The notes under the pieces: generated by a model
What the model was told of the DNA's origin: nothing
Database searches by the model: none
Seen by the model: the letters and a program-made list of their open reading frames with translations, nothing else
IMG/VR virus record: IMGVR_UViG_3300046543_000050
From: a virus
Lineage: Duplodnaviria; Heunggongvirae; Uroviricota; Caudoviricetes
Strand: one strand, 5' to 3'
Length of the DNA stretch: 64,000 bases
In this document: piece by piece, positions 1 to 64,000 of the stretch
Layout of the letters: every line of letters begins with the position of its first letter
Position numbering within the stretch: position 1 is the first letter of the stretch
Program-made: the position numbers and the translations under genes

Positions 1-2
1 CG

Positions 3-3000
3 GATACCGTCAATCCTGAAACCCTGTATGTCAAGTACATGGCAGCGGGTACGGACAATGTGACCAAGGTGTTCGCCGACAATGAAGCACTGGTCCCGGA
101 AAATGTCTCACTGAGTTCACTCGGTGTCCAAACTATCTCGTCAGGTTCAACTGGCGTGGGTTCGGCTGCATCTATCGCTCGTGGTGTCTACTACATCGGC
201 GGCTTCTTCTGTCTGGTCGAAGCGCAGACAATCGTTCTGGATGCCTACACAAACAGTCCTTCGTATCGCGTGGGTCTGGCTGTATCGTCGGGCGTCATTG
301 ACAGTGAAGATGACGAATCGTTGCTGGACAATGCCCTTGGTTCGTTCAACTACAACGCACCGGGTGCAGATCGTCACAACATCGAACTGACCCTGACGGC
401 ACTCCCGCAAGGTTCGACCAATGATTCGAACTTCGTTCAGTTGTTCTCAGTATTGAACGGCACGATTCAATCTGTGGTGGACAATACGGCCTACAACGTC
501 ATTGCTGACACGATGGCACGCCGCACCTATGATGAATCGGGCGACTACACGGTCACGCCTTTCACATTGGATGTACGTGAGCACCGTTCGAACAATCGCG
601 GTGCATGGTACGCGTCAATGGCTGTCCTCGCGGGCGACGTGATCACGGCGGGTGCATACATCTACACGGCCAAGACTGGCGGTACGACTTCGACCACGAT
701 GCCGACCCATACTTCGGGTGATGCACCTGACGGTACGGTCACATGGACCTACACGATTACGCCGGTCTACAACCGTGGTATCAACTTGCCTGAGAATGGC
801 GGTGATGCAACGAAGCTGGCCCTCGGTCTTGAACCGGGTAAGGCATACGTGCGTGGCTATGAAGTCAACAAGGTCGCCATCGATTACCTGACGGTTCCGA
901 AGGCACGCGACACACAATACGCCACGGCTGCGAAGGTTGGGGCCAAGGTCGGCAACTACATTCTGGTGACGAACATCACTGGTCTGCCGAAGATCGATCA
1001 GAACGCTACGGTCCAACTGTGCGACCAGTTGACGACATCCCGCACGGCTGCGAACGGTAACGTAGTGGGTACGGCACGCGTGCGCGCATTCGAATTCCAT
1101 TCGGGTACGCCGGGTACGACTACCTGTATCTATAAGTTGTCCGTATTTGATGTCAAGCTGAACACTGGTAAGAACCTGAACAAGAACGTCAAGTCACTGT
1201 TCATCAGCTATGGATCGGCTGCGACCAACTTTGCGGCAGACATTCAACCGTTCTACTCGAAGAACACTGGTTCGATCAGTGCATCGGCATCCGCGACCAT
1301 CACTGGTAACGGTACGCTGTTCCAATCTGAATTCGTGGTTGGCGATTACTTCCTCTGGTCGGGTGGTGTGTCACGTATCACGGCAATCGCTTCAAACGTC
1401 TCACTGACGGTCGCTACGGCTATCACGGTGACGAATGAACCCGTCTGGACACTCAGTACGGCTATCAATGAAGTTGGCAACAGTCCGAACATCTTCCAGA
1501 TGCCGAACTATGCTATCCAGACTGTTCGTTCCAATGACGGCACGATTGCGACCGCGTATGCGATTCAGCAACGGTTCGTCCAGACGACCAACAGTTCGGG
1601 CATCATCACGCTGTCGGTCGCTGGTGGTAATGACACATTTGGTTCGGAAGCCGAACTGACAAACTACATGTGCGTGGATAACACGACTGGTCTGGTGGTT
1701 CTGCCGACCTCCATCGTGCGTAATGGTCCTCTGTACACCCAAGTAACGATCACGTTCAGTGGAACCTATGCGACCCGTTCATTCACGGTGATTGCCACGG
1801 TGAACCGCGTTGGCGCTGCGACTGAGAAGACGAAGACCCTGACGACTGGCACGGCGACGTTTACCACGGCAGTGACGGCACAAGCGAAGACGATTGGTCT
1901 TCCTGCGGCTGACGGTTACACCCTGATTTCGGTCCTGATGGATACCGGTTCATTCGGTTCCCCGACTGGCGTCTACACGAAGGACATCACGGCGAACTAT
2001 TCGTTCTTTGACGGTCAGACAGATTCGGCCTACGGTCAAGCCAACATCACCCTGATTGATGGCAACCCGGTCCCGACTGCGCCGATCCAAGTGACGTTCA
2101 AGTATTTCCAGCACTCGGTGACGGGTGATTACTTCACGGTCAATTCGTATCTGTCCACGATTGCCTATGAAGCGATCCCTTCGTACAACAGTGTGCCCCT
2201 GCGCGACTGTATCGACTTCCGTTCGCGGATCGACAACACTGGCACGGATTTCGTGTCGGCGGGCGCTGTGGTTAATGGTGTGCCGAAGCGTGGTGTGGAC
2301 ATCACGACGAACTATACGTACTACTTGCCGCGTAAGGACAAGTTGGCACTGGCAATCGACGGTACGTTCTTCGACGTGAAGGGTGTGTCCAGCTTGACGC
2401 CAGCATTGCCGGATGATCCGACGACTGCAATGGTGCTGTTCAATATTGCTTTGGAAGCCTACACATTCGGTACGGGTGTGGCGAACGTCAACGTCACGAC
2501 GATTGACAACAAGCGGTACACCATGCGCGACATCGGTAAGATTGATGCACGCGTGGCTAATCTGGAATACTACACATCCCTGTCGCTCTTGGAACAACAG
2601 ACGGCATCGATGAATATTGCGGATTCGACTGGTCTGACCCGTTATCAGAACGGCTTCATCGTTGATTCGTTCAATGGTCATGGCGTGGGTAACACTACGT
2701 CCCCGGACTACATGTGTGCAATCGACATGACGAACAATGTGCTGCGTCCGTTCTACTCGATGGAAAACGTCACACTGTTCGAACAGAATACGACCAATGC
2801 GCAACGTGCGACCTCGGGCTACCAAGTGACGGGCGATGTGGTGACACTGCCGTATTCGTCAGTAGCGCTGATTACGCAACCTTACGCATCACGCACTGAG
2901 AATGTGAACCCGTTCGCGGTCTACGCATTCGTTGGTACAACTGATATGAACCCGTCCTCGGACGAATGGTTCGACACGTACCAACTGCCGGACATCGTGA

Positions 3001-5894
3001 CGAACGTTGATGGCAACTTCAATGCAGTGTATGCACTGGCAGCATCGACTGGCGTTCTGGGTACGGTGTGGAATGCTTGGCAGACCCAATGGTCCGGTAC
3101 TTCGGTGGTGTCGCAAGATGTCATTAACTACGGTGTCCATACGACCACTGTCACTGAGAATGGTGTCACGCGCGACCGTACTGCGGCTGAAATGGCTGCA
3201 TCACAGACCAATAGCTGGCTGGCAGATAACGGTGTCGGTGCTGCACGTACCATCGTCAATGAGACGGATGCAACCACGACTGGATATGCTCGCACTGGTA
3301 TCAATACGCAGATCGTGCCCCAGATCACCAACACGGTGACTGATGACAAGGTTGTGGCGCAAGCTGTGATCCCGTACATCCGTTCGCGTAATGTGATGAT
3401 CGTGGCGCGTGGTCTGAAGCCGAACACACGTTTCTACCCGTTCTTTGATGGTGCGAACGTTTCGGCCTACGTAACACCGTCTTGGACCCTGTGGTTCACG
3501 CCGGTTGGTGGTTACACATCAGCATTCGACTGGACCTCGAACGTGGGCGGACTGTCGGACGAAGCTTCGCGGACGGTGAACTACAATTCGGACAACGCAT
3601 TGGATCGCGGTGACGTGGTGTATGTGATTTCGCGTGGTGGTACGAACTACACGCTGGCGACTTCCCCGGCTACGGCTGTGTGTGGTCTGCAATCATCTCA
3701 TGCCGATGGTACACAACAGATTCAGGTTCAGAACTGGAAGGGAGCATTCGCATCGGGTGACGTGATTGTTGGTACGTTGTCTGGCGCGCGTGGCACGATC
3801 ACTGGTGGTTCGGGTGCGATGGCACAAGGTGGACCGCTGATTTCGACCTACAACGGCGATGTGGTGGGACTGTTCCAAATCCCGAACAACACGGCCCTGA
3901 AGTTCCGCACTGGTACGCGAGTGTTCAAACTGACGGATGATGCGAACAACGGCGTCAACAGTACGACGAATAGTTCGGTTTCCTATGTTGCAACGGGTAT
4001 CCTGCAAACCAAGCAAGCGTATGTGACCTCGACACGTAATGCACAGGTAGTTCAGACTCAGGTGTCCGATACATCCACGGTGACGACGACCTCAACCCGT
4101 ACTGCTCTTGATACTGGTTGGTACGATCCGCTGGCAGAGACATTCTTGGTGCAATCGACTGATGGTGCATTCCTGACTGAAGTTGACCTGTTCTTCCAAT
4201 CGAAGGACGCGGCAATCCCGGTTCAGATCGAAATCCGTGAAGTGGTCAATGGTTATCCGGGTGCGACGATTCTGCCGTTCTCGCATACTGTGATGACCCC
4301 GGACAAGGTGAATGTGTCACAAGATGGTACGGTGGCTACTACGTTCAAGTTTGCATCGCCGGTGTACGTTCAGGATGCCACATCATATGCGTTGGTCGTG
4401 ATGTCGGATTCGAACAGTTACAACCTGTGGATTTCGCAGCTTGGCGACAAGATGGTCAATTCGGATCGATTCATCTCGTCACAGCCTTATACCGGTGTAC
4501 TGTTCAAGTCCCAGAATGCATCAACGTGGACTGCCGATCAGACCCAAGACATGAAGTTCAATATTCGTCGTGCTAAGTTTGTGACGAATACGTATGGTGA
4601 AGTGGTGTTCCAGAACGATACGGTGACGGTGGATAACCTTCCGACCATCGCGTTCCAGACGACCAACGGTTCCAAGGTTGTGCGAGTGTTCCATCAGAAT
4701 CACGGCTTGCCGGTTGGTTCGAATGTGGTCCTCGCGGGTGTCACGGCTAACGTCAATGGCATCCCGTTCGCACAGTTGAATGGAACGTTCGCAGTCAGTA
4801 ACGTTGACTTCGACAATTACACCATCACGGTCGCAACCACGGCAGCTACATCGACGGGTTACGGTGGCAACAAGGGAATCACGGCTGCAAGCAACGTGGG
4901 CTACGATTCGATTCAACCGGTGGTGCAGCAACAGTCATTCACTGATACGACCACAACGTGGTTTGTCAAGACGACGACTGGTCAGTCCCCCGAAGGTTCG
5001 GAAACCCCGTACCTGTTGGATACGGCCTACAGTCCAGTCACGGTGAATGACACGAACACACTGTCGCATACGTGTTTGGTTGCATCGGCATCGAACCAAG
5101 CTGCATCGGTTCTGGCTGGTAGCAAATCGTTGTTCCTAAAGGGTCGGCTGTACACGTTGAATGATGCTGTGTCACCTGTCATCGACATGCACCGACTGTC
5201 GGCGATTCTGGTCCGTAACAGGGTCAACAAGCCGACCAGTGCCAACACCAACGTCGCAGTAGTGGATGACCGTGTGGTGGCCTCTGCGAACACGCTGACG
5301 GCATTCAGTGGTGCAACGATCACGACGACAGACGCGGCAACGAAGCTTCTGTTCCAAACCGTGGTGGTTGGTCACTATCTGAACGTGGCGGGTTCGGTAA
5401 CGGCGAACAATGGTGACTGGCTGGTGACGGCAGTGGCAGCGGATGGTTCAAGCATCACGACCAACGCAGCATTCACGACAGCGGCAGCGGGTGCAAGTAT
5501 CACATTGACCTCGCGTGAACTGTTCGTGGACGAGACGGCCCCGATCAACAGCACGACGATTTCGAAGTATGTGACGACGAAGGTAAACTTTGCCAACACA
5601 TCGACGTATCTCCGAGTGCAACTGGCGGCGGCAATTCCCCCGGCTGCGGCGGTGAAGGTGTACTACAAGGTGAATCCGGCTGGTTCGACGGCAACATTCG
5701 ATACCATCCCGTACACCCTGTTGAACCCGGATACAACGGTCCCGTATTCGACCAACAACACGTTTACGGACGTGACGTACAGTCTGTCGGGTATGTCTGC
5801 ATTCGATGCAGTGCAGATCAAGCTGGTGATGCAATCTTCGGATACCTCACAAGTTCCGATGGTGAAAGACCTCCGCGTGATTGCTTGCGCGTAA
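3..5894 (+). CDS. Large baseplate/tail structural protein (DUF4815/VrlC-like), 5'-truncated by the window
   Basis: Frame is open from base 3 (DTVNPETLYVKY...). Motifs LARRTYDESGDY, KRYTMRDIG, LEYYTSLSLLE and GFIVDSF are typical of the DUF4815 T4-like structural protein. Thr/Val/Gly-rich, upstream of the neck genes. Confidence 0.8.
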   Translation, partial: DTVNPETLYVKYMAAGTDNVTKVFADNEALVPENVSLSSLGVQTISSGSTGVGSAASIARGVYYIGGFFCLVEAQTIVLDAYTNSPSYRVGLAVSSGVIDSEDDESLLDNALGSFNYNAPGADRHNIELTLTALPQGSTNDSNFVQLFSVLNGTIQSVVDNTAYNVIADTMARRTYDESGDYTVTPFTLDVREHRSNNRGAWYASMAVLAGDVITAGAYIYTAKTGGTTSTTMPTHTSGDAPDGTVTWTYTITPVYNRGINLPENGGDATKLALGLEPGKAYVRGYEVNKVAIDYLTVPKARDTQYATAAKVGAKVGNYILVTNITGLPKIDQNATVQLCDQLTTSRTAANGNVVGTARVRAFEFHSGTPGTTTCIYKLSVFDVKLNTGKNLNKNVKSLFISYGSAATNFAADIQPFYSKNTGSISASASATITGNGTLFQSEFVVGDYFLWSGGVSRITAIASNVSLTVATAITVTNEPVWTLSTAINEVGNSPNIFQMPNYAIQTVRSNDGTIATAYAIQQRFVQTTNSSGIITLSVAGGNDTFGSEAELTNYMCVDNTTGLVVLPTSIVRNGPLYTQVTITFSGTYATRSFTVIATVNRVGAATEKTKTLTTGTATFTTAVTAQAKTIGLPAADGYTLISVLMDTGSFGSPTGVYTKDITANYSFFDGQTDSAYGQANITLIDGNPVPTAPIQVTFKYFQHSVTGDYFTVNSYLSTIAYEAIPSYNSVPLRDCIDFRSRIDNTGTDFVSAGAVVNGVPKRGVDITTNYTYYLPRKDKLALAIDGTFFDVKGVSSLTPALPDDPTTAMVLFNIALEAYTFGTGVANVNVTTIDNKRYTMRDIGKIDARVANLEYYTSLSLLEQQTASMNIADSTGLTRYQNGFIVDSFNGHGVGNTTSPDYMCAIDMTNNVLRPFYSMENVTLFEQNTTNAQRATSGYQVTGDVVTLPYSSVALITQPYASRTENVNPFAVYAFVGTTDMNPSSDEWFDTYQLPDIVTNVDGNFNAVYALAASTGVLGTVWNAWQTQWSGTSVVSQDVINYGVHTTTVTENGVTRDRTAAEMAASQTNSWLADNGVGAARTIVNETDATTTGYARTGINTQIVPQITNTVTDDKVVAQAVIPYIRSRNVMIVARGLKPNTRFYPFFDGANVSAYVTPSWTLWFTPVGGYTSAFDWTSNVGGLSDEASRTVNYNSDNALDRGDVVYVISRGGTNYTLATSPATAVCGLQSSHADGTQQIQVQNWKGAFASGDVIVGTLSGARGTITGGSGAMAQGGPLISTYNGDVVGLFQIPNNTALKFRTGTRVFKLTDDANNGVNSTTNSSVSYVATGILQTKQAYVTSTRNAQVVQTQVSDTSTVTTTSTRTALDTGWYDPLAETFLVQSTDGAFLTEVDLFFQSKDAAIPVQIEIREVVNGYPGATILPFSHTVMTPDKVNVSQDGTVATTFKFASPVYVQDATSYALVVMSDSNSYNLWISQLGDKMVNSDRFISSQPYTGVLFKSQNASTWTADQTQDMKFNIRRAKFVTNTYGEVVFQNDTVTVDNLPTIAFQTTNGSKVVRVFHQNHGLPVGSNVVLAGVTANVNGIPFAQLNGTFAVSNVDFDNYTITVATTAATSTGYGGNKGITAASNVGYDSIQPVVQQQSFTDTTTTWFVKTTTGQSPEGSETPYLLDTAYSPVTVNDTNTLSHTCLVASASNQAASVLAGSKSLFLKGRLYTLNDAVSPVIDMHRLSAILVRNRVNKPTSANTNVAVVDDRVVASANTLTAFSGATITTTDAATKLLFQTVVVGHYLNVAGSVTANNGDWLVTAVAADGSSITTNAAFTTAAAGASITLTSRELFVDETAPINSTTISKYVTTKVNFANTSTYLRVQLAAAIPPAAAVKVYYKVNPAGSTATFDTIPYTLLNPDTTVPYSTNNTFTDVTYSLSGMSAFDAVQIKLVMQSSDTSQVPMVKDLRVIACA

Positions 5895-5913
5895 CCACTA
5901 GAAAGGAAACATC

Positions 5914-6141
5914 GTGACCGACTATGTAAAAGTCGCCGGTCACGATGGTCTTGTCCGGGATTTATCCAGCAAGGCTATCGTGAACATGAATCGTTCGGGC
6001 TATCAAGCCTATGTCAACCAACGGGATGTCATGTTGAAGCGTCAACAACAGCTTGACGAGAATACACAGGACATCGAAACAATCAAGTCTGACATCTCTG
6101 ACATCAAGGAGATGTTGAAGATTCTCATACAACAAAGGTGA
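5914..6141 (+). CDS. Conserved small T4-like (cyanomyovirus-type) protein with C-terminal coiled coil
   Basis: GAAAGGAAA RBS; KVAGHDGLVRD..SKAIVN motif and heptad C-terminus; usual position before the neck genes. Confidence 0.7.
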   Translation: MTDYVKVAGHDGLVRDLSSKAIVNMNRSGYQAYVNQRDVMLKRQQQLDENTQDIETIKSDISDIKEMLKILIQQR

Positions 6142-6143
6142 TC

Positions 6144-6485
6144 ATGGCCCCAGAATTCAATCTCTATGTCGATCAGGGAACGGACTTTTCCGAGACGTTC
6201 ACTGTGACTGACGTGCATGGTGCTCCTGTCAATCTGACGGGTGCAACGCTTCGTTCCCAGATTCGGAAGTCCTACACATCCACGACTTCATACGATCTGA
6301 CAATCACGCCGGTTGATCTGGCAACGGGTCAGATCAAATTCGAACTGTCGAACACACTGACCGCATCGCTCAAAGATGGGCGTTATGTGTATGACGCTGA
6401 GTATGTCCTGAACGGACTGATTACAAGGTTTGTGAAAGGTTTGGTCACAGTGTATCCCCGCGTGACCCAAGTCGTATCTGGTTGA
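6144..6485 (+). CDS. BppU-N-like beta-sandwich virion protein
   Basis: YVDQGTDF...NLTGAT.RSQIRKSY...G.Y.YD pattern common in myovirus baseplate/tail accessory proteins. Confidence 0.6.
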   Translation: MAPEFNLYVDQGTDFSETFTVTDVHGAPVNLTGATLRSQIRKSYTSTTSYDLTITPVDLATGQIKFELSNTLTASLKDGRYVYDAEYVLNGLITRFVKGLVTVYPRVTQVVSG

Positions 6486-6554
6486 ATGTTCAGTTTTTCG
6501 TGATGTTCACGTTTCATGAACGAACAACATTGTTGAACATAATAAGGAGTACCA

Positions 6555-7289
6555 ATGAAATTTGCATTCCACAAGGCGAAGGACACACTGTTCGCCAAAC
6601 TGTGTAGCTGGAAGATGGAAGGTCCGTACACGCACGTCGAAGCCCTGTTCGGTCCCGATCCTGACAATTCCAAGCTGACGGTGTGTGGTAGTTCTAAGTT
6701 TACCGAAGGTGGCGTCCGTCTGACCTCACTGGACTTCAGTGACAAGACTGTATGGGACATCGTTGAAGTACCGGGTATCGATGAAGCGAAGGCCCTGCAA
6801 TGGTTCAAGGATCATGCTGGCGAACCCTACGATACACGCGGTCTGATTCAGTTCATTACGTTCTTCCCGGTCGGTCACAATCCGAAGGGTTGGTTCTGTG
6901 ATGAAGCGGTGCTGGCCTCAATCGGTATGGAAGATTCGTACCGGTTCGATCCGAACGCTATGGCATCGATCCTGACGTTCCTGACCAAGTACCAAGCTGG
7001 CAACCTGTCCCCGGTACTGGTGACGATCAAGGAAGGTGAAGTCGCGGCAGTGGCGAAACCAGTGAATCCGATTGACACCATTCAGGCCGACTTCAACAAG
7101 GTGCTTCCGGCTGTCGAGCAAGTCGCTCACACGGTTCAACTGGCTGCACCGTTGGCTGCTGTGATCCCCGGTCTTGCGCCTGTTGTAGCGGTCGTAGAGG
7201 GTGTTGCAACGGCAATTGATAAGGTCGCGGAAGCTGCACCACAGATCAATACAACCATTGATGCACTGCAAGCACTGAAGAAGATTTAA
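6555..7289 (+). CDS. Permuted papain-like (NlpC/P60, YiiX-like) amidase with amphipathic C-terminal extension
   Basis: AAGGAG RBS; His (YTHVE) precedes PYD...WFCDE Cys motif, the circularly permuted order; Ala/Val/Pro-rich tail. Confidence 0.6.
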   Translation: MKFAFHKAKDTLFAKLCSWKMEGPYTHVEALFGPDPDNSKLTVCGSSKFTEGGVRLTSLDFSDKTVWDIVEVPGIDEAKALQWFKDHAGEPYDTRGLIQFITFFPVGHNPKGWFCDEAVLASIGMEDSYRFDPNAMASILTFLTKYQAGNLSPVLVTIKEGEVAAVAKPVNPIDTIQADFNKVLPAVEQVAHTVQLAAPLAAVIPGLAPVVAVVEGVATAIDKVAEAAPQINTTIDALQALKKI

Positions 7290-7319
7290 ACCGGCCATGT
7301 GATTTCACTCGGCCATGAT

Positions 7320-7344
7320 AGCCCTACCATGTGTAGGGCTTTTT
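7320..7344 (+). terminator. Rho-independent terminator
   Basis: AGCCCTAC-catgt-GTAGGGCT followed by a T tract. Confidence 0.8.
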
Positions 7345-7363
7345 CATTTGTCAAGCACTCACA

Positions 7364-7371
7364 ACTAAATA
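7364..7371 (+). promoter_or_regulatory. gp55-type late promoter (ACTAAATA)
   Basis: Variant of T4 TATAAATA; the same octamer recurs before gp18, gp22 and gp23. Confidence 0.7.
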
Positions 7372-7404
7372 GTTGAACTGTCACATCTAACATCGGGACC
7401 ACTC

Positions 7405-8169
7405 ATGGCACGCCCTAACTCATTTGATTCACTGTCGCTCTACTGCTTACAGCAACTTGGCAGTCCTGTCATCGACATTCACGTCGCCGACGAACAGATT
7501 CAGAACCGTATCGAAGACGCGTTCGACTTCATGCGGGAATTCCACGGTGACGCTTGCGAGAAGACCTTCCTGAAGCATCAGGTGACGACCGACGACATCA
7601 CCAATGGTTGGTTGCCAGTTGGTACATCGGTCACGGCTGTTACCACTGTGTTCCCGATCAGTGGCAGTGAGAACACCAATAGTCAGTTCTCCGCATCGTA
7701 TCAGATCAAGGTGAACGACATTTACTCGTTGCAGTCATCGTCTGGTTCCCTCGCGACTGGCGGTCTGGCGTACTACGAAGCAACCAAGCAATACCTGAAC
7801 ATGATGGATGGTGTCCTGATTGGTCAGCAACAGTTCCGGTTCAATGCCAAGGTTGGGAAGCTGTACATCGATTTCGACTGGTCCGAGAACGTCAATCCGG
7901 GTGACTGGATTCTGGTCGAATGTGTTGCCATCGTGGACGAAACTGTCTACACGTCAATCTACAACGACCGGATGTTGAAGAAGCTGGCGACGGCCTACAT
8001 CAAGAAGCAATGGGGTAACAACCTGAAGCTGCATTCGGGATTGGTTCTGCCCGGTGGTGTGACCATGAACGGACAGGAAATCTACAACGAAGCGATTGAT
8101 GAAATCGACAAGATCGAAGAACAGATTCGCGACACGTACCAACTTCCGCCGATGTTCCTTGTAGGTTGA
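7405..8169 (+). CDS. gp13: Neck protein gp13
   Basis: L..YCL..LG.PVI.I.V.DEQI..RI.DA and KKQWG.NL motifs; position in the neck/tail cluster. Confidence 0.93.
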   Translation: MARPNSFDSLSLYCLQQLGSPVIDIHVADEQIQNRIEDAFDFMREFHGDACEKTFLKHQVTTDDITNGWLPVGTSVTAVTTVFPISGSENTNSQFSASYQIKVNDIYSLQSSSGSLATGGLAYYEATKQYLNMMDGVLIGQQQFRFNAKVGKLYIDFDWSENVNPGDWILVECVAIVDETVYTSIYNDRMLKKLATAYIKKQWGNNLKLHSGLVLPGGVTMNGQEIYNEAIDEIDKIEEQIRDTYQLPPMFLVG

Positions 8170-8171
8170 TG

Positions 8172-8903
8172 ATGAAAACTTTCAAGCAATTCCTTCGGGA
8201 ATCCGAACAACATCCGATGATCGACGTGGATGGGGTTCAGAAGCATCGCCACAACAGTGAGGGGCGACCCATTCATCCTACTGATGAAGGCGTTCGCAAC
8301 TTTCATCGATGGTTCGGAGACAGTAAGGCGGTCGATCATCATGGTAGGCCACAGGTGATGTACCACGCGTCCACATATGGTGACATCCACAAGTTCAATA
8401 CACATGAAGGTGCGTTCGGGAAAGCGGGTTACGGTTCATATTTCAGTAACCAACACGGTGCCAACATGTTCGCTGAATATGGTCAGCACTTCCAAGCCAA
8501 TCGTAGTTGGGCTGGCGAAGAAAAGAAAGTGAATGTGGCCCCGGTGTATTTGAAGATGAACAATCCGCACTATGCAGACCACGTTGATGATCTTCGTCCC
8601 GGTGTACATATTCATGCCGGTCAGACCTTCGGGCAAGGCGCACAGTACCAGAAGAACAAGCCAAATCCAGTTGGCCCGCTGGAAGCTAAGGGTCACGATG
8701 GCATCATCACATCCGAAACCACAGCCAAGAAGGTGCATAAGACCCAAGGGTTGAAGATTCTTGATAGGGACGACCCCAAGGCGACACGGTTCCCGGTACA
8801 TGTCGTGTTCCATCCGCATCAAATCAAGTCGGCTGTTGGAAACAACGGCAACTTCTCGGACAAATGGCCGCATAACGTTCATGAACAGGTTAAGCCAAGA
8901 TGA
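8172..8903 (+). CDS. Capsid-targeted ADP-ribosyltransferase-fold protein (ART-PolyVal-like)
   Basis: N-terminus MKTFKQFLRE|S; NFHRWFGDSKAVD..G.PQVMYH...G.GSYFS...V.PVYLKMNNP...G.DG motifs of the ART domain of phage polyvalent proteins; ~9% His. Confidence 0.7.
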   Translation: MKTFKQFLRESEQHPMIDVDGVQKHRHNSEGRPIHPTDEGVRNFHRWFGDSKAVDHHGRPQVMYHASTYGDIHKFNTHEGAFGKAGYGSYFSNQHGANMFAEYGQHFQANRSWAGEEKKVNVAPVYLKMNNPHYADHVDDLRPGVHIHAGQTFGQGAQYQKNKPNPVGPLEAKGHDGIITSETTAKKVHKTQGLKILDRDDPKATRFPVHVVFHPHQIKSAVGNNGNFSDKWPHNVHEQVKPR

Positions 8904-9556
8904 TCAATCATTATTTCCAGAATGGTGTTCCTGAATCATTCACCAACAATCAACGACTGGTCGAGAGTTTGACCATTCAGGCGATTCAGATCGGTGGAAT
9001 GGACACCTACTATATTCCACGCACGATCCTCCAAGAGAACATCAATACGGTGTTGACTGAGGATGTGCTGGCATCGTATGACCACGCCTATCGGATTGAG
9101 GCGTACTTGGACAATGCGACCGGTTTCGAAGGTGACGGCGCGATGCTCTCGAAGTTTGGTATCGAGATTTCGGATTCCTGTACATTCATCATCGCTCGTG
9201 CCCGATGGGAAGCGGAAGTCGGCAAGACTGGTAACACTCGTCTGCCCCGTCCGATTGAAGGTGACATCATCTTCCTACCGCTCACCAAGTCCTACTTTGA
9301 AATCAAGAAGGTCAATGCTCAGAACCCGTTCTACCAGTTGGGTAAGTTGTACACCTATCGTCTGGAATGCGAACTGTTCAGTTTCTCTCATGAGACGTTT
9401 GACACTGGTGTCCATGAAGTGGATGACATTGCAGCGGAAATCAATCTGCACGATCTGGATGCTGGTTCCCAGAATGTAGCGTTCGAAGCCAAGGAATCCG
9501 AAGTACTAGACTTCAGTGAATCAAACCCATTTGGGGACATCTACAATGCTGGCTAA
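8900..9556 (+). CDS. gp14: Neck protein gp14
   Basis: E..IQ..G.D.YYIPR, GFEGDG..LSKFG, P.EGDII, FYQLGK.Y.Y.L.CELF motifs. Confidence 0.93.
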   Translation: MINHYFQNGVPESFTNNQRLVESLTIQAIQIGGMDTYYIPRTILQENINTVLTEDVLASYDHAYRIEAYLDNATGFEGDGAMLSKFGIEISDSCTFIIARARWEAEVGKTGNTRLPRPIEGDIIFLPLTKSYFEIKKVNAQNPFYQLGKLYTYRLECELFSFSHETFDTGVHEVDDIAAEINLHDLDAGSQNVAFEAKESEVLDFSESNPFGDIYNAG

Positions 9557-10322
9557 TCAGACTTTCTACAACAAGACGACAGAGAAGGCAATCGTGGCGT
9601 TCGGCAACCTGTTTGCCAACGTCTACGTGACGCGTCAGGACCAGTCTGGGAATGTCATCAAGACGATCCAAGTACCGGTGTCCTATGCACCAAAAGAGAA
9701 GTTTCTGGCGCGCGAACAAAGTCAACCGAACATCGACAACAGTACGGAAGAACTAACCCTCCCCCGTCTGGCATTCGAGATTACTGGTTTCCGGCGTGAT
9801 CCTAGTCGCCAGATGAACGCGATGCAGCAACGCAAGGCGGTCGTGGGTGGACAGACGAAATCCGTATTCAACCCTGTTCCATACGACCTCACTGTAGCCC
9901 TGTACGCGGTCGCCAAGTACCAGACTGATGCGCTTCAGATGTTCGAACAGATTGTACCGATCTTCAATCCGGGCTACATCGTGACGATCAAGGCGATGCC
10001 ACAGTTGAACCTGACTGATGATCTGCCGATTGTTCTGGATACGGTGCAGCACGAGGACAACTATGACCAGAAGTTCGAACAGCGTCGATTGGTGATCTTC
10101 ACGTTCAACTTCACCCTGCAACTGAATTACTTTGGTGGTGTGGATACCAACCGTGCAGTCATCAAGCAGACCGAATCAACGATCATCAGTGGTGTCACTG
10201 ATCCGACCTTGAACTGGCCTCACCTTGAACTGATTAAGAACACGGTGAACCCGTTCATCGCGAATGCTACGGACTCCCATACTATTCTGACTGAAATTGA
10301 TGGATTCAATACAAATGGCTGA
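9546..10322 (+). CDS. gp15: Tail sheath stabilizer / tail terminator gp15
   Basis: FYN.T..KAIVAFG.LF, VPVSYAPKEKFL, TLPR.AFEITG, EQIVP.FNP motifs; ATG at 9546 preferred. Confidence 0.92.
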   Translation: MLANQTFYNKTTEKAIVAFGNLFANVYVTRQDQSGNVIKTIQVPVSYAPKEKFLAREQSQPNIDNSTEELTLPRLAFEITGFRRDPSRQMNAMQQRKAVVGGQTKSVFNPVPYDLTVALYAVAKYQTDALQMFEQIVPIFNPGYIVTIKAMPQLNLTDDLPIVLDTVQHEDNYDQKFEQRRLVIFTFNFTLQLNYFGGVDTNRAVIKQTESTIISGVTDPTLNWPHLELIKNTVNPFIANATDSHTILTEIDGFNTNG

Positions 10323-10809
10323 TACTGCTGAAAAGATGGTCAATGCGTTCCGCGATCTGGATGCAACCTTTGGTGTGGAAGGTGAAAGCCTTCCGGTGAT
10401 CCGGGAACCGCGCGAACTGATCGTGGCCCCGGTGGTCGAAGATCGTCCGGTCAATAATGATGATCAGGATAACGACATTGCCGTGGCGCGCGAAACGTTG
10501 CACCGTGTCATGGGTAAGGCCGAAGATACCCTCGATGACATCCTTCGGCTGGCAAGACAGTCGGAACATCCGCGTGCATTCGAAGTTGCTGGTCAGATGA
10601 TCGACAAGGTGACGAACCTCGCCGACAAGCTGATTGATCTACACAAGAAGGTGAAGGAAATCAACAAGACCAGTGAATCCCCGCGTGATGCTGCACTCAA
10701 TGGTGGGAACTTCGAAGGTACTACTGGTGTGATCTTCACTGGTACACCACAACAGATTCTTGAGGCATTGAAGGCCAAGCGACAGTTGAAAGATGTTACG
10801 GACGTGTAA
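10315..10809 (+). CDS. gp16: Terminase small subunit gp16
   Basis: D...ARETL...EHPRAFEVAGQ.I...FTGT motif, immediately before gp17. Confidence 0.88.
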   Translation: MADTAEKMVNAFRDLDATFGVEGESLPVIREPRELIVAPVVEDRPVNNDDQDNDIAVARETLHRVMGKAEDTLDDILRLARQSEHPRAFEVAGQMIDKVTNLADKLIDLHKKVKEINKTSESPRDAALNGGNFEGTTGVIFTGTPQQILEALKAKRQLKDVTDV

Positions 10810-10811
10810 TC

Positions 10812-12500
10812 ATGGCAAAACTGATACTGCGTGACCACGTTCGGGGCAATAAAAAGATAAGGCCGGATGGTTGGCAACATCCCTACACCGAATGGGAACT
10901 GGAAGAATTCGAGAAGTGCAAGAATGATCCGATCTACTTCATCCGCAACTATGTGAAGATCATCTCGCTCGATGCGGGTATGGTCAACTTCGACATGTTC
11001 GGATTCCAAGAGAAGTACATTCGGATGTTGTTGGATAACCGGAAGACCATTTGTAAACTGTTCCGTCAGGGTGGCAAGACGACCTGTACGGCGGCGGCAA
11101 TTTGCTGGTATGTCATCTTTTCTGATACTCCGCAGAACGTAGCAGTTCTTGCTCACAAAGCCTCTGGTGCGCGAGAAATTCTTAGTCGTATTAAGCTTAT
11201 GTATGAGGAACTTCCTCCCTTCCTGCAACACGCAGTCAAAGAGTGGAACAAGGGTTCGATCTGGTTGAGTAATGGTTCGAAGGTGACGGCTGCTGCGACC
11301 TCGGCATCGGCTGCGCGGGGTGGTTCTATCAATTGGCTCTACCTCGATGAATATGCCTTCGTTGGCGCAAACATCGCGGACGAATTCTTTGCCTCTGTGT
11401 TTCCTACGTTGTCCTCTGGTAAGACGACGAAGATCAGTGTGACCAGTACTCCTATCGGATACAACCACTTCTGGCGTATGTGGGATGAAGCTGAGAAGGG
11501 TCAGAATGGTTTCGCATACTTCACGGCGAACTATTGGGAACGTCCGGGATACGATGAAACATGGGCGGCTGATCAGTTGCGGGTACTGAAGCGCCTGAAG
11601 TTCAACCAAGAAATCTTGATGCACTTCTTGGGTTCATCGAACACACTGGTTGGTGGTGAGTTCATTGGTCAGATGACGCCGATGGACTACATCTACCAGA
11701 AGGACAATCTTGATGTTCAAGAGAATCCATTACCGGGTCACTCCTACGTCGCCGTCTGTGATACCTCGCGGGGCGTCGAAGGTGATAGTTCGGTGGTGAC
11801 AGTGATCGACATCACCCAGACACCGTACCGGTTGGTTGCGAAGTACAAGTCCAACACGGTTCATCCAATGCTGTTCCCGTCGATCATCCACAAGATTGCG
11901 ACTGACTACAATCAGGCGTTCGTACTGGTGGAAATCAATGACAACGGTCAGTCAGTGTCGGATACCTTGCTGCACGAACTTGAGTATGAAAACTTGCTCT
12001 GGATTACGAAGGGCAAGACTGGTCAGGTTGTGTCGTCAGGGTTCGGTGGTGGTACATCGCAATCAGGTGTCCGTACTGACAAGCTGGTCAAACGTGTGGG
12101 CTGTTCGACACTGAAGACACTGGTTGAAGAAAACAACCTGTTGATCTTTGATCGTGACTTCATCCAAGAACTCTCGACCTTCACGGAAATCAGGGGAAGC
12201 TTCAAGGCCGATGTCGGCTACCACGATGACTGTGTGATGACCTTGGTCCTGTTCGCGTGGCTGACTGCGCAACCGTACTTCAAGGAACTCACGAACGTAA
12301 ACCTTCGGACTACGATCTATCAGGAACGGATTGAGAACATCCAGAAGAACCTGACACCGTTCGGCATCATCAACGATGGTCGTGATATTGGACCTCAGTA
12401 CGTGGTCGAAGATCGGGACGCATGGATGGTTGAAGATGCGGACCATCAGAAGGGTTGGCTGCGCGACAACATCGTGAGGCAAGGTGAATGGGGCTGGTAA
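10812..12500 (+). CDS. gp17: Terminase large subunit gp17
   Basis: KCKNDPIYF, RQGGKTT Walker A, LYLDEYAF Walker B, HDDCVM nuclease motif. Confidence 0.97.
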   Translation: MAKLILRDHVRGNKKIRPDGWQHPYTEWELEEFEKCKNDPIYFIRNYVKIISLDAGMVNFDMFGFQEKYIRMLLDNRKTICKLFRQGGKTTCTAAAICWYVIFSDTPQNVAVLAHKASGAREILSRIKLMYEELPPFLQHAVKEWNKGSIWLSNGSKVTAAATSASAARGGSINWLYLDEYAFVGANIADEFFASVFPTLSSGKTTKISVTSTPIGYNHFWRMWDEAEKGQNGFAYFTANYWERPGYDETWAADQLRVLKRLKFNQEILMHFLGSSNTLVGGEFIGQMTPMDYIYQKDNLDVQENPLPGHSYVAVCDTSRGVEGDSSVVTVIDITQTPYRLVAKYKSNTVHPMLFPSIIHKIATDYNQAFVLVEINDNGQSVSDTLLHELEYENLLWITKGKTGQVVSSGFGGGTSQSGVRTDKLVKRVGCSTLKTLVEENNLLIFDRDFIQELSTFTEIRGSFKADVGYHDDCVMTLVLFAWLTAQPYFKELTNVNLRTTIYQERIENIQKNLTPFGIINDGRDIGPQYVVEDRDAWMVEDADHQKGWLRDNIVRQGEWGW

Positions 12501-12529
12501 ATATAGCCCATTCTCAAAACCCTTGAAAC

Positions 12530-12537
12530 ACTAAATA
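12530..12537 (+). promoter_or_regulatory. Late promoter ACTAAATA for gp18
   Basis: Exact octamer about 80 nt upstream of the sheath gene. Confidence 0.75.
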
Positions 12538-12614
12538 GTTCTAGTCAAACAAAGCTACAGATAGATGTGCCTTTCTGTTTGGCACATCCAACAATCATTT
12601 AGGAGTAACAACTA

Positions 12615-14498
12615 ATGTTTATGCTCTCACCCGGCGTCAATGTGCAGGAATATGACGCAACAAACATCGTGCCTTCAGTCGCGACGACATCTGGCGGTTT
12701 CGCCGGTACGTTCGCTTGGGGTCCGGTCGAACACATCTACACGGTCGATAGCGAAACGACGCTCGCCAATGTGTTCTACAAGCCGAACGCTGACAGTGCT
12801 GTCTCGTTCTTCACGGCTGCGAACTTCCTTGGCTATGGCAATAACCTGCAAGTGGTACGCGTGGTCGGTGCGAATGCTAAGAACGCTGTCGCACAAGGTA
12901 CGGCACTTCTGATCAAGAATGAAGACGACTACAATTCGGAGTTCGTCAACGGCACGAACGGTGTCGGCATCGTTGCTGCAAAGTATCCGGGCGTCCTCGG
13001 TAATTCGATCAAGGTGTCGATTGCTGACTCCGCTTCGTACTCGCGTATCCTGTCGGGTACGATTGCCACGGCTTTGAATAGCACTAGCGTGGTTGGTACG
13101 GGTACGACCTTCACGACAAACGTGATTCCGGGTTCGCGTATCTACACGACTGACGGCAAGCTGGTTGGTCAAGTTCTCGCCGTTCTTTCGGATACCTCAC
13201 TGACGCTGACGGCCAATGCGCTGCAAGTAGTGTCGGCTGTTCCGGGTCGTGCTGATTGGGAATTCAAGTCGCAATTCTCTGGTGCTCCGAATACTTCGGA
13301 CTTCGGTGCAAATGTGTCGGCTGTCTCGGACGAAATCCACGTTGTGGTGATCGACGTGACGGGTGCATTCACTGGCACGCCGAACACGGTCCTCGAATCG
13401 TACCCGTATGTCTCAGTGGCATCGGACGCGAAGAAGGACGATGGTTCAACGAACTATTACAAGTCGCTGCTGAACAACGCTTCGGCCTACGTGTGGTGGA
13501 TGGATCATCCGACTGCTGGTACGAATTGGGGCACGATTGCTGCTGGTACGACCTTCGCAAGCCTTGGCAAGCCGCAAACGGCTACGCTGACTGGTGGTGT
13601 TTCGGATGACGTACTGACCGATCAAAACGCAACGACTGGCTATGCGATGTTCGAGAACGCTGAATCGGTTGACGTGTCCCTGATCCCTCTGGGTGGTGCA
13701 TCGGCAACGGTCGCCAACTACGTGATCAGCAACGTCGCAACGACCCGTCTCGACTGTGTGGCATTCATGTCACCGACGCTTGACGCAGTGCTGAACAACA
13801 AGGGTTCGGAAGCTGACGACATCATCACGCAACGTGCAGCGCAACCTTCGACATCCTACGCAGTGATGGATTCGGGCTGGAAATACCAGTACGACCGTTA
13901 CAACGATGTGTACCGTTGGATTCCGCTGAATGGCGACATCGCCGGTCTGTGTGCCCGTACTGACTTCACGAATGATCCGTGGTGGTCCCCGGCTGGTTTC
14001 AACCGTGGTCAGATCAAGAATGTGATCAAGCTGGCCTACAGCCCGAACCAGACTGACCGTGACAAACTGTACCCGCAAGGTATCAACCCGGTCGTGTCGT
14101 TCAAGGGCCAAGGTACTGTGCTGTTCGGTGACAAGACGATGCTCTCGAAGCCTTCGTCGTTCGACCGTATCAACGTTCGCCGCCTGTTCATCACGCTTGA
14201 GAAAGCCATTGCAACTGCGTCGAAGTACCAACTGTTCGAATTCAACGATCCGTTCACGCGCGCTCAGTTCAAGTCGTTCGTTGAGCCGTACCTGCGTGAC
14301 GTTCAAGGTCGCCGTGGTATCCAAGACTTCTTGGTGGTCTGCGATGACACGAACAACACGGCAGAAGTGATCGACGGCAATCGGTTCCGCGCTGCGATCT
14401 ACATCAAGCCCGCACGTAGCATCAACTTTATCGAACTGCAATTCATCAGCACGCCTACGGGTGCGCAGTTCTCCGAAGTGGTCGGTATCGCTGGCTAA
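12615..14498 (+). CDS. gp18: Tail sheath protein gp18
   Basis: LSPGV.V.E.D, WGPVE, PLNGDIAGLCARTD, WWSPAGFNRGQI, FDRINVRRLF. Confidence 0.97.
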   Translation: MFMLSPGVNVQEYDATNIVPSVATTSGGFAGTFAWGPVEHIYTVDSETTLANVFYKPNADSAVSFFTAANFLGYGNNLQVVRVVGANAKNAVAQGTALLIKNEDDYNSEFVNGTNGVGIVAAKYPGVLGNSIKVSIADSASYSRILSGTIATALNSTSVVGTGTTFTTNVIPGSRIYTTDGKLVGQVLAVLSDTSLTLTANALQVVSAVPGRADWEFKSQFSGAPNTSDFGANVSAVSDEIHVVVIDVTGAFTGTPNTVLESYPYVSVASDAKKDDGSTNYYKSLLNNASAYVWWMDHPTAGTNWGTIAAGTTFASLGKPQTATLTGGVSDDVLTDQNATTGYAMFENAESVDVSLIPLGGASATVANYVISNVATTRLDCVAFMSPTLDAVLNNKGSEADDIITQRAAQPSTSYAVMDSGWKYQYDRYNDVYRWIPLNGDIAGLCARTDFTNDPWWSPAGFNRGQIKNVIKLAYSPNQTDRDKLYPQGINPVVSFKGQGTVLFGDKTMLSKPSSFDRINVRRLFITLEKAIATASKYQLFEFNDPFTRAQFKSFVEPYLRDVQGRRGIQDFLVVCDDTNNTAEVIDGNRFRAAIYIKPARSINFIELQFISTPTGAQFSEVVGIAG

Positions 14499-14509
14499 GT
14501 GGTAAATCG

Positions 14510-14532
14510 GGGGAGACTTGTTCTCCCCTTTT
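14510..14532 (+). terminator. Rho-independent terminator
   Basis: GGGGAGA-cttgt-TCTCCCC-TTTT. Confidence 0.75.
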
Positions 14533-14541
14533 ACTTGACAT

Positions 14542-14549
14542 CCTAAATA
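14542..14549 (+). promoter_or_regulatory. Late promoter CCTAAATA for gp19
   Basis: Matches the late consensus, directly after the terminator. Confidence 0.65.
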
Positions 14550-14574
14550 TTACCAAATACCCAATTCGGAGTTA

Positions 14575-15147
14575 ATGATGGCTGATACAGTCTATTTCAA
14601 TGTCGATCAGTTCAAGTCGCAACTTGCTGGTGGTGGCGCTCGCCCGAACCAGTTCTTTGTGCAACTGACGTTCCCTACCTCAGTGACACTCGGTGCGCTG
14701 GCAATTCAGTCGTCTCCGTTCTTGGTGACGGCAGCTTCAATGCCGGGTTCCATCGTCAATGAGACGCAAGTGTATTACCGTGGCCGTGCTGTGAAGCTGG
14801 CTGGTGAGCGTACCTTCCAAGATTGGTCGGTGGTTGTGCTCAACGACAACAACTTCACGATCCGCAACGCGCTGGAAGATTGGTCGAACAAGATGAACGA
14901 CCTTCAGAACAACAGTGGCGAACTTAGCCCCTCTAAGTATACGGCGGACATGTTGGTTACGCAGTTGAACCGTAACAACCAACCGCTGAAAACTTATCAA
15001 ATCCGTTCTGCATGGCCGACGAACGTGTCTGAAGTGAACCTCGACTTTGGCGCAAACGACCAAATCTCGACGTTCAATGTTACGTTCGCGTACCAAGACT
15101 TCAAGACCACGATGACCCCGCTGGCAGGACTCGTTACTGGTGGTTAA
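14575..15147 (+). CDS. gp19: Tail tube protein gp19
   Basis: GGGARPNQF, AASMPGS, YRGR.VK.AG.RTF.DW.V...ND..F.IR..LE.W motifs. Confidence 0.96.
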   Translation: MMADTVYFNVDQFKSQLAGGGARPNQFFVQLTFPTSVTLGALAIQSSPFLVTAASMPGSIVNETQVYYRGRAVKLAGERTFQDWSVVVLNDNNFTIRNALEDWSNKMNDLQNNSGELSPSKYTADMLVTQLNRNNQPLKTYQIRSAWPTNVSEVNLDFGANDQISTFNVTFAYQDFKTTMTPLAGLVTGG

Positions 15148-15151
15148 TTAA

Positions 15152-16813
15152 ATGGAAATCTTCGGTTTCAATATCGGGGGTAAGGGTAAGAAGCTTCAAC
15201 AGGTTCCTGAACAGAAGCTTCCGTCCTTTGCTGCGCCTGTTGACGATGATGGTGCTGCGACAGTCTCAAACACTGTTGGTCACTATGGTACGTATCTCGA
15301 CCTCGATGGTGCTGCTAAGACTGAATCTGAACTGATTTCACGTTATCGTGATACGGCGAAGTATCCTGACTGCGATACTGCAATCGAAGAAGTCTGTTCA
15401 GAAGCAATTGCCGCAGAGGACGACGAAGAAGTCGTCAAGCTCAATCTGGAAGATGTGAAGCTGTCCAAGAATATTCGCGGGATCATTGAAGAAGAATTCG
15501 ATGAAATGTTGAACCTCTTGGACTTCGACAGTCGTGCTCATGATATTTTCCGTCGCTACTATGTGGACGGACGTATCTACTATCACAAACTGTTCGATCA
15601 GAAGAATCCGGGTGCGGGCATCCAAGAACTGCGCTACATCGACCCTCGCAAGATTAAAAAGGTCCGGGAAGTAGAGAAGAAGAAAGATGAAGTGACGGGT
15701 GTTGAAATCTACACCAAAGTCCTCGAATATTTCGTGTTCTCTGATTCTGGGTTTGCAAGAACACAAGGCTATACCGCGCCGAACAACACCGCAACTGGTG
15801 TCAAGATCGCGCCGGAAGCCATTGCCTATGTTACGTCTGGTCTGATTGACTTGGATCGTAACTTGGTCCTTGGTCACTTGGACAAGGCCATCAAGCCAAC
15901 GAATATGCTTCGCATGGCTGAAGATGGGATGCTGATCTATCGTATGGCACGCGCGCCACAACGCCGTATCTTCTACGTGGACACTGGCAACCTTCCGACA
16001 CCAAAGGCTGAACAATATCTCAAGTCGGTCATGGATCGTTTCAAGACCAAGATCGTCTACGACGCTTCGACTGGTGAAATGCGGGATGACCGCAAGCACA
16101 TGTCGATGATGGAAGACTTCTGGCTTCCGCGTCCTTCGGGTGGTACGGGCACTCAGGTTGACACGCTGGATGGTGCAGCGAACCAAGGTGCAGTTGACGA
16201 AATCACCTATTACCAGACCAAGCTGTACAACGCGCTGAACGTTCCTACGTCCCGTATGCAAGGCGGCAACCCGCTGAACTTCGGACGCCAGATGGAAGTG
16301 ACGCGTGATGAATTGAAGTTTGCCAAGTTCATCTCCCGCATTCGTCGCAAGTTCACTGAACTGTTCGATGACCTGTTGAAGACGCAGCTTGTTCTGAAAG
16401 GCGTGATCACCCCGGACGATTGGGATTCGATCATCAAGCCCCAGATCAAGTATGTGTTCGCATCGGACATCTATTGGGCGGAAGCGAAAGAGATTGAGAA
16501 CCTTCGCAATCGCGTAGAAATCCTGACCGAAATTGATCCGTATATCGGCGTCTACTACAGCAAGAATTGGGTTCGTAAGAACGTGTTGAAGTTGGATGAC
16601 GATGACATTGATCAGATTCAGAAAGAGATTGATTCGGAACGAGACGAGATGGCTGCGGATGCTGAGTTCAAGGGACAAATTGCTGCTGCACAGGAAATGC
16701 CTACTGTACAAGGTCAAGCGGAAGTTCAGCTTGATACTGAGATGCAGATGATGAAGGCACAGACTGCACTGGCACCAGACCCCGCTCCCGCTTCGAAGTC
16801 AAAGAAAAAGTAA
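15152..16813 (+). CDS. gp20: Portal protein gp20
   Basis: YVDGRIYYHK, LRYIDPRKIKKVRE, RAPQRRIFYVDTGNLP, MEDFWLPR, RDELKF. Confidence 0.97.
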   Translation: MEIFGFNIGGKGKKLQQVPEQKLPSFAAPVDDDGAATVSNTVGHYGTYLDLDGAAKTESELISRYRDTAKYPDCDTAIEEVCSEAIAAEDDEEVVKLNLEDVKLSKNIRGIIEEEFDEMLNLLDFDSRAHDIFRRYYVDGRIYYHKLFDQKNPGAGIQELRYIDPRKIKKVREVEKKKDEVTGVEIYTKVLEYFVFSDSGFARTQGYTAPNNTATGVKIAPEAIAYVTSGLIDLDRNLVLGHLDKAIKPTNMLRMAEDGMLIYRMARAPQRRIFYVDTGNLPTPKAEQYLKSVMDRFKTKIVYDASTGEMRDDRKHMSMMEDFWLPRPSGGTGTQVDTLDGAANQGAVDEITYYQTKLYNALNVPTSRMQGGNPLNFGRQMEVTRDELKFAKFISRIRRKFTELFDDLLKTQLVLKGVITPDDWDSIIKPQIKYVFASDIYWAEAKEIENLRNRVEILTEIDPYIGVYYSKNWVRKNVLKLDDDDIDQIQKEIDSERDEMAADAEFKGQIAAAQEMPTVQGQAEVQLDTEMQMMKAQTALAPDPAPASKSKKK

Positions 16814-16867
16814 AACCATGTCCTGATCAGGGTAAATATTCTGATCAGGATTACTAAAGGATCAAAA

Positions 16868-17293
16868 ATGGAACTCATTAAATTGGGCGAATCGTTCGGT
16901 TTCAGCGCTGAATTCACACAAGTCCAAGAAATCACTGGCTACCACAATCACAACGGCGAAGCTATCGCGACGAGTGGTTCGGGCTGGTCGGTTGGCACGA
17001 AGAAAGACGCGAACGGTTTCTATGACCGTGGCGAAGCTGCACACTTTGACGACCTCGATTCAGCAAAGGCGTTCATTGATGGTGGCAAGACTGGCGAACA
17101 TACGACTGTCGCCAAGAAGTTCGGTTGGGACAAGCCCGCTGTTCAGGAATCGTTCATCGATCTGATCAGCACGGACAAGACGGCTGCTGAACAACGCTTC
17201 AAGCAGATCATGTCCGAGAAGGTTGCACACGCACTGGCTGCACGCCGTGTGGAGATTGCACAATCGTTGTACTCGCGCGTTCGGGGTGAGTAA
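16868..17293 (+). CDS. Prohead core protein (gp67-like C-terminus) with N-terminal extension
   Basis: C-terminal FIDLI..DKTAAEQRFKQIM.EKV..AL..RR.EIAQSL resembles gp67; follows the portal gene. Confidence 0.6.
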   Translation: MELIKLGESFGFSAEFTQVQEITGYHNHNGEAIATSGSGWSVGTKKDANGFYDRGEAAHFDDLDSAKAFIDGGKTGEHTTVAKKFGWDKPAVQESFIDLISTDKTAAEQRFKQIMSEKVAHALAARRVEIAQSLYSRVRGE

Positions 17294-18147
17294 TGAACTT
17301 CGCACAATTCCGCGCACAAAATGCGGCGCAAGCCCCTGCAAAGAAAGATGATGCGTGCGTCGATCCTGCGAGTTCAGAGACGAATACCAGTCCCGAAGCT
17401 GAGAAGGAACATCAGAACAAAGCCCTCCTGAAGATGAAGGGTGATTCAGTCTGGATTCCGAAGGAACCCAAGGTTCCCGGTTTGAGCGAAGCGAAGCATA
17501 AGACCCATCACAAGGTCAAGATTCACTTCGGCGGCGGTAAGAGTGAAATTCGCATGGTCGATGATGACGAACTTGGCGCGCTGCGTCGGTCGAATCACAT
17601 CACGAAGGTGTTCAACATCGCTGAAGTAAAGAACGGCGTCGAGTATCCGTACATCGTTGAAGAAGATGCCAACGTACTCGGGAACAAGAATACCAAGCAC
17701 TACGTTCATAAGAACGGCGACACAGCATACGTGATGTCGCACAAGTACAAAGACCCGGCGCTTGGTGAGGACCACTACGTCCACTTCTCGAAGGGTCGCG
17801 GCACGGTCTACAACAACGACGAAGGCAAGACCAAGGCAACGAAGTTGCTCAAGCGTCTTGGCTACAAGGTAAAGGTTTCGGAATCAGTACAAGTCAATGA
17901 AGTCACGGTAGCTGTCCACAAGGCATATCCGGGCAAAGTGGCTGCTGTGAAGTCCGATCTGCACCAGTTCCATAGCGACAATGGCGGCGGAATCAAGTCA
18001 TCAGAACATGGTGACTACGTTCACTTCCACTTGCCTAGCAAGGGGCACAACACAGCCGATAACGTCAAGCGGACCCTGAAGGATCACGAAAATCATCCGG
18101 CATATTCTTCAGAGAATGTCACGGAAAGCTACAAGGCAAAGGAATAA
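17293..18147 (+). CDS. Putative internal head polyprotein (His/Lys-rich modules separated by x-x-E sites)
   Basis: Located in the core-protein slot; MNFAQF start; LSE, IAE, IVE, VSE, VNE and VTE sites; ~7% His. Confidence 0.55.
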   Translation: MNFAQFRAQNAAQAPAKKDDACVDPASSETNTSPEAEKEHQNKALLKMKGDSVWIPKEPKVPGLSEAKHKTHHKVKIHFGGGKSEIRMVDDDELGALRRSNHITKVFNIAEVKNGVEYPYIVEEDANVLGNKNTKHYVHKNGDTAYVMSHKYKDPALGEDHYVHFSKGRGTVYNNDEGKTKATKLLKRLGYKVKVSESVQVNEVTVAVHKAYPGKVAAVKSDLHQFHSDNGGGIKSSEHGDYVHFHLPSKGHNTADNVKRTLKDHENHPAYSSENVTESYKAKE

Positions 18148-18150
18148 TCC

Positions 18151-18537
18151 ATGACTGCACTCGTTCAAACAGTCCTGAAAAATACGCGCACTGAGACGGT
18201 GGTGAAGATCACCGGTACGGGTACGGCAGCGATCACCCTCGCCTCTCTCGCACTTTCAGATGACGTATATACGGCAGCAAAAGCGTCGGTCGAAATCCGC
18301 AAGATTTGGATTTCCGCACCGCCGACACAGTTGACTACGATCACTCGCAATTCAGTAGCAGTCCTTCAGGCATATGGTCAAGCTGATACGAACTTCGAAG
18401 ACGTGAAGCTGAATGACCAAGCATCCAAAGACCTGTCCGTAGTGACGGCTGGCGATGGCACGGTCATCCTGTGGCTGCGTAAGTCTGGTGGTTACGACTG
18501 GCCGTACCGTTCAACCGCTCTCACTGGTGGTGCATAA
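18151..18537 (+). CDS. Conserved hypothetical virion protein upstream of gp21
   Basis: Clean ORF, adjacent to the gp21 start; no recognizable motif. Confidence 0.6.
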   Translation: MTALVQTVLKNTRTETVVKITGTGTAAITLASLALSDDVYTAAKASVEIRKIWISAPPTQLTTITRNSVAVLQAYGQADTNFEDVKLNDQASKDLSVVTAGDGTVILWLRKSGGYDWPYRSTALTGGA

Positions 18538-18539
18538 AT

Positions 18540-19193
18540 ATGAAACTGATTACAGAACTCTACGATGAAGTCGAGATGATCACCGAAGGTACAGGCGACA
18601 AGAAAGACCTGTACATCCACGGTATCTTTGCTCAGTCGAACATCGTGAACCGTAACAAACGGAATTACCCGAAAGCCCACATGGAATCCGCTGTCGATAA
18701 GTACAACGAAAACTATGTGACAAAGAATCGTGCGCTTGGTGAATTGAATCACCCACAACGCATGACGGTTGATCCAGAACGTGCCTGTATGTTGATTACG
18801 GAACTCAAGTGGGACCGTAACAATGTGATGGGTAAGGCCAAGATTCTGTCAGAAGGTGTCGGCAAGGTTGTTCGCGGCCTGATTCTTGATGGCGTAAATA
18901 TTGGAGTGTCAACGCGTGGTGGTGCATCTGTATCCCTGCGTGAAGGCGTTACTTACGTTGGTCCTGACTTGACCTTCTCTGCTATCGATGTGGTGACTGA
19001 CCCAAGTGGTCCTGATTGCTTCGTCAACGGCATCATGGAAGGTGTTGAGTGGATTTGTGAATCGGGTGTTTGGAAGATGGAGAAGATCATCCAGACTCAA
19101 GAAATCATTAAGGAAACCAAGTCCGCCGATCTTCCTAAGATGACGATGGACATCTGGGAACAGTTCGTAGGCAAGCTTCAATACCTCAAGTAA
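18540..19193 (+). CDS. gp21: Prohead protease gp21
   Basis: MKLITE start, NRNKRNYP, ALGELNHP, IGVSTRG, D.V.DPS.PD.FVNGIMEG. Confidence 0.96.
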   Translation: MKLITELYDEVEMITEGTGDKKDLYIHGIFAQSNIVNRNKRNYPKAHMESAVDKYNENYVTKNRALGELNHPQRMTVDPERACMLITELKWDRNNVMGKAKILSEGVGKVVRGLILDGVNIGVSTRGGASVSLREGVTYVGPDLTFSAIDVVTDPSGPDCFVNGIMEGVEWICESGVWKMEKIIQTQEIIKETKSADLPKMTMDIWEQFVGKLQYLK

Positions 19194-19211
19194 TCTCAAA
19201 AATTCGCATTT

Positions 19212-19219
19212 ACTAAATA
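19212..19219 (+). promoter_or_regulatory. Late promoter ACTAAATA for gp22
   Basis: Exact octamer about 40 nt upstream of the ATG. Confidence 0.75.
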
Positions 19220-19259
19220 TACATTGTAATCAGTAAATGCCTTACCCAAAGGATACAGA

Positions 19260-20234
19260 ATGTCACTGGAAAAGAAGATCACCAAGTTGCTTGCGGAACG
19301 TGCAACGCTCCCTATCAGCAACATGGACAACGGCGATAAGAAGCCGATCCCGGCTGGTTCGTCACAAGATGCAGAGTACACCGAACTGTCGAAAGACATC
19401 AAAGGTGATGAAGCTGCTGCACCTGTCACGCCCGCTGAAGCACAAGCCGCTCTGAAGTTGAAGGGCGACCCGACTACGGTCCAGACGCAAGCCCAGAAGG
19501 ATGCCAATGAAGCAACCGATCTGACTGGCCTGTTCGCTGGTGTCGAAGGTCTGGAAGAAGGTTTCGTTGCTAAGGCAACTGGCCTGTTCGAAGCTGTCGT
19601 TGTGGCCCGCGTCAATGCGGAAGTCATCAAGGCCGTCGAAAAGCTGACCGAACAAAGCGAAGCAGAACTGAAGGCAACGAAGGAAAAGCTGTCGGAAGAT
19701 GTCGATGCTTACCTGTCGTATGTCGTGGAATCATGGGTGAAGGAAAACCAACTGTCGGTTGATGCTGGTCTGCGCACCGAAGTTGCTGAATCGTTCATCG
19801 CCGGTCTGAAAGACCTGTTCGTAGAGAATTACATCGAAGTCCCTGAAGATAAGGTCAACGTTGTTGAATCCCTGTCCACGGAAGTCGAAGCAACGAAATC
19901 GCGTCTGAATGAAGAAATCGAGAAGTCGATTGCTCTGTCGGACAAGATCATCAAACTTGAAAAGCAAGCTGTGTTGGAACAAGCGGCGAAGGGTCTGGCA
20001 GCAACGGACGCTGAACGTCTTGGCCGACTGGTCGAAGGCGTCGAGTTTGATACACAAGAAGTGTTTGCAGAAAAGGTTGCAGTCATCAAGGAAGCACACT
20101 TCAAGACCCAACCGAAGAAATCTGCCGAAACGCTTCTGGCAGAGCAAACCGGTCACGGTAATAGCGAAAGCAAGGAAATCGCTCCCCAAGTCGCACGTTA
20201 CGTTTCCGCTCTCAATCGTAATTCCAAGTTCTAA
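19260..20234 (+). CDS. gp22: Prohead scaffold protein gp22
   Basis: FEAVV, D.YLSYVVE.W..EN, GLRTEVAESFIAGLKDLF.E.YIEVPE. Confidence 0.94.
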   Translation: MSLEKKITKLLAERATLPISNMDNGDKKPIPAGSSQDAEYTELSKDIKGDEAAAPVTPAEAQAALKLKGDPTTVQTQAQKDANEATDLTGLFAGVEGLEEGFVAKATGLFEAVVVARVNAEVIKAVEKLTEQSEAELKATKEKLSEDVDAYLSYVVESWVKENQLSVDAGLRTEVAESFIAGLKDLFVENYIEVPEDKVNVVESLSTEVEATKSRLNEEIEKSIALSDKIIKLEKQAVLEQAAKGLAATDAERLGRLVEGVEFDTQEVFAEKVAVIKEAHFKTQPKKSAETLLAEQTGHGNSESKEIAPQVARYVSALNRNSKF

Positions 20235-20256
20235 GTATTCTGAAGAAATCAGAAAT

Positions 20257-20264
20257 ACTAAATA
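20257..20264 (+). promoter_or_regulatory. Late promoter ACTAAATA for gp23
   Basis: Exact octamer upstream of the AGGAG RBS. Confidence 0.75.
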
Positions 20265-20299
20265 ACTAGGTAAAGCTTAAATCCATCTTAGGAGTACTA

Positions 20300-21628
20300 A
20301 TGTTTAATCTCTCAGAATCAATCAGCGCGAAGTGGGAACCGGTCCTGAACGCAGAAGGCGTGGCACCGATCAAGGACGCACACAAGCGTGCCGTGGTCAC
20401 GAAGCTGCTCGAAAACCAAGAACAAGACATGGCTAAAGAACGCCAAGCCCTGTTCGAAGATGCACCGACAAACAACATCGGCGCTGGTTCGGATTCGAAC
20501 GGTATTGCAAAGTTCGACCCGATCCTGATTTCGCTGGTCCGTCGCGCGATGCCGCAACTGATGGCGTATGACCTGTGTGGCGTGCAACCGATGTCTGGTC
20601 CTACGGGCCTGATCTTCGCGATGCGCTCGAACTACGGTACGGATCGCGCAATGGCGACCCGCACGGAAGCGTTCGTTAACGAAGCAAATTCGGCATTCTC
20701 GGGCGGCGGCGCACAAGCTGGCACGAACCCGGCAGTCCTGAATGATGGCACTCCGGGCACGTATACGCGCGGCACGGGTATTGCAACGGCAAACGCTGAA
20801 GCACTCGGTACATCGGGTGGCGGCACGTTCGGCGAAATGAACTTCACGATTGAGAAGACGACTGTGACTGCAAAGTCGCGCGCTCTCAAGGCTGAGTACA
20901 CCATCGAACTCGCACAAGACTTGAAGGCTGTCCACGGTCTTGACGCAGAAGGCGAACTGTCGAACATCCTTTCGCAAGAAATCATGTTCGAACTGAACCG
21001 CGAAGTTATCCGCACGATCTATCAAGTGGCGAAGAAGGGTTCGCTGACGACCACGACTCCGGGCGTGTTCGACCTTGACGTTGACGCGAATGGCCGTTGG
21101 TCGGTTGAGCGCTTCAAGGGCTTGCTGTTCCAAATGGAACGTGATGCGAACGTCATTGCACAAGACACCCGTCGCGGCAAGGGCAACTTCATCGTGTGTT
21201 CGGCTGACGTGGCTTCCGCTCTGGCGATGGCTGGCGTTCTCGACACTGGCCGTGCTCTGCAAGGTCAAGACGCTCTGCAAGTTGACGACACTGGCAACAC
21301 GTTTGCTGGCGTGCTCAACGGCAAGCTGAAGGTCTACATCGACCCGTACTCGGCGAACCTCGGTGCGTCGGAACAGTTCTACGTTGTTGGTTACAAGGGC
21401 GCGAATGCCTACGATGCGGGCCTCTTTTACGCTCCGTACATTCCGTTGCAGATGATGCGCGCTGTTGACCCGCAATCGTTCCAACCGAAGATCGCTTTCA
21501 AGACACGTTACGGCATGATTGCAAACCCGTTCGTGACTGGTACTGACGGTCGCACACCGGACGCTGACGCGTTCACTGCTGGACGCAATCAATATTTCCG
21601 CCGTTCGCAAGTTTTGAACCTTATGTAA
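20300..21628 (+). CDS. gp23: Major capsid protein gp23
   Basis: FDPILISLVRRAMP, GVQPMSGPTGLIFAMR, AKSRALKAEYTIELAQDLKAVHGLDAE, FQPKIAFKTRYG. Confidence 0.98.
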   Translation: MFNLSESISAKWEPVLNAEGVAPIKDAHKRAVVTKLLENQEQDMAKERQALFEDAPTNNIGAGSDSNGIAKFDPILISLVRRAMPQLMAYDLCGVQPMSGPTGLIFAMRSNYGTDRAMATRTEAFVNEANSAFSGGGAQAGTNPAVLNDGTPGTYTRGTGIATANAEALGTSGGGTFGEMNFTIEKTTVTAKSRALKAEYTIELAQDLKAVHGLDAEGELSNILSQEIMFELNREVIRTIYQVAKKGSLTTTTPGVFDLDVDANGRWSVERFKGLLFQMERDANVIAQDTRRGKGNFIVCSADVASALAMAGVLDTGRALQGQDALQVDDTGNTFAGVLNGKLKVYIDPYSANLGASEQFYVVGYKGANAYDAGLFYAPYIPLQMMRAVDPQSFQPKIAFKTRYGMIANPFVTGTDGRTPDADAFTAGRNQYFRRSQVLNLM

Positions 21629-21731
21629 TAGAAAACGACCGATTCTTAGAATTAAATTTCACAAAGAATCGGTCAGTTGGAATTACTAGGTTTGACGGAA
21701 ATACCAATAAGAACGACTCTGTAGCAAATTT

Positions 21732-21768
21732 GACCCCGCCCTGCGAATGCTCGGCGGGGTCTTTTTAT
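21732..21768 (+). terminator. Terminator after gp23
   Basis: GACCCCGCC...GGCGGGGTC-TTTTTATT; a second inverted repeat lies at 21637-21674. Confidence 0.8.
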
Positions 21769-21822
21769 TGGTGTTGACACAAACTTGGTACTCATGTACA
21801 ATAACCCCAACATCACATATTC

Positions 21823-23550
21823 GTGCATACCATGACAATCAAAGATTCCAGACTGACTGACAAGGACTGGCTTCATCAGAAGCGGGTTGTCGAACGCCTC
21901 ACCTACGATGAAATCGGGGCCATCCTCGGCGTTTCTCGTGGTCCGGTAATTCGCGTATGCAAGAAGTTTGGCCTTGGCGATGTCAATGCACAGTTTGGAT
22001 CACAAGAATCTCAGACTCGTCTTTCAGACCGTGGCTGGCTTCATCAGAAGCGGGTTGTCGAACGACTTTCATATGTTGCCATTGGTAATGAATTGGGCGT
22101 AGCGGATATTACGGTGTCCCGCGCGTGCAAGTCACTCGGTATCGAATCGGACAACTACAGCGAAGTCTCTGGGGACGCTAAGGCGTGTTTGGAAGACAAG
22201 GACTGGCTTCATCAGAAGCGCGTTGTCGAGCGTCTATCATTCGAGAAGATCGGTGAAATTATCGGCGTGTCAATCTCGACGGTTAAGAAGGCATGTGTTC
22301 GATTCGGATTTGATGATTCGAAATACAATGCCAACCTAGAACAAGTAAAGCGCCTTCTGGAAGACAAGGACTGGCTTCATCAGAAGCGGGTTGTCGAACA
22401 TATGACGTTAAAAGCCATCGCGAATGAACTTGGCGTGGACCGTGCGACCGTGAAGTCCGCGTGGGATGCTCTCGCATTACCCGACATCAACCATAAGAGA
22501 ATTTCCGCCGTCGCAAGTGATGCCTTGGGCGATTATGAATGGCTATGGCAGAAATACAAGACGGAGTGCCTTACTCACAAGGAAATTGGTTCGCATCTGG
22601 GAATATCAGAAGAACCCGTCCGGGATGCGCTGGTCAAGTTCAACATCGAAGCCAATTCACGTGGCGTATACAACACTGGTACGTCGAACGCGGAGCAAGA
22701 GATCGTTGACTTCATTCGTTCTTTCTACGATGGAGAAATCATCACTTCGGCAAGATCACTACTTGGCGATGGTCGGGAAGTAGACATTTACATCCCAGAA
22801 AAGAAGCTTGCCATTGAATACAATGGCGTGTACTTCCATCTGTTTCGGCCCGATGAAACTGCATACTCTCTCAGGAAAGATTCAACATACCACGTATCAA
22901 AGACGGACATCCTCAACGAAAAGGGGATTGAACTGATCCAGATGTGGTCCAGTGATTGGCAGAATAAGAAAGCAATTTGGAAGTCCCGAATCAAGGCCAA
23001 GTTTGGTATCGTGGAGAACAAGATTCACGCCAGAAAGTGCCAGATTCGCGATATTTCATCTGCGGATAAAAATGAATTCTTGAACGAAAACCATCTTCAA
23101 GGTCAAGATCGGGCAACTGTCAAGCTTGGTCTGTTCTTCTCGGACGAATTGGTTTCCGTCATGACATTCATACGAGCGGATTCATATAAGTCTGCTGAGT
23201 GGGAACTGAGTCGATTTGCGACGAAGTTGGATGTATTGGTTGTTGGCGGATTCTCTAAGTTGTTGAAGTACTTCCGCCAGAACAATCCCGGTTCGGTGGT
23301 TTCATATGCCGACAGGATGCACTCGATTGGCAACGTATATTCCAAGAATGGATTCATCATTCATCATGTTAATAAGCCCGCATACCATTATGTCAAGCGC
23401 GGGTCGGAAGTCCTAGAGAACCGTCAGAAGTTCATGAAGTATAAGATTCGACGGGATGAAGCTGATACCCGCACCGAATACGAGATAGCGTCGGAACTCG
23501 GGTATCACAGGATTTATGACTGCGGCACTCTGACCTACGTCCTGCACTAA
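21823..23550 (+). CDS. Hef-like free-standing homing endonuclease: five N-terminal HTH-like repeats, PD-(D/E)XK (Vsr/DUF559-like) nuclease, GNAT-like C-terminal domain
   Basis: EQEIVDFI...REVDIYIPEKKLAIEYNGVYFH...ARKC.I...NHLQG...ELSRFA...GGFSKLLKYF...SYADR. Confidence 0.75.
   Translation: MHTMTIKDSRLTDKDWLHQKRVVERLTYDEIGAILGVSRGPVIRVCKKFGLGDVNAQFGSQESQTRLSDRGWLHQKRVVERLSYVAIGNELGVADITVSRACKSLGIESDNYSEVSGDAKACLEDKDWLHQKRVVERLSFEKIGEIIGVSISTVKKACVRFGFDDSKYNANLEQVKRLLEDKDWLHQKRVVEHMTLKAIANELGVDRATVKSAWDALALPDINHKRISAVASDALGDYEWLWQKYKTECLTHKEIGSHLGISEEPVRDALVKFNIEANSRGVYNTGTSNAEQEIVDFIRSFYDGEIITSARSLLGDGREVDIYIPEKKLAIEYNGVYFHLFRPDETAYSLRKDSTYHVSKTDILNEKGIELIQMWSSDWQNKKAIWKSRIKAKFGIVENKIHARKCQIRDISSADKNEFLNENHLQGQDRATVKLGLFFSDELVSVMTFIRADSYKSAEWELSRFATKLDVLVVGGFSKLLKYFRQNNPGSVVSYADRMHSIGNVYSKNGFIIHHVNKPAYHYVKRGSEVLENRQKFMKYKIRRDEADTRTEYEIASELGYHRIYDCGTLTYVLH
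21859..22560 (+). repeat. In-frame tandem repeat with 168-nt (56-aa) period inside the endonuclease
   Basis: Core CTGGCTTCATCAGAAGCG(G/C)GTTGTCGA in units starting 21859, 22027, 22195 and 22363; degenerate fifth unit at 22531. Confidence 0.92.
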
Positions 23551-23552
23551 AG

Positions 23553-23579
23553 AAAATGCCCGCTTGCGCGGGCATTTTT
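23553..23579. terminator. Bidirectional terminator
   Basis: AAAATGCCCGC-ttgc-GCGGGCATTTT between convergent genes. Confidence 0.85.
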
Positions 23580-23797
23580 CATAGTACGTAATAGTCATCA
23601 ACTTCGGCCACGGTCAACACCTTCGTCTTAACCTCAGTGTCCCCTCCCTCTGCATCAAACACGTCCACAACATAGAACTGCTGGTAGTTGTCCACGTCGA
23701 TGATCCTGTTGCTGATCATGATCACCCGGCGCTTCCCGAACAACCTATGTTTTAATATCATGCCGCACTTGAATTTGAATCCGGGCATGGACTTCAT
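23579..23797 (-). CDS. Hypothetical protein
   Basis: Ends at the bidirectional terminator; start uncertain (23797, 23788 or 23761). Confidence 0.5.
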   Translation of the reverse strand: MKSMPGFKFKCGMILKHRLFGKRRVIMISNRIIDVDNYQQFYVVDVFDAEGGDTEVKTKVLTVAEVDDYYVL

Positions 23798-23993
23798 TGG
23801 ACCGCCTCAGTAATTCGATGGATTCCCGTACCTCGGCTTCGGTCGGATAGATCGTTCCCGCCTGTAGCAACTGTCCTCCTATGGCGATCTGTGGCACATA
23901 TTGATAACCCCCGTCCACGTTGATGATGATACCGATGGTCAGGCCATCGATTGTCACATTCGTCCAGTTTTTGGTTTGTTTATATCTGAGCAT
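23745..23993 (-). CDS. Hypothetical protein
   Basis: Fills the gap divergent from gp3. Confidence 0.55.
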   Translation of the reverse strand: MLRYKQTKNWTNVTIDGLTIGIIINVDGGYQYVPQIAIGGQLLQAGTIYPTEAEVRESIELLRRSNEVHARIQIQVRHDIKT

Positions 23994-24001
23994 GTTTGTC
24001 G

Positions 24002-24009
24002 GATAAATA
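24002..24009 (+). promoter_or_regulatory. Late promoter GATAAATA for gp3
   Basis: NNTAAATA consensus about 30 nt before the ATG. Confidence 0.6.
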
Positions 24010-24039
24010 GTTGACCCAAACTACACCCTGCGCACTGTT

Positions 24040-24588
24040 ATGGCTGACGATACGACAATTGCTTCATACAACCGACCACAGTTGGGCGTGAAGCCGCAAC
24101 ACTTCTACTTCAATGTTCCGATGTTTCCCGATGTCACGTTCTCCGTGCAGACGGCGCTGGTTCCATCGGTTACGCTCGGAGTTGCCCCGTATGATAACCC
24201 AATGCAGGACATTCAGCTACCGGGTGAAAAGCTTACGTATGAACCGCTGCGGATGACTTTGATGATGGACGAGGAATTCCGCACATACACCGAACTGTAT
24301 GGATGGTTGCGCCAGTTCGCGTTCCCGGACAATCGCCCCGATCTGGCTTCGATTGCCTACATGCAGAAGTCCCGCCCTCCCCTGAACAATGACGCACTCA
24401 TTCCGATGTGCGACTGCAACCTGATGGTCAACGATTCGGCCAACAACCCGATTGTGGTCTTCACCTTCCGGTACGCGTTCCCGATCTACATCGGTGAGTT
24501 GCAGTTCGACACGATGGATGACGGTACGAACTTCGTCAAATTCGATGTCGAGTTCGCCTACACCTACTTCACCGTGGACACGCCGTAA
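24040..24588 (+). CDS. gp3: Tail completion / tube terminator gp3-like
   Basis: F.F.VP.FP.V.F.VQ...PS.TLG...PG.KL.YE.L...MDE....Y.E.Y.W...F..AFP..G.L.FD...F.YTYF; precedes uvsY as in cyanomyoviruses. Confidence 0.8.
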   Translation: MADDTTIASYNRPQLGVKPQHFYFNVPMFPDVTFSVQTALVPSVTLGVAPYDNPMQDIQLPGEKLTYEPLRMTLMMDEEFRTYTELYGWLRQFAFPDNRPDLASIAYMQKSRPPLNNDALIPMCDCNLMVNDSANNPIVVFTFRYAFPIYIGELQFDTMDDGTNFVKFDVEFAYTYFTVDTP

Positions 24589-24648
24589 CTTGCGCAACAT
24601 TCCCAAACATGTTATAATGCGCATGTAGTCAAACTGTAATAGGTCCAA

Positions 24649-25089
24649 ATGAAGCTCAGTGAAGTTCAAGAACAGTGGGCGAAGGATGCGATTATCGACC
24701 GAACCAACCTCGGTTTCGAATCGATCCAGAACCCGATCCTGCATAGTAAGTACCTGACGAAATTGTCAAATGTCAAGCTCCTTGTTCGCAAGGCCGAATC
24801 TGACTACTTGGTGATGCGCAAGGCGAAGTACCGATACTTCAAAGGTGAGATGACCCGCGAAGAACTGGCCGAACGCAACTGGCGTCAGTATCAAGGTCGC
24901 GCGCCGTTGAAGTCCGAAATGGACGAGTATTTGACCACGGATGACGACATGATCAAGTTGACAGACAAGCATGAATACCTGAAGACTGTTCAGTTCACTC
25001 TCGAACAGATCATGAAGGCCATCGGTTCGCGTGGTTGGGAAATCAAAGCCGCAATCGAGTGGGAAAAGATGCAAGCTGGAATGATGTAA
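24649..25089 (+). CDS. uvsY: Recombination mediator UvsY
   Basis: W.KD..ID..L..ES..P.LHSKYL...K.E...YL..D.D...R.W.IK.AIEW. Confidence 0.92.
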   Translation: MKLSEVQEQWAKDAIIDRTNLGFESIQNPILHSKYLTKLSNVKLLVRKAESDYLVMRKAKYRYFKGEMTREELAERNWRQYQGRAPLKSEMDEYLTTDDDMIKLTDKHEYLKTVQFTLEQIMKAIGSRGWEIKAAIEWEKMQAGMM

Positions 25090-25280
25090 CCAAAGATGGA
25101 ACCACACAAACCCCAACAAGTCTTAGACGTAAGTCCTTGATTTAGTTGGGGTTTATCGTTTCTGACACTTGGTCCAATCATGGTTTTGTGTGAAAAGTAG
25201 TTGACAGAATATGCGTCGCATGGTTACACTTGTTTCCAAGGTAGCCCACCGGCACCTATAACTGAGGGAGATAAAGTCTC

Positions 25281-26135
25281 ATGGCAACTACACACAAGAT
25301 TGAGCCGAATTCGCAGGGCGGCAAGAACACGGTGCTCAAGCCATTGAACATCGTCGCTCGTTCGAACGGCGGGAACATGTCGCAGGGTGCGACCACTGGC
25401 GAAGTCCCGGTCCTGATCAAGCGTCGCACGCGGCGTCAAGTCAGCGATGCCGCGATCAAGAAGAACATGGAACTTGCAGAGAAGGCCCAGAAACGGGCGG
25501 ACGCTGCAAAGGCACGCGCTGAACGTCAGGCTGCACTGGCGACAGAGAAGGTGAAACAGGCCGAACAGATTCGTCTGGACGCGGAACGTCGCGAACAGGA
25601 GGAACGTGAAGCTGCACAACGAGCACAGGAGGACCGCGAGCGAATCGCGCGTGATTCCGTATCGGCTTCGAGGGGTACGACGACAGTCCCGGCTGTCGCG
25701 ATGACGCCTGAGATTGGCACGATGCTCAAGCGTGTGACGCGAGAGTTCGAGAAGCTTTTCGATGATCTGGCGGACAAGTACGGAGTGCAGTTCCAGTTCG
25801 CATCGACGGATAACGTCAGCGGTGAACCGACACTGGTCAAGCGGGGATTCATCTCTGTGCGACTGCGCGGCGATCTGCCGACCGAAAAGAAGTCGATCCC
25901 GGTCGCGGCGAATGATCTGTCGGTCGCACGAAGCGAAGCCCGGTTCATGAAGTTCTACAAGATGATCGGCCTCACCCCTGACCTATTCAACAAGGAAGTC
26001 AGGATCAAGGACGACCCGCATACGTACATCGTCTCGGGACTCCGGGGCAAGTCACATGCAGTCGTGCTGCGTCGAAAGGACAACGGGGAGATGTTCACCG
26101 TTCCGCACGGGGACTTTAAGAAATCCCTTGCTTGA
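25281..26135 (+). CDS. Hypothetical protein with central charged coiled coil and SH3-like C-terminus
   Basis: GAGGGAG RBS; TTGACA-18-TACACT promoter at 25201-25230. Confidence 0.7.
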   Translation: MATTHKIEPNSQGGKNTVLKPLNIVARSNGGNMSQGATTGEVPVLIKRRTRRQVSDAAIKKNMELAEKAQKRADAAKARAERQAALATEKVKQAEQIRLDAERREQEEREAAQRAQEDRERIARDSVSASRGTTTVPAVAMTPEIGTMLKRVTREFEKLFDDLADKYGVQFQFASTDNVSGEPTLVKRGFISVRLRGDLPTEKKSIPVAANDLSVARSEARFMKFYKMIGLTPDLFNKEVRIKDDPHTYIVSGLRGKSHAVVLRRKDNGEMFTVPHGDFKKSLA

Positions 26136-26212
26136 TGGACGGGGATCGTAATATCCTTGAAGTGTGGGTTGGGCCTGATCCCTCTCACACGTCCCAGAAG
26201 TACGTCAGTTAG

Positions 26213-26248
26213 GGCGCGATTAGTTGACCACTAATCGCGCCTCTTTTT
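26213..26248 (+). terminator. Rho-independent terminator
   Basis: GGCGCGATTAG-ttgacca-CTAATCGCGCC-TCTTTTT. Confidence 0.85.
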
Positions 26249-26253
26249 GCGTC

Positions 26254-26261
26254 CATAAATA
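26254..26261 (+). promoter_or_regulatory. Late promoter CATAAATA driving the effector cassette
   Basis: Late consensus immediately after the terminator and about 27 nt before the first gene. Confidence 0.65.
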
Positions 26262-26287
26262 TTGACAAGAACAACGAGGGGTGCTAG

Positions 26288-27088
26288 ATGCTCAACTTCA
26301 AACAATTTGTAACCGAACAGAACCAAGCCGCCGTCGAACAAGGCGTGATGGTCAATGGCGTCCCCAATGTCTTGATTCAGAAAGGCGTCAAGCAAGGCAC
26401 TCTGGACAAGAATGGTCTACCGTGCGTCCTGATCCAGAAGCCGCGCAGGAAGGCCGTAAACGAGGACGTGACGCCTTCGCCGAAGTGGACCAGTGTCAAC
26501 GACAATGCGCACCTTGGCGAACGCTCTGCGCAAGTCCATGAGGCTTTGGCGAGTGCAGACAAACACATTGCTGCCGACACACATCACATTCGCCACTATA
26601 GCGATGATTCGAATGATCTGAACACAACATTGTTCAAGGATCATCGCTATGGTCGTCAGTCAGAACGACACATCGGCGACCATGATACCAAGGGTCTTGA
26701 TGCTGCGGTGAATCGCAACAAACTCAAACATGATCTGAACGTCTATTCGGGCGTCGGGTTCCATCCGGGCCATATGGCTGCACGTCACCCGGAAGGTCAC
26801 GTCCACATGGCGGCATACACGTCAACGTCGATTGACAAACATACGGCTTTGGAGTTCGCATCAGAACACGAAGACGAGAATGATGAACATCATGTCATCC
26901 ACTTCCACTTGAAGAAAGGTCAGAAGGGAAAGTACGCTGCCCCTCATGCAATCCCAAGTGTGGAACATGAGCGCGAGTTCATCTTGCCGCGTCAGACGAC
27001 AGTCAAGCTTCATCCCGAACCCACGGTCCATCGCTCGGGCGGTTCGATTTACAACATCTGGCACGCACATGTAGTGGACAACAAATGA
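26288..27088 (+). CDS. Capsid-targeted Alt/VIP2-like ADP-ribosyltransferase
   Basis: MLNFKQFVTE|Q; IRHYSDDS.DLN..L, VYSG, YTSTS, EREFILPR. Confidence 0.78.
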   Translation: MLNFKQFVTEQNQAAVEQGVMVNGVPNVLIQKGVKQGTLDKNGLPCVLIQKPRRKAVNEDVTPSPKWTSVNDNAHLGERSAQVHEALASADKHIAADTHHIRHYSDDSNDLNTTLFKDHRYGRQSERHIGDHDTKGLDAAVNRNKLKHDLNVYSGVGFHPGHMAARHPEGHVHMAAYTSTSIDKHTALEFASEHEDENDEHHVIHFHLKKGQKGKYAAPHAIPSVEHEREFILPRQTTVKLHPEPTVHRSGGSIYNIWHAHVVDNK

Positions 27089-27747
27089 AGACATTCAACG
27101 AATTCAAGAAACATCTGATCATGGAAGCCGAAGCGTCGGAAGCCATGAAACAGATGACCTTCTATCACGGCACAACGCGTCGCGAAGCTGCGCTCGGGAT
27201 CGCGAAGGACGGCATCAAACCGGGCGCTGTTAAGCAAGCTAAGGGTCATCTCGCGCCAGTGGCCGGGAAGGTCTACGCAACCCCGCATATCGGCTATGCA
27301 CAGACGTATGCGATGGGTGGAGACATTGCCGGGTCCGATCACATGATGACGCATCACAAGACTGAACCGCATGGCTACGTGTTCGCGGTCCACGGTGATC
27401 AGTTGAAGCACGTTCAACCTGACGAAGACAGCGTTGGCGAAGCTATCTATCACAAGAAGCATGGTTGGCTGAATCACATGGCAAACCAACACCTGACGGA
27501 CGGTCAGCTACGCCGCGTCAAAGATGGTGAGTATGCTGAGTTTGCCCGATCTGGGAAGAAGCTGGTCAAGAAGATGACGGATAGTCAGAAGCTTGATGTG
27601 ATCCACGGTGGCGCGCACATCGCCCATGAAGGCGAACTCAAGCCGCACGCCGTCTATCGAATCCATCACAGCAAGATTCCCTTACTCAAGAGTGATGGTT
27701 CCAACTTCTTTGATCATGCAGAGAAGATTGACCCGAAGGACATCTGA
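27085..27747 (+). CDS. Capsid-targeted H-Y-type ADP-ribosyltransferase-fold protein
   Basis: MKTFNEFKKHLIME|A; FYHGT...A..I.KDGIKPG...VYATP...AQTYA. Confidence 0.65.
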   Translation: MKTFNEFKKHLIMEAEASEAMKQMTFYHGTTRREAALGIAKDGIKPGAVKQAKGHLAPVAGKVYATPHIGYAQTYAMGGDIAGSDHMMTHHKTEPHGYVFAVHGDQLKHVQPDEDSVGEAIYHKKHGWLNHMANQHLTDGQLRRVKDGEYAEFARSGKKLVKKMTDSQKLDVIHGGAHIAHEGELKPHAVYRIHHSKIPLLKSDGSNFFDHAEKIDPKDI

Positions 27748-28151
27748 TGAAATCGTTCAAACAATTCGTCACTGAGTCCGACTTCGATCACAGCAAGCGC
27801 TCGCTCGTTGGTGATGATGGCGACAAGATCAGCACGCATGGTGGTTACATCGACATCAAGCATTCGAACACCGACTGGTCCCCGCGCAAGCATTCAATCG
27901 TGGACTTCGTTGTCGATGAAGACAAGCGTGGTCAAGGCATCGGCCACAAGCTGGTGTCTCATGCCCTCACCAAGTACAATGATCTTGGTGGACAGGCATC
28001 ATCGGCTGCGTCAGTGAAGGTGCTGCATGATCATGGCTTCCGTCACCCGGCAATGCCGCATGGCTCCCTGAAGGAACACATCGACAAGATGAATGAAGAT
28101 TCGTCCGTGTACATGGCACACAAAGACGAGAACGGGAAGCCGTACAAATGA
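27747..28151 (+). CDS. Capsid-targeted GNAT acetyltransferase
   Basis: MKSFKQFVTE|S; IVDFVVDEDKRGQGIGHKLV acetyl-CoA motif A. Confidence 0.75.
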   Translation: MKSFKQFVTESDFDHSKRSLVGDDGDKISTHGGYIDIKHSNTDWSPRKHSIVDFVVDEDKRGQGIGHKLVSHALTKYNDLGGQASSAASVKVLHDHGFRHPAMPHGSLKEHIDKMNEDSSVYMAHKDENGKPYK

Positions 28152-28723
28152 AGTCGTTCAAGACATTCATCGCTGAAGCGAAGGTGACGGACAAGGCCCA
28201 CATCCAGAACTATACGGACCTGTCTCGTCCCCTCTCGCGCATCCTGCATCAACATCACGAAGCCGGTACACAGCCGCCGCGCCAGATCGAGCATGACGGC
28301 CAACACTTCGACCTCGACGCACTGGACAGGATCACCACGAAGTCTAAGCTGGCTTCCAAGACGACTGTCTACAGCGGCATCCGTCATGATCCGCGCAAAC
28401 ACATGGACTCAGAAGGACATCTACACCTTCCGGCCTATACATCGACATCCGAGAAGTGGGGAATCGGGCATCAGTTTGCGATGAAGCAAGCACGCCGCAA
28501 TGACGCGGACGGACGGTTGGGCGATAGTCACATGCTGCGCATCAACCTTCAGAAAGGTCAGCACGCCGTGTCTCTCGCCAACAAGTCAACGTATAAGAAC
28601 GAGGGTGAACGTCTGTTGCCACGAAACACGAAGTTGAAGGTCCATCCTGTACCTGAGACATCGACCGACTCAGAAGGACGCAATCACCACGTCTGGGATG
28701 CACATGTCGTCAGTCAGGAATAA
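28148..28723 (+). CDS. Capsid-targeted Alt/VIP2-like ADP-ribosyltransferase (paralog of 26288)
   Basis: MKSFKTFIAE|A; IQNYTD.S..L, VYSG, YTSTS, EGERLLPRNT. Confidence 0.78.
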   Translation: MKSFKTFIAEAKVTDKAHIQNYTDLSRPLSRILHQHHEAGTQPPRQIEHDGQHFDLDALDRITTKSKLASKTTVYSGIRHDPRKHMDSEGHLHLPAYTSTSEKWGIGHQFAMKQARRNDADGRLGDSHMLRINLQKGQHAVSLANKSTYKNEGERLLPRNTKLKVHPVPETSTDSEGRNHHVWDAHVVSQE

Positions 28724-28724
28724 C

Positions 28725-28749
28725 AAAAGCCCGCATTCGCGGGCTTTTT
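28725..28749. terminator. Bidirectional terminator
   Basis: AAAAGCCCGC-attc-GCGGGCTTTT between convergent operons. Confidence 0.85.
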
Positions 28750-28753
28750 CATT

Positions 28754-29209
28754 TTACGCGGACATCTTCAAGGCTTCTGGGAGACACTTGACGATTTCTC
28801 GCGCGCCGTACATCCTGATCATGGTTGACAGGATGTCGGTGATCTGAGGGTTCGGTGTGGGATCAATCTCTGACCATGCCGCTTCGCGATCCCAATTCCC
28901 ATCATTGCCATAGGCGGTATAGTGCCGGTCGCGGTCTTGGATGATGCGCGGGTCGAACAGCCGGGCGGGGTTGATGTGGTAGATACCGTTCTGCATCGGT
29001 TCAGGGAAGCTGACGTTGATCATACCGCATTTCCGCATCGCGTTGAGATATGACGAGACTGTCGTCCGCGAGTACCCATTCGCTTTGATGTACTCGTCTA
29101 CTTCTTCTCCATACCGAATGTCTTTCGCCCGAAGTCCGGGATTCTTTGCGACATATTCATAGATGATCTTATGAAGACCATACTTTCTATCAGGATTTCC
29201 ACGACGCAT
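28754..29209 (-). CDS. Hypothetical winged-HTH protein
   Basis: IYEYV..NPGLRA.DI...YSRTTVSSYL..MRK.G.I pattern; GAGG RBS. Confidence 0.55.
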   Translation of the reverse strand: MRRGNPDRKYGLHKIIYEYVAKNPGLRAKDIRYGEEVDEYIKANGYSRTTVSSYLNAMRKCGMINVSFPEPMQNGIYHINPARLFDPRIIQDRDRHYTAYGNDGNWDREAAWSEIDPTPNPQITDILSTMIRMYGAREIVKCLPEALKMSA

Positions 29210-29247
29210 AAATTTACCTCATACTAGGTATTAAACAATGCCTGAAA

Positions 29248-29490
29248 TTAGGCTTTCTTCCGCTTTGCAGCGTTTCTTTCGTGATACGTCAACCCTTTCT
29301 TGGCCGACGACATCGACGTTCCCGCATGGGTCGCACTGTGTGAATGCTGACCTGAGAAATAGTCAATTTGGAGTTGTCGCGCGGCGTCCGACATGAAGGT
29401 GTCGATCCGCCGCGTATTCCCACAAATCTTGCACCGTATCTCGTTGTCCGTCAGGCCGATAAGTTCGATGTGGTTTGGATGCTCAAACAT
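29248..29490 (-). CDS. Small hypothetical protein with CxxC and His residues
   Basis: CKICG motif; overlaps the ARH stop codon. Confidence 0.5.
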   Translation of the reverse strand: MFEHPNHIELIGLTDNEIRCKICGNTRRIDTFMSDAARQLQIDYFSGQHSHSATHAGTSMSSAKKGLTYHERNAAKRKKA

Positions 29491-30412
29491 GTTCTTCGTT
29501 CAGGTGGAACAGTTCCTTGACGTAGCGGTTTTCAAGCGACGGCTGGATGAACTGTACCCATTCACTCGGAATGGCTTCCAGACCGAATACGAGGGCCGCT
29601 ATGCCGCCCACGACGCACGCGTTGGTGTCCGTGTCGCCGCCGTACATGATAGCCCGTTTGACGGCAGCTGCGTAGTTGTGGGTGTTCTCGATACAGTCGA
29701 GAACGATGTTCAGAGTGTCGATCACGTAGCCCGACCCGAAGTCCTGTTGATATTCAGGCGGGGACCATTCCAACACTGCGCCCGCCAGACTCCACAGCAT
29801 CAGGAATTGCGCCTTGTCGATGTGACTACCCTGCTTGTTCTGCTGGTCGGCAATCATCCGGGCCAACAAGACATAGAACTGGCACGCCTTGATGCAGTCC
29901 TCGCTGTTATGCGTGATGACGCTGCACTGGAAGGCCATCCGAATCATCGTGTGCGAATCGTCCGTCACGAATGCAATCGGCAGCACGCGCATCAACGACC
30001 CGTTACCCGACGCCCGCGACTCATGGATACGGATGTCGCCCTTGCGTCCGTAGTGCGCAAGTTGTGACGCCGTTTGCATCCCTTCATCGAAGGCTTGGCC
30101 GCTGACCCAATACTTGCCCTTGCGCCATTGCAGAAGGTCTTCGTAGAAAGGAGTCGCGTCAGTCGTCTCAGCATTGAAGTGGACATTGACGCAAAGCTGC
30201 TGACTGAAATCGTCACTGTACACGCCCAAGGGAACCCCGTAGGTCTTGTAATCAAGATCAATTTCGGTCGGATGGTCCACGAAGTACGGGTTGATCGCGT
30301 GATCTTCTTTGAACTCATGCGGGACTCCCAAGGCATCGCCAAGCATAGCCCCGAACATGGCGATTTGTTTCTGGTCAAGTGCAGTAAAATCAAACATGGT
30401 CGTTTTCTCCAT
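29483..30412 (-). CDS. ADP-ribosylglycohydrolase (DraG/ARH family)
   Basis: GAMLGDALGVPHEF, YSDD, GNGSLMR..P, ITH, GGDTDTNACVVGGIA; metal-binding Asp motifs intact. Confidence 0.9.
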   Translation of the reverse strand: MEKTTMFDFTALDQKQIAMFGAMLGDALGVPHEFKEDHAINPYFVDHPTEIDLDYKTYGVPLGVYSDDFSQQLCVNVHFNAETTDATPFYEDLLQWRKGKYWVSGQAFDEGMQTASQLAHYGRKGDIRIHESRASGNGSLMRVLPIAFVTDDSHTMIRMAFQCSVITHNSEDCIKACQFYVLLARMIADQQNKQGSHIDKAQFLMLWSLAGAVLEWSPPEYQQDFGSGYVIDTLNIVLDCIENTHNYAAAVKRAIMYGGDTDTNACVVGGIAALVFGLEAIPSEWVQFIQPSLENRYVKELFHLNEEHV

Positions 30413-30451
30413 GACTAAGTATGGATAGAGTATACCACTACTATCCTACGA

Positions 30452-31999
30452 ATGTCCACAGTTGATATTGAAATTATTCCCAAAGATGCGAATTATTGTC
30501 GCATCAAATGTTCCCCCGACATTGCAAGAGAGTTGTCCTCGCATTTCAGCTTCGAAGTACCCGGCGCGAAATTCTCTCCCATGTACAAGTCTGGGGTTTG
30601 GGACGGTCGGACCAAGCTGTTCAACCTACTGACGCGAGAAATCTACGTAGGATTGATCCCCTACGTGTTCAAGTACGCGAAGGACGCCGGTTACAGCATC
30701 ACCGACAGTGCATCGCTCCCTGACACAGAGAATATCACGTTCGAACTGATCGAGAAGTTCATGAAGGCCCTGAATCTACAGAGCCGTGGTGAACCCATCG
30801 AGATACGGGACTACCAGATCGAAGCCATCGTCCAAGCGCTGAAATACAACCGCCGTCTGCTGCTGTCACCGACCTCAAGCGGCAAGTCGCTGATCATCTA
30901 TGGCATCGTGCGCTGGTACTCATTGCAGAAGAAAAAGTTCCTTCTGCTGGTCCCGAACAAGTCACTGGTCGCGCAGTTGTTCAAAGACTTCGAGGACTAC
31001 AGCACGGCCAATGGGTGGGACGTTGACGCCAACTGCCATATGATCTATGGCGGTCAAGAGAAAGTCACAGACAAGCCCATAAGTTTATCAACTTGGCAGT
31101 CACTTTACAAGATCGGTAAAGGCGCACCGAAACAGGGCAAGCTGGAAGAAGGCGTACCGACTAACTATTTCGATAAGTTCGATGTCGTGATCGGAGACGA
31201 AGCCCATCTGTTCAAGGCTGCGAGCATCGTCGGCATCATGACACGTTGTAAGAACGCTACGAAACGGATCGGCACGACAGGCACTTTGGACGGAAGTGAG
31301 ACAAACAAGCTTGTGCTCGAAGGATTGTTTGGTACGATCTATCGCGTAACTACTACGAAGGACTTGATGTCTTCGGGACAAGTTGCCGATCTGAGTATCA
31401 AGGTGTTACAGCTTGAATATTCAGACGAAATTCGCAAGGCGGTGTCGGGTGGTAAGGTAAAACTTACTTACGACCAAGAGATGGACTACCTTTGTCAATC
31501 TCCGAAGCGTAATAATTTCATATCCAACCTTGCAGTGTCGCAGAAGCGCAACACCTTAGTCCTGTTCCAGTACGTCGAGCACGGCAAAAAGTTGTATGAT
31601 ATGATCAGTGAACGCTGTGGAGTTGACCGAAAGGTCTTCTTCGTTTCGGGTGACACTGGTTTGGCTGATCGGGAAGATGTACGGGAGTTGACTGAGAACA
31701 ACGAAGGGGTGGTAATTATTGCCTCTTACGGGACTTTCTCTACGGGTGTCAACGTGCGCAACATTCATTCCGTTATCTTTGCGTCGCCAAGCAAAAGTCG
31801 AGTCCGCAACCTTCAATCCATTGGGAGAGGATTGCGATTAGGTAAAGGTAAGATGTCATGTGTGCTGTACGACATCGGGGACGACCTGTCGTGGAAGAAA
31901 AGAAGTAACTATACCCTGCTGCATTTGATAGAACGGCTGAAGATTTATGCCGAAGAAAAGTTGACGTACAAGATCATCGCAGTACCACTCGGAACCTGA
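30452..31999 (+). CDS. uvsW: UvsW SF2 DNA/RNA-DNA helicase
   Basis: W.G..KLF, RDYQ, SPTSSGKS, GDEAH, GTTGT, STGVN, LQSIGRGLR. Confidence 0.96.
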   Translation: MSTVDIEIIPKDANYCRIKCSPDIARELSSHFSFEVPGAKFSPMYKSGVWDGRTKLFNLLTREIYVGLIPYVFKYAKDAGYSITDSASLPDTENITFELIEKFMKALNLQSRGEPIEIRDYQIEAIVQALKYNRRLLLSPTSSGKSLIIYGIVRWYSLQKKKFLLLVPNKSLVAQLFKDFEDYSTANGWDVDANCHMIYGGQEKVTDKPISLSTWQSLYKIGKGAPKQGKLEEGVPTNYFDKFDVVIGDEAHLFKAASIVGIMTRCKNATKRIGTTGTLDGSETNKLVLEGLFGTIYRVTTTKDLMSSGQVADLSIKVLQLEYSDEIRKAVSGGKVKLTYDQEMDYLCQSPKRNNFISNLAVSQKRNTLVLFQYVEHGKKLYDMISERCGVDRKVFFVSGDTGLADREDVRELTENNEGVVIIASYGTFSTGVNVRNIHSVIFASPSKSRVRNLQSIGRGLRLGKGKMSCVLYDIGDDLSWKKRSNYTLLHLIERLKIYAEEKLTYKIIAVPLGT

Positions 32000-32005
32000 A
32001 ATAAC

Positions 32006-32509
32006 ATGAGCAATCCCGAAGACTTCGCGGTCGAACAACACATCGAAGTGGATGTAGAAGAACTACAGCAACAAGAATACTCGCGCGGTGTCTTCTGCCG
32101 CGCGATCCGCTTCAAAGGCGGTGAAGAAATCGTATGCGGCCTTCATACCGAAGACTTCGACTGGACCGTGAAGAAGGTCGTCGTGATCCATCAGCCGATG
32201 GTGATCGACGGTGCGGGACAGATGAAGCCGTGGTCGATGATTGGGAACCAGTACTCCTATGAAATCTCTACGGACCTGATCCGTTCGTCGTATGAGTTGC
32301 GCCAGAAGTTCATCGTGCAGTGGAATAATGCTGCCGCTGAACAGCACTTCGACTTCCTTCGCGAAGATTTGAAGAATCCTGATCTGACGGATGAAGAACG
32401 CGAAGAAATCGAACAAGAACTGTTCGAAGGTACTGATGGTTCAGAAGAACCGGAAGTCGAAGTTCCCGAGATGTTCGGCGCTCTGCCCGTCTCGAAAACC
32501 CTGCACTAA
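32006..32509 (+). CDS. Conserved T4-like Sm-fold-type protein with acidic tail
   Basis: IRFKGGEEIVC...PMVI...KPW pattern; usual position between uvsW and gp55. Confidence 0.55.
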   Translation: MSNPEDFAVEQHIEVDVEELQQQEYSRGVFCRAIRFKGGEEIVCGLHTEDFDWTVKKVVVIHQPMVIDGAGQMKPWSMIGNQYSYEISTDLIRSSYELRQKFIVQWNNAAAEQHFDFLREDLKNPDLTDEEREEIEQELFEGTDGSEEPEVEVPEMFGALPVSKTLH

Positions 32510-32537
32510 ATAGCTGTCTACACCAGTTCCGCGAAGC

Positions 32538-32562
32538 ACCCCGGCGCAAGTCGGGGTTTTTT
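32538..32562 (+). terminator. Rho-independent terminator
   Basis: ACCCCGGC-gcaa-GTCGGGGT-TTTTT. Confidence 0.85.
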
Positions 32563-32688
32563 ACGTTAACAACTATGTAAAACAATTGTTAACTATTGAA
32601 CATCATGTTTCGCCTTCGGCGCTTCGCTTCGCTCAGAAGACTAGTTCTTTAAGTACTTGTTTTTTCGAACATTAAAACCGGAAACAGC

Positions 32689-32717
32689 ATTATATCAATG
32701 ATGGGGATTCTTGTCAA
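32689..32717 (-). promoter_or_regulatory. Consensus sigma70 promoter on the minus strand, firing into a non-coding gap
   Basis: Minus strand reads TTGACA-17 nt-TATAAT exactly. Confidence 0.75.
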
Positions 32718-32744
32718 GAACTATTTCCATACCATCCTACACAC

Positions 32745-32801
32745 AAGCCCAAACATGATCGTCAGATAGTGATTGACATGTTTGGGCTTTTGCTTTATAA
32801 T
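32745..32801 (+). promoter_or_regulatory. Hairpin-embedded sigma70 promoter for gp55
   Basis: AAGCCCAAACATG/CATGTTTGGGCTT inverted repeat; TTGACA(32773)-17-TATAAT(32796). Confidence 0.75.
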
Positions 32802-32852
32802 GACCGTTCAACTTGAGAAGCATCTACATCATTGGGAACCCTGCACCATGAC

Positions 32853-33479
32853 ATGACCACACTAGACCAAAACAGCATCGACACAGTTGGACCGTTTGAT
32901 CACATTGAAGTACCCGAAGAATTCGAGAAGTCACCTGAGAAGGTCCACTATGTAGACAACGACGAAATGTTGGCTGCATGGATCGTCTATCAGGAACAGC
33001 GTAAAGCTGCCATCGAAGCCGGTAAGGAAGAACCCGTTCTCACTCGATACCTGTCGGAATGCATCCTGAAAATCTGCCATCGCACAGCCTACAAGTGGAA
33101 TTTCATCAACTACTCGTTCCGAGACGAGATGGTCAATGATGCGATTGAAAACTGTTTGCGGGGCATCAACACGTTCGACCCGAGTACATCGAAGTACATC
33201 TTTTCCTACTACACCACGGCTGCATGGAACGCCTTCATCCGGCGCATCCAACGCGAAGAAAACCAAGCCGCGATCAAGGGGAAGATCATCTCTGAAATGG
33301 ACGTGGATTCGATTGTGCGCCAAGAGCATGACAACGGCGAGTACCAGACGAATTTCGTTGAGTACATGAAGCAAGCACAAGACTTCCGTGATGCACACGA
33401 AGACCGCAAGCGCAAGTCGGACACCAAAGAGAAGTTGGTCCCGGTACATGCGAATGCCCTGATTTTTGACGAAGAATAA
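32853..33479 (+). CDS. gp55: Late sigma factor gp55
   Basis: HYVDN.E, Y..ECILKI, NF.NYSFRDEMV.DAIENCL...FDP, FSYYT..W.AF.RRI..E. Confidence 0.95.
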   Translation: MTTLDQNSIDTVGPFDHIEVPEEFEKSPEKVHYVDNDEMLAAWIVYQEQRKAAIEAGKEEPVLTRYLSECILKICHRTAYKWNFINYSFRDEMVNDAIENCLRGINTFDPSTSKYIFSYYTTAAWNAFIRRIQREENQAAIKGKIISEMDVDSIVRQEHDNGEYQTNFVEYMKQAQDFRDAHEDRKRKSDTKEKLVPVHANALIFDEE

Positions 33480-34007
33480 ATGACAGACATCAACGATCCA
33501 GACCAACGCCAAGTCATGGTTGACTTGGAAACGTTGAGTCTCGAACCCCATGCAGCAATCGTATCAATCGGTGCGGTCGCCTTCACGTTGAAGGACGGCA
33601 TCATCGACCAGTTCAGCATCAATGTAGACCCGTTCGATGGGAAGAATCTGGGGTTGCACATCGACCCCGAAACCATCGGATGGTGGAAGAAGCAACCGAA
33701 GGAAATCTCGGACCTCTGGAAAGTCGATCCACAGCCCGTAAAAGACGCGCTGACGGCTTTCTGTCTCTGGTTCGGTGGTAGACAGCAACCGATCTGGGGG
33801 AACAGCCCTAGCTTCGATTGCGTGGTTCTGAAAGAGTCGATGAAGGTAACGAACACTCCCTGTCCGTGGAACTTCCGCAATGAGTGCGACTACCGGACCC
33901 TGACGAAGCTGATCCCCATCGAATTCGAGAAGGGTGACAACGCACATAGTTCGGTGGACGATGCAATCTACCAGACCAACCATCTCTTGAAGATTCTCCG
34001 ATCATGA
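33480..34007 (+). CDS. DnaQ-like 3'-5' exonuclease (DexA/Rv2179c-like)
   Basis: VMVDLETL, WGNSPSFDCVVL, HSSVDDAIYQ DEDDh motifs. Confidence 0.88.
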   Translation: MTDINDPDQRQVMVDLETLSLEPHAAIVSIGAVAFTLKDGIIDQFSINVDPFDGKNLGLHIDPETIGWWKKQPKEISDLWKVDPQPVKDALTAFCLWFGGRQQPIWGNSPSFDCVVLKESMKVTNTPCPWNFRNECDYRTLTKLIPIEFEKGDNAHSSVDDAIYQTNHLLKILRS

Positions 34008-34291
34008 CATCATCCTCATTCATGTATCTTGTCGAACATCCCGACGACGAATCTGTGGCATTGTTCTCGTTCGCGATGAAGCAAAAGATGGCAGAGAAGC
34101 GCAAAGATGGTCACGGCGGTTGGGACGATCCGAACGATGTCTCGATCCGATACCTCATGTGGCTTCTGGCGAACGAGATGCGCAAACCTGTCGTTGACGT
34201 GGTGGATGTCGCCAACTACTGCATGATGCTTCACCAACGTGGAATCACTAAGATTGACAAACACGCACCATCCCGAGACGGTTCGGCTTGA
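34004..34291 (+). CDS. Small all-alpha MazG-like/dNTP pyrophosphatase-like protein
   Basis: MKQKM..KRKDG.GGW...L..E..K...DVANYCMML pattern. Confidence 0.45.
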   Translation: MTSSSFMYLVEHPDDESVALFSFAMKQKMAEKRKDGHGGWDDPNDVSIRYLMWLLANEMRKPVVDVVDVANYCMMLHQRGITKIDKHAPSRDGSA

Positions 34292-34451
34292 AGAAGCCGC
34301 CATCTCCGCAGTAACGAAGTTTGGTCTGCGAACTGACGCAGAATTTACGAAGTTGAAGTTGGTCGTAGACAGGTTCTACTTCCAACAGCAACACCTACAA
34401 GAAGCATTAAGAGAACTACAACGTGAAGATCAACAACAAGATCGTACTTGA
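34239..34451 (+). CDS. Possible small hypothetical protein
   Basis: GTG start; overlaps both neighbours. Confidence 0.3.
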   Translation: MESLRLTNTHHPETVRLEEAAISAVTKFGLRTDAEFTKLKLVVDRFYFQQQHLQEALRELQREDQQQDRT

Positions 34452-34890
34452 CGATTTGCTACTTGCAGAAATCGACACCATCTGGCGTATGGAACGTCAC
34501 GAACTGTGGGCCTTGACCGATAAGCTGTGGGACGCGATGGACGATGATCACGCGACACTCATAGCCTACTACGGCGACGATCTACTCAAAGTGATCAACG
34601 ACCGATGGGACGAGATTCATGCCGCAGAGGAACGCGAGAAGTTGAAGACGGTCACGGTAGATGGCGTCGAGTACAAGACGGTCAGCTACTTCCACTGGTA
34701 CGTCCTCGGTTGGGAGATGGACGCCAAGGGCTTTGTGGTAGATAAAGACGGTAAGCAAGCATTCGTCTTGACCAACCACGGCACGCCGCATTTCGCTGAA
34801 CCGAAAGAAATCGAAGCCAAGATCAAAGAACTGAATCGCGCAACGAAGGCGATGAAGTCTGCCCTCGCATCGGTGGAACTCAATGGCTAA
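34423..34890 (+). CDS. Hypothetical protein
   Basis: Typical codon usage; coupled to the gp47 start. Confidence 0.65.
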   Translation: MKINNKIVLDDLLLAEIDTIWRMERHELWALTDKLWDAMDDDHATLIAYYGDDLLKVINDRWDEIHAAEEREKLKTVTVDGVEYKTVSYFHWYVLGWEMDAKGFVVDKDGKQAFVLTNHGTPHFAEPKEIEAKIKELNRATKAMKSALASVELNG

Positions 34891-35947
34891 AGTCGCATTC
34901 ATTGGCGATCAGCACTTCGGCATCTCTGACGGTAAGCTGGCGATGCACAAGTTCTATGAACGTGTGTACACCGAATGGATGATCCCGCTGCTGATCAAGC
35001 ATGGCATCTGTGTCGCCTATCAGTTTGGCGACATCTTCGACAAGCGTAAGGGCGTCGATTCGTTCAGTGCATCCGAAGCCAAGCGGTACTTCTTTGAACC
35101 GCTTGAGAAGGCTGCGATTCAGTTCATCGGCTTGGTCGGCAACCATGATGCATTCTTCACGAACACCATCGAAGTCAACAGCCCTGACCTTCTGTTGAAG
35201 GACTTCCGCAACGTGACGCTGATTCAGGAACCGCGCAAGGTCATCGTGGATTCGACCAGCATCGACATCGTTCCGTGGATTTGTCGCGACAACGACGAGC
35301 GTATTGCCAAGTTCATCGAACAGTCGGATTCGGAATATCTGTTCGGACACTTCGAGATTGAAGGGTTCGCGATGTACAAGGGTGTCGAATCGAAGCATGG
35401 TCTGTCGCGCGAGATGTTCAAGAAGTATGAGAAGGTGTTCTCAGGCCACTATCACACGCGTAGTGACGATGGCAACATCATGTACATCGGAACCCCTTGT
35501 GAGATGACGTGGAACGACTACGACGATCCTCGTGGCATCCACATCTTTGATAGCGATACGGGTGAACTCGAATTCTTCGCATGTCCGTTCACGTTGTTCG
35601 ATGTGATCGTGTATGACGAAGACAAGATCGACTTCAAGAAGAACCCTTGTCTGGACCCCGAATCGATCAAAGACAAGTACATCAAACTGATTGTCGAGAA
35701 GCGGACTGACTTCAAGAAGTACGATAGGTTCGTTGCCGCGCTGCATGAACTCGGTGCGCACGACATCAAGATCATCGAGGACTTCTCACAGTTCAATGAT
35801 GTTGAAGTGACGGTCGATGCAGTCACGGCCAATGATACGGCTTCATTGCTTCGTCAGTACGTCGATGAAACTGATACCGATCTGGACAAAGACCGCCTCA
35901 AGCGCGAACTCCACTTATTGTATGTCGAAGCACAGGCCGTCGAGTGA
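34883..35947 (+). CDS. gp47: Recombination endonuclease subunit gp47 (Mre11/SbcD-like)
   Basis: IGDQHFG, GDIFDKRK, VGNHD, FGHFEI.GF, SGHYH, YIGTP.E.TW.DY. Confidence 0.96.
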   Translation: MAKVAFIGDQHFGISDGKLAMHKFYERVYTEWMIPLLIKHGICVAYQFGDIFDKRKGVDSFSASEAKRYFFEPLEKAAIQFIGLVGNHDAFFTNTIEVNSPDLLLKDFRNVTLIQEPRKVIVDSTSIDIVPWICRDNDERIAKFIEQSDSEYLFGHFEIEGFAMYKGVESKHGLSREMFKKYEKVFSGHYHTRSDDGNIMYIGTPCEMTWNDYDDPRGIHIFDSDTGELEFFACPFTLFDVIVYDEDKIDFKKNPCLDPESIKDKYIKLIVEKRTDFKKYDRFVAALHELGAHDIKIIEDFSQFNDVEVTVDAVTANDTASLLRQYVDETDTDLDKDRLKRELHLLYVEAQAVE

Positions 35948-36165
35948 AGATCACCTACGAACTGCGACAGATTGAACCAGAACGTAGTCCAGAAATCGAC
36001 GCACTGTTGGTAGAACTGATCAACAAAGAGATACAAGATGAACTTGATCGTTGCTGGAAGTCGATCCTTGAGGAATCGTGCCGCCGTGTATCGGGAACTG
36101 GACTCCCGACGCCAAAGTATCAGCGAAATAGTCTCTGGAATGGCCTTGGTTTGGCTATGGTCTAA
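35944..36165 (+). CDS. Possible hypothetical protein
   Basis: GTG start overlaps the gp47 stop, but the ORF overlaps the next gene by 128 nt. Confidence 0.3.
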   Translation: MKITYELRQIEPERSPEIDALLVELINKEIQDELDRCWKSILEESCRRVSGTGLPTPKYQRNSLWNGLGLAMV

Positions 36166-36439
36166 AGACCCGGAAGTTGGCGGACCAGACCGCTACGGGC
36201 ACGATTGGGCGGTCCTAAACGGCATCCCTGTCGAGAAGTGTCCCGCCGTATGGAATCATAAGGGTGCTGGCTTCGCTCGCAACAATGAGATGGCCGACTA
36301 CGCTGACGCGCTGTTGGCTTTCCTTCCGGGCGATGGCGCAACGAGTGGCACACAAGACATGATCGACCGCATGAAGAAACGGAAGAAACCTTACATCATT
36401 ATCCATGACCGGTCATCCTTGGAAGAACTATTCGTATAA
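36038..36439 (+). CDS. SLOG-family (DUF2493/YspA-like) protein
   Basis: IVAGSR, IVSGMA, G.D..G..WA...G, AGFARN.EMA.YADALLAF...GT.DMI. Confidence 0.8.
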   Translation: MNLIVAGSRSLRNRAAVYRELDSRRQSISEIVSGMALVWLWSKDPEVGGPDRYGHDWAVLNGIPVEKCPAVWNHKGAGFARNNEMADYADALLAFLPGDGATSGTQDMIDRMKKRKKPYIIIHDRSSLEELFV

Positions 36440-36490
36440 TGATGATGTTGGCATTCTCCAACGCTACATCGACTACATCAAAGAACATAA

Positions 36491-38203
36491 ATGATAATCT
36501 TCAAAGAGATAAGGTACGCCAACATCCTCGCGACTGGATCACCCTTCACGGTGATCCGTCTCGACGCAGCACCGACTACCCTGTTCACTGGCAAGAACGG
36601 TTCTGGGAAGTCCACATTCATCGAAGCAATCACGTTCGCGCTGTTCAACAAGGCATATCGGAAGATCACCAAGCCCGATCTGCTGAACACGATCAACAAC
36701 AAGGCGCTGCTGGTTGAACTGGACTTCGACATTGGTTCGAAGTCCTACACAGTGCGCCGTGGCATCAAGCCCGCCGTATTCGAAATCCTGATCGATGGCG
36801 TTCAACGTCCGACCGTGCCGGGAACCGACGATCAGAACTTCCTCGAAGATGTCGTCCTCGGCATGAACTACAAGACGTTCGTGCAGACGGTTATCATCGG
36901 CAAGGCCACATACACCCCATTCATGCAGTTGACCACGCCGCAACGTCGCGACATCGTGGAAGACCTTCTGGACATCCGTGTGTACGGAACGATGGTCGAA
37001 CTGCTGAAAAAGAAACTCAGTGAATCAAAGCTCAGACTCAAAGACATCGAAGACGAAATCCGCATTGCCACGAATAAGGTTGATGTTCAAAAGGCTTACG
37101 TCAAGACTCTACATGATGACCGTTCGAAGAAGGTTGAAGAAGCACGGACCAAGATCGCACAGTGTCAGGCACAGATTGATCACGGCATGACGGTCGTATC
37201 TTCGTTGACAGAGGCACGCACTCAGTTGACCGAAGTGATGGATGACCCGGACGCACTGAACGAGAAGTTGGAGAAGCTGAAGCCGCTGTATACGAAGCTG
37301 ACTGAGAACGTCCGACGCCTCAACGAAGAAATCAAGTTCTTTGAAGAACATGATGATTGTCCAGTGTGTAAGCAGTCGATCAACAACGACTTCAAAGACG
37401 ACGCAATCAATGAACGTGCCGTCAAGAACAATGAGACGGCCAAGGCTGTCGAGACGCTTCATGGGAACATCGCGACGATCCGCGTCAAGCTGAATGACAT
37501 CCGCGAACTGAACCAGAAGGTCCGCACGCTGGACGGCCAGATCGCAGACGAGAACTCGAAGATCAAAGCTGAGATGCGCGTGATCAGTACGCTGCAATCC
37601 CAGATCGACGGCGAACAGACTCAGACCGGCAACATCGAGGAAGAATCCGACAAGCTTCGTGAGTATGCACAAGTCGTGCTTGACCTGAACGATAAGAAAT
37701 CCGTCGAGACAGAGACGAAGCACTACTTGGACGCACAGGCGATCATGCTGAAGGACACTGGCATCAAGGCCAACGTCATCAAGCAGTACGTGCCAGTGAT
37801 GAACAAGCTGATCAACCAATATCTCAATGATCTGGACTTCTTTGCATCCTTCACGATTGACGAGAACTTCGATGAAGTGATCCGGTCCCGCGCACGCGAT
37901 GAACTCAAGTATGAGTCCTACAGCGAAGGTGAGAAATTGAAGATCGATATGTCCCTGCTTTTCACATGGGTCACTATCGCGCGGATGAAGAACACCGTGG
38001 CGACCAACCTCCTGATCTTTGACGAAGTGACGGACGCGGGACTGGACACAGATTCTTCGGGTCATATCGTTTCAATCTTGAAACATTTGGCAAAGTCTGC
38101 TAATGTGTTCGTTATCACACATCACCCGGATTTGTACATTGACAAGTTCGATAGAAATGTGCGTTTCGCCAAGGTCAATAATTACTCGATCTTGTTGGAC
38201 TGA
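36491..38203 (+). CDS. gp46: Recombination ATPase subunit gp46 (Rad50/SbcC-like)
   Basis: GKNGSGKST, central CPVC zinc hook, YSEGEKLKID, LLIFDEV.D..LD, VITH. Confidence 0.96.
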   Translation: MIIFKEIRYANILATGSPFTVIRLDAAPTTLFTGKNGSGKSTFIEAITFALFNKAYRKITKPDLLNTINNKALLVELDFDIGSKSYTVRRGIKPAVFEILIDGVQRPTVPGTDDQNFLEDVVLGMNYKTFVQTVIIGKATYTPFMQLTTPQRRDIVEDLLDIRVYGTMVELLKKKLSESKLRLKDIEDEIRIATNKVDVQKAYVKTLHDDRSKKVEEARTKIAQCQAQIDHGMTVVSSLTEARTQLTEVMDDPDALNEKLEKLKPLYTKLTENVRRLNEEIKFFEEHDDCPVCKQSINNDFKDDAINERAVKNNETAKAVETLHGNIATIRVKLNDIRELNQKVRTLDGQIADENSKIKAEMRVISTLQSQIDGEQTQTGNIEEESDKLREYAQVVLDLNDKKSVETETKHYLDAQAIMLKDTGIKANVIKQYVPVMNKLINQYLNDLDFFASFTIDENFDEVIRSRARDELKYESYSEGEKLKIDMSLLFTWVTIARMKNTVATNLLIFDEVTDAGLDTDSSGHIVSILKHLAKSANVFVITHHPDLYIDKFDRNVRFAKVNNYSILLD

Positions 38204-38322
38204 TACAACATAAACAACTTCGATCAAAAGTTGTTGACAGCGCATGTGTGCGTCTGTAGGATTCACACATCGGCACAAAACACAAAGCCGAACAGCACGA
38301 GGAAAGTCCAACTACCAAAATA

Positions 38323-39270
38323 ATGAGGGATCGTACTATGCCTAAAGGTGTCGCAAAATCTGGTCTGCGTATGACGAAGCAACGTCTGGCTGCTTTCGAA
38401 ATGACTAACCCCGAAATCGCGCAAGCGTATCGGACGCAGCAAGCGCAGAAGAACCCTCTGCATCTGGTCCAGACACATGCTGATTCTTTGGCAGAACAGT
38501 TGATCCCGGTTGAGCGTTCGGAAGAAGAAATTGAAGAACGCTTGAATGACTTGTTTGAAGCGATGGACATCATGACGGAAGCTACGGCCCACGGCATGAA
38601 TCGGTCGCTGATCGTGTCGGGTCCGGCTGGCATCGGCAAGACGCATGGCATCGAACGGGTTCTCGCGAATCTCGGTGCTGGCTACCACGTCAAGCAAGTG
38701 TCCGGCTTCATGCGTCTGACGGGTATGTACCGTCTGCTGTATGAGAACCGTCACCCGAACTGCACGATTGTGTTCGATGACTCGGACTCGATCTATGCCG
38801 ACGAAGACAAGCTGAACCTGTTGAAGAACGCCACGGACACGAAGGAAGTTCGCAAGATTTCGTGGGGTGCGGAAACTTCGATGGAGACGGAAGACGGCCA
38901 AGCGATCCCGCGTGAGTTCGTGTTCGAAGGTAACATCATCTTCATCACGAACACGGACATGCAAGCGATGGCAGACCGTGGTGGGCGATCCTCGGAACAC
39001 TTCGAAGCCCTGATCAGCCGATCACACTATCTGTCGGTGTCGATGCCCGAAAAGATCGACTACATCATCCGCATCCGTCAAGTCCTTCGTGGCGGTATGC
39101 TGCGCAAGTTGGGGTTCACGCAAGAACAGGAAGACACGGTAGTCAACTTCATGGAAGACAATGCCGATGACCTTCGAGAACTGTCGCTGCGGATGGTCCT
39201 GAAGTTGGCGGGCCTGTTGAAGATGACTCCGAAGTGGGAACGACTGGCAAGGGCAACATGCATGAAGTAA
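38323..39270 (+). CDS. AAA+ ATPase of T4-like phages
   Basis: GPAGIGKT Walker A, IVFDDSD Walker B, IIFITN sensor, ALISR; promoter TTGACA-17-TAGGAT at 38234-38262. Confidence 0.8.
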   Translation: MRDRTMPKGVAKSGLRMTKQRLAAFEMTNPEIAQAYRTQQAQKNPLHLVQTHADSLAEQLIPVERSEEEIEERLNDLFEAMDIMTEATAHGMNRSLIVSGPAGIGKTHGIERVLANLGAGYHVKQVSGFMRLTGMYRLLYENRHPNCTIVFDDSDSIYADEDKLNLLKNATDTKEVRKISWGAETSMETEDGQAIPREFVFEGNIIFITNTDMQAMADRGGRSSEHFEALISRSHYLSVSMPEKIDYIIRIRQVLRGGMLRKLGFTQEQEDTVVNFMEDNADDLRELSLRMVLKLAGLLKMTPKWERLARATCMK

Positions 39271-39329
39271 TAGACAAGTCCGGGAAATCCTGATAAGATT
39301 CCCGGACTTTCACATTTATGGAGATTGAA

Positions 39330-39581
39330 ATGACCGACCCGAAAACCATCTACGTCCGCGCCATTGATCTTGAAATGCTTGGCATCCAGATCACACACTG
39401 GACCGGCGACAACCCGGAAATTCGCGCAGAGTGCAAACGCAATGCAGAGACGATCCGCGACGCCTTCATCAATCCCCGCAAGGCGGTTGGTCAAGTCGGC
39501 ACCATGCCCGGTACTGACGGCTTCACGATGGCGTGCTTTGAGGCCGACCAAGTTCCGGTCGGTACGACGCTGTTCATCTAA
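39330..39581 (+). CDS. Hypothetical protein
   Basis: GGAG RBS; preceded by a hairpin-promoter at 39271-39309. Confidence 0.6.
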   Translation: MTDPKTIYVRAIDLEMLGIQITHWTGDNPEIRAECKRNAETIRDAFINPRKAVGQVGTMPGTDGFTMACFEADQVPVGTTLFI

Positions 39582-39602
39582 TCCCAAGTCTGGGAAACAA
39601 CG

Positions 39603-39649
39603 AATCCCCAACATTGTTCTTGACAGTGTTGGGGATTTTGCTTTATAAT
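39603..39649 (+). promoter_or_regulatory. Hairpin-embedded sigma70 promoter
   Basis: AATCCCCAACA/TGTTGGGGATT arms, TTGACA in the loop, TATAAT at 39644. Confidence 0.75.
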
Positions 39650-39701
39650 GACGGTTATGTTGATCGTGAAGTAGAAAACTAGAGAGTGTAGAGATAAAAC
39701 A

Positions 39702-40613
39702 ATGTCGTTTACGTCGCAAAACCTGCAACAAATTAAAGCCCTTCTGTCCGAGAAGATCGGTGATCTGGAATTCGAACGTGAAGCGTTCAAGAACCTCATT
39801 GATGATTGGGTGATCTACAAGAAGCCCTTCGTTGTCTCTGGCGAGAAAGGCATCGTTGACCAGATCAACGAAACCATCCGCAACGAGTATAAAGAAGTCG
39901 AGAAGCGGGACAAGAAACTCAAGAAGCTGCGCGAATTGCAGAAGGTCGTCAAGGACGAACTGGTCGAGCAAACCAATGCTGCACGCAAGCCGGTTCATAC
40001 TTGGGAAGATCACGTCTCCAATGAGTTCGCGCCGACCAATCACGAAGGCTACATCAAGCGAGTTCCAATCATCCTCAACGAACCGCATCCGCCGCTGCAA
40101 ACCCTGACTATGACGCACCCGCCGATCACAGGTATACAGTCGGCTACGCTTCCGTACATCACCACGAACACGTCAAACGATACGACTGCGAAGCCGTCGA
40201 ACCCGAAAGACATGATCGGTTCAGGCAAGCTTCCGATTCATCTGTGGCCGAATACGGCGACCGCGATGGGTTGCATCGGATTCCTGAACGGCATGTTGAA
40301 GTATGGTCGTTCGAACTTCCGCGCAATCGGCATCCGTGCATCGATCTACTACGACGCAGCGAAGCGACATCTCGACGCGTGGTTCGAAGGTGAAGAAGTT
40401 GACCCGGATGATGAAGTACCGCACTTGGCCGCTGCATTGGCCTGTATCGCGATCATCGTGGACGCTGACGCCGCTGGTGTACTCAACGATGACCGTGCCT
40501 ACCCCGGTGGCTACCGTGCCCTTGTAGAGCGTCTTACGCCTCTGGTGGGGCATCTCAAATCGCATCACGAAGGTAAGAATCCGCACCATTACACTATTGC
40601 GGACGTGAAGTAA
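39702..40613 (+). CDS. Coiled-coil N-terminus fused to a dATP/dGTP diphosphohydrolase N-terminal-type (DUF5664) domain
   Basis: NPKD.IGSGKLP.HL.P...G..KYG..N.R...Y.DA..RHL..W..GE..DP....HLA.A..C.AI. Confidence 0.75.
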   Translation: MSFTSQNLQQIKALLSEKIGDLEFEREAFKNLIDDWVIYKKPFVVSGEKGIVDQINETIRNEYKEVEKRDKKLKKLRELQKVVKDELVEQTNAARKPVHTWEDHVSNEFAPTNHEGYIKRVPIILNEPHPPLQTLTMTHPPITGIQSATLPYITTNTSNDTTAKPSNPKDMIGSGKLPIHLWPNTATAMGCIGFLNGMLKYGRSNFRAIGIRASIYYDAAKRHLDAWFEGEEVDPDDEVPHLAAALACIAIIVDADAAGVLNDDRAYPGGYRALVERLTPLVGHLKSHHEGKNPHHYTIADVK

Positions 40614-40680
40614 GTCTGATAGAATTCCCAAGGTTGGTCATTCGGTCAACCTTAACTCTGAGAAATAGTAATACACGAAC

Positions 40681-41337
40681 ATGCAAATTTCCGCCGCAAC
40701 CCTCGCAGTACTCAAGAACTTCGCACAGATCAACACGAACATTCTCGTTCGTGAAGGCAACGAACTTCGCACCATCTCCACGATGAAAGACATCTTCGCA
40801 CTTGCCAAGGTCGAAGAAAACTTCCCGAAAGAGTTCGCCATCTATGACCTGACTTCGCTTCTGGCGCTCCTGACGCTGAACGAAAATCAAGAAGTCGAGT
40901 TCGGCGAAAACTCCCTCAAGATCGTGAAGGACCACGGCGAATTCGAGTACTTCTACGCTGATCCGTCGATCATCGTTGCGCCGCCGAACAAGAGCGTGAC
41001 CGTCGATGAACACTTCGTCTTCAACCTGTCGAAAGAAGACCTCGTGACGATCATCAAGGCTGCTGCCATCGTGTCCGCACCCGCCATCAGCTTCACGTCT
41101 CGCGATGGCAAGGTGACGCTTTCCGTGGGCGATCCGAAGACTCCCGCGTCGAACAGCTACAAGAAGGTCATCGGCGAATCGGAAGAACCCTTCAACGTCC
41201 AGTTGGCAGTTGGCAACCTGAAGGTCATCCCGGACGCATACGAAGTCGTTCTGTCGAAGAAGCGTTTCATCCACTTCCGCAACGAAGAACGCGGCCTGAA
41301 GTACTGGCTTGCTGCTGACCCGGTATCGGTGATCTGA
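40681..41337 (+). CDS. gp45: Sliding clamp gp45
   Basis: T...LKNFA.IN.NI....GN.L.TIS...A.V.E.FP..FAIYDL...L; YWLA. Confidence 0.93.
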   Translation: MQISAATLAVLKNFAQINTNILVREGNELRTISTMKDIFALAKVEENFPKEFAIYDLTSLLALLTLNENQEVEFGENSLKIVKDHGEFEYFYADPSIIVAPPNKSVTVDEHFVFNLSKEDLVTIIKAAAIVSAPAISFTSRDGKVTLSVGDPKTPASNSYKKVIGESEEPFNVQLAVGNLKVIPDAYEVVLSKKRFIHFRNEERGLKYWLAADPVSVI

Positions 41338-41583
41338 TGGTCGCTCTTATCATCGAGAAAGTCGTCGGCGAACTGAAAATCGCCGCCCAATGCATCCGTC
41401 AGTGGTGGGGAATGTAATTGGAACAGTTCCTTGACGGTGCAGCTTGCCGTCTCTTTGAAGGAACCATGAAGTGGTGGCACGGCGACAATGCCGACCGCCC
41501 TACATGGGACTCCATTAGTGAAGAAATGCGCGATGTCTATCGACAATCCGCGCGTGACCGTGAATTCTACGCGAGACGACCCA

Positions 41584-42522
41584 ATGAGCAACACTGAACA
41601 ATTCTTGTGGACTGAGAAATATCGTCCCCAGACCATCGACCAATGCGTCATCCCGCAATACCTCAAGGACACGTTCCAAGAGTACGTCGCCAAAGGTCAA
41701 ATCCCGCACATGATCCTGTCGGGTGGTCCGGGCGTCGGCAAGACCACGGTCGCGAAAGCCCTGTGCAACGAACTGGAATGTGACTTCATCGTCATCAACG
41801 GTTCGTCCGAGAACGGCATCGATGTCCTTCGCACCAAGATCACGGCGTTCGCAACCTCAGTGTCACTGAACGGCAAGCCGAAGGTCGTCATCATTGACGA
41901 AGCCGATGGTCTGAACCCGAACAGCATTCAACCGGCACTGCGTAACTTCCTCGAAGAATACTCGAAGAACTGTCGCTTCATCTTCACTTGCAACTACGCA
42001 AACAAGATCATCAGCCCGCTTCATTCGCGCTGTACGGTCATCGAGTTCAAGCTGACGAAGGAAGACCGTCCGGCGATGGCGTCGCGGTTCCTGAAGCGTC
42101 TGGTTGGCATCCTCGAAGAAGAAGGCATCGAAGCGGACAAGAAGGTCATCGCGCAAGTCCTGACCAAGCACTTCCCGGACTATCGTCGTATCCTCAACGA
42201 ACTGCAACGGTACTCGTCCAAGGGTTCGATTGATGAAGGTATCCTCGCCACGGTGCAGGACTCCGACATCCGCGATCTGATCGCGTCGCTGAAGGCGAAA
42301 GATTTCCGCTCGATGCGTCAGTGGGTCGCGAACAATGCGGACAACGATGTGCAGCGCATCTTCCGTCAAGTGTTCGACGCTTTGATCGACCTTGTGAACG
42401 AAGTGCCACAGATGGTCCTGATCATCGCGGACTACAATTACAAGGCATATTTCGTAGCAGACCAGACGATCAATTCGACGGCTTGCTTTACTGAACTCAT
42501 GGCATCGGTGACATTCAAATGA
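41584..42522 (+). CDS. gp44: Clamp loader large subunit gp44
   Basis: LWTEKYRP, GGPGVGKTT, IIDEAD, LRNF.EE, LHSRC; the ORF-track N-terminal extension is probably not real. Confidence 0.96.
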   Translation: MSNTEQFLWTEKYRPQTIDQCVIPQYLKDTFQEYVAKGQIPHMILSGGPGVGKTTVAKALCNELECDFIVINGSSENGIDVLRTKITAFATSVSLNGKPKVVIIDEADGLNPNSIQPALRNFLEEYSKNCRFIFTCNYANKIISPLHSRCTVIEFKLTKEDRPAMASRFLKRLVGILEEEGIEADKKVIAQVLTKHFPDYRRILNELQRYSSKGSIDEGILATVQDSDIRDLIASLKAKDFRSMRQWVANNADNDVQRIFRQVFDALIDLVNEVPQMVLIIADYNYKAYFVADQTINSTACFTELMASVTFK

Positions 42523-42734
42523 TCAACTGCGTAGTCGAAACCAAGAAGACGTACAAGCTGGACTCGAAGATGGTCGAAGACCTGATTCGCAAAGCCATTG
42601 GCATCACTGAATTCGATTCGACCGTCTACATCGAGTTTCAAATGAGTGGTGGCGATTCGGACGACAGGTACGGCTACAACCCGCACTCGTTTCACGGTGC
42701 AAACGTGACAATCACAACAAAGACCAAATCATGA
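42519..42734 (+). CDS. Hypothetical protein
   Basis: ATGA overlap with the gp44 stop. Confidence 0.55.
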   Translation: MINCVVETKKTYKLDSKMVEDLIRKAIGITEFDSTVYIEFQMSGGDSDDRYGYNPHSFHGANVTITTKTKS

Positions 42735-42952
42735 CAATCACACTCGGTACACTCACCTTCGGCAACATCCTTCTAATTGCCATCATGATCATGGTTGCGA
42801 TCACGTTCGGACGCCTGATCATTGGCCTTGGCATCGCAGCTATCGTAGCATCCCTCGGTGTGGCTGCGTATGGCGTGGCATATGTGGCGGACTTCATCAC
42901 GAAGTCGTTCCGTCGATTCAGCAACAAGAAGCACGCACGCCGCATTCGATGA
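42731..42952 (+). CDS. Small membrane protein
   Basis: Long hydrophobic stretch followed by a basic C-terminus. Confidence 0.55.
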   Translation: MTITLGTLTFGNILLIAIMIMVAITFGRLIIGLGIAAIVASLGVAAYGVAYVADFITKSFRRFSNKKHARRIR

Positions 42953-43103
42953 TCGTCTCGGTAATCATCATCGTAACTGTCGTGACCGCGTTCATCGCTG
43001 GTCCCGGCATATTGCACTAAAACCAAACATGTTCACATTGTACTAAACGCCCAAATGTGGTATAATGTGAACATCACATTTCGAACCACTGAGAACTACC
43101 TGT

Positions 43104-43265
43104 ATGAGCACGAAGAAAACCACGAAGCAACTTAGTCAAGAAGATGAAATTTTCTTCGAACTGGAAGCCGACCTTCCGCCAGATCACTCTGACCTGATGT
43201 TCGAAGGTCGCCGTTTCGAATCCCACGGTGGTAGCCGTGGCTACTTGGACGACGATGGCCGGTAG
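43104..43265 (+). CDS. Small acidic hypothetical protein (53 aa, MSTKKTTKQLSQEDEIFFEL...)
   Basis: Translated by hand; downstream of TATAAT at about 43061. Confidence 0.5.
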   Translation: MSTKKTTKQLSQEDEIFFELEADLPPDHSDLMFEGRRFESHGGSRGYLDDDGR

Positions 43266-43749
43266 AAAGAAAAAAGTAGAACAGGTAGAAGTCGTCTCTC
43301 TCGCTGAACTTCTTGGGATGGAAGCTGATCCAGTCCTCGAACCTGTTGAAGATGTGAAGTCGAAGAAGCTCAGTCCGTTTGACTTCATCGGCGCGATCAC
43401 ATACAGCAAAGAACAACTGATTGTCGATGACGAGACGGAGAAGCAGTATAACCCGTTCATCGTCAACCGTGGTCTGTCAAACTCGATGGATACGGTGATC
43501 TGGGCGAACGAGATGAACAGTCGTCCGCATATCGACAAGAAGGCGCAGTTCGCATTCCTGATGAAATCAATCCCCAAGCGTAAGCGCTACGACAAGTGGG
43601 CGAAGACAGAGGAAATCGAAAATCTCGATCTGGTGATGGATTACTACGGCTTTGGCAGAGACAAAGCAGAAGTGGCACTAAGTATCCTGACATCCGATCA
43701 ACTGAACTACATAAGCAAGAAATGCAATAAAGGCGGCAGTACTGTATGA
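43255..43749 (+). CDS. gp62: Clamp loader small subunit gp62
   Basis: LSPFDFI.AI, Y.PFIVNRGLS...DTV..ANEMN, QF.FL...I.KRKR..KW.K, YYG....KA..AL.IL. Confidence 0.93.
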   Translation: MAGRKKKVEQVEVVSLAELLGMEADPVLEPVEDVKSKKLSPFDFIGAITYSKEQLIVDDETEKQYNPFIVNRGLSNSMDTVIWANEMNSRPHIDKKAQFAFLMKSIPKRKRYDKWAKTEEIENLDLVMDYYGFGRDKAEVALSILTSDQLNYISKKCNKGGSTV

Positions 43750-44180
43750 CCCTGAATCTCGAATTGAATACCAACGGCCATATCGAATACAAGCCATTGG
43801 AAGTGACGCTGACCAAGGAAGATGACTTCCTCAAGATTCGCGAAACTCTGACACGCATCGGCGTCGCCGCGAAGAAAGAACAGAAGCTTTATCAATCCTG
43901 TCACATTCTCCACAAGCAAGGCCGGTATTTCATAGTCAGTTTCAAAGAATTGTTCGCCCTCGATGGCAAAGAGACGGAACTGACGGACAACGATCTGGAA
44001 CGTCGCAACACAATTGCGAAGCTTCTGCAAGATTGGAACCTTCTCCGCGTGGTCGATACGGACATCCTAAATAACCTCGCACCGATGGCACAGATCAAGG
44101 TCATCGCGCACAAAGACAAACACGACTGGTCACTCGAACCGAAGTACTCGATGCAGTCAAACTACAAGAAGGCCGCATGA
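43746..44180 (+). CDS. regA: Translational repressor RegA
   Basis: DDFLKIRETLTRIGVA, LYQSCHILHKQGRYFIVSFKELFALDGK. Confidence 0.96.
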   Translation: MTLNLELNTNGHIEYKPLEVTLTKEDDFLKIRETLTRIGVAAKKEQKLYQSCHILHKQGRYFIVSFKELFALDGKETELTDNDLERRNTIAKLLQDWNLLRVVDTDILNNLAPMAQIKVIAHKDKHDWSLEPKYSMQSNYKKAA

Positions 44181-44452
44181 TAGAAATCGCCGCAGACCAA
44201 ATCAACCGCAATGACACGATCCTTGAACCGACATTCCTGAACGCTCCTGTTGGCCCGCTGACGGCCACGGAAGACGGGAACGAACCCAAGTTCCATGTCG
44301 AGAACCGCAACGGCAACGTGGTCGTTGTAGACGGTCTGGGTAACGTGGTTGCCACGTTGCAGAAGTCGAAGAAGCTGTCCTATGAATCCGGCCTTCAGGC
44401 CAAGTTTCAACAAAAACGACTCGACAAGATCAAGTCGAAGCAATCCAAGTAA
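44177..44452 (+). CDS. Hypothetical protein
   Basis: ATGA overlap with the regA stop. Confidence 0.6.
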   Translation: MIEIAADQINRNDTILEPTFLNAPVGPLTATEDGNEPKFHVENRNGNVVVVDGLGNVVATLQKSKKLSYESGLQAKFQQKRLDKIKSKQSK

Positions 44453-44477
44453 TCTTTTTAGCAAACAAGGTAGATAA

Positions 44478-44840
44478 ATGAGCGACATTCAAGCACAAGA
44501 AGTTCAAGAAGTTCAAGAGCAGATCGTCAACATCCTCAAGCTGACATCGGGCGAAGAAGTCATCTCGGAAATCAAGATCGAGAAGCTTGAAGGCGGACAA
44601 GAAATCGTCCATCTGGTCAACCCGTTCGCCGTGATCCGTCAGTTCGGCGAGAAAGGCGAAGTCAACATCGGCATCGTGCCGCTGGCCGACCTGACTGCGA
44701 ATGGCACGCTGCAAATCAGCACGACGCAAGTGGTCTATACGGGCCAACCGAACGAAAGCTTCCTGAAGCACTACAACGACAAGGTGAATCCGCCGCTGAT
44801 CGATGTGCCTGAGAAGAAGCTGATCGTACCGACCGCCTAA
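44478..44840 (+). CDS. Conserved T4-like Sm-fold-type protein
   Basis: ILKLTSGEEVI...L.NPF.V pattern; AAGGT RBS. Confidence 0.6.
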   Translation: MSDIQAQEVQEVQEQIVNILKLTSGEEVISEIKIEKLEGGQEIVHLVNPFAVIRQFGEKGEVNIGIVPLADLTANGTLQISTTQVVYTGQPNESFLKHYNDKVNPPLIDVPEKKLIVPTA

Positions 44841-44857
44841 TCGGTCGTATCAAATAA

Positions 44858-44906
44858 ACAAAGCCGGGAACTGTCTCTTGACATTCCCGGCTTTGTCGTT
44901 TATGAT
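44858..44906 (+). promoter_or_regulatory. Hairpin-embedded sigma70 promoter
   Basis: ACAAAGCCGGGAA/TTCCCGGCTTTGT arms, TTGACA in the loop, TATGAT 17 nt downstream. Confidence 0.75.
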
Positions 44907-44933
44907 GTCGATACTTTGTACAGGAGATGACCC

Positions 44934-45230
44934 ATGAAGATGACGCCTGAACAGTACCAATCCCTGAAGGCCGATGTAAACAAGATCGCGGTATCCTGCC
45001 ATCTGTTGCGCCGCCCTGACACATCCATCGCCGTGATGTGGGCCTTGTTTCACGAAGTCAACGCGCAGCGGTCCTATGGCGACGATCACCCGCGATGGGC
45101 GAAGCGTCAGCGGGTTCTCCCCGCGTCCCATGTGGATTCGCAGTCATGGCTCACCGAACTCTACGATTCCGGTCTGAACGACAACCATCTCAAGACGGCC
45201 CTGATGAAGATCGCGAGTGAGTGGGCGTAA
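44934..45230 (+). CDS. Hypothetical early protein
   Basis: AGGAG RBS after the promoter. Confidence 0.7.
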   Translation: MKMTPEQYQSLKADVNKIAVSCHLLRRPDTSIAVMWALFHEVNAQRSYGDDHPRWAKRQRVLPASHVDSQSWLTELYDSGLNDNHLKTALMKIASEWA

Positions 45231-45322
45231 AGTAGAAAAGAACAGGTTTGAAAATAGTTGTTGACGAACCCAAACCTGTTTGATAATATACACACATCGA
45301 CAACAAACACGGAGTTCCAAAC

Positions 45323-45949
45323 ATGCTCAACTACTCGCCGGAATACGAACAAGGTGAACGCTTCATGGTCATCCGTCTGGAAAACGAACGTTCGAGCGAC
45401 TATGCGCACATCGAAGCATACGTGGTTCGCCAAGCTGTCGCATCGCGTGTGAACCCGGACACGAATCGCGAAGAATACAACGATGGCAAGAACGCCATTG
45501 GCTTTCGCAACTGTTCGTGGTCCTCGAACAAGAAGTCCGCGCTGTATGTCGAAGACCTGAAGGTGAAGTCGCAGATCACCAAGCGCAACTTCGGCGATGG
45601 TTCGCCGGTCGCCGCGAACGAACAGAAGCCCTACGGCATCGAGTGCGTGTTCAAGTCTTACAGTGTGGATCGCAACGAAGCCAAGCACATCGCTCGCACG
45701 TTCGACGCGCTGGACAAGAAGATGGACAAGATTGCCGAAGAATTCGGTCGCTGTGGCGACGATCTGGCGCAGTACATCATCCGCGTGGCGAAGTCTCTGG
45801 GGATCAAGCGGTTCCTGACGCCGCCGAAGGCCGGTGTCTACGGTAGCCAAAGTCTCGAAACCGGCGACTATCGCGTCTGGGACGTGACTGACGTGGATTT
45901 CATCGTCAACAACTATCTGCGCGAACTGCAACCTGCCAAGGTCGAATGA
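45323..45949 (+). CDS. Hypothetical early protein
   Basis: GGAG RBS; hairpin promoter at 45241-45289. Confidence 0.7.
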   Translation: MLNYSPEYEQGERFMVIRLENERSSDYAHIEAYVVRQAVASRVNPDTNREEYNDGKNAIGFRNCSWSSNKKSALYVEDLKVKSQITKRNFGDGSPVAANEQKPYGIECVFKSYSVDRNEAKHIARTFDALDKKMDKIAEEFGRCGDDLAQYIIRVAKSLGIKRFLTPPKAGVYGSQSLETGDYRVWDVTDVDFIVNNYLRELQPAKVE

Positions 45950-46007
45950 ACCGAATCATCATAGTCGGGGCTGGAAGTGATCCGGCCCGTCTGGGAGGTT
46001 CGCTGTA

Positions 46008-46220
46008 ATGCGGACAACGCGACATACCTTCACGGTCTACCCGCCGTGCTACAGGGCTGGTGATGGCTACAAACAGGTACATTCGGTCTTTCAGGCTAAG
46101 AAGCTTGCCCTGAAGTGGGGATCAGGTTCGGAAGTGTGGCGATATACTCGCACGTTTGGTCGTAAAGATAATCTGTTCGCTCTGTCAACATCGACCGACT
46201 TTGTGTTTGAAGTGCGGTAA
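46008..46220 (+). CDS. Hypothetical protein
   Basis: GGGAGG RBS. Confidence 0.55.
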   Translation: MRTTRHTFTVYPPCYRAGDGYKQVHSVFQAKKLALKWGSGSEVWRYTRTFGRKDNLFALSTSTDFVFEVR

Positions 46221-46303
46221 AGAAGAAGAAAAGTAGAAAAGTAGTTGACGAGATTCCCAAGTTTGAGATATAATGTCGTTATTGGTTGAGAAGGAGACGC
46301 AGT

Positions 46304-46501
46304 ATGAACATCACCAAGATCACGGTCCTGATCGATACACACGGTCCTGATCATGTGTACCTGCATACGGACATCCCAGAAGAAATCTGGCCGTTCACAG
46401 GGATGCAGACGTTCAAGGCCGAAGTCGTTGCAGGTAGGGGTGAGAAGTTCGCTTCAGAACACTTCCCCGATCTTCCGGTAACAGTAGTTGATATTGGATG
46501 A
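46304..46501 (+). CDS. Hypothetical protein
   Basis: AAGGAG RBS; TTGACG-18-TATAAT promoter at 46245-46274. Confidence 0.65.
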   Translation: MNITKITVLIDTHGPDHVYLHTDIPEEIWPFTGMQTFKAEVVAGRGEKFASEHFPDLPVTVVDIG

Positions 46502-46574
46502 CTAAATAGCCGTGTTACGCAGTTACAGGATTCTGCGAGACGTTGATACCGAACGTCAAATCAACACCTGTAAT

Positions 46575-46659
46575 GCCGGGGTCGCATAGTGGCGATTGCA
46601 CCTGACTTGTAATCAGGCGGAGAAATCCCTCGCAGGTTCGAGTCCTGTCCCCGGCACCA
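46575..46659 (+). tRNA. tRNA-Thr(TGT) with a long variable arm
   Basis: GCCGGGG/CCCCGGC acceptor, CCTGA-CTTGTAA-TCAGG anticodon arm, 14-nt variable region, GGTTCGAGTCC T arm, encoded CCA. Confidence 0.85.
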
Positions 46660-46684
46660 CAAACAACTAGAAGATGTAGAGAAG

Positions 46685-46864
46685 ATGAAAAGCTACATGC
46701 AAGAGTTTCAAAGTCGCGGAGCACTGCGTCTGACGGAGAATCATCTGGGGATCGTTCCTCTGTCCAAGTCGGACTACGAACGTCTCAAGAAGCAATATGA
46801 AGGACAGGAAACTGTCAAAACCGATATGTACGGGAGAATCATCCGTCCGTACACACTCCACTAA
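46685..46864 (+). CDS. Hypothetical 59-aa protein
   Basis: Hand-translated MKSYMQEFQSRGALRL...; GAGAAG RBS. Confidence 0.5.
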   Translation: MKSYMQEFQSRGALRLTENHLGIVPLSKSDYERLKKQYEGQETVKTDMYGRIIRPYTLH

Positions 46865-46875
46865 AGGAAATATAG

Positions 46876-47064
46876 ATGTCACGCCAATCGAAGCAAGCAA
46901 AGAACGCAGCACGCGCCAAGCAACTGAAGTCGGGTGGTCCCGCCAAGACGACGCCGCTGCACGGTAAAGACCCGGCGAAACGCATCTACACGGCCCGTCA
47001 GCGGTCGCTGTCCGAGTTCCAAGAGCGGAACAAGCCGGTTCGCAAGCAAGGCTTCAAGAAGTAA
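46876..47064 (+). CDS. Small highly basic protein
   Basis: AAGGAAA RBS; Lys/Arg-rich. Confidence 0.6.
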   Translation: MSRQSKQAKNAARAKQLKSGGPAKTTPLHGKDPAKRIYTARQRSLSEFQERNKPVRKQGFKK

Positions 47065-47076
47065 AGGAATTTCGCG

Positions 47077-47397
47077 ATGGTAACTGAAACCATGTTCGAA
47101 GCCTTATTCGGAACCCCTGCATATCAACTGGTTCGTTCGGACGCTCCCGAGACTTCTAAAGAAGCCGCGTATGGGGTGGACACAAGTTATCTCGAAGAAC
47201 TGGTTTATGACACGATTAAAGGGTTTGGTCATGATGGTTGCATTAGCGATGAAGTTCGTCGCATCCATCCGACTTTCCCGTACAGTTCCATCACTGCCCG
47301 CTATGCGGCATTGAGTCGAAAGGGACTCATCTCGTTCAAGAGTGAAAAGCGGAAAGGCGAAAGTGGCCGTAGTCAGCGGATCATGGTAGCTAACTGA
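47077..47397 (+). CDS. Winged-HTH-like protein
   Basis: RR.DPETS.EAA-like N-terminal motif (RSDAPETSKEAA), SSITARYAAL..KGLI...R.G.SGR.Q. Confidence 0.6.
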   Translation: MVTETMFEALFGTPAYQLVRSDAPETSKEAAYGVDTSYLEELVYDTIKGFGHDGCISDEVRRIHPTFPYSSITARYAALSRKGLISFKSEKRKGESGRSQRIMVAN

Positions 47398-47403
47398 ATT
47401 AAT

Positions 47404-47493
47404 GGCGGAATGGCAGAGCGGTTTAATGCAGCGGTCTTGAAAACCGCCGACTCCGAAAGGGGTCCGTGGGTTCGAATCCTACTTCCGCCGCCA
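47404..47493 (+). tRNA. tRNA-Ser(TGA)
   Basis: GCGGT-CTTGAAA-ACCGC anticodon arm, long V arm with GAAA loop, GGTTCGAATCC, CCA. Confidence 0.95.
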
Positions 47494-47497
47494 AACA

Positions 47498-47586
47498 TGA
47501 TCGCCGCATGGTGCTTTATGATGATAATGGTTCGCTCACAGGCGTCGCGGACTTCATCTATCGGTTCGATTCCGATGCGATCACCA
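47498..47586 (+). ncRNA. tRNA-like RNA lacking canonical D and anticodon arms
   Basis: TGATCGC/GCGATCA terminal stem, ATCGG-TTCGATT-CCGAT T arm, 3' CCA. Confidence 0.6.
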
Positions 47587-47615
47587 AACATCTAAACTGA
47601 GTAGAGAACTAGAAG

Positions 47616-47816
47616 ATGCGAGTAGAACAAAGCGAAGTTGCATTTCAGCCGGTCACGATTCATCTCGATTCGCAAGACGAAGTGAATGGGTTCGTGGAGA
47701 TGTTGACCGTCGCCTACAACAATTCGTCAAGCGGTTCAGACGCAGAACGCATTGCTGATCAACTGCGCGATCAGATCAACAAGCATGGCTGGCAGTCCAG
47801 TTCGTACAACTGCTGA
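47616..47816 (+). CDS. Hypothetical protein
   Basis: Clean small ORF between RNA genes. Confidence 0.6.
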   Translation: MRVEQSEVAFQPVTIHLDSQDEVNGFVEMLTVAYNNSSSGSDAERIADQLRDQINKHGWQSSSYNC

Positions 47817-47835
47817 TTCTCAAGATTTTCGTTTG

Positions 47836-47843
47836 TATAAATA
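47836..47843 (+). promoter_or_regulatory. Canonical T4 late promoter TATAAATA for the tRNA cluster
   Basis: Exact match 16 nt before tRNA-Met. Confidence 0.75.
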
Positions 47844-47858
47844 GAAGACCAGTTTTAA

Positions 47859-47932
47859 TGCGGGTTCGCAAGGTGCGACACTAGTCTCATAAGCTAGTCT
47901 GGGAGGGGTTTCGATTACCCCGCCCGCAACCA
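47859..47932 (+). tRNA. tRNA(CAT), Met or Ile2, with shortened D arm
   Basis: TGCGGGT/GCCCGCA acceptor, CTAGT-CTCATAA-GCTAG, GGGGT-TTCGATT-ACCCC, CCA. Confidence 0.8.
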
Positions 47933-47940
47933 GTTTCAAT

Positions 47941-48016
47941 TCCTCGGTAGCTCAGTTGGTAGAGCAGCGCACTGTTAATGCGCCGGTCACAGGTTCGAAC
48001 CCTGTCTGGGGAGCCA
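47941..48016 (+). tRNA. tRNA-Asn(GTT)
   Basis: Canonical TAGCTCAGTTGGTAGAGC D arm, CTGTTAA loop, GGTTCGAACC, CCA. Confidence 0.95.
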
Positions 48017-48119
48017 AGAGCATAGGTTGTCGGTGACGATATTGTGAGATAGGAACCGAACTAATGGTGGATGGTAATGTATCCGACTTGACTGTCTCCA
48101 CTCTAGGTCAAGTCACTAT

Positions 48120-48194
48120 ATGTCGGTGTTCCAACGGTAAGATGCAGGACTCCAAATCCTTGCGATCAGGGTTCGATTCCTTGCCGACATGCCA
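48120..48194 (+). tRNA. tRNA-Trp(CCA)
   Basis: ATGTCGG/CCGACAT acceptor, G73, AGGA-CTCCAAA-TCCT, GGTTCGATTCC, CCA. Confidence 0.88.
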
Positions 48195-48202
48195 AGAATA
48201 TC

Positions 48203-48279
48203 GGGGTTGTAGCTGAGACGGTCCAAGCGCCGGTTTGAAAAACCGGAGTACGTTGGTTCAATTCCAACCGGCCCCACCA
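48203..48279 (+). tRNA. tRNA-Phe(GAA)
   Basis: GGGGTTG/CGGCCCC acceptor, CCGGT-TTGAAAA-ACCGG, GGTTCAATTCC, CCA. Confidence 0.9.
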
Positions 48280-48336
48280 AGAACAATATACAAGGCCAAT
48301 TGCGGGGAATCACTTTAATTAAGGCTTTTGTAGAAA

Positions 48337-49278
48337 ATGCAGAATAGTAAGTTGTACGTAATTGCAGTCGCTTCGAATCCGGTCAGATATGAAAGTCGCA
48401 TCCGACTGTTCCACGAGTTCGCGGCACGCATGGAAGCAACACCAAACGTCCAGTTGATTCGCGTCGAACACGCTCTGGGTCGTCGGCCTCACGAAGTGAC
48501 TGATGACAAATGTCCGTGGCACGTTCAGTTGCGTGGCGGTTCGGAATACGAACTGTGGATCAAAGAAGGCATGATCAACGCGGGCCTCAAGCATCTGTAC
48601 AAGATGGACCCGAATTGGGAATACGTGGCATGGGTTGATGCCGACATCGCTTTCGATGATCCTGATTGGGCGCTGGAAACGATCCATGCCTTGCAGCACT
48701 ACAGCGTGGTACAACCGTGGTCGATGTCGTATGATCTTGGCCCTGACGGTAAGCAAGTGATTCACGCAGCATCGTCGTTTGGACATGACTATGCGACCCA
48801 AGAGAAGCGTCGTCCGTGGGCGATCTATGAGGAATCCTATCATCCGGGTTACGCATGGGCGGCAACGCGAGAAATGATTGACGGTCTGGGCGGCAAGGTC
48901 ATCGACTGGTGTCCTCTCGGTGCAGCGGACCATCACATGGCACACGCGTTCACTGGCAACATCTGGGCGGCTGTCCCGGCACAATTGGGTTCATCGTATC
49001 GTCGTCGTGCATCACAGTTTCAGATGCTTTGCGACAGGTATGTGAAGCACAACTTTGGTTATGTCGAAGGCAACATCCGACATTACTGGCATGGTCCGAA
49101 GCGTAAGCGCTACTACATTGAGCGCAACGACATTCTGGTTCGTAATCGTTTCGACCCAGATTGGGACATCGCAGTAGACAACAATGGCGTACCGTTCTTG
49201 ACCGATGGTAAGCCGCAGTTCCGAGACGAGATTCGCTTGTACTTCCGGGCACGAGACGAAGATAGTTTGGAACAGTAA
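48337..49278 (+). CDS. GT-A-fold glycosyltransferase-like protein
   Basis: W.KE..IN.G, YVAWVDADI (DxD), QPWS, HPGYAWAATR, G..D..MA. Confidence 0.7.
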   Translation: MQNSKLYVIAVASNPVRYESRIRLFHEFAARMEATPNVQLIRVEHALGRRPHEVTDDKCPWHVQLRGGSEYELWIKEGMINAGLKHLYKMDPNWEYVAWVDADIAFDDPDWALETIHALQHYSVVQPWSMSYDLGPDGKQVIHAASSFGHDYATQEKRRPWAIYEESYHPGYAWAATREMIDGLGGKVIDWCPLGAADHHMAHAFTGNIWAAVPAQLGSSYRRRASQFQMLCDRYVKHNFGYVEGNIRHYWHGPKRKRYYIERNDILVRNRFDPDWDIAVDNNGVPFLTDGKPQFRDEIRLYFRARDEDSLEQ

Positions 49279-49340
49279 GCAGGATAGTGTTTAGACGTTC
49301 ATTTTGAGAAAACGTCCAATCAGGTGTGAAGCCTGTACAT

Positions 49341-49418
49341 CCGAGTGTAGCTCAGTCTGGTTAGAGCACTGCGTTTGGGGCGCAGGGGTCCAACGTTCGA
49401 ATCGTTGTACTCGGACCA
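49341..49418 (+). tRNA. tRNA-Pro(TGG)
   Basis: CCGAGTG/TACTCGG acceptor, CTGCG-TTTGGGG-CGCAG, CAACG-TTCGAAT-CGTTG, CCA. Confidence 0.93.
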
Positions 49419-49443
49419 ACAACTTTTACTTGTGAGACTCGAC

Positions 49444-49854
49444 ATGAAATTCGCACATACGAAACCCGCAGATACCGAATGGCGTGGTGATGGCCTTCGT
49501 GACTTCTTCCAGTACAAAGACCTTGGCATTCGAGATGCTACGGATGGCAAAGTAATCGCCCATCTGGTCCGTGCGAACAAAGCACCGACAGAAGGCACTG
49601 GCTGGCACAAGCACGTTCTGGACTTCCAGATCGTCGTCATGAACAAGGGTTGGGCGAAGTTCATGTATGGTGACAAGGTGACGCTGGTTGAAGCTGGCGA
49701 CGTGGTTCATCAGAATCCGGGCCTTGTGCATTACCTGTTCGATTACTCGCCAGACATGGAATATCTGGAAATCTGTTCCCCGGCTGACTTCGGTAGCCCT
49801 GCAACAGATGCACCTGAAGGCGCTGTCATTCCTGACGCGACGCCTTGGAAGTAA
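49444..49854 (+). CDS. Cupin domain protein (bacterial type)
   Basis: GLRDFF.Y.DLGI, TGWH.H..DFQ, GD.V.Q.PG..H; His-ligand cupin motifs. Confidence 0.85.
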   Translation: MKFAHTKPADTEWRGDGLRDFFQYKDLGIRDATDGKVIAHLVRANKAPTEGTGWHKHVLDFQIVVMNKGWAKFMYGDKVTLVEAGDVVHQNPGLVHYLFDYSPDMEYLEICSPADFGSPATDAPEGAVIPDATPWK

Positions 49855-49860
49855 AGATTA

Positions 49861-50007
49861 TCGGGGAACCTGTCCGTGTGTGAACGGATACCCGCGTGGA
49901 GCGGGAGAAGCAAATAAGTAGTGATCGAGTATGATCGGGAAGAAGTCACCGCCTGATGAAAGTCACTCAATACCTTCAAGTATGGTTCGATTCCTTGTCC
50001 CCGACCA
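49861..50007 (+). ncRNA. 147-nt tRNA-like stable RNA
   Basis: TCGGGGA/TCCCCGA terminal stem, GG-TTCGATT-CC T loop, 3' CCA, internal hairpins. Confidence 0.6.
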
Positions 50008-50205
50008 GTGTTAGCCCTTTGAGGCACAAATGAAGTGGAAGGACGCTTCCGCAAGTCGTCGGGTGCATAGTTCGTTGGTGATGTTTGCCACTTCCGAAAG
50101 GGGAGAACTATGGGCGGCGCTTCGGACGTGGGTTGGACCTATTCATAAAGTCTGGCCTTCGTTCCGGGATTGTTGTACATGATCAGAACAACTAACCTAT
50201 AGAGT

Positions 50206-50526
50206 ATGGAAAATCAACATCGCATCATCAAGGGCTATCGTGATCTGAGCGCAGGAGAAATTGCGTTGATGAACGAAGTCAAAGAAGTCGGTCAAACAAT
50301 GGCAACGCTTCTTCTCAAGGTAGAGAAGCACATCGAAAGTCAATATGACGCCGCGTACAACGAAGACCTCAACGCAAACGAACTTGAAGAAGTCAACGTT
50401 GACGAAGCCGAACTTGAACGCCTTGGAATAGCCGCACCGTATCACTGGCTGACCCTCGCGAAAGATGATCTTCAAACCGGCATCATGAAGTTGGTCCGCA
50501 CAGTCGCACAGCCGACCACGTTCTAA
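50206..50526 (+). CDS. acb2: Anti-CBASS cyclic-nucleotide sponge Acb2 (T4 Vs.4-like)
   Basis: MENQHRIIKGYRDLS..EI.LMN.VKE.G...WL..AK.DLQTGIM.LVR.VAQPTTF, closely matching the Acb2 family pattern. Confidence 0.9.
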   Translation: MENQHRIIKGYRDLSAGEIALMNEVKEVGQTMATLLLKVEKHIESQYDAAYNEDLNANELEEVNVDEAELERLGIAAPYHWLTLAKDDLQTGIMKLVRTVAQPTTF

Positions 50527-50635
50527 TGAAGACGCTCGAAGACCTCTGCTACGTCGCAGCAACAAAGGCGCGATACTGGCCGTACCTCGAAACCCACGTC
50601 AAACTGTGGTGGATCATGAACAAGTTCGGAAAGGT

Positions 50636-50878
50636 ATGAACGGTAGGCGTAGTCACTACGACATGAAACGGTTTGCGTCATACGTCGAACGACCGTTTAA
50701 CTGGCGCAAGCTGGCCTACCCTCTGAAGTGGATTCTGACTCGCATAGGAAAGACCGGTTACTGGTTCAATCAAACATTCATTCCGATGGGGAACTATGTC
50801 CATTATTGGATGCAAGGTGACGAAGCTCTCGCTCGATACAAACAACCGTATGATCCGCGTTGGTATCGGCAAAAATGA
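50636..50878 (+). CDS. Hypothetical protein
   Basis: AAGGT RBS; Trp/Tyr-rich. Confidence 0.5.
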   Translation: MNGRRSHYDMKRFASYVERPFNWRKLAYPLKWILTRIGKTGYWFNQTFIPMGNYVHYWMQGDEALARYKQPYDPRWYRQK

Positions 50879-50944
50879 AGGGCGATGGTTCTTCCGTGTT
50901 GACCTCTGGTCGATAGGATTCAGAATCACTAAATAACGAACACC

Positions 50945-51029
50945 GGAGTGGAAGCATCAACGGTGATGCAGGTGGCTGTAACCCACCCGCCTTCGGGCAC
51001 GCTAGGTTCGATCCCTAGACACTCCACCA
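50945..51029 (+). tRNA. tRNA-Tyr(GTA)
   Basis: GGTGG-CTGTAAC-CCACC, long V arm with TTCG loop, GGTTCGATCC, CCA; late promoter ACTAAATA at 50928. Confidence 0.93.
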
Positions 51030-51043
51030 ACGAATACAAAGCC

Positions 51044-51214
51044 ATGATGAAAAAATTCACAGACCTGACGTTCGAGCAACAAGAACAGTTGCGTAAGAAC
51101 CTGCACGAATACCAAGTGCAATCCGATCCCGTCACCCTCAAGTCGTATGTGCGCTTCATGGGTGAATCGGTCGAGTACCGTTCGATCACGGCCAACAGCA
51201 TCCTTCTGGGATAA
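51044..51214 (+). CDS. Hypothetical protein
   Basis: Second ATG region of the ORF, after tRNA-Tyr. Confidence 0.5.
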   Translation: MMKKFTDLTFEQQEQLRKNLHEYQVQSDPVTLKSYVRFMGESVEYRSITANSILLG

Positions 51215-51217
51215 TCG

Positions 51218-51421
51218 ATGGCTACGCTGACCACTGATCAACAAAGCGTCGTGAATGAGCGCGACGAACTGTCCCCGAAGCTGCAACGACTGAAGAACTT
51301 CGTGCAGTCCCCGGCGTTCGCGGCACTCGCCAATGACGAGAAGGAACGCCAGACGCGCCAAGTGTGGGTCATGGGTCTGTATCTGAACGTACTCAACGAA
51401 CGCATCGCAGCATTCTCCTGA
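51218..51421 (+). CDS. crAss001_48-like small helical protein
   Basis: V..ERDEL..KL..L..F.....F..L...E......Q...M..Y..VL.ERI..F pattern. Confidence 0.65.
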   Translation: MATLTTDQQSVVNERDELSPKLQRLKNFVQSPAFAALANDEKERQTRQVWVMGLYLNVLNERIAAFS

Positions 51422-51428
51422 ACAAACG

Positions 51429-51502
51429 AAACCCCAACATTGGAAACGATGTTGGGGTTTTTGCTTTTGGTGCTTGACAATGTATTCCCAAGTCTGTATA
51501 TT
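51429..51502 (+). promoter_or_regulatory. Terminator hairpin followed by an early promoter
   Basis: AAACCCCAACAT/ATGTTGGGGTTT plus T tract; TTGACA(51474)-17-TATATT. Confidence 0.7.
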
Positions 51503-51534
51503 TCTTCTCATGCGGACGAACAGGAGAGAACATC

Positions 51535-51816
51535 ATGAGTAAGCACGTTTGGCAACAGAACCCGGACGGTACGCGGACCTGCCTGACTACGATTCAACGT
51601 GATGCCCGTAAGATCGTCACGCTTCGCGGCACGAAATTCAAGATCGCGATCCCCGCCGACTGGTCCTCGGTGCAAACCGTATTCACCATTGGTAATGTTC
51701 GATTCAACCTGTATCGACAAGGCTTTGTAGAAGCTATCGATCCGATTCCGGCGTCATGGTTTGTCGATATTTCCGAAGGTGTCGAAGAATACCAAGAAGA
51801 ATTGGAAATTGCTTGA
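51535..51816 (+). CDS. Hypothetical early protein
   Basis: AGGAG RBS. Confidence 0.65.
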   Translation: MSKHVWQQNPDGTRTCLTTIQRDARKIVTLRGTKFKIAIPADWSSVQTVFTIGNVRFNLYRQGFVEAIDPIPASWFVDISEGVEEYQEELEIA

Positions 51817-51875
51817 CAGTAATTCCCACGTCTGTATAATCATTCACATCGACAACGCATCCGGGAGAACAAGAC

Positions 51876-52040
51876 ATGGCAACTACTCAAGAACTTTTCG
51901 CAGAGAAAGCTGCTGGTCGTCGTGCCTTCTACAACGGTGAGACGCCGCAGTTCCATCCGTCTGAATTCCCCGGCGAACTGTACGAAGCGTGGTATGACGG
52001 TTGGGACCAAGCGCGCAGTGAGGCCGACCGTGACGACTAA
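51876..52040 (+). CDS. Rmf/CrpP-like small protein (54 aa)
   Basis: Hand-translated MATTQELFAEKAAGRRAFYNGETPQFHPSEFPGELYEAWYDGWDQARSEADRDD; TTGACA-16-TATAAT promoter and GGGAG RBS. Confidence 0.6.
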   Translation: MATTQELFAEKAAGRRAFYNGETPQFHPSEFPGELYEAWYDGWDQARSEADRDD

Positions 52041-52197
52041 GCCCGATCCGCACCATACCTTCTACATCCTTGGCTACAACGACGCTAAGGATGTCAACCG
52101 CAAACGTCGCCGTGTTGTACCGTACATGTACAAGCTGTCATACGTGTCCGGTCGGTATGATGCCGTGACGAACAAAGAACCTCGGAGCGCGACATGA
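52030..52197 (+). CDS. Small protein with repeated Y..G..DA motif
   Basis: GTG start with GAGG RBS; FYILGYNDA and YVSGRYDA. Confidence 0.5.
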   Translation: MTTKPDPHHTFYILGYNDAKDVNRKRRRVVPYMYKLSYVSGRYDAVTNKEPRSAT

Positions 52198-52998
52198 CCA
52201 AGAAATTTCAAGTAGTGGCGTACCTGAAGACCGGTTCGACCGTGACGTACACGGAAGACATGACCGACACGTACAAGGCAAGGGCACGCGATCTGAGGAC
52301 TCACGCGGAACTCGATGCCCTTGAAGAAGAACTGTTCGTCGGTCTGAAACTGCGCAGTCAGTTCGAGAAGCGTGACGATTTTTCGACGTGGTACACGTCA
52401 TCCTACTGGACGGAATAACGCATGAAGCTTCTGCACCGTCTGAATGTGATGCTGGCCGGTCTGATCGAGTTCCGCAACCCGGTTGAACCGTTCTACACTG
52501 ACGCGCGGGACTACGTGTGGCGCAATCGTGGCCGCAATGTCGCGCATCGCATGACGTTTCATTTCTTCGAGTGGAGGGCATCATGGACAAGAGGAACGAT
52601 ACATACCGATTAGATTGGACGCTTATCCATCAACCGGTGTTTGATTCGGATTGGAAAAGCGGAAGGCATTGGATCGTGTTCCGCAAGGAAGGTCGGAAGT
52701 GCTTGGCCGAAGGTCAGACCTTCCGAGACTGCATCGACCGTGCCATGTACGATCTGTGGGTCTACGTCGATTGATTGGAGGGTCTATGACCAAGGTCGTC
52801 AGATTCGATGACTTCCGTATCACCGACTTCCACGAGTCTCCGACCCATGACGTGATCATCATTGTCACGTCTGGGAAACAATTCAAGGTTGTCCGTGCTG
52901 GTCGTGGATACAATGTCCACAATCGGGAATGCTTCGCGGAAGGGGTCCAGTTCTGTCGGACCATAACCGAAATGAAAAGTGTGATTCGAACAAAGTAG
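52194..52998 (+). CDS. Four small coupled hypothetical genes (52194-52418, 52422-52613, 52583-52774, 52786-52998)
   Basis: Tightly packed ORFs with GGAG RBSs on the last two. Confidence 0.55.
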
Positions 52999-53058
52999 TT
53001 GACAGGAATTCCCAGACCTGTATAATCCTTTCATCGACAACGCATCCGGGACCGAAAC

Positions 53059-53769
53059 ATGAAGCTGACCAAGGCAATGCAACAACTGGTTCTGGATGCG
53101 CAATCGGCTGGCTACACGGTGCGTCAAGGCGAGAACAATCTGGACATCGTGAAGCTGACGAAGCACGCCAAGCCCCGCGCCATCAAGGGTCTGCGCATCT
53201 GGGCTGACGGCAACGCCATCGACATCACGATGGACCTCGCAGCGGCAAAGGCCATTCGCACGCAGAAGGAATGGCGCAAGTTCCTCGGCATCTAAGGGAG
53301 ATAGATATGAACGAAGTTGTCATCGTACCGGAAGGTACTGAACGATTCCCGCTTGGTGTGTCCGTCGAGATTCGCACGGAAGGTGACACGAAGTACGTGA
53401 CGATTCTCGCGCGGCTTCATGTGAACAAGCGGTTCGAATTACCGCACTGCTATGCCGCCAAGTTCACGACCGCAGAAATTCTGCGTGACCATTCGTTCTA
53501 CAAGTATCTCAGTCGCTACAACTGATCGCGCCACGTCAACCAAACACAGGAGCTACACCATGAACGCACAACAACGCCGTATCGCAGTTCGCGCACTCCC
53601 GAAGCAAGGCGCGAAGATTGGTTATCTCTCCACGAAGGGCTTGATCGATGTCCGCGTTGGCGGTCGTGCAATCAACGCCAACGGCAAGCCGTCCTTCTTT
53701 CGCCTCAAGGTCACGAACCCGGCAACGCGCGGTCGTGCAACCCCGAAGCTGTCGCAGTTGGTGTATTAA
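53059..53769 (+). CDS. Three small early genes (53059-53295, 53307-53525, 53560-53769)
   Basis: Promoter TTGACA-16-TATAAT at 52999-53026; GGGA/GGAG RBSs. Confidence 0.6.
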
Positions 53770-53844
53770 ACCAAGTTTGGGGTTGACAACCAACCCCAAT
53801 TCTGGGATAATTCTTTCCATACCAACGAACACGGAGTTTCAGAC

Positions 53845-54234
53845 ATGACCAAGATCGCGACGCATGATCAGTTCGGAAACGCCTACGCAAACCCGCCGAC
53901 ACGACCAGACGTTCTTGGTCGTGTCGCGGAATTCTGCATCGCGCTGACTGCATACTGCAACCATGTGAACATCAACAAGTCGATGTACCAATTGATCATC
54001 GCGCCCGAAGTTGGCAAGAAGTACGCCCGCATCGTGCGCCGCGAATCATGGAATGGTGCTGATCCGACGAACGGTTCGGTCCATTGCTTCATCGACCTCG
54101 CGAACGGCGACATCCTGAAGGCCGCATCGTTCAAGGCACCGGCAAAGGGTGTCCGTGGAAACATCTTCAAAGAAGATTTCGACATCGGCGTAGGCAAGGC
54201 CGTTGGCGAATTCGGTACAGCTTACCTTCGTTAA
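53845..54234 (+). CDS. Conserved T4-like hypothetical protein
   Basis: KKYARI...SVHCFID...GDI.KAASFKAPAKGVRGNI motif, recalled from cyanomyovirus-type phages; own hairpin promoter at 53777-53811. Confidence 0.7.
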   Translation: MTKIATHDQFGNAYANPPTRPDVLGRVAEFCIALTAYCNHVNINKSMYQLIIAPEVGKKYARIVRRESWNGADPTNGSVHCFIDLANGDILKAASFKAPAKGVRGNIFKEDFDIGVGKAVGEFGTAYLR

Positions 54235-54244
54235 GGGGAACGTC

Positions 54245-55042
54245 ATGAAATGGATGCTGTGGTTCTGTGGTGGTGTTGTGACGGTGGTCATGCTTGGCGC
54301 TGTCGCCGTGGCGATGACCGATCACACGGAATATCCGGTCAGCCCTGAAGTCGCGTATCAACGAGAGGCACAGGCGGTCACGGATCGGTTCAAGTTGGAA
54401 GATGCTAAGACGGCTTGCGCCAAGGCCGTGTTTGACCGCGAGACGCGTCCTATCAACCATTCGCTTCAGTGGTATGACGCGGATGTGAAAGAGAAGTGTG
54501 CTGGCTTGTCCATCCACGGTAAAGCCATCGAATAACCCTCAAGGAATACGAAGTGAAGAAGTGGTTCAGTGATCGTTGGAATACTCTCAAACGCGCCGCA
54601 GCGTACCTTCGTGGCGCTTTCTCTTATAAGGTTGGCGCTCTGTACGTGGCCCTCTGGATTCAATGGGCGCTGTCCTATCAACCTCTCACCCATCTATTCA
54701 TCACCTTCGCGATTGTGGCTGTGATCGACGGTCTTTCGTACCGTCAAGGCATCGCCACTGAACGCAACTGGAAGAAATAAAATGACCGAAGAAGTAAAAG
54801 TAGAAAATGTAGAAGCGGAAGAAGTTAAGTTGTACGAAGTACGCCTCTACATGAAGTCGGGCAACATCATCGAGATGTCGAACCTGTTGTCGTTCGATTT
54901 CTCGAATAGCTACTCGTCCAAGAGCATTACGTGGAAGTACCATCCTGACGACAATACGTTCAATGTCATGGGCGGGAATTCACTGGACCTCGACCAGATC
55001 GAAGCAATCACCACGCGGGAACAAGAAGGATTCAAACTGTGA
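54245..55042 (+). CDS. Three small genes (54245-54535 and 54553-54780 with membrane segments; 54782-55042)
   Basis: Hydrophobic helices; RBS-preceded starts. Confidence 0.55.
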
Positions 55043-55218
55043 TGAACTTCCATGTCTTGTATGTCTGGATGTCGGCCCCGTTCGTGTTCATGATGCCCGA
55101 ACCGAACCGCTGGCAAATGATGCATGAATATCTCGGCATCGACAAACATCAACTGATCCCGAACATCCCCGGCTGTTAAACAAAAACTAGATGAAGTAGA
55201 GAAGGAAGAAAACAAAGA

Positions 55219-56232
55219 ATGAGTAACCTACGTAAATTCCCGAGCATCGAGCAGTACAAGAACATCATCACCATCGTTCGCCAGTACGCCAAGAAGCACG
55301 CCAAACCGCTTCCAACGCTCTCGTTTGTCGGTACAGTCAAGTTGCATGGTACGAACGGCGGCATCGGCTACAACGGCACTACAGGCGAACTGTGGGCGCA
55401 ATCGCGAGAACGCATCATCACGCCCTACGACGACAACGCGGCGTTTGCGAAGTTTGTCGAAGCGAATCGAGTCCAGTGGATCACGTTCCTTCAACAGTTC
55501 GTGGGTGAAGGTCAGCGGGTAGTGATCTTCGGTGAATGGGCTGGCCCGAGTATCCAGAAGGCTGTGGCTATCTCCCAGATCGATAGGAAGTCGTTCTTCC
55601 CGTTCGAAATCCGTGTGTACACCGAACGAGACGGTGAGGACGACTTGGTTGAATCTGTCGATCCGATGCAATACGGGGAAATCTCCGACACCCCGGACAC
55701 GTACCGCATCGGTTCGTTCGATACGTATTCGATGGACATCGACTTTGCCCGTCCGCAAGACTTCCAGAACCAACTTCTGGACCTGACGCTGAAGGTTGAA
55801 GAAAACTGCCCGGTTGGTCGTGAGTTCGGTCAGTCGGGTGTCGGCGAAGGAATCGTCTGGTACAACGTGGAAACCGGTCTGCGCTTCAAGGTGAAGGGCG
55901 AGAAGCATAGTACTTCGAAGGTTTCGACGGTCAAGCCGATCAGTGCCGAAGACCTCGAACGTATCGCGACCGTGGCGAAATTCGTGGACATTGTTGTCAC
56001 GGATAACCGTTTGAACCAAGGTCTGGACAAGCTTCGCGAGATGGGTAAAGAAGTCAGCATGAAATCGACTGGCGACTTCATCAAGTGGGTTGTCGGCGAC
56101 GTGCTGAAAGAAGAAATGGACCTGATCGTCGCATCGAGTCTGGACAAGAAGGAACTGAATCCGGCGATGTCGAACAAGGCGAAGGAATTCTTCTTCGCAC
56201 ATCTGAAAACGCAAGACGCATTGGTAGCATAA
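55219..56232 (+). CDS. RNA ligase 2-family protein
   Basis: KFPSIEQ, TVKLHGTN (motif I), QSR, IFGEWAG..IQK, GEGIVW, FKVKGEKHS. Confidence 0.88.
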   Translation: MSNLRKFPSIEQYKNIITIVRQYAKKHAKPLPTLSFVGTVKLHGTNGGIGYNGTTGELWAQSRERIITPYDDNAAFAKFVEANRVQWITFLQQFVGEGQRVVIFGEWAGPSIQKAVAISQIDRKSFFPFEIRVYTERDGEDDLVESVDPMQYGEISDTPDTYRIGSFDTYSMDIDFARPQDFQNQLLDLTLKVEENCPVGREFGQSGVGEGIVWYNVETGLRFKVKGEKHSTSKVSTVKPISAEDLERIATVAKFVDIVVTDNRLNQGLDKLREMGKEVSMKSTGDFIKWVVGDVLKEEMDLIVASSLDKKELNPAMSNKAKEFFFAHLKTQDALVA

Positions 56233-56241
56233 GGAACCGCA

Positions 56242-57516
56242 GTGTCCAGTAATCGTAAATTTGAATTCACAGAAGAACAGCAAGGCGCAATCAAGGAAAT
56301 CACCGAATTCGCGACCGACATGTTCACGAAGTCTTGGTACTTTGTGTTTACTGGACCGGCTGGTTCGGGCAAGACTGCGTGCATGATCGAAGTTCAGAAG
56401 GCCATGCGCAACCGTAGCTTGAAGATCGAGTTCACGGCCCCGACGAACAAGGCTGCAAAGGTTCTGCGTGATGTCATCGGTGCAGCAAAGACGACATACG
56501 CTTTCCTGAACCTTCGCGTCACTGCTGATGGTGCAGTCAAGCGTGTTGCGAAAGGTAAAGACCCGGACTTGTCGCATCTTGACATCCTCGTGGTTGATGA
56601 AGCATCGATGGTGAACCGCGAACTGTTCGAGTACCTTCAAGAAGCGGCGCTTCGATGGGGATTCAAGATCATCTTCATGGGTGATTCGTTTCAGTTGCCG
56701 CCAGTGAACGAGAAGTATTCGAAGGCATTGATCGGTCAATCGTCTGCATCCCTGACGACCGTGATGCGTCACGACAACCAAATCCTGACGTTCGCGACTG
56801 AAGTTCGAAGCCAGATCGAAAAGAAGAACCCAAAGATCACGCTTCGCGACGACAACGATGACGAAGAAGGCGTCTGGGCGTTGGATGAAGAAGACTTCGA
56901 ACAACTGATCTATGCAGCGGCACAAGACGGTCAGTTCAATGACGGCGACGTGGCAAAGGTGGTTGCATGGCGGAACGTCAAGGTTGCGTACTACAACAAT
57001 TTGATTCGTCATGCGATCTTTGGTGACAAGGCCAAGCCGGGTTACTTCCTGTTGAACGAGCGCATCACGGCGGGTTCACCGTGTTCGTGGGGTGAAGAAC
57101 CTCTCATGAGTACGGATGAAGGCGGCATCATCAAGGGCATCACTGAAAAGCGCCACCCGATCTATACCGATTTCTACGTGTTCGAACTGGCTGTCGAGAA
57201 GGAATACGACAAGAAAGAAGTAAAGCTTTACACGGTTCATCCGAGAAGCGTTGAAGCACTCGAAGACTACTTCAACGAGTTGACCCACAAGGCAAAGGCA
57301 AGTCCGTCGAAGTGGGCTGATTTCTGGGAAGCCAAAGAGTTCTTCCATGATGTTCGCTACGGCTACGCAGAGACGGCACACAAGTCGCAAGGTTCGACGT
57401 ACCGCGATGTCTATGTGGATTCGGAAGACATCCTGAGAAACAAGAACAGAGAAGAAGCGTTTCGTTGCTTCTACGTCGCAAGTTCGCGACCGACAACCCG
57501 ACTGGTCCTTCGATGA
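56242..57516 (+). CDS. dda: Dda-like SF1B DNA helicase
   Basis: GPAGSGKT, APTNKAAKVL, VVDEASMV, GDSFQLPPV, TAHKSQGSTY, YVASSRP. Confidence 0.88.
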   Translation: MSSNRKFEFTEEQQGAIKEITEFATDMFTKSWYFVFTGPAGSGKTACMIEVQKAMRNRSLKIEFTAPTNKAAKVLRDVIGAAKTTYAFLNLRVTADGAVKRVAKGKDPDLSHLDILVVDEASMVNRELFEYLQEAALRWGFKIIFMGDSFQLPPVNEKYSKALIGQSSASLTTVMRHDNQILTFATEVRSQIEKKNPKITLRDDNDDEEGVWALDEEDFEQLIYAAAQDGQFNDGDVAKVVAWRNVKVAYYNNLIRHAIFGDKAKPGYFLLNERITAGSPCSWGEEPLMSTDEGGIIKGITEKRHPIYTDFYVFELAVEKEYDKKEVKLYTVHPRSVEALEDYFNELTHKAKASPSKWADFWEAKEFFHDVRYGYAETAHKSQGSTYRDVYVDSEDILRNKNREEAFRCFYVASSRPTTRLVLR

Positions 57517-57680
57517 AGCTATACGATGTTCCGCGTCACACACAGGTTCGGATACTGGCGACCAACGAAGTTTTGTTGTTTGAGCACATCGACGGTATGT
57601 ACTCGGTGTGCAAGTATCCGGACGGCCATGTGGTCCATCACGCAGCATGGACCGAAGTTGAAATAGTAGAGGAATCCTAA
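57513..57680 (+). CDS. Small hypothetical protein
   Basis: ATGA overlap with the dda stop. Confidence 0.55.
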   Translation: MKLYDVPRHTQVRILATNEVLLFEHIDGMYSVCKYPDGHVVHHAAWTEVEIVEES

Positions 57681-58913
57681 ATGAGTTTTCAGTTGATCAC
57701 GCACATCGATGATGTGTTGCCGTACATCGAAGGTCGCACGGAATTTGTAGTTGCAGAGCGCGATGACTTCACGGTCATCAACTACATGGTCGCGTTCGAT
57801 ACCACGTTCCCCGACTTCCCGAAAGACCCGGAAACGTGGGATGCAGAATCCTATGACGCATGGGTCTTGGGAATGAAGACTGCATCAATCCTGCGCGAAT
57901 GCCGTGGCTTGATGTTTGACCTCAATGGCAAGTTGATCAGCCGTCCGTACCATAAGTTCTTCAACATGAACGAACGTGAAGAAACGCTGGCATCGGAATT
58001 CCTTCTGGAAGACGCAAGCCAGTACGTCTTGATGGACAAGCTTGATGGTTCGTTCATTCGTCCGGTTCGCATCAACGGGTCTGTTCGTCTGTGTACGAAG
58101 ATGGGAATCACGGATCAATCCGAACAGGCCGAAGAATTCCTCGCGTCCCTCGGCGAAGAACGGTTCAACGACTATCAAGACTTCTTTGCGGCCTACGTGG
58201 ATCACTTCACGCCTGTGTTTGAGTTCTGTTCGCGAAAGAATCAGATCGTCATCGACTACCCGGAAGATGCGCTGATCCTGACGGGTATGCGCAAGAATGA
58301 AACTGGCGAGTACATCTCGTACCGGACGTTGAAGAACATCGCTCGCGCGTTCAAGATTCCGCTGGTCAAGGCATGGCACGTCGAAGACATCATCGGCATC
58401 AATGCGCCGCGCTGTCCGACCCGAGTGATGGAAGCTGTTCGGTCGTGGATCGGTATCGAGGGTGTGGTGCTTCGTTATCTTGACGGTCGCATGGTGAAGA
58501 TCAAGGCCGAAGACTACTGCATCAAGCACGGTGCGAAAGATGGTCTGCTGCTTGAAAAGAACGTGCTGGCGACGTTCCTGAACGAGAAGCTTGACGATGT
58601 ACTACCGCTGCTGGACGACGCCTTCAAAGCCCGCGTAGAGGCTTATACGAGCACTGTGGCGATGGGTATCACGACAGCTTTCCTTGATGCCGAACAGACT
58701 GTGCGCTGGATTCAGAAGCACTACGACACGCGCAAGGAAATGGCCCTGTTCATCAAAGACAACATCAAGCCGTGGTCGCAGTCGATCATCTTCGCTGGTC
58801 TTGACGGGAAGGACATCCATCAGGCTGTCGTGAAGAAGGTTCTGTCGTTCACATCGTCACAGACGTTGGTCGATGAAGTACGGCCTTTCATTGGGAATCC
58901 ATCGTGGTCCTGA
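57681..58913 (+). CDS. rnlA: RNA ligase 1 (T4 RnlA family)
   Basis: RECRGLMF, SRPYHKFFN.NE, MDKLDGS (motif I), FEF.S..NQIVI.Y, EGVV, VKIKAEDY. Confidence 0.9.
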   Translation: MSFQLITHIDDVLPYIEGRTEFVVAERDDFTVINYMVAFDTTFPDFPKDPETWDAESYDAWVLGMKTASILRECRGLMFDLNGKLISRPYHKFFNMNEREETLASEFLLEDASQYVLMDKLDGSFIRPVRINGSVRLCTKMGITDQSEQAEEFLASLGEERFNDYQDFFAAYVDHFTPVFEFCSRKNQIVIDYPEDALILTGMRKNETGEYISYRTLKNIARAFKIPLVKAWHVEDIIGINAPRCPTRVMEAVRSWIGIEGVVLRYLDGRMVKIKAEDYCIKHGAKDGLLLEKNVLATFLNEKLDDVLPLLDDAFKARVEAYTSTVAMGITTAFLDAEQTVRWIQKHYDTRKEMALFIKDNIKPWSQSIIFAGLDGKDIHQAVVKKVLSFTSSQTLVDEVRPFIGNPSWS

Positions 58914-59335
58914 TCTATCGCGTCGAATCTGACGATGGTACTGGCATGTACATCGGCCAAGGTGGATTGACACCGATGCCGATGGAATTCAGCGAACACC
59001 ATCCTGCACCCGATGAAGATTCGAAGCTGGTCAACCAGATCAACTACATCGTTCGCAAAGAGCAAGGCGATGTCGAAGAAGCTGAGATGGTTTCGCCGTG
59101 GACCTTCATCAGCAAACGTGGGTACTTCTTCGGCTTCGACTCCCAAGACCAGATGCGTCGCTGGATTTATCAGGACGAGTGGATGAAGGACTTGGATGAT
59201 GTTGGGCTTCATCTGACTGTCTACGAAGTCGATCCCGAAGACACGGTTGCTGGTTATACGCAAGCGATCTTCAAACGCAAGAATGCACGACAGAAGTACC
59301 GGACAAAACTCTGCGACTTTTTCGCAATCAACTGA
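58904..59335 (+). CDS. Conserved T4-like hypothetical protein
   Basis: IYRVE..G.G.Y...HP.P..D...FGF.S..Q...W pattern. Confidence 0.6.
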   Translation: MVLIYRVESDDGTGMYIGQGGLTPMPMEFSEHHPAPDEDSKLVNQINYIVRKEQGDVEEAEMVSPWTFISKRGYFFGFDSQDQMRRWIYQDEWMKDLDDVGLHLTVYEVDPEDTVAGYTQAIFKRKNARQKYRTKLCDFFAIN

Positions 59336-59344
59336 GCAACGAAC

Positions 59345-59608
59345 ATGGCAACTGCAAAAGTAACATTCATCAAGAAAGAAGTCGTCACGATCATCGATGA
59401 ACCCGCTTATGGTCTGGACCTGTCGCAAGTCGAAGCGAGAACTCTGGTTGATGTGTTGGAGATGATTTCCGGCCTTCCGGGAACGCGTCGTGACCATACC
59501 GGCAGCATCCTCAATGCGCTACGGTCGCTCGGTGTTTGTGGCACGGATAGCGATACCCACTATCCCGAAGATGTAAGCCCTTCGTACTGCAACATTCAAT
59601 TCCTCTAA
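59345..59608 (+). CDS. Hypothetical protein
   Basis: Clean ORF within the operon. Confidence 0.55.
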   Translation: MATAKVTFIKKEVVTIIDEPAYGLDLSQVEARTLVDVLEMISGLPGTRRDHTGSILNALRSLGVCGTDSDTHYPEDVSPSYCNIQFL

Positions 59609-59610
59609 TC

Positions 59611-60099
59611 ATGAAAGAACTTATCATGTTGGCCGGTCTTCCCGGCTGTGGCAAGTCCACGTATCGCGCACCGTATGGCCTTGATGTCGTCTCGTCTGAC
59701 ATCTATATCGAAGCGGTCGCCGAAGCTTGCGGTACTACGTACAACGATGTATTCAAAGATGTCGTGAAGCAAGCCCAAGAGAACGCAGACGCCCACATGA
59801 AGTCGATGGTGGAATGCGGCGTCAAGACGATCATTTGGGACCAGACGAACCTGACGGCACGCTCGCGCAAGGCCAAGTTGCAGAAGTTCAACGAAGCTGG
59901 CGGCAAGGACTATCGCAAGATTTGCCTGTTCTTTGAACCGGACCTGCAACTGTCCATCGAGCGCAATGAAGAACGTCGCGCGTTCGGTCGTGGTGTCCCG
60001 ATCTACGTCCTCGAATCGATGTTCCAAACGCACGAAGTACCGAAGAAGGCCGAAGGTTGGGACTATGTGTTCCACGTACCTGTCGATTCCCAACTTTGA
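59611..60099 (+). CDS. Polynucleotide kinase domain (AAA_33/PseT N-terminal type), no phosphatase domain
   Basis: MLAGLPGCGKST, VSSD, IIWDQTNL...R, RN..R...VP..V...M. Confidence 0.85.
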   Translation: MKELIMLAGLPGCGKSTYRAPYGLDVVSSDIYIEAVAEACGTTYNDVFKDVVKQAQENADAHMKSMVECGVKTIIWDQTNLTARSRKAKLQKFNEAGGKDYRKICLFFEPDLQLSIERNEERRAFGRGVPIYVLESMFQTHEVPKKAEGWDYVFHVPVDSQL

Positions 60100-60160
60100 G
60101 AGTTGCGACGAATTCCCGGATATGGTAGAATGCAAGCTTCACTCACCACTGAGGCAAAAC

Positions 60161-60412
60161 ATGACAACAAAACGTAAGGGAAAGCCCGCCGTCAATCCGA
60201 ACCACATCGTGGACATTCTGTGTGGTCATGAGGACCGTGGCTACGCGCTGTACATCGAGTTCCACAGCGGCAAGACCGCCGAACATGTATTTGACACCAA
60301 GGAAGCATTGTTCGCGTTCATCGCGGCGATGCCGAAAAAGAACACCGTCGCTGCACAGGCTGCACATGACGAATGGGTCAGGCAGTTGCAGTTGGCATTT
60401 GAGGGTGAATAA
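60161..60412 (+). CDS. Hypothetical protein
   Basis: GAGG RBS; promoter-like element at 60100-60131. Confidence 0.6.
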   Translation: MTTKRKGKPAVNPNHIVDILCGHEDRGYALYIEFHSGKTAEHVFDTKEALFAFIAAMPKKNTVAAQAAHDEWVRQLQLAFEGE

Positions 60413-60414
60413 GT

Positions 60415-62910
60415 TTGAGGTTTTACACAAATTCGAAACAGTACGGCAATAATGTTCTCGTTCGCGGGATAGAAGACGGGGAACGGTTCATCGAAAAGTA
60501 TCCGTTCCAACCTACCTTGTACTCCCGCGTCCACAAGCCGACCGGTTTCACGTCACTGGAAGATGAACATCTGCAACCGAACGTGTTCGATGACATCAAT
60601 GGTGCGCGAGACTTCCTCAAGAAATACAGAGATGTAGATAACTTCCCAATATACGGGAACACGCAATATCAGTTCCAGTGGATCGGAGAGAACTACAAGG
60701 GCGAGATTGAGTACGATCTGTCCAAGATCAAGGTGCTGTCGATTGACATCGAAACGACCGTCAACTACGGCTTCCCGGATTACTTCGATCCAAAGGAACA
60801 AATCACCCTGATCACCTGTCGTGACAAGGTGTCGAAGAAGATCACGACATTCGGCTGTTGGGAATACACCCCCAAGCGCGATGACGTGACCTACGTCAAG
60901 TGTAATGACGAGACGGACCTGTTGTGCCGGTTCATCAATTTCATCCATCGTGACCCGCCAGACATCATCACCGGCTGGAATACGGATGACTTCGATATTC
61001 CGTATCTCATTCAGCGGTCCCGTAAGATCGTGGGTGAGGAAGTCACGAAGAAGCTGAGTCCCTTTGGCGTGATCAAGCATCGCGACGTAGAGATTCAGGG
61101 CAAGATGAAGATGGAATTCGACATCTACGGCATCGCGTCACTGGACTATCTGGCGCTGTTCCGTAAGTTCGCGTTCCTGAAGTTCGAGAACGAAAAGCTG
61201 GATACCGTGGCGTTCCATGTCCTCGGTCGCAACAAGGTAGAGAACCCTTACCCATCGTTCCGAGAGTTCTACGAGAAAGACCCGATCCTATTCACCGACT
61301 ACAACATCGTTGACGTGGAACTTGTAGACGGACTAGAAGGGAAGTTGAAGCTGATTGAACTTGCCATCTCGATTGCGTACATGGCGAAGATCAACTTCGA
61401 TGACGTGTACAGCCCGGTAAAGATGTGGGATACCATCATCTATAACCACTTGCTTGAACAAGGCATCGTGGTCCCGATGAAGCAAGCTGGCACGAAGGTT
61501 CAGATTGAAGGTGCGTTCGTCAAGGAAGTCACGCGCGGGCGTCATCGTTGGGTTGTGTCGTTCGACTTGGCATCACTGTATCCGCACATCATCATGGCGC
61601 TGAACATGTCGCCTGAGACGATTGCGCGGCGCATGATCGACATATCGGTAGCAGAACTGTTGTCTGGGGACCGTAGCAAGGTTCTGGCGGGTCACTCGCT
61701 GGCCCCGAATGGTTCGATGTACGACATGAGCAAGCAAGGCTTCTTGCCGTTCCTGATGTCGAAGTATTACAACGGTCGTAAAGAAGTGAAGACCGAAATG
61801 TTGGCGCTCAAAAAGCAACTAGAGGCAAACCGTGCAACCATGACGGCAGAAGAAATTCGCCAGATGGAAAACAAGATCACGGCGAAACAGAACTTGCAGC
61901 AAGCATTGAAGATCGCGATCAACTCGGCCTATGGCGCACTGGCACAGAGCAGTTTCCGGTTCTTTGACCCGCGCATCGCAGAAGGTATCACGATGTCTGG
62001 ACAGTTGATCATCCAGAACGCTATGCGAGCAGGTAACACCTTCCTGAACAAGCTTCTGGAAACCGACAAGGACTACGTGTTGATGGCTGATACGGATTCA
62101 TCGTACTTCATGATGGAACCCTTCATCAACGAGTTCTATCCGGGCAAGACGGTGGATGAAACCGTGGACTTCATGTGCAAGGTCTGTGATGGTCGGATGC
62201 AGAACACGTTGAACAAGGCGTGTGACGATCTGTCTGAGTCGTTGAACTGGAATCAAGGGTTCATCAACTTCAAGCGTGAAGCCATCGCATCAGTTGGTCT
62301 GATCGTCGCGGGTAAGAACTATGCGCTGCTGGTCCACGACAACGAAGGTGTTCGATACAAGGAACCTGACCTGAAGGTGATGGGTCTGGCACTGGTCCGA
62401 TCATCAACGCCAGACATCGTGAAAGACCCGCTTCGGAAGTGCATCGAAGTGATCTTGAACGGCACGGAAGAATCGTTGCAACAGTACGTCCGAGATGTCG
62501 AGACGATGTACATGCAGCAACCCCCGGAAGTCATCGCGTTCCCGCGCGGCGTGAACAACTTGGCTAAGTACAGTTCCAATAGTTCGATCTACGTGAAGGC
62601 ACACTGCCCGATCCAAGTCCGTGCTTCGTTGTTGTATAACCATCTGTTGAAGCAACATGGCCTGAATGACCGTGAACCGATTCAAGAAGGTGGACGCGTG
62701 AAGTTCGTCTATCTGAAGGAACCGAACACGTTGCGGGAAAATGTAGTCGGCTTTACTGACAAAATCCCGGCTGAGTTCAATCTGACGCGGTACGTGGCTT
62801 ACGATGTGATGTTCAACAAATCGTTCATCGAACCGTTGAAGAAGCTGACAGAACCGGTTGGCTGGTCCCACAAAGAAGTAGCAACACTCGAAGGTCTGTT
62901 CGATGATTGA
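60415..62910 (+). CDS. gp43: Family B DNA polymerase gp43
   Basis: TTG start; Exo DIET, GWN..FDIPY, YN..DV; Pol SFDLASLYP, KIAINSAYG, DTDS, KNYAL. Confidence 0.97.
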   Translation: MRFYTNSKQYGNNVLVRGIEDGERFIEKYPFQPTLYSRVHKPTGFTSLEDEHLQPNVFDDINGARDFLKKYRDVDNFPIYGNTQYQFQWIGENYKGEIEYDLSKIKVLSIDIETTVNYGFPDYFDPKEQITLITCRDKVSKKITTFGCWEYTPKRDDVTYVKCNDETDLLCRFINFIHRDPPDIITGWNTDDFDIPYLIQRSRKIVGEEVTKKLSPFGVIKHRDVEIQGKMKMEFDIYGIASLDYLALFRKFAFLKFENEKLDTVAFHVLGRNKVENPYPSFREFYEKDPILFTDYNIVDVELVDGLEGKLKLIELAISIAYMAKINFDDVYSPVKMWDTIIYNHLLEQGIVVPMKQAGTKVQIEGAFVKEVTRGRHRWVVSFDLASLYPHIIMALNMSPETIARRMIDISVAELLSGDRSKVLAGHSLAPNGSMYDMSKQGFLPFLMSKYYNGRKEVKTEMLALKKQLEANRATMTAEEIRQMENKITAKQNLQQALKIAINSAYGALAQSSFRFFDPRIAEGITMSGQLIIQNAMRAGNTFLNKLLETDKDYVLMADTDSSYFMMEPFINEFYPGKTVDETVDFMCKVCDGRMQNTLNKACDDLSESLNWNQGFINFKREAIASVGLIVAGKNYALLVHDNEGVRYKEPDLKVMGLALVRSSTPDIVKDPLRKCIEVILNGTEESLQQYVRDVETMYMQQPPEVIAFPRGVNNLAKYSSNSSIYVKAHCPIQVRASLLYNHLLKQHGLNDREPIQEGGRVKFVYLKEPNTLRENVVGFTDKIPAEFNLTRYVAYDVMFNKSFIEPLKKLTEPVGWSHKEVATLEGLFDD

Positions 62911-63340
62911 AGGAACTCCAATCGAAGAAGTATTGGAAGGGGAACAACCCCTTCCGAATGACGAGTACGTGTACGAGAACTATGCGAACCTGAGTGTTAA
63001 GAATGTGGTCATCTATGGCACGCGTATCCTCGACACTCAGGAACAACGATTCAAGTACAGGCCGACCATCGCACTGTTCATGAACGATCCGGGCGAACCG
63101 CCGCAGATGTTGAACTTCCATCTTCATGAAATCTTCGAGGATGCCGAAGTGATGGCGCGTATGACCGTGATGTGGGCGAACATGATGTTTGGCAACGTCT
63201 CGAAGATGGTCAGTATCTTTGACTATGAAAACCCGGCAGAACGTCTCGCGCACATCAACGTGGTTGAGATGGTCGCACTCGAAAACGCCGTGGACGAACT
63301 GAAACAAATCCATCGCACCAACATGAGGAAAATCCATTGA
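62903..63340 (+). CDS. Hypothetical protein
   Basis: Overlaps the gp43 stop. Confidence 0.6.
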   Translation: MIEGTPIEEVLEGEQPLPNDEYVYENYANLSVKNVVIYGTRILDTQEQRFKYRPTIALFMNDPGEPPQMLNFHLHEIFEDAEVMARMTVMWANMMFGNVSKMVSIFDYENPAERLAHINVVEMVALENAVDELKQIHRTNMRKIH

Positions 63341-63603
63341 CCGACTTTCAAATCTATCTCGTAACATGCGTCTTCTGTGTCCCAATCTTCGTCATCCTGA
63401 ACCGGGTACATGATGGCTTCGTCACCTTGGGTGATCTGACACGAGACATCTTGTGGGGCTTGGTCCCGGCGTGGAATCTCGTCTTACTGGTCGTGATGGG
63501 ATTCTTCGTGGCCCGCAAGTATCACTTGCTCGATTGGTTGTTGGTCCGCCAGAATCGCTTGGTGGACTGGTGGAACGAAGTTTCTGATAAGAAGGTGTTC
63601 TGA
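63337..63603 (+). CDS. Small membrane protein
   Basis: Two hydrophobic segments; TTG start. Confidence 0.5.
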   Translation: MTDFQIYLVTCVFCVPIFVILNRVHDGFVTLGDLTRDILWGLVPAWNLVLLVVMGFFVARKYHLLDWLLVRQNRLVDWWNEVSDKKVF

Positions 63604-64000
63604 TGTTGAAAAATCTTGGCGACTATATCCTTGTAGTCGATGACGTACTCCCGGCTGATCTGTGTGAAGACCTGATCCGCGACTTCGACAATGCAGAGAT
63701 GGGGCATCACAAGCGGGTGTCCGAGTTCGATTGGGGCACGGAATCAAGACGGTTCGAAGAACTGAATCTCACCCTGCACCCGGACTTCATCACGCGGTAT
63801 CGCATCGCACTGATGGACGCACAGAAGAAGCTGTACAACTTCTACAAAGAAGTCACGAAGTCCGAATTTCTGGTCCCGTTCGAGATGTGCGCTATCGAAG
63901 CCATCCGCATGAAGAAGTACGATGCCAATGACATCGATCAGTTCGGCTGGCACGCGGACGTAGGGGACGCTGCATCGTCCCGCCGACAGTTGGCGATGTT
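63603..64000 (+). CDS. 2OG-Fe(II) oxygenase (prolyl-hydroxylase-like), 3'-truncated
   Basis: Hand translation MLKNLGDYILVVDDVLPADLCEDLIRDF...RMKKYDANDIDQFGWHADVGDAASSRRQLAM; HxD motif. Confidence 0.85.
   Translation, partial: MLKNLGDYILVVDDVLPADLCEDLIRDFDNAEMGHHKRVSEFDWGTESRRFEELNLTLHPDFITRYRIALMDAQKKLYNFYKEVTKSEFLVPFEMCAIEAIRMKKYDANDIDQFGWHADVGDAASSRRQLAM

Follow-up and report, generated by a model that had tools for sequence, protein, structure and literature searches.

The genome of an uncultured soil T4-like phage carries, between uvsY and uvsW, four translationally coupled plus-strand ORFs (26288-28723) whose products start with a leader like that of a T4 internal head protein and continue as predicted enzymes, which raises the question of where and when these enzymes act. 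The locus was analysed in a window of 64,000 nucleotides (the whole stretch of DNA considered here), part of a contig of about 171 kb. The reading we regard as likely is that of a late operon of four enzymes that are built as internal head proteins and injected with the genome.

A four-gene cassette preceded by a late-promoter motif

The cassette comprises ORF A (26288-27088, plus strand, 266 aa; leader MLNFKQFVTE/Q, then an Alt/C3-like ART), ORF B (27085-27747, plus strand, 220 aa; leader MKTFNEFKKHLIME/A, then a predicted H-Y-type ART fold), ORF C (27747-28151, plus strand, 134 aa; leader MKSFKQFVTE/S, then a trimmed GNAT) and ORF D (28148-28723, plus strand, 191 aa; leader MKSFKTFIAE/A, followed directly by an Alt/C3-like ART), the slash marking the end of the leader. 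Successive genes overlap at their start and stop codons (ATGA, TGATG and ATGA). The four leaders are exactly those given by a sequence-only reading of this DNA, which had also described the cassette as inserted between uvsY and uvsW. It does lie between both genes, but neither flanks it directly: a 284-aa gene (25281-26135) stands after uvsY and before the cassette, and three minus-strand genes (28754-30412), among them the gene encoding an ADP-ribosylglycohydrolase (ARH), intervene before uvsW.

The cassette is shielded from upstream transcription by the intrinsic terminator of the 284-aa gene (26212..26242, plus strand; 13-bp stem with 7 GC pairs, then CTTTTT); a hairpin and a T run occupy the terminator position in relatives too, with different stem sequences. 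A late-promoter-like motif, CATAAATATTGACA (26254..26267, plus strand), stands 26 nt before the start codon of ORF A, with CATAAATA at 26254-26261 and the TAAATA core at 26256-26261. Within the window, TAAATA occurs 16 times on the plus strand against 0 on the minus strand, and is found 25-80 nt 5' of gp13, gp18, the genes at 14575 and 16868, gp22, gp23, gp19 and ORF A. The 7-mer ATAAATA was not enriched (4 matches, a number reached by 28 of 100 shuffles), and the late-promoter argument therefore rests on the strand bias and the position of TAAATA. Upstream of the first cassette gene, C[AC]TAAATATTGACAA is kept in three relatives (L001, L003 and L008). Late expression, which had been proposed beforehand, is thus supported as far as the motif goes, by a promoter element common to structural genes and kept in relatives, and from this motif we infer that the cassette is transcribed late, as an operon.

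On the other side, the cassette and the convergent minus-strand genes have in common a bidirectional terminator (28725..28748; 10-bp stem with A and T runs on its flanks, detected on both strands), and the AAAAGCCCGC...GCGGGCTTTT found after the last cassette gene is kept in the same three relatives. The layout described from the letters alone (four coupled genes, a terminator and late-promoter motif on one side, a bidirectional terminator on the other) was recovered in all its elements: ORFs, hairpins and motif. A single metatranscriptome contig, 195 nt long, maps to ORF D; being compatible with DNA carry-over and with any timing of expression, it is given no weight here.

A T4-type leader on unrelated proteins

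The tagged proteins have the leader consensus M-K/L-S/T/N-F-x-x-F-x-x-E, which is IPIII-like with respect to T4. Among the 147 ATG-ORFs of at least 80 aa in the window, only four fit the pattern M-xx-[FY]-xx-[FYLWM]-xx-[ED]: ORFs A, C and D, and a fifth tagged gene at 8172..8903 (plus strand, 243 aa). This gene encodes an ART-PolyVal-type ART (PF18760, 9.6e-17, 62.5 bits) with the leader MKTFKQFLRE/S, and is wedged between gp13-like and gp14-like neck genes; the same gp13-gp14 slot is occupied by an ORF B homolog in the relative L006. Its matches among the INPHARED phages were distant only. ORFs A, C and D and the 8172 gene share F4, F7, V/I/L8 and E10; the leader of ORF B is a 14-residue variant with F4 and F7, ending in LIME at residue 14. 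The T4 CTS is MKTYQEFIAE (PMC8442874), in which residues 4 and 7 serve targeting and residues 8 and 10 processing (PMC9026906). The likeness to a capsid tag that had been noticed from the sequence therefore holds at residues 4, 7, 8 and 10.

The recurrence of the leader is not due to chance. The five tagged proteins belong to sequence families without relation to one another (A/D, B, GNAT and ART-PolyVal), and in the HHalign comparison of the B-family profile with the 8172 ART-PolyVal gene the leader alone was aligned. The codons differ among the leaders, so conservation is at the protein level. A shared start left by recent gene duplication was ruled out, since the families are unrelated in sequence and the codons differ. 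The strict leader pattern also recurs in homologs (33 of 120 for ORF B, 9 of 18 for the GNAT and 17 of 29 for ORF D), with the pooled consensus M-K-[TS]-F-K-Q-F-[LIV]-x-E. The tagged proteins also stand out in composition: histidine makes up 8.9-10.2% of each of the five, more than in any other product of the 45 genes, for which the median is 1.9% (a comparison that ignores phylogeny).

The phage encodes a gp21-type prohead serine protease (18540..19193, plus strand; PF03420 Peptidase_S77, 8.9e-41; PHROG 207, 1.6e-63), whose product is the presumed leader-removing enzyme, and the scaffold gene (19260-20234) encodes many [LIV]-x-E sites. As the enzymes carry the head-loading tag of T4, the phage probably injects them together with its DNA, by analogy with T4. 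The CTS of each enzyme would dock on the scaffolding core during prohead assembly, and the gp21-type protease would cut after [VIL]-x-E, at residue 10 (residue 14 in ORF B). The mature enzymes, of 14-29 kDa, would remain with the packaged DNA and be delivered into the cell along with it, there to modify host macromolecules ahead of all phage gene expression.

ORFs A and D belong to the Alt/C3-like ART family

Both proteins match PF03496 above its cut-off of 23.4 bits (ORF A, 5.6e-10, 39.3 bits; ORF D, 4.9e-10, 39.5 bits), and ORF A matches the Alt-like PHROG 802. Between its leader and the ART domain, ORF A has an N-terminal extension with two NG[VL]P.VLIQK repeats. The ART motifs are VYSG ... 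YTSTS ... E-R-E-FILPR in ORF A, and VYSG ... YTSTS ... E-G-E-RLLPR in ORF D. HHalign placed ORF A on T4 Alt (76% probability, E 2.3e-5) with the STS and ExE-LPR motifs aligned, and the phmmer alignment of ORF D with C3larvin put VYSG under VYRG, for which the counterpart in Alt is LYRS. The strand 1 position of the R-S-E arginine is thus Ser in both A and D. Of the 12 cassette ARTs, 11 have S or T at this site, and the 29 D-family clusters all have S, T or H there; YTSTS and E-x-E-x-[LI]-L-P-R are invariant in the cassette ARTs and the 29 clusters. The cassette ART paralogs are 32-44% identical, and the invariance of STS, both ExE glutamates and LLPR across such divergent paralogs argues for a maintained active site. 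Because the arginine is replaced by Ser/Thr, membership of the R-S-E class is true by homology only, and because this replacement extends to all close relatives, the activity or the donor substrate may differ from those of Alt and C3. ORFs A and D most likely ADP-ribosylate protein arginines, judging from their motifs.

Predicted folds of ORFs B and C

ORF B matched neither Pfam nor PHROG, and its 154 homologs are metagenomic. Residues H28-G29, Y64, Y75 and P112-D113-E114-D115 are family-invariant, with H28, Y64 and Y75 invariant in 60 homologs. The AlphaFold (AF2) model (pLDDT 93) matches ART folds only: the best 50 matches in VIA were all ARTs, headed by KptA/Tpt1 (Z 8.3) and followed by TreX, pertussis S1, PARPs, DarT and diphtheria toxin, with Z 8.3-5.5 against the H-Y-E/D ARTs; further matches were DUF4433 in AFDB (1e-4) and a viral DarT/PARP cluster in Atlas (TM 0.59). 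In the model, H28, Y64 and Y75 are on or beside strands 25-30 and 62-66, and the invariant P112-D113-E114-D115 comes after strand 109-112. The B-family profile reached Tpt1 among the PDB sequences below threshold (E 0.16), with its YHGT motif on strand 1 aligned to Tpt1. The tyrosines follow the histidine at spacings of 36 and 11 residues, as they do in DT and PARP1. Compared with the H-Y-E/D ARTs (Tpt1/KptA, DarT, PARP, diphtheria toxin), ORF B shares the fold without belonging to their sequence families, and its candidate acidic residue, within PDED, is much nearer to the Tyr pair. From the model we infer a place for ORF B among the H-Y-type ARTs, in the branch of Tpt1, DarT, PARP and diphtheria toxin; its target could be a protein or a nucleic acid.

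ORF C matches PF00583 (29.9 bits, cut-off 20.7) and PF13673 (27.0 bits, cut-off 23.6). The best 50 Foldseek PDB matches of its AF2 model (pLDDT 90) were all GNATs (probability 1.00, TM about 0.5), and its acetyl-CoA loop, R61-G-Q-G-I-G66, has G62, G64 and G66 invariant in 17 homologs. ORF C is most likely a RimI/GCN5-like mini-GNAT that acetylates a protein. In Foldseek searches of the PDB, neither the B nor the C model had a match at E <= 1e-3 (best for B, 8e-3), and the fold calls of both rest on the uniform match lists, the VIA Z-scores and Pfam. Profiles and predicted structures thus confirm the ART and GNAT folds that had been expected; as to the domains, two PF03496 ARTs, one H-Y ART fold and one GNAT stand, but the catalytic R of the R-S-E assignment does not, being Ser in A and D. 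Searching NCBIfam with ORFs A-D gave sub-threshold matches only.

A convergent ADP-ribosylglycohydrolase gene

On the opposite strand lies the gene encoding the ARH (29483..30412, minus strand), a leaderless DraG/Tri1-like protein that matches PF03747 over its full length (8e-48); in NCBIfam the Tri1 ADP-ribosylarginine hydrolase (1.3e-30) and DraG (4.5e-22) were matched, both below the equivalog cut-offs. ExE ARTs thus co-occur at the locus with a Tri1/DraG-like Arg-ADP-ribose hydrolase, which is a candidate eraser of Arg-ADP-ribose. The ARTs and the hydrolase do not form one transcription unit: the ARH gene is convergent and has its own candidate sigma-70-like promoter (30429..30458, minus strand; TGGACA-18-TATACT with an upstream TG, 10/12 consensus match), without TAAATA. 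It stands on the opposite strand beside the cassette in L001, L003, L005 and L008 (33-71% identity) and is kept in all relatives examined. To judge from these features, the ARH is probably an early product that strips off Arg-ADP-ribose, whether to limit the injected enzymes in time or to protect the cell from newly made ones; an early ARH would oppose injected Arg-specific ARTs if both acted at the same time and on the same targets.

Two small proteins are encoded downstream of the ARH on the minus strand. One is an 80-aa CxxC protein (29248-29490), which L001 and L008 match weakly; the other, of 151 aa (28754-29209), has weak HTH matches and no counterpart in these two relatives. The HTH and Zn-ribbon matches of this pair were sub-threshold only.

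Reshuffled cassettes and polyprotein relatives

Relatives with 87-97% identical gp23 have this locus filled with other combinations of tagged enzymes (A-B-ART-ART-D, A'-B-ART or A'-GNAT-D), always with the ARH, in agreement with the modularity attributed to the cassette beforehand. The best profile matches of the A/D family are giant proteins, such as P0168, a 2377-aa protein that has 9 ART units and is encoded on a T4-like contig of 240 kb; the units of these proteins are joined by ...[LIVM]-x-E/A linkers (the slash after E as in the leaders), and their N-termini are CTS-like. A further protein (L009:11322-12311) is a leader-GNAT-ART fusion, and in a P22-like phage a GNAT homolog is flanked by the portal and scaffold genes. 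The P0168 poly-ART and the L009 fusion each unite several effector domains in a single polypeptide, the mark of polyvalent proteins; in the window, the domains are spread over four genes. At the level of predicted architecture, these two proteins bridge separate genes and polyproteins. Together, the reshuffled cassettes and the linker-bearing polyproteins show how such arsenals evolve.

Among the INPHARED phages, neither a DNA search with the cassette nor tblastn with ORF D gave a match, and an IMG/VR pattern scan with ORF D found nothing; the sole INPHARED match of ORF B was in Tunturiibacter phage Tunturi_5 (27% identity). Rhizosphere samples, in contrast, contain this DNA in several sequencing runs.

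Known systems and alternative explanations

The T4 internal proteins (IPs) share with the tagged proteins a ten-residue leader in which positions 4 and 7 are aromatic, position 8 is hydrophobic and position 10 is Glu, together with genes that look late and non-essential, a cargo that varies between related phages and a gp21-type protease; IPI* of T4 inhibits GmrSD. In contrast, the T4 IPs are small, basic, Lys-rich and non-enzymatic (PMC9026906), whereas four to five His-rich enzymes of 14-29 kDa are encoded here, and the tagged locus sits between uvsY and uvsW, unlike the T4 IP genes. CTS function has been shown in T4 only, and the T4 scaffold is distant from that of this phage. T4 Alt shares ART homology with A and D, and its head packaging and gp21 processing are the model for both, but Alt has 682 aa, a large non-ART part and the catalytic Arg, whereas A and D have VYSG, an IP-type leader and a single domain. 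The Alt leader, MELITE, is cut at ITE-6, and Alt is also cut at LTE-619 (PMC5694885). Polyvalent proteins and MuF-fused ARTs (PMC5512222, PMC9503650) likewise combine head-delivered ART domains, in up to 12 copies, with a GNAT beside an ART, are encoded among late and head genes and are predicted to modify the host early; they are giant polypeptides or MuF fusions, whereas the genes here are separate, each with its own T4-type tag. The novelty claimed in the sequence-only reading was consequently overstated, as a GNAT beside an ART and head-packaged ARTs in myoviruses were already published (PMC5512222, PMC9503650), and the locus is a differently built version of the strategy that T4 Alt exemplifies and that has been predicted in many phages.

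Three other explanations have to be weighed against packaging and injection. It is quite unlikely that the enzymes, made late, act in the producing cell (for instance on host or phage proteins at a late stage) and are not packaged, their N-terminus serving translation initiation, stability or another localisation. Unpackaged ARTs exist in T4 (ModA and ModB, PMC9503650), and the ARH at the locus could balance intracellular ADP-ribosylation, but the leader agrees with the T4 CTS at the mapped functional positions and ends in a protease motif, on unrelated folds, and the polyprotein relatives have LxE linkers in place of the leader and homologs lie inside head/neck gene modules. We would also give very little weight to the idea that the locus is a toxin-antitoxin or exclusion module like DraT/DraG or Tre1/Tri1, in which the ARH would be the antidote to the ARTs and which would serve superinfection exclusion or addiction. 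What known ART-ARG pairs (DraT/DraG, Tre1/Tri1 and the Aeh1 pair) have in common with the locus is an Arg-directed class of ART beside a DraG/Tri1-like hydrolase and the conservation of the pairing; the five related loci all have the ARH next to the ARTs, its best scores are those against Tri1 and DraG, and there is a phage precedent in the ART-ARG pair of Aeromonas phages (ORF131c/132c of Aeh1, PMC1524935), which has been read as a toxin-antitoxin (PMC9503650). Against such a module, the ARH here is untagged and its gene is convergent with those of the ARTs, which stand on the other strand behind another type of promoter, and each ARH faces a GNAT as well as 2-5 ARTs, drawn from different clades; nor does such a module account for the leaders or the cleavage motifs, and PADLOC had no match for any cassette protein.

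The remaining alternative concerns A and D, which might be catalytically dead ART folds, their arginine lost, that serve inside the head in a structural role or in association with DNA, or act as IPI-like decoys or inhibitors. Ser/Thr stands in place of R throughout the ART subfamily, histidine content is near 10% and the T4 IPs are non-enzymatic (PMC9026906), all of which would suit inert proteins. We nevertheless hold this to be highly improbable, since STS, both ExE glutamates and LLPR are invariant across the paralogs and the 29 clusters, B and C keep their catalytic motifs, and the SNPs in the cassette are mostly synonymous (9 of 10, in one other sample).

If the tag works as in T4, the set of injected proteins could be read from a T4-like genome, and at least four ART-fold enzymes plus an acetyltransferase would be injected here, far more than the single Alt of T4. 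The locus offers a compact system for enzyme action in the first seconds, for Arg-less ART catalysis and for the timing or containment of ADP-ribosylation by the ARH, and its leaders could become packaging tags for engineered phage cargo beyond T4. A bolder interpretation, which we consider rather unlikely, is that T4-type leader and L-x-E linker act jointly as a portable cargo code, by which complete enzymes are brought into or dropped from the capsids of soil T4-like phages; that the Arg-less S/T-S-ExE ARTs are a new catalytic variant with a non-canonical donor or acceptor (e.g. NAD-capped RNA or a nucleic acid); that the ARH, expressed early, is the eraser in a timed writer/eraser circuit, in which host shutdown by the injected enzymes takes seconds and the marks no longer wanted are afterwards removed by the phage; and that the extreme histidine content is a physical necessity for storage in the DNA-filled head or exit from it.

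A cassette of leader-tagged enzyme genes in a T4-like phage

The window, part of an uncultured T4-like phage, encodes a T4-like gene set (gp13-like, gp14, gp15, gp21-type protease, gp22 scaffold, gp23 capsid, gp19 tail tube, UvsY and UvsW) and gave zero DNA matches against 50,697 phage records; its UvsW shares only about 50% identity with that of cyanophages. The DNA was found again in rhizosphere and soil metagenomes, and a second soil sample showed 10 SNPs across the cassette, 9 of them synonymous. The cassette comprises four plus-strand genes: ORF A (26288-27088, 266 aa), ORF B (27085-27747, 220 aa), ORF C (27747-28151, 134 aa) and ORF D (28148-28723, 191 aa), which are translationally coupled, since each stop codon overlaps the next start (ATGA, TGATG, ATGA). 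Upstream of ORF A lies a hairpin (26212-26242) with a GC-rich 13-bp stem and a T run, followed, before the ORF A start at 26288, by a late-promoter-like stretch, CATAAATATTGACA (26254-26267); downstream of ORF D, a terminator hairpin between A and T runs (28725-28748) scores on both strands. The ORF listing and hairpin scoring bear out the sequence-only reading of four coupled genes bounded by a terminator/late-promoter motif and a bidirectional terminator. The insertion between uvsY and uvsW that it proposed holds in part: the cassette does lie between them, but a 284-aa gene (25281-26135) intervenes on the uvsY side and three minus-strand genes (28754-30412) on the uvsW side. The 284-aa gene (sigma-70-like promoter at 25201-25230, GC 57-59%) has homologs at the same position in the related metagenomic loci L001, L003 and L008, and has neither the tag nor a family match.

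The T4 capsid targeting sequence is MKTYQEFIAE (PMC8442874), in which, as reviewed from mutational work, residues 4 and 7 serve targeting and residues 8 and 10 processing (PMC9026906). The leaders of A, C and D carry F4, F7, V/I at position 8 and E10; that of ORF B shares F4 and F7 and runs to residue 14, where it closes with LIME. Among the 147 ATG-initiated ORFs of at least 80 aa in the window, the strict leader pattern occurs only in A, C, D and a gene between the gp13-like and gp14-like genes (8172-8903, plus strand, 243 aa, leader MKTFKQFLRE), encoding an ART-PolyVal-type ADP-ribosyltransferase (ART; PF18760, 9.6e-17). HHalign of the B-family profile with this fifth protein aligned twelve leader residues and nothing else; at sequence level, the tag is the sole feature common to these families. 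Codon choice differs between the leaders, so it is the peptide that is under selection, and the tag travels with each family across metagenomes (pooled consensus M-K-[TS]-F-K-Q-F-[LIV]-x-E). Further tagged cargo was seen in relatives: a 74-aa ORF starting MITFKQFVGE (L005:8550-8774) and a 343-aa ORF starting MLSFLQYRLQE (L009:5963-6994).

ORFs A and D are Arg-less Alt-like ARTs

Both A and D match PF03496 (ADPrib_exo_Tox; 39 bits, cut-off 23.4) and the Alt-like PHROG 802, and profile alignment of the T4 Alt ART domain with twelve cassette ARTs gave 76% probability (E 2.3e-5). Neither the STS motif (YTSTS) nor the ExE loop (E-x-E-x-L-L-P-R) varies among the cassette ARTs and D-family clusters. 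Two R-S-E-class (Alt/VIP2-like) ARTs had been proposed; family match, STS and ExE sustain this, but the strand-1 Arg of the triad is absent in both, VYSG aligning under C3larvin VYRG and Alt LYRS. Of the 12 cassette ARTs, 11 have S or T at this position, and every one of the 29 D-family clusters has S, T or H. Because STS and ExE are invariant while the Arg is replaced, A and D are, by alignment, R-S-E clade homologs with a conserved Arg-less active site, not canonical members. In the N-terminal extension of ORF A (residues 15-65; 26330-26480), a short motif, NG[VL]P.VLIQK, is present twice; it is seen again in the relatives' ART paralogs and, as VPAVLIMQ, in distant homologs.

ORF B is an H-Y-type ART and ORF C a GNAT

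Pfam and PHROG searches gave no match for ORF B; 154 metagenomic homologs were found, 60 of which were used to build an AlphaFold model (pLDDT 93). All 50 top VIA-align matches of this model were ARTs: KptA/Tpt1 first (Z 8.3), then TreX, pertussis S1, scabin, PARPs, DarT and diphtheria toxin. It also matched DUF4433 (DarT family) in AFDB (1e-4) and a viral DarT/PARP cluster in the ESM Atlas (TM 0.59). Residues H28-G29, Y64, Y75 and P112-D113-E114-D115 are invariant among homologs, and correspond to the H-Y signature plus a candidate acidic residue; H28, Y64 and Y75, together with the model matches, confirm the anticipated H-Y-class fold. ORF C, expected to be an acetyltransferase, is a GNAT by both family scores (above cut-offs) and structure: every PDB match of its model (pLDDT 90) was a GNAT, among them streptothricin acetyltransferases, Naa50, RimI and GCN5, and the glycines of its acetyl-CoA loop R61-G-Q-G-I-G66 are invariant. 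Predicted structures without ART or GNAT folds, which would have spoken against the cassette, were therefore not found. The first 10 residues of both models form a separate, low-confidence helix.

The cassette is preceded by a late-promoter-like motif

TAAATA occurs 16 times on the plus strand of the window and never on the minus strand, with similar bias in relatives (9:0, 8:0, 13:1, 7:0, 7:0), and stands shortly 5' of gp13, gp18, the genes at 14575 and 16868, gp22, gp23, gp19 and ORF A. The T4-type late promoter is TATAAATA in T4; the resemblance of the cassette motif gives motif-level support to late-only transcription. The terminator hairpin before the cassette is kept, with differing stems, in L001, L003 and L008, followed by C[AC]TAAATATTGACAA and then GGGTGCTAG-ATG; after the last cassette gene these loci read AAAAGCCCGC...GCGGGCTTTT. 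At several sites (7366, 24004, 26256, and 5' of the first cassette gene in these three loci) TAAATA continues directly into [GT]TTGA[CA]; upstream of the cassette it reads TAAATATTGACA, holding a perfect -35 hexamer. Either an extended late-promoter element or a sigma-70 site overlapping the motif could account for this composite.

Relatives carry different tagged sets and a conserved hydrolase

We compared the slot with metagenomic phages whose gp23 is 87-97% identical, and with the more distant L005. The window carries A-B-GNAT-D; L001, A-B-ART-ART-D; L003, A'-B-ART (A', an A-like gene); L008, A'-GNAT-D; and L005, B-ART plus the 74-aa tagged ORF. In each of these sets all genes begin with the tag, and the differing contents make the cassette a modular slot for cargo. 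The gp13-gp14 slot of L006 is filled by a B homolog, and in a P22-like phage a GNAT homolog whose leader differs lies between the portal and scaffold genes. A 375-kb contig encodes a 329-aa tag-GNAT-ART fusion (L009:11322-12311, leader MLSFVQFNE, canonical VYRG); this fusion and the cassettes, by combining GNAT and ART, link them functionally.

The window, L001, L003, L005 and L008 all carry an ADP-ribosylglycohydrolase gene on the strand opposite the cassette. In the window (29483-30412, minus strand) it is a full-length ADP_ribosyl_GH (8e-48), scoring best with Tri1 ADP-ribosylarginine hydrolase and DraG, both below equivalog cut-offs. Such predicted chemistry matches ExE-type, Arg-directed ARTs. 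The gene has a sigma-70-like promoter and no leader, and can be read as an early eraser or safeguard.

Poly-ART relatives and comparison with known systems

When a profile of the cassette ARTs was searched exhaustively, 9,218 representatives matched, and the top-scoring ones are giant proteins (at least 700 aa in 42 of the 150 best). One of them, P0168 (L010:8001-15134; 2,377 aa), has nine VYSG...STS...ExE units; its 240-kb contig is T4-like and carries T4-type nucleotide-metabolism genes. This protein and about 40 others contain up to 9-10 tandem Arg-less units. The linkers read ...V-W-x-V-x-P-H-...-[LIVM]-x-E|A (e.g. LHE|A, LNE|A, IHE|L), and the N-termini are CTS-like (e.g. MPLPTFRTFSE and MLVPSFTSYITE). 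These giants appear to be polyproteins cut by the prohead protease, and the simplest reading is that the window genes are such units, tagged individually. Without leaning on the T4 analogy, the protease-type linkers would connect the cassette ART family with protease processing. In the window, a family match identifies a Peptidase_S77 prohead protease (18540-19193, plus strand), and the scaffold has many [LIV]-x-E sites. The protease start (18540-18590), MKLITELYDEVEMITE, contains ITE twice, recalling the site (ITE-6) at which T4 Alt is cut, which suggests N-terminal autoprocessing.

T4 packages Alt and the IPs via N-terminal sequences that gp21 removes (PMC9026906). In head-delivered polyvalent proteins, ARTs are the commonest enzyme domain (up to 12 copies), typically with a GNAT neighbour (Iyer et al. 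2017, PMC5512222); about 44% of phage ARTs were argued to have contexts suggesting head packaging, and ART-ARG pairs occur in Aeromonas phages (Iyer et al. 2022, PMC9503650), including Aeh1 (PMC1524935). The locus is thus a variation on an already known strategy of head-packaged effectors, its particulars being an IP-type tag on every one of the separate single-domain genes, one operon joining two ART clades and a GNAT, the Arg-less ART subfamily, the conserved convergent hydrolase and polyprotein cousins with protease-type linkers. The leader-tagged enzyme cassette was confirmed as an observation and its interpretation supported in silico: from sequence, models and analogy, the enzymes are probably packaged, injected effectors.

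The five tagged proteins have the highest His content of 45 window genes (8.9-10.2%, median 1.9%), and a putative core or internal protein (17293-18147) reaches 7.0%. B-family members have 7.4% His with a T4-type leader versus 4.3% without (Mann-Whitney p 1.5e-5, with no phylogenetic correction). Spanning unrelated folds, this shared composition may reflect life inside the capsid. Between gp23 and gp19, the window has a 575-aa gene (21823-23550) that is HNH/homing-endonuclease-like and includes several HTH modules, L001 a GIY-YIG endonuclease and L003 none; with contents differing in this way, the slot is a mobile-endonuclease hot spot.
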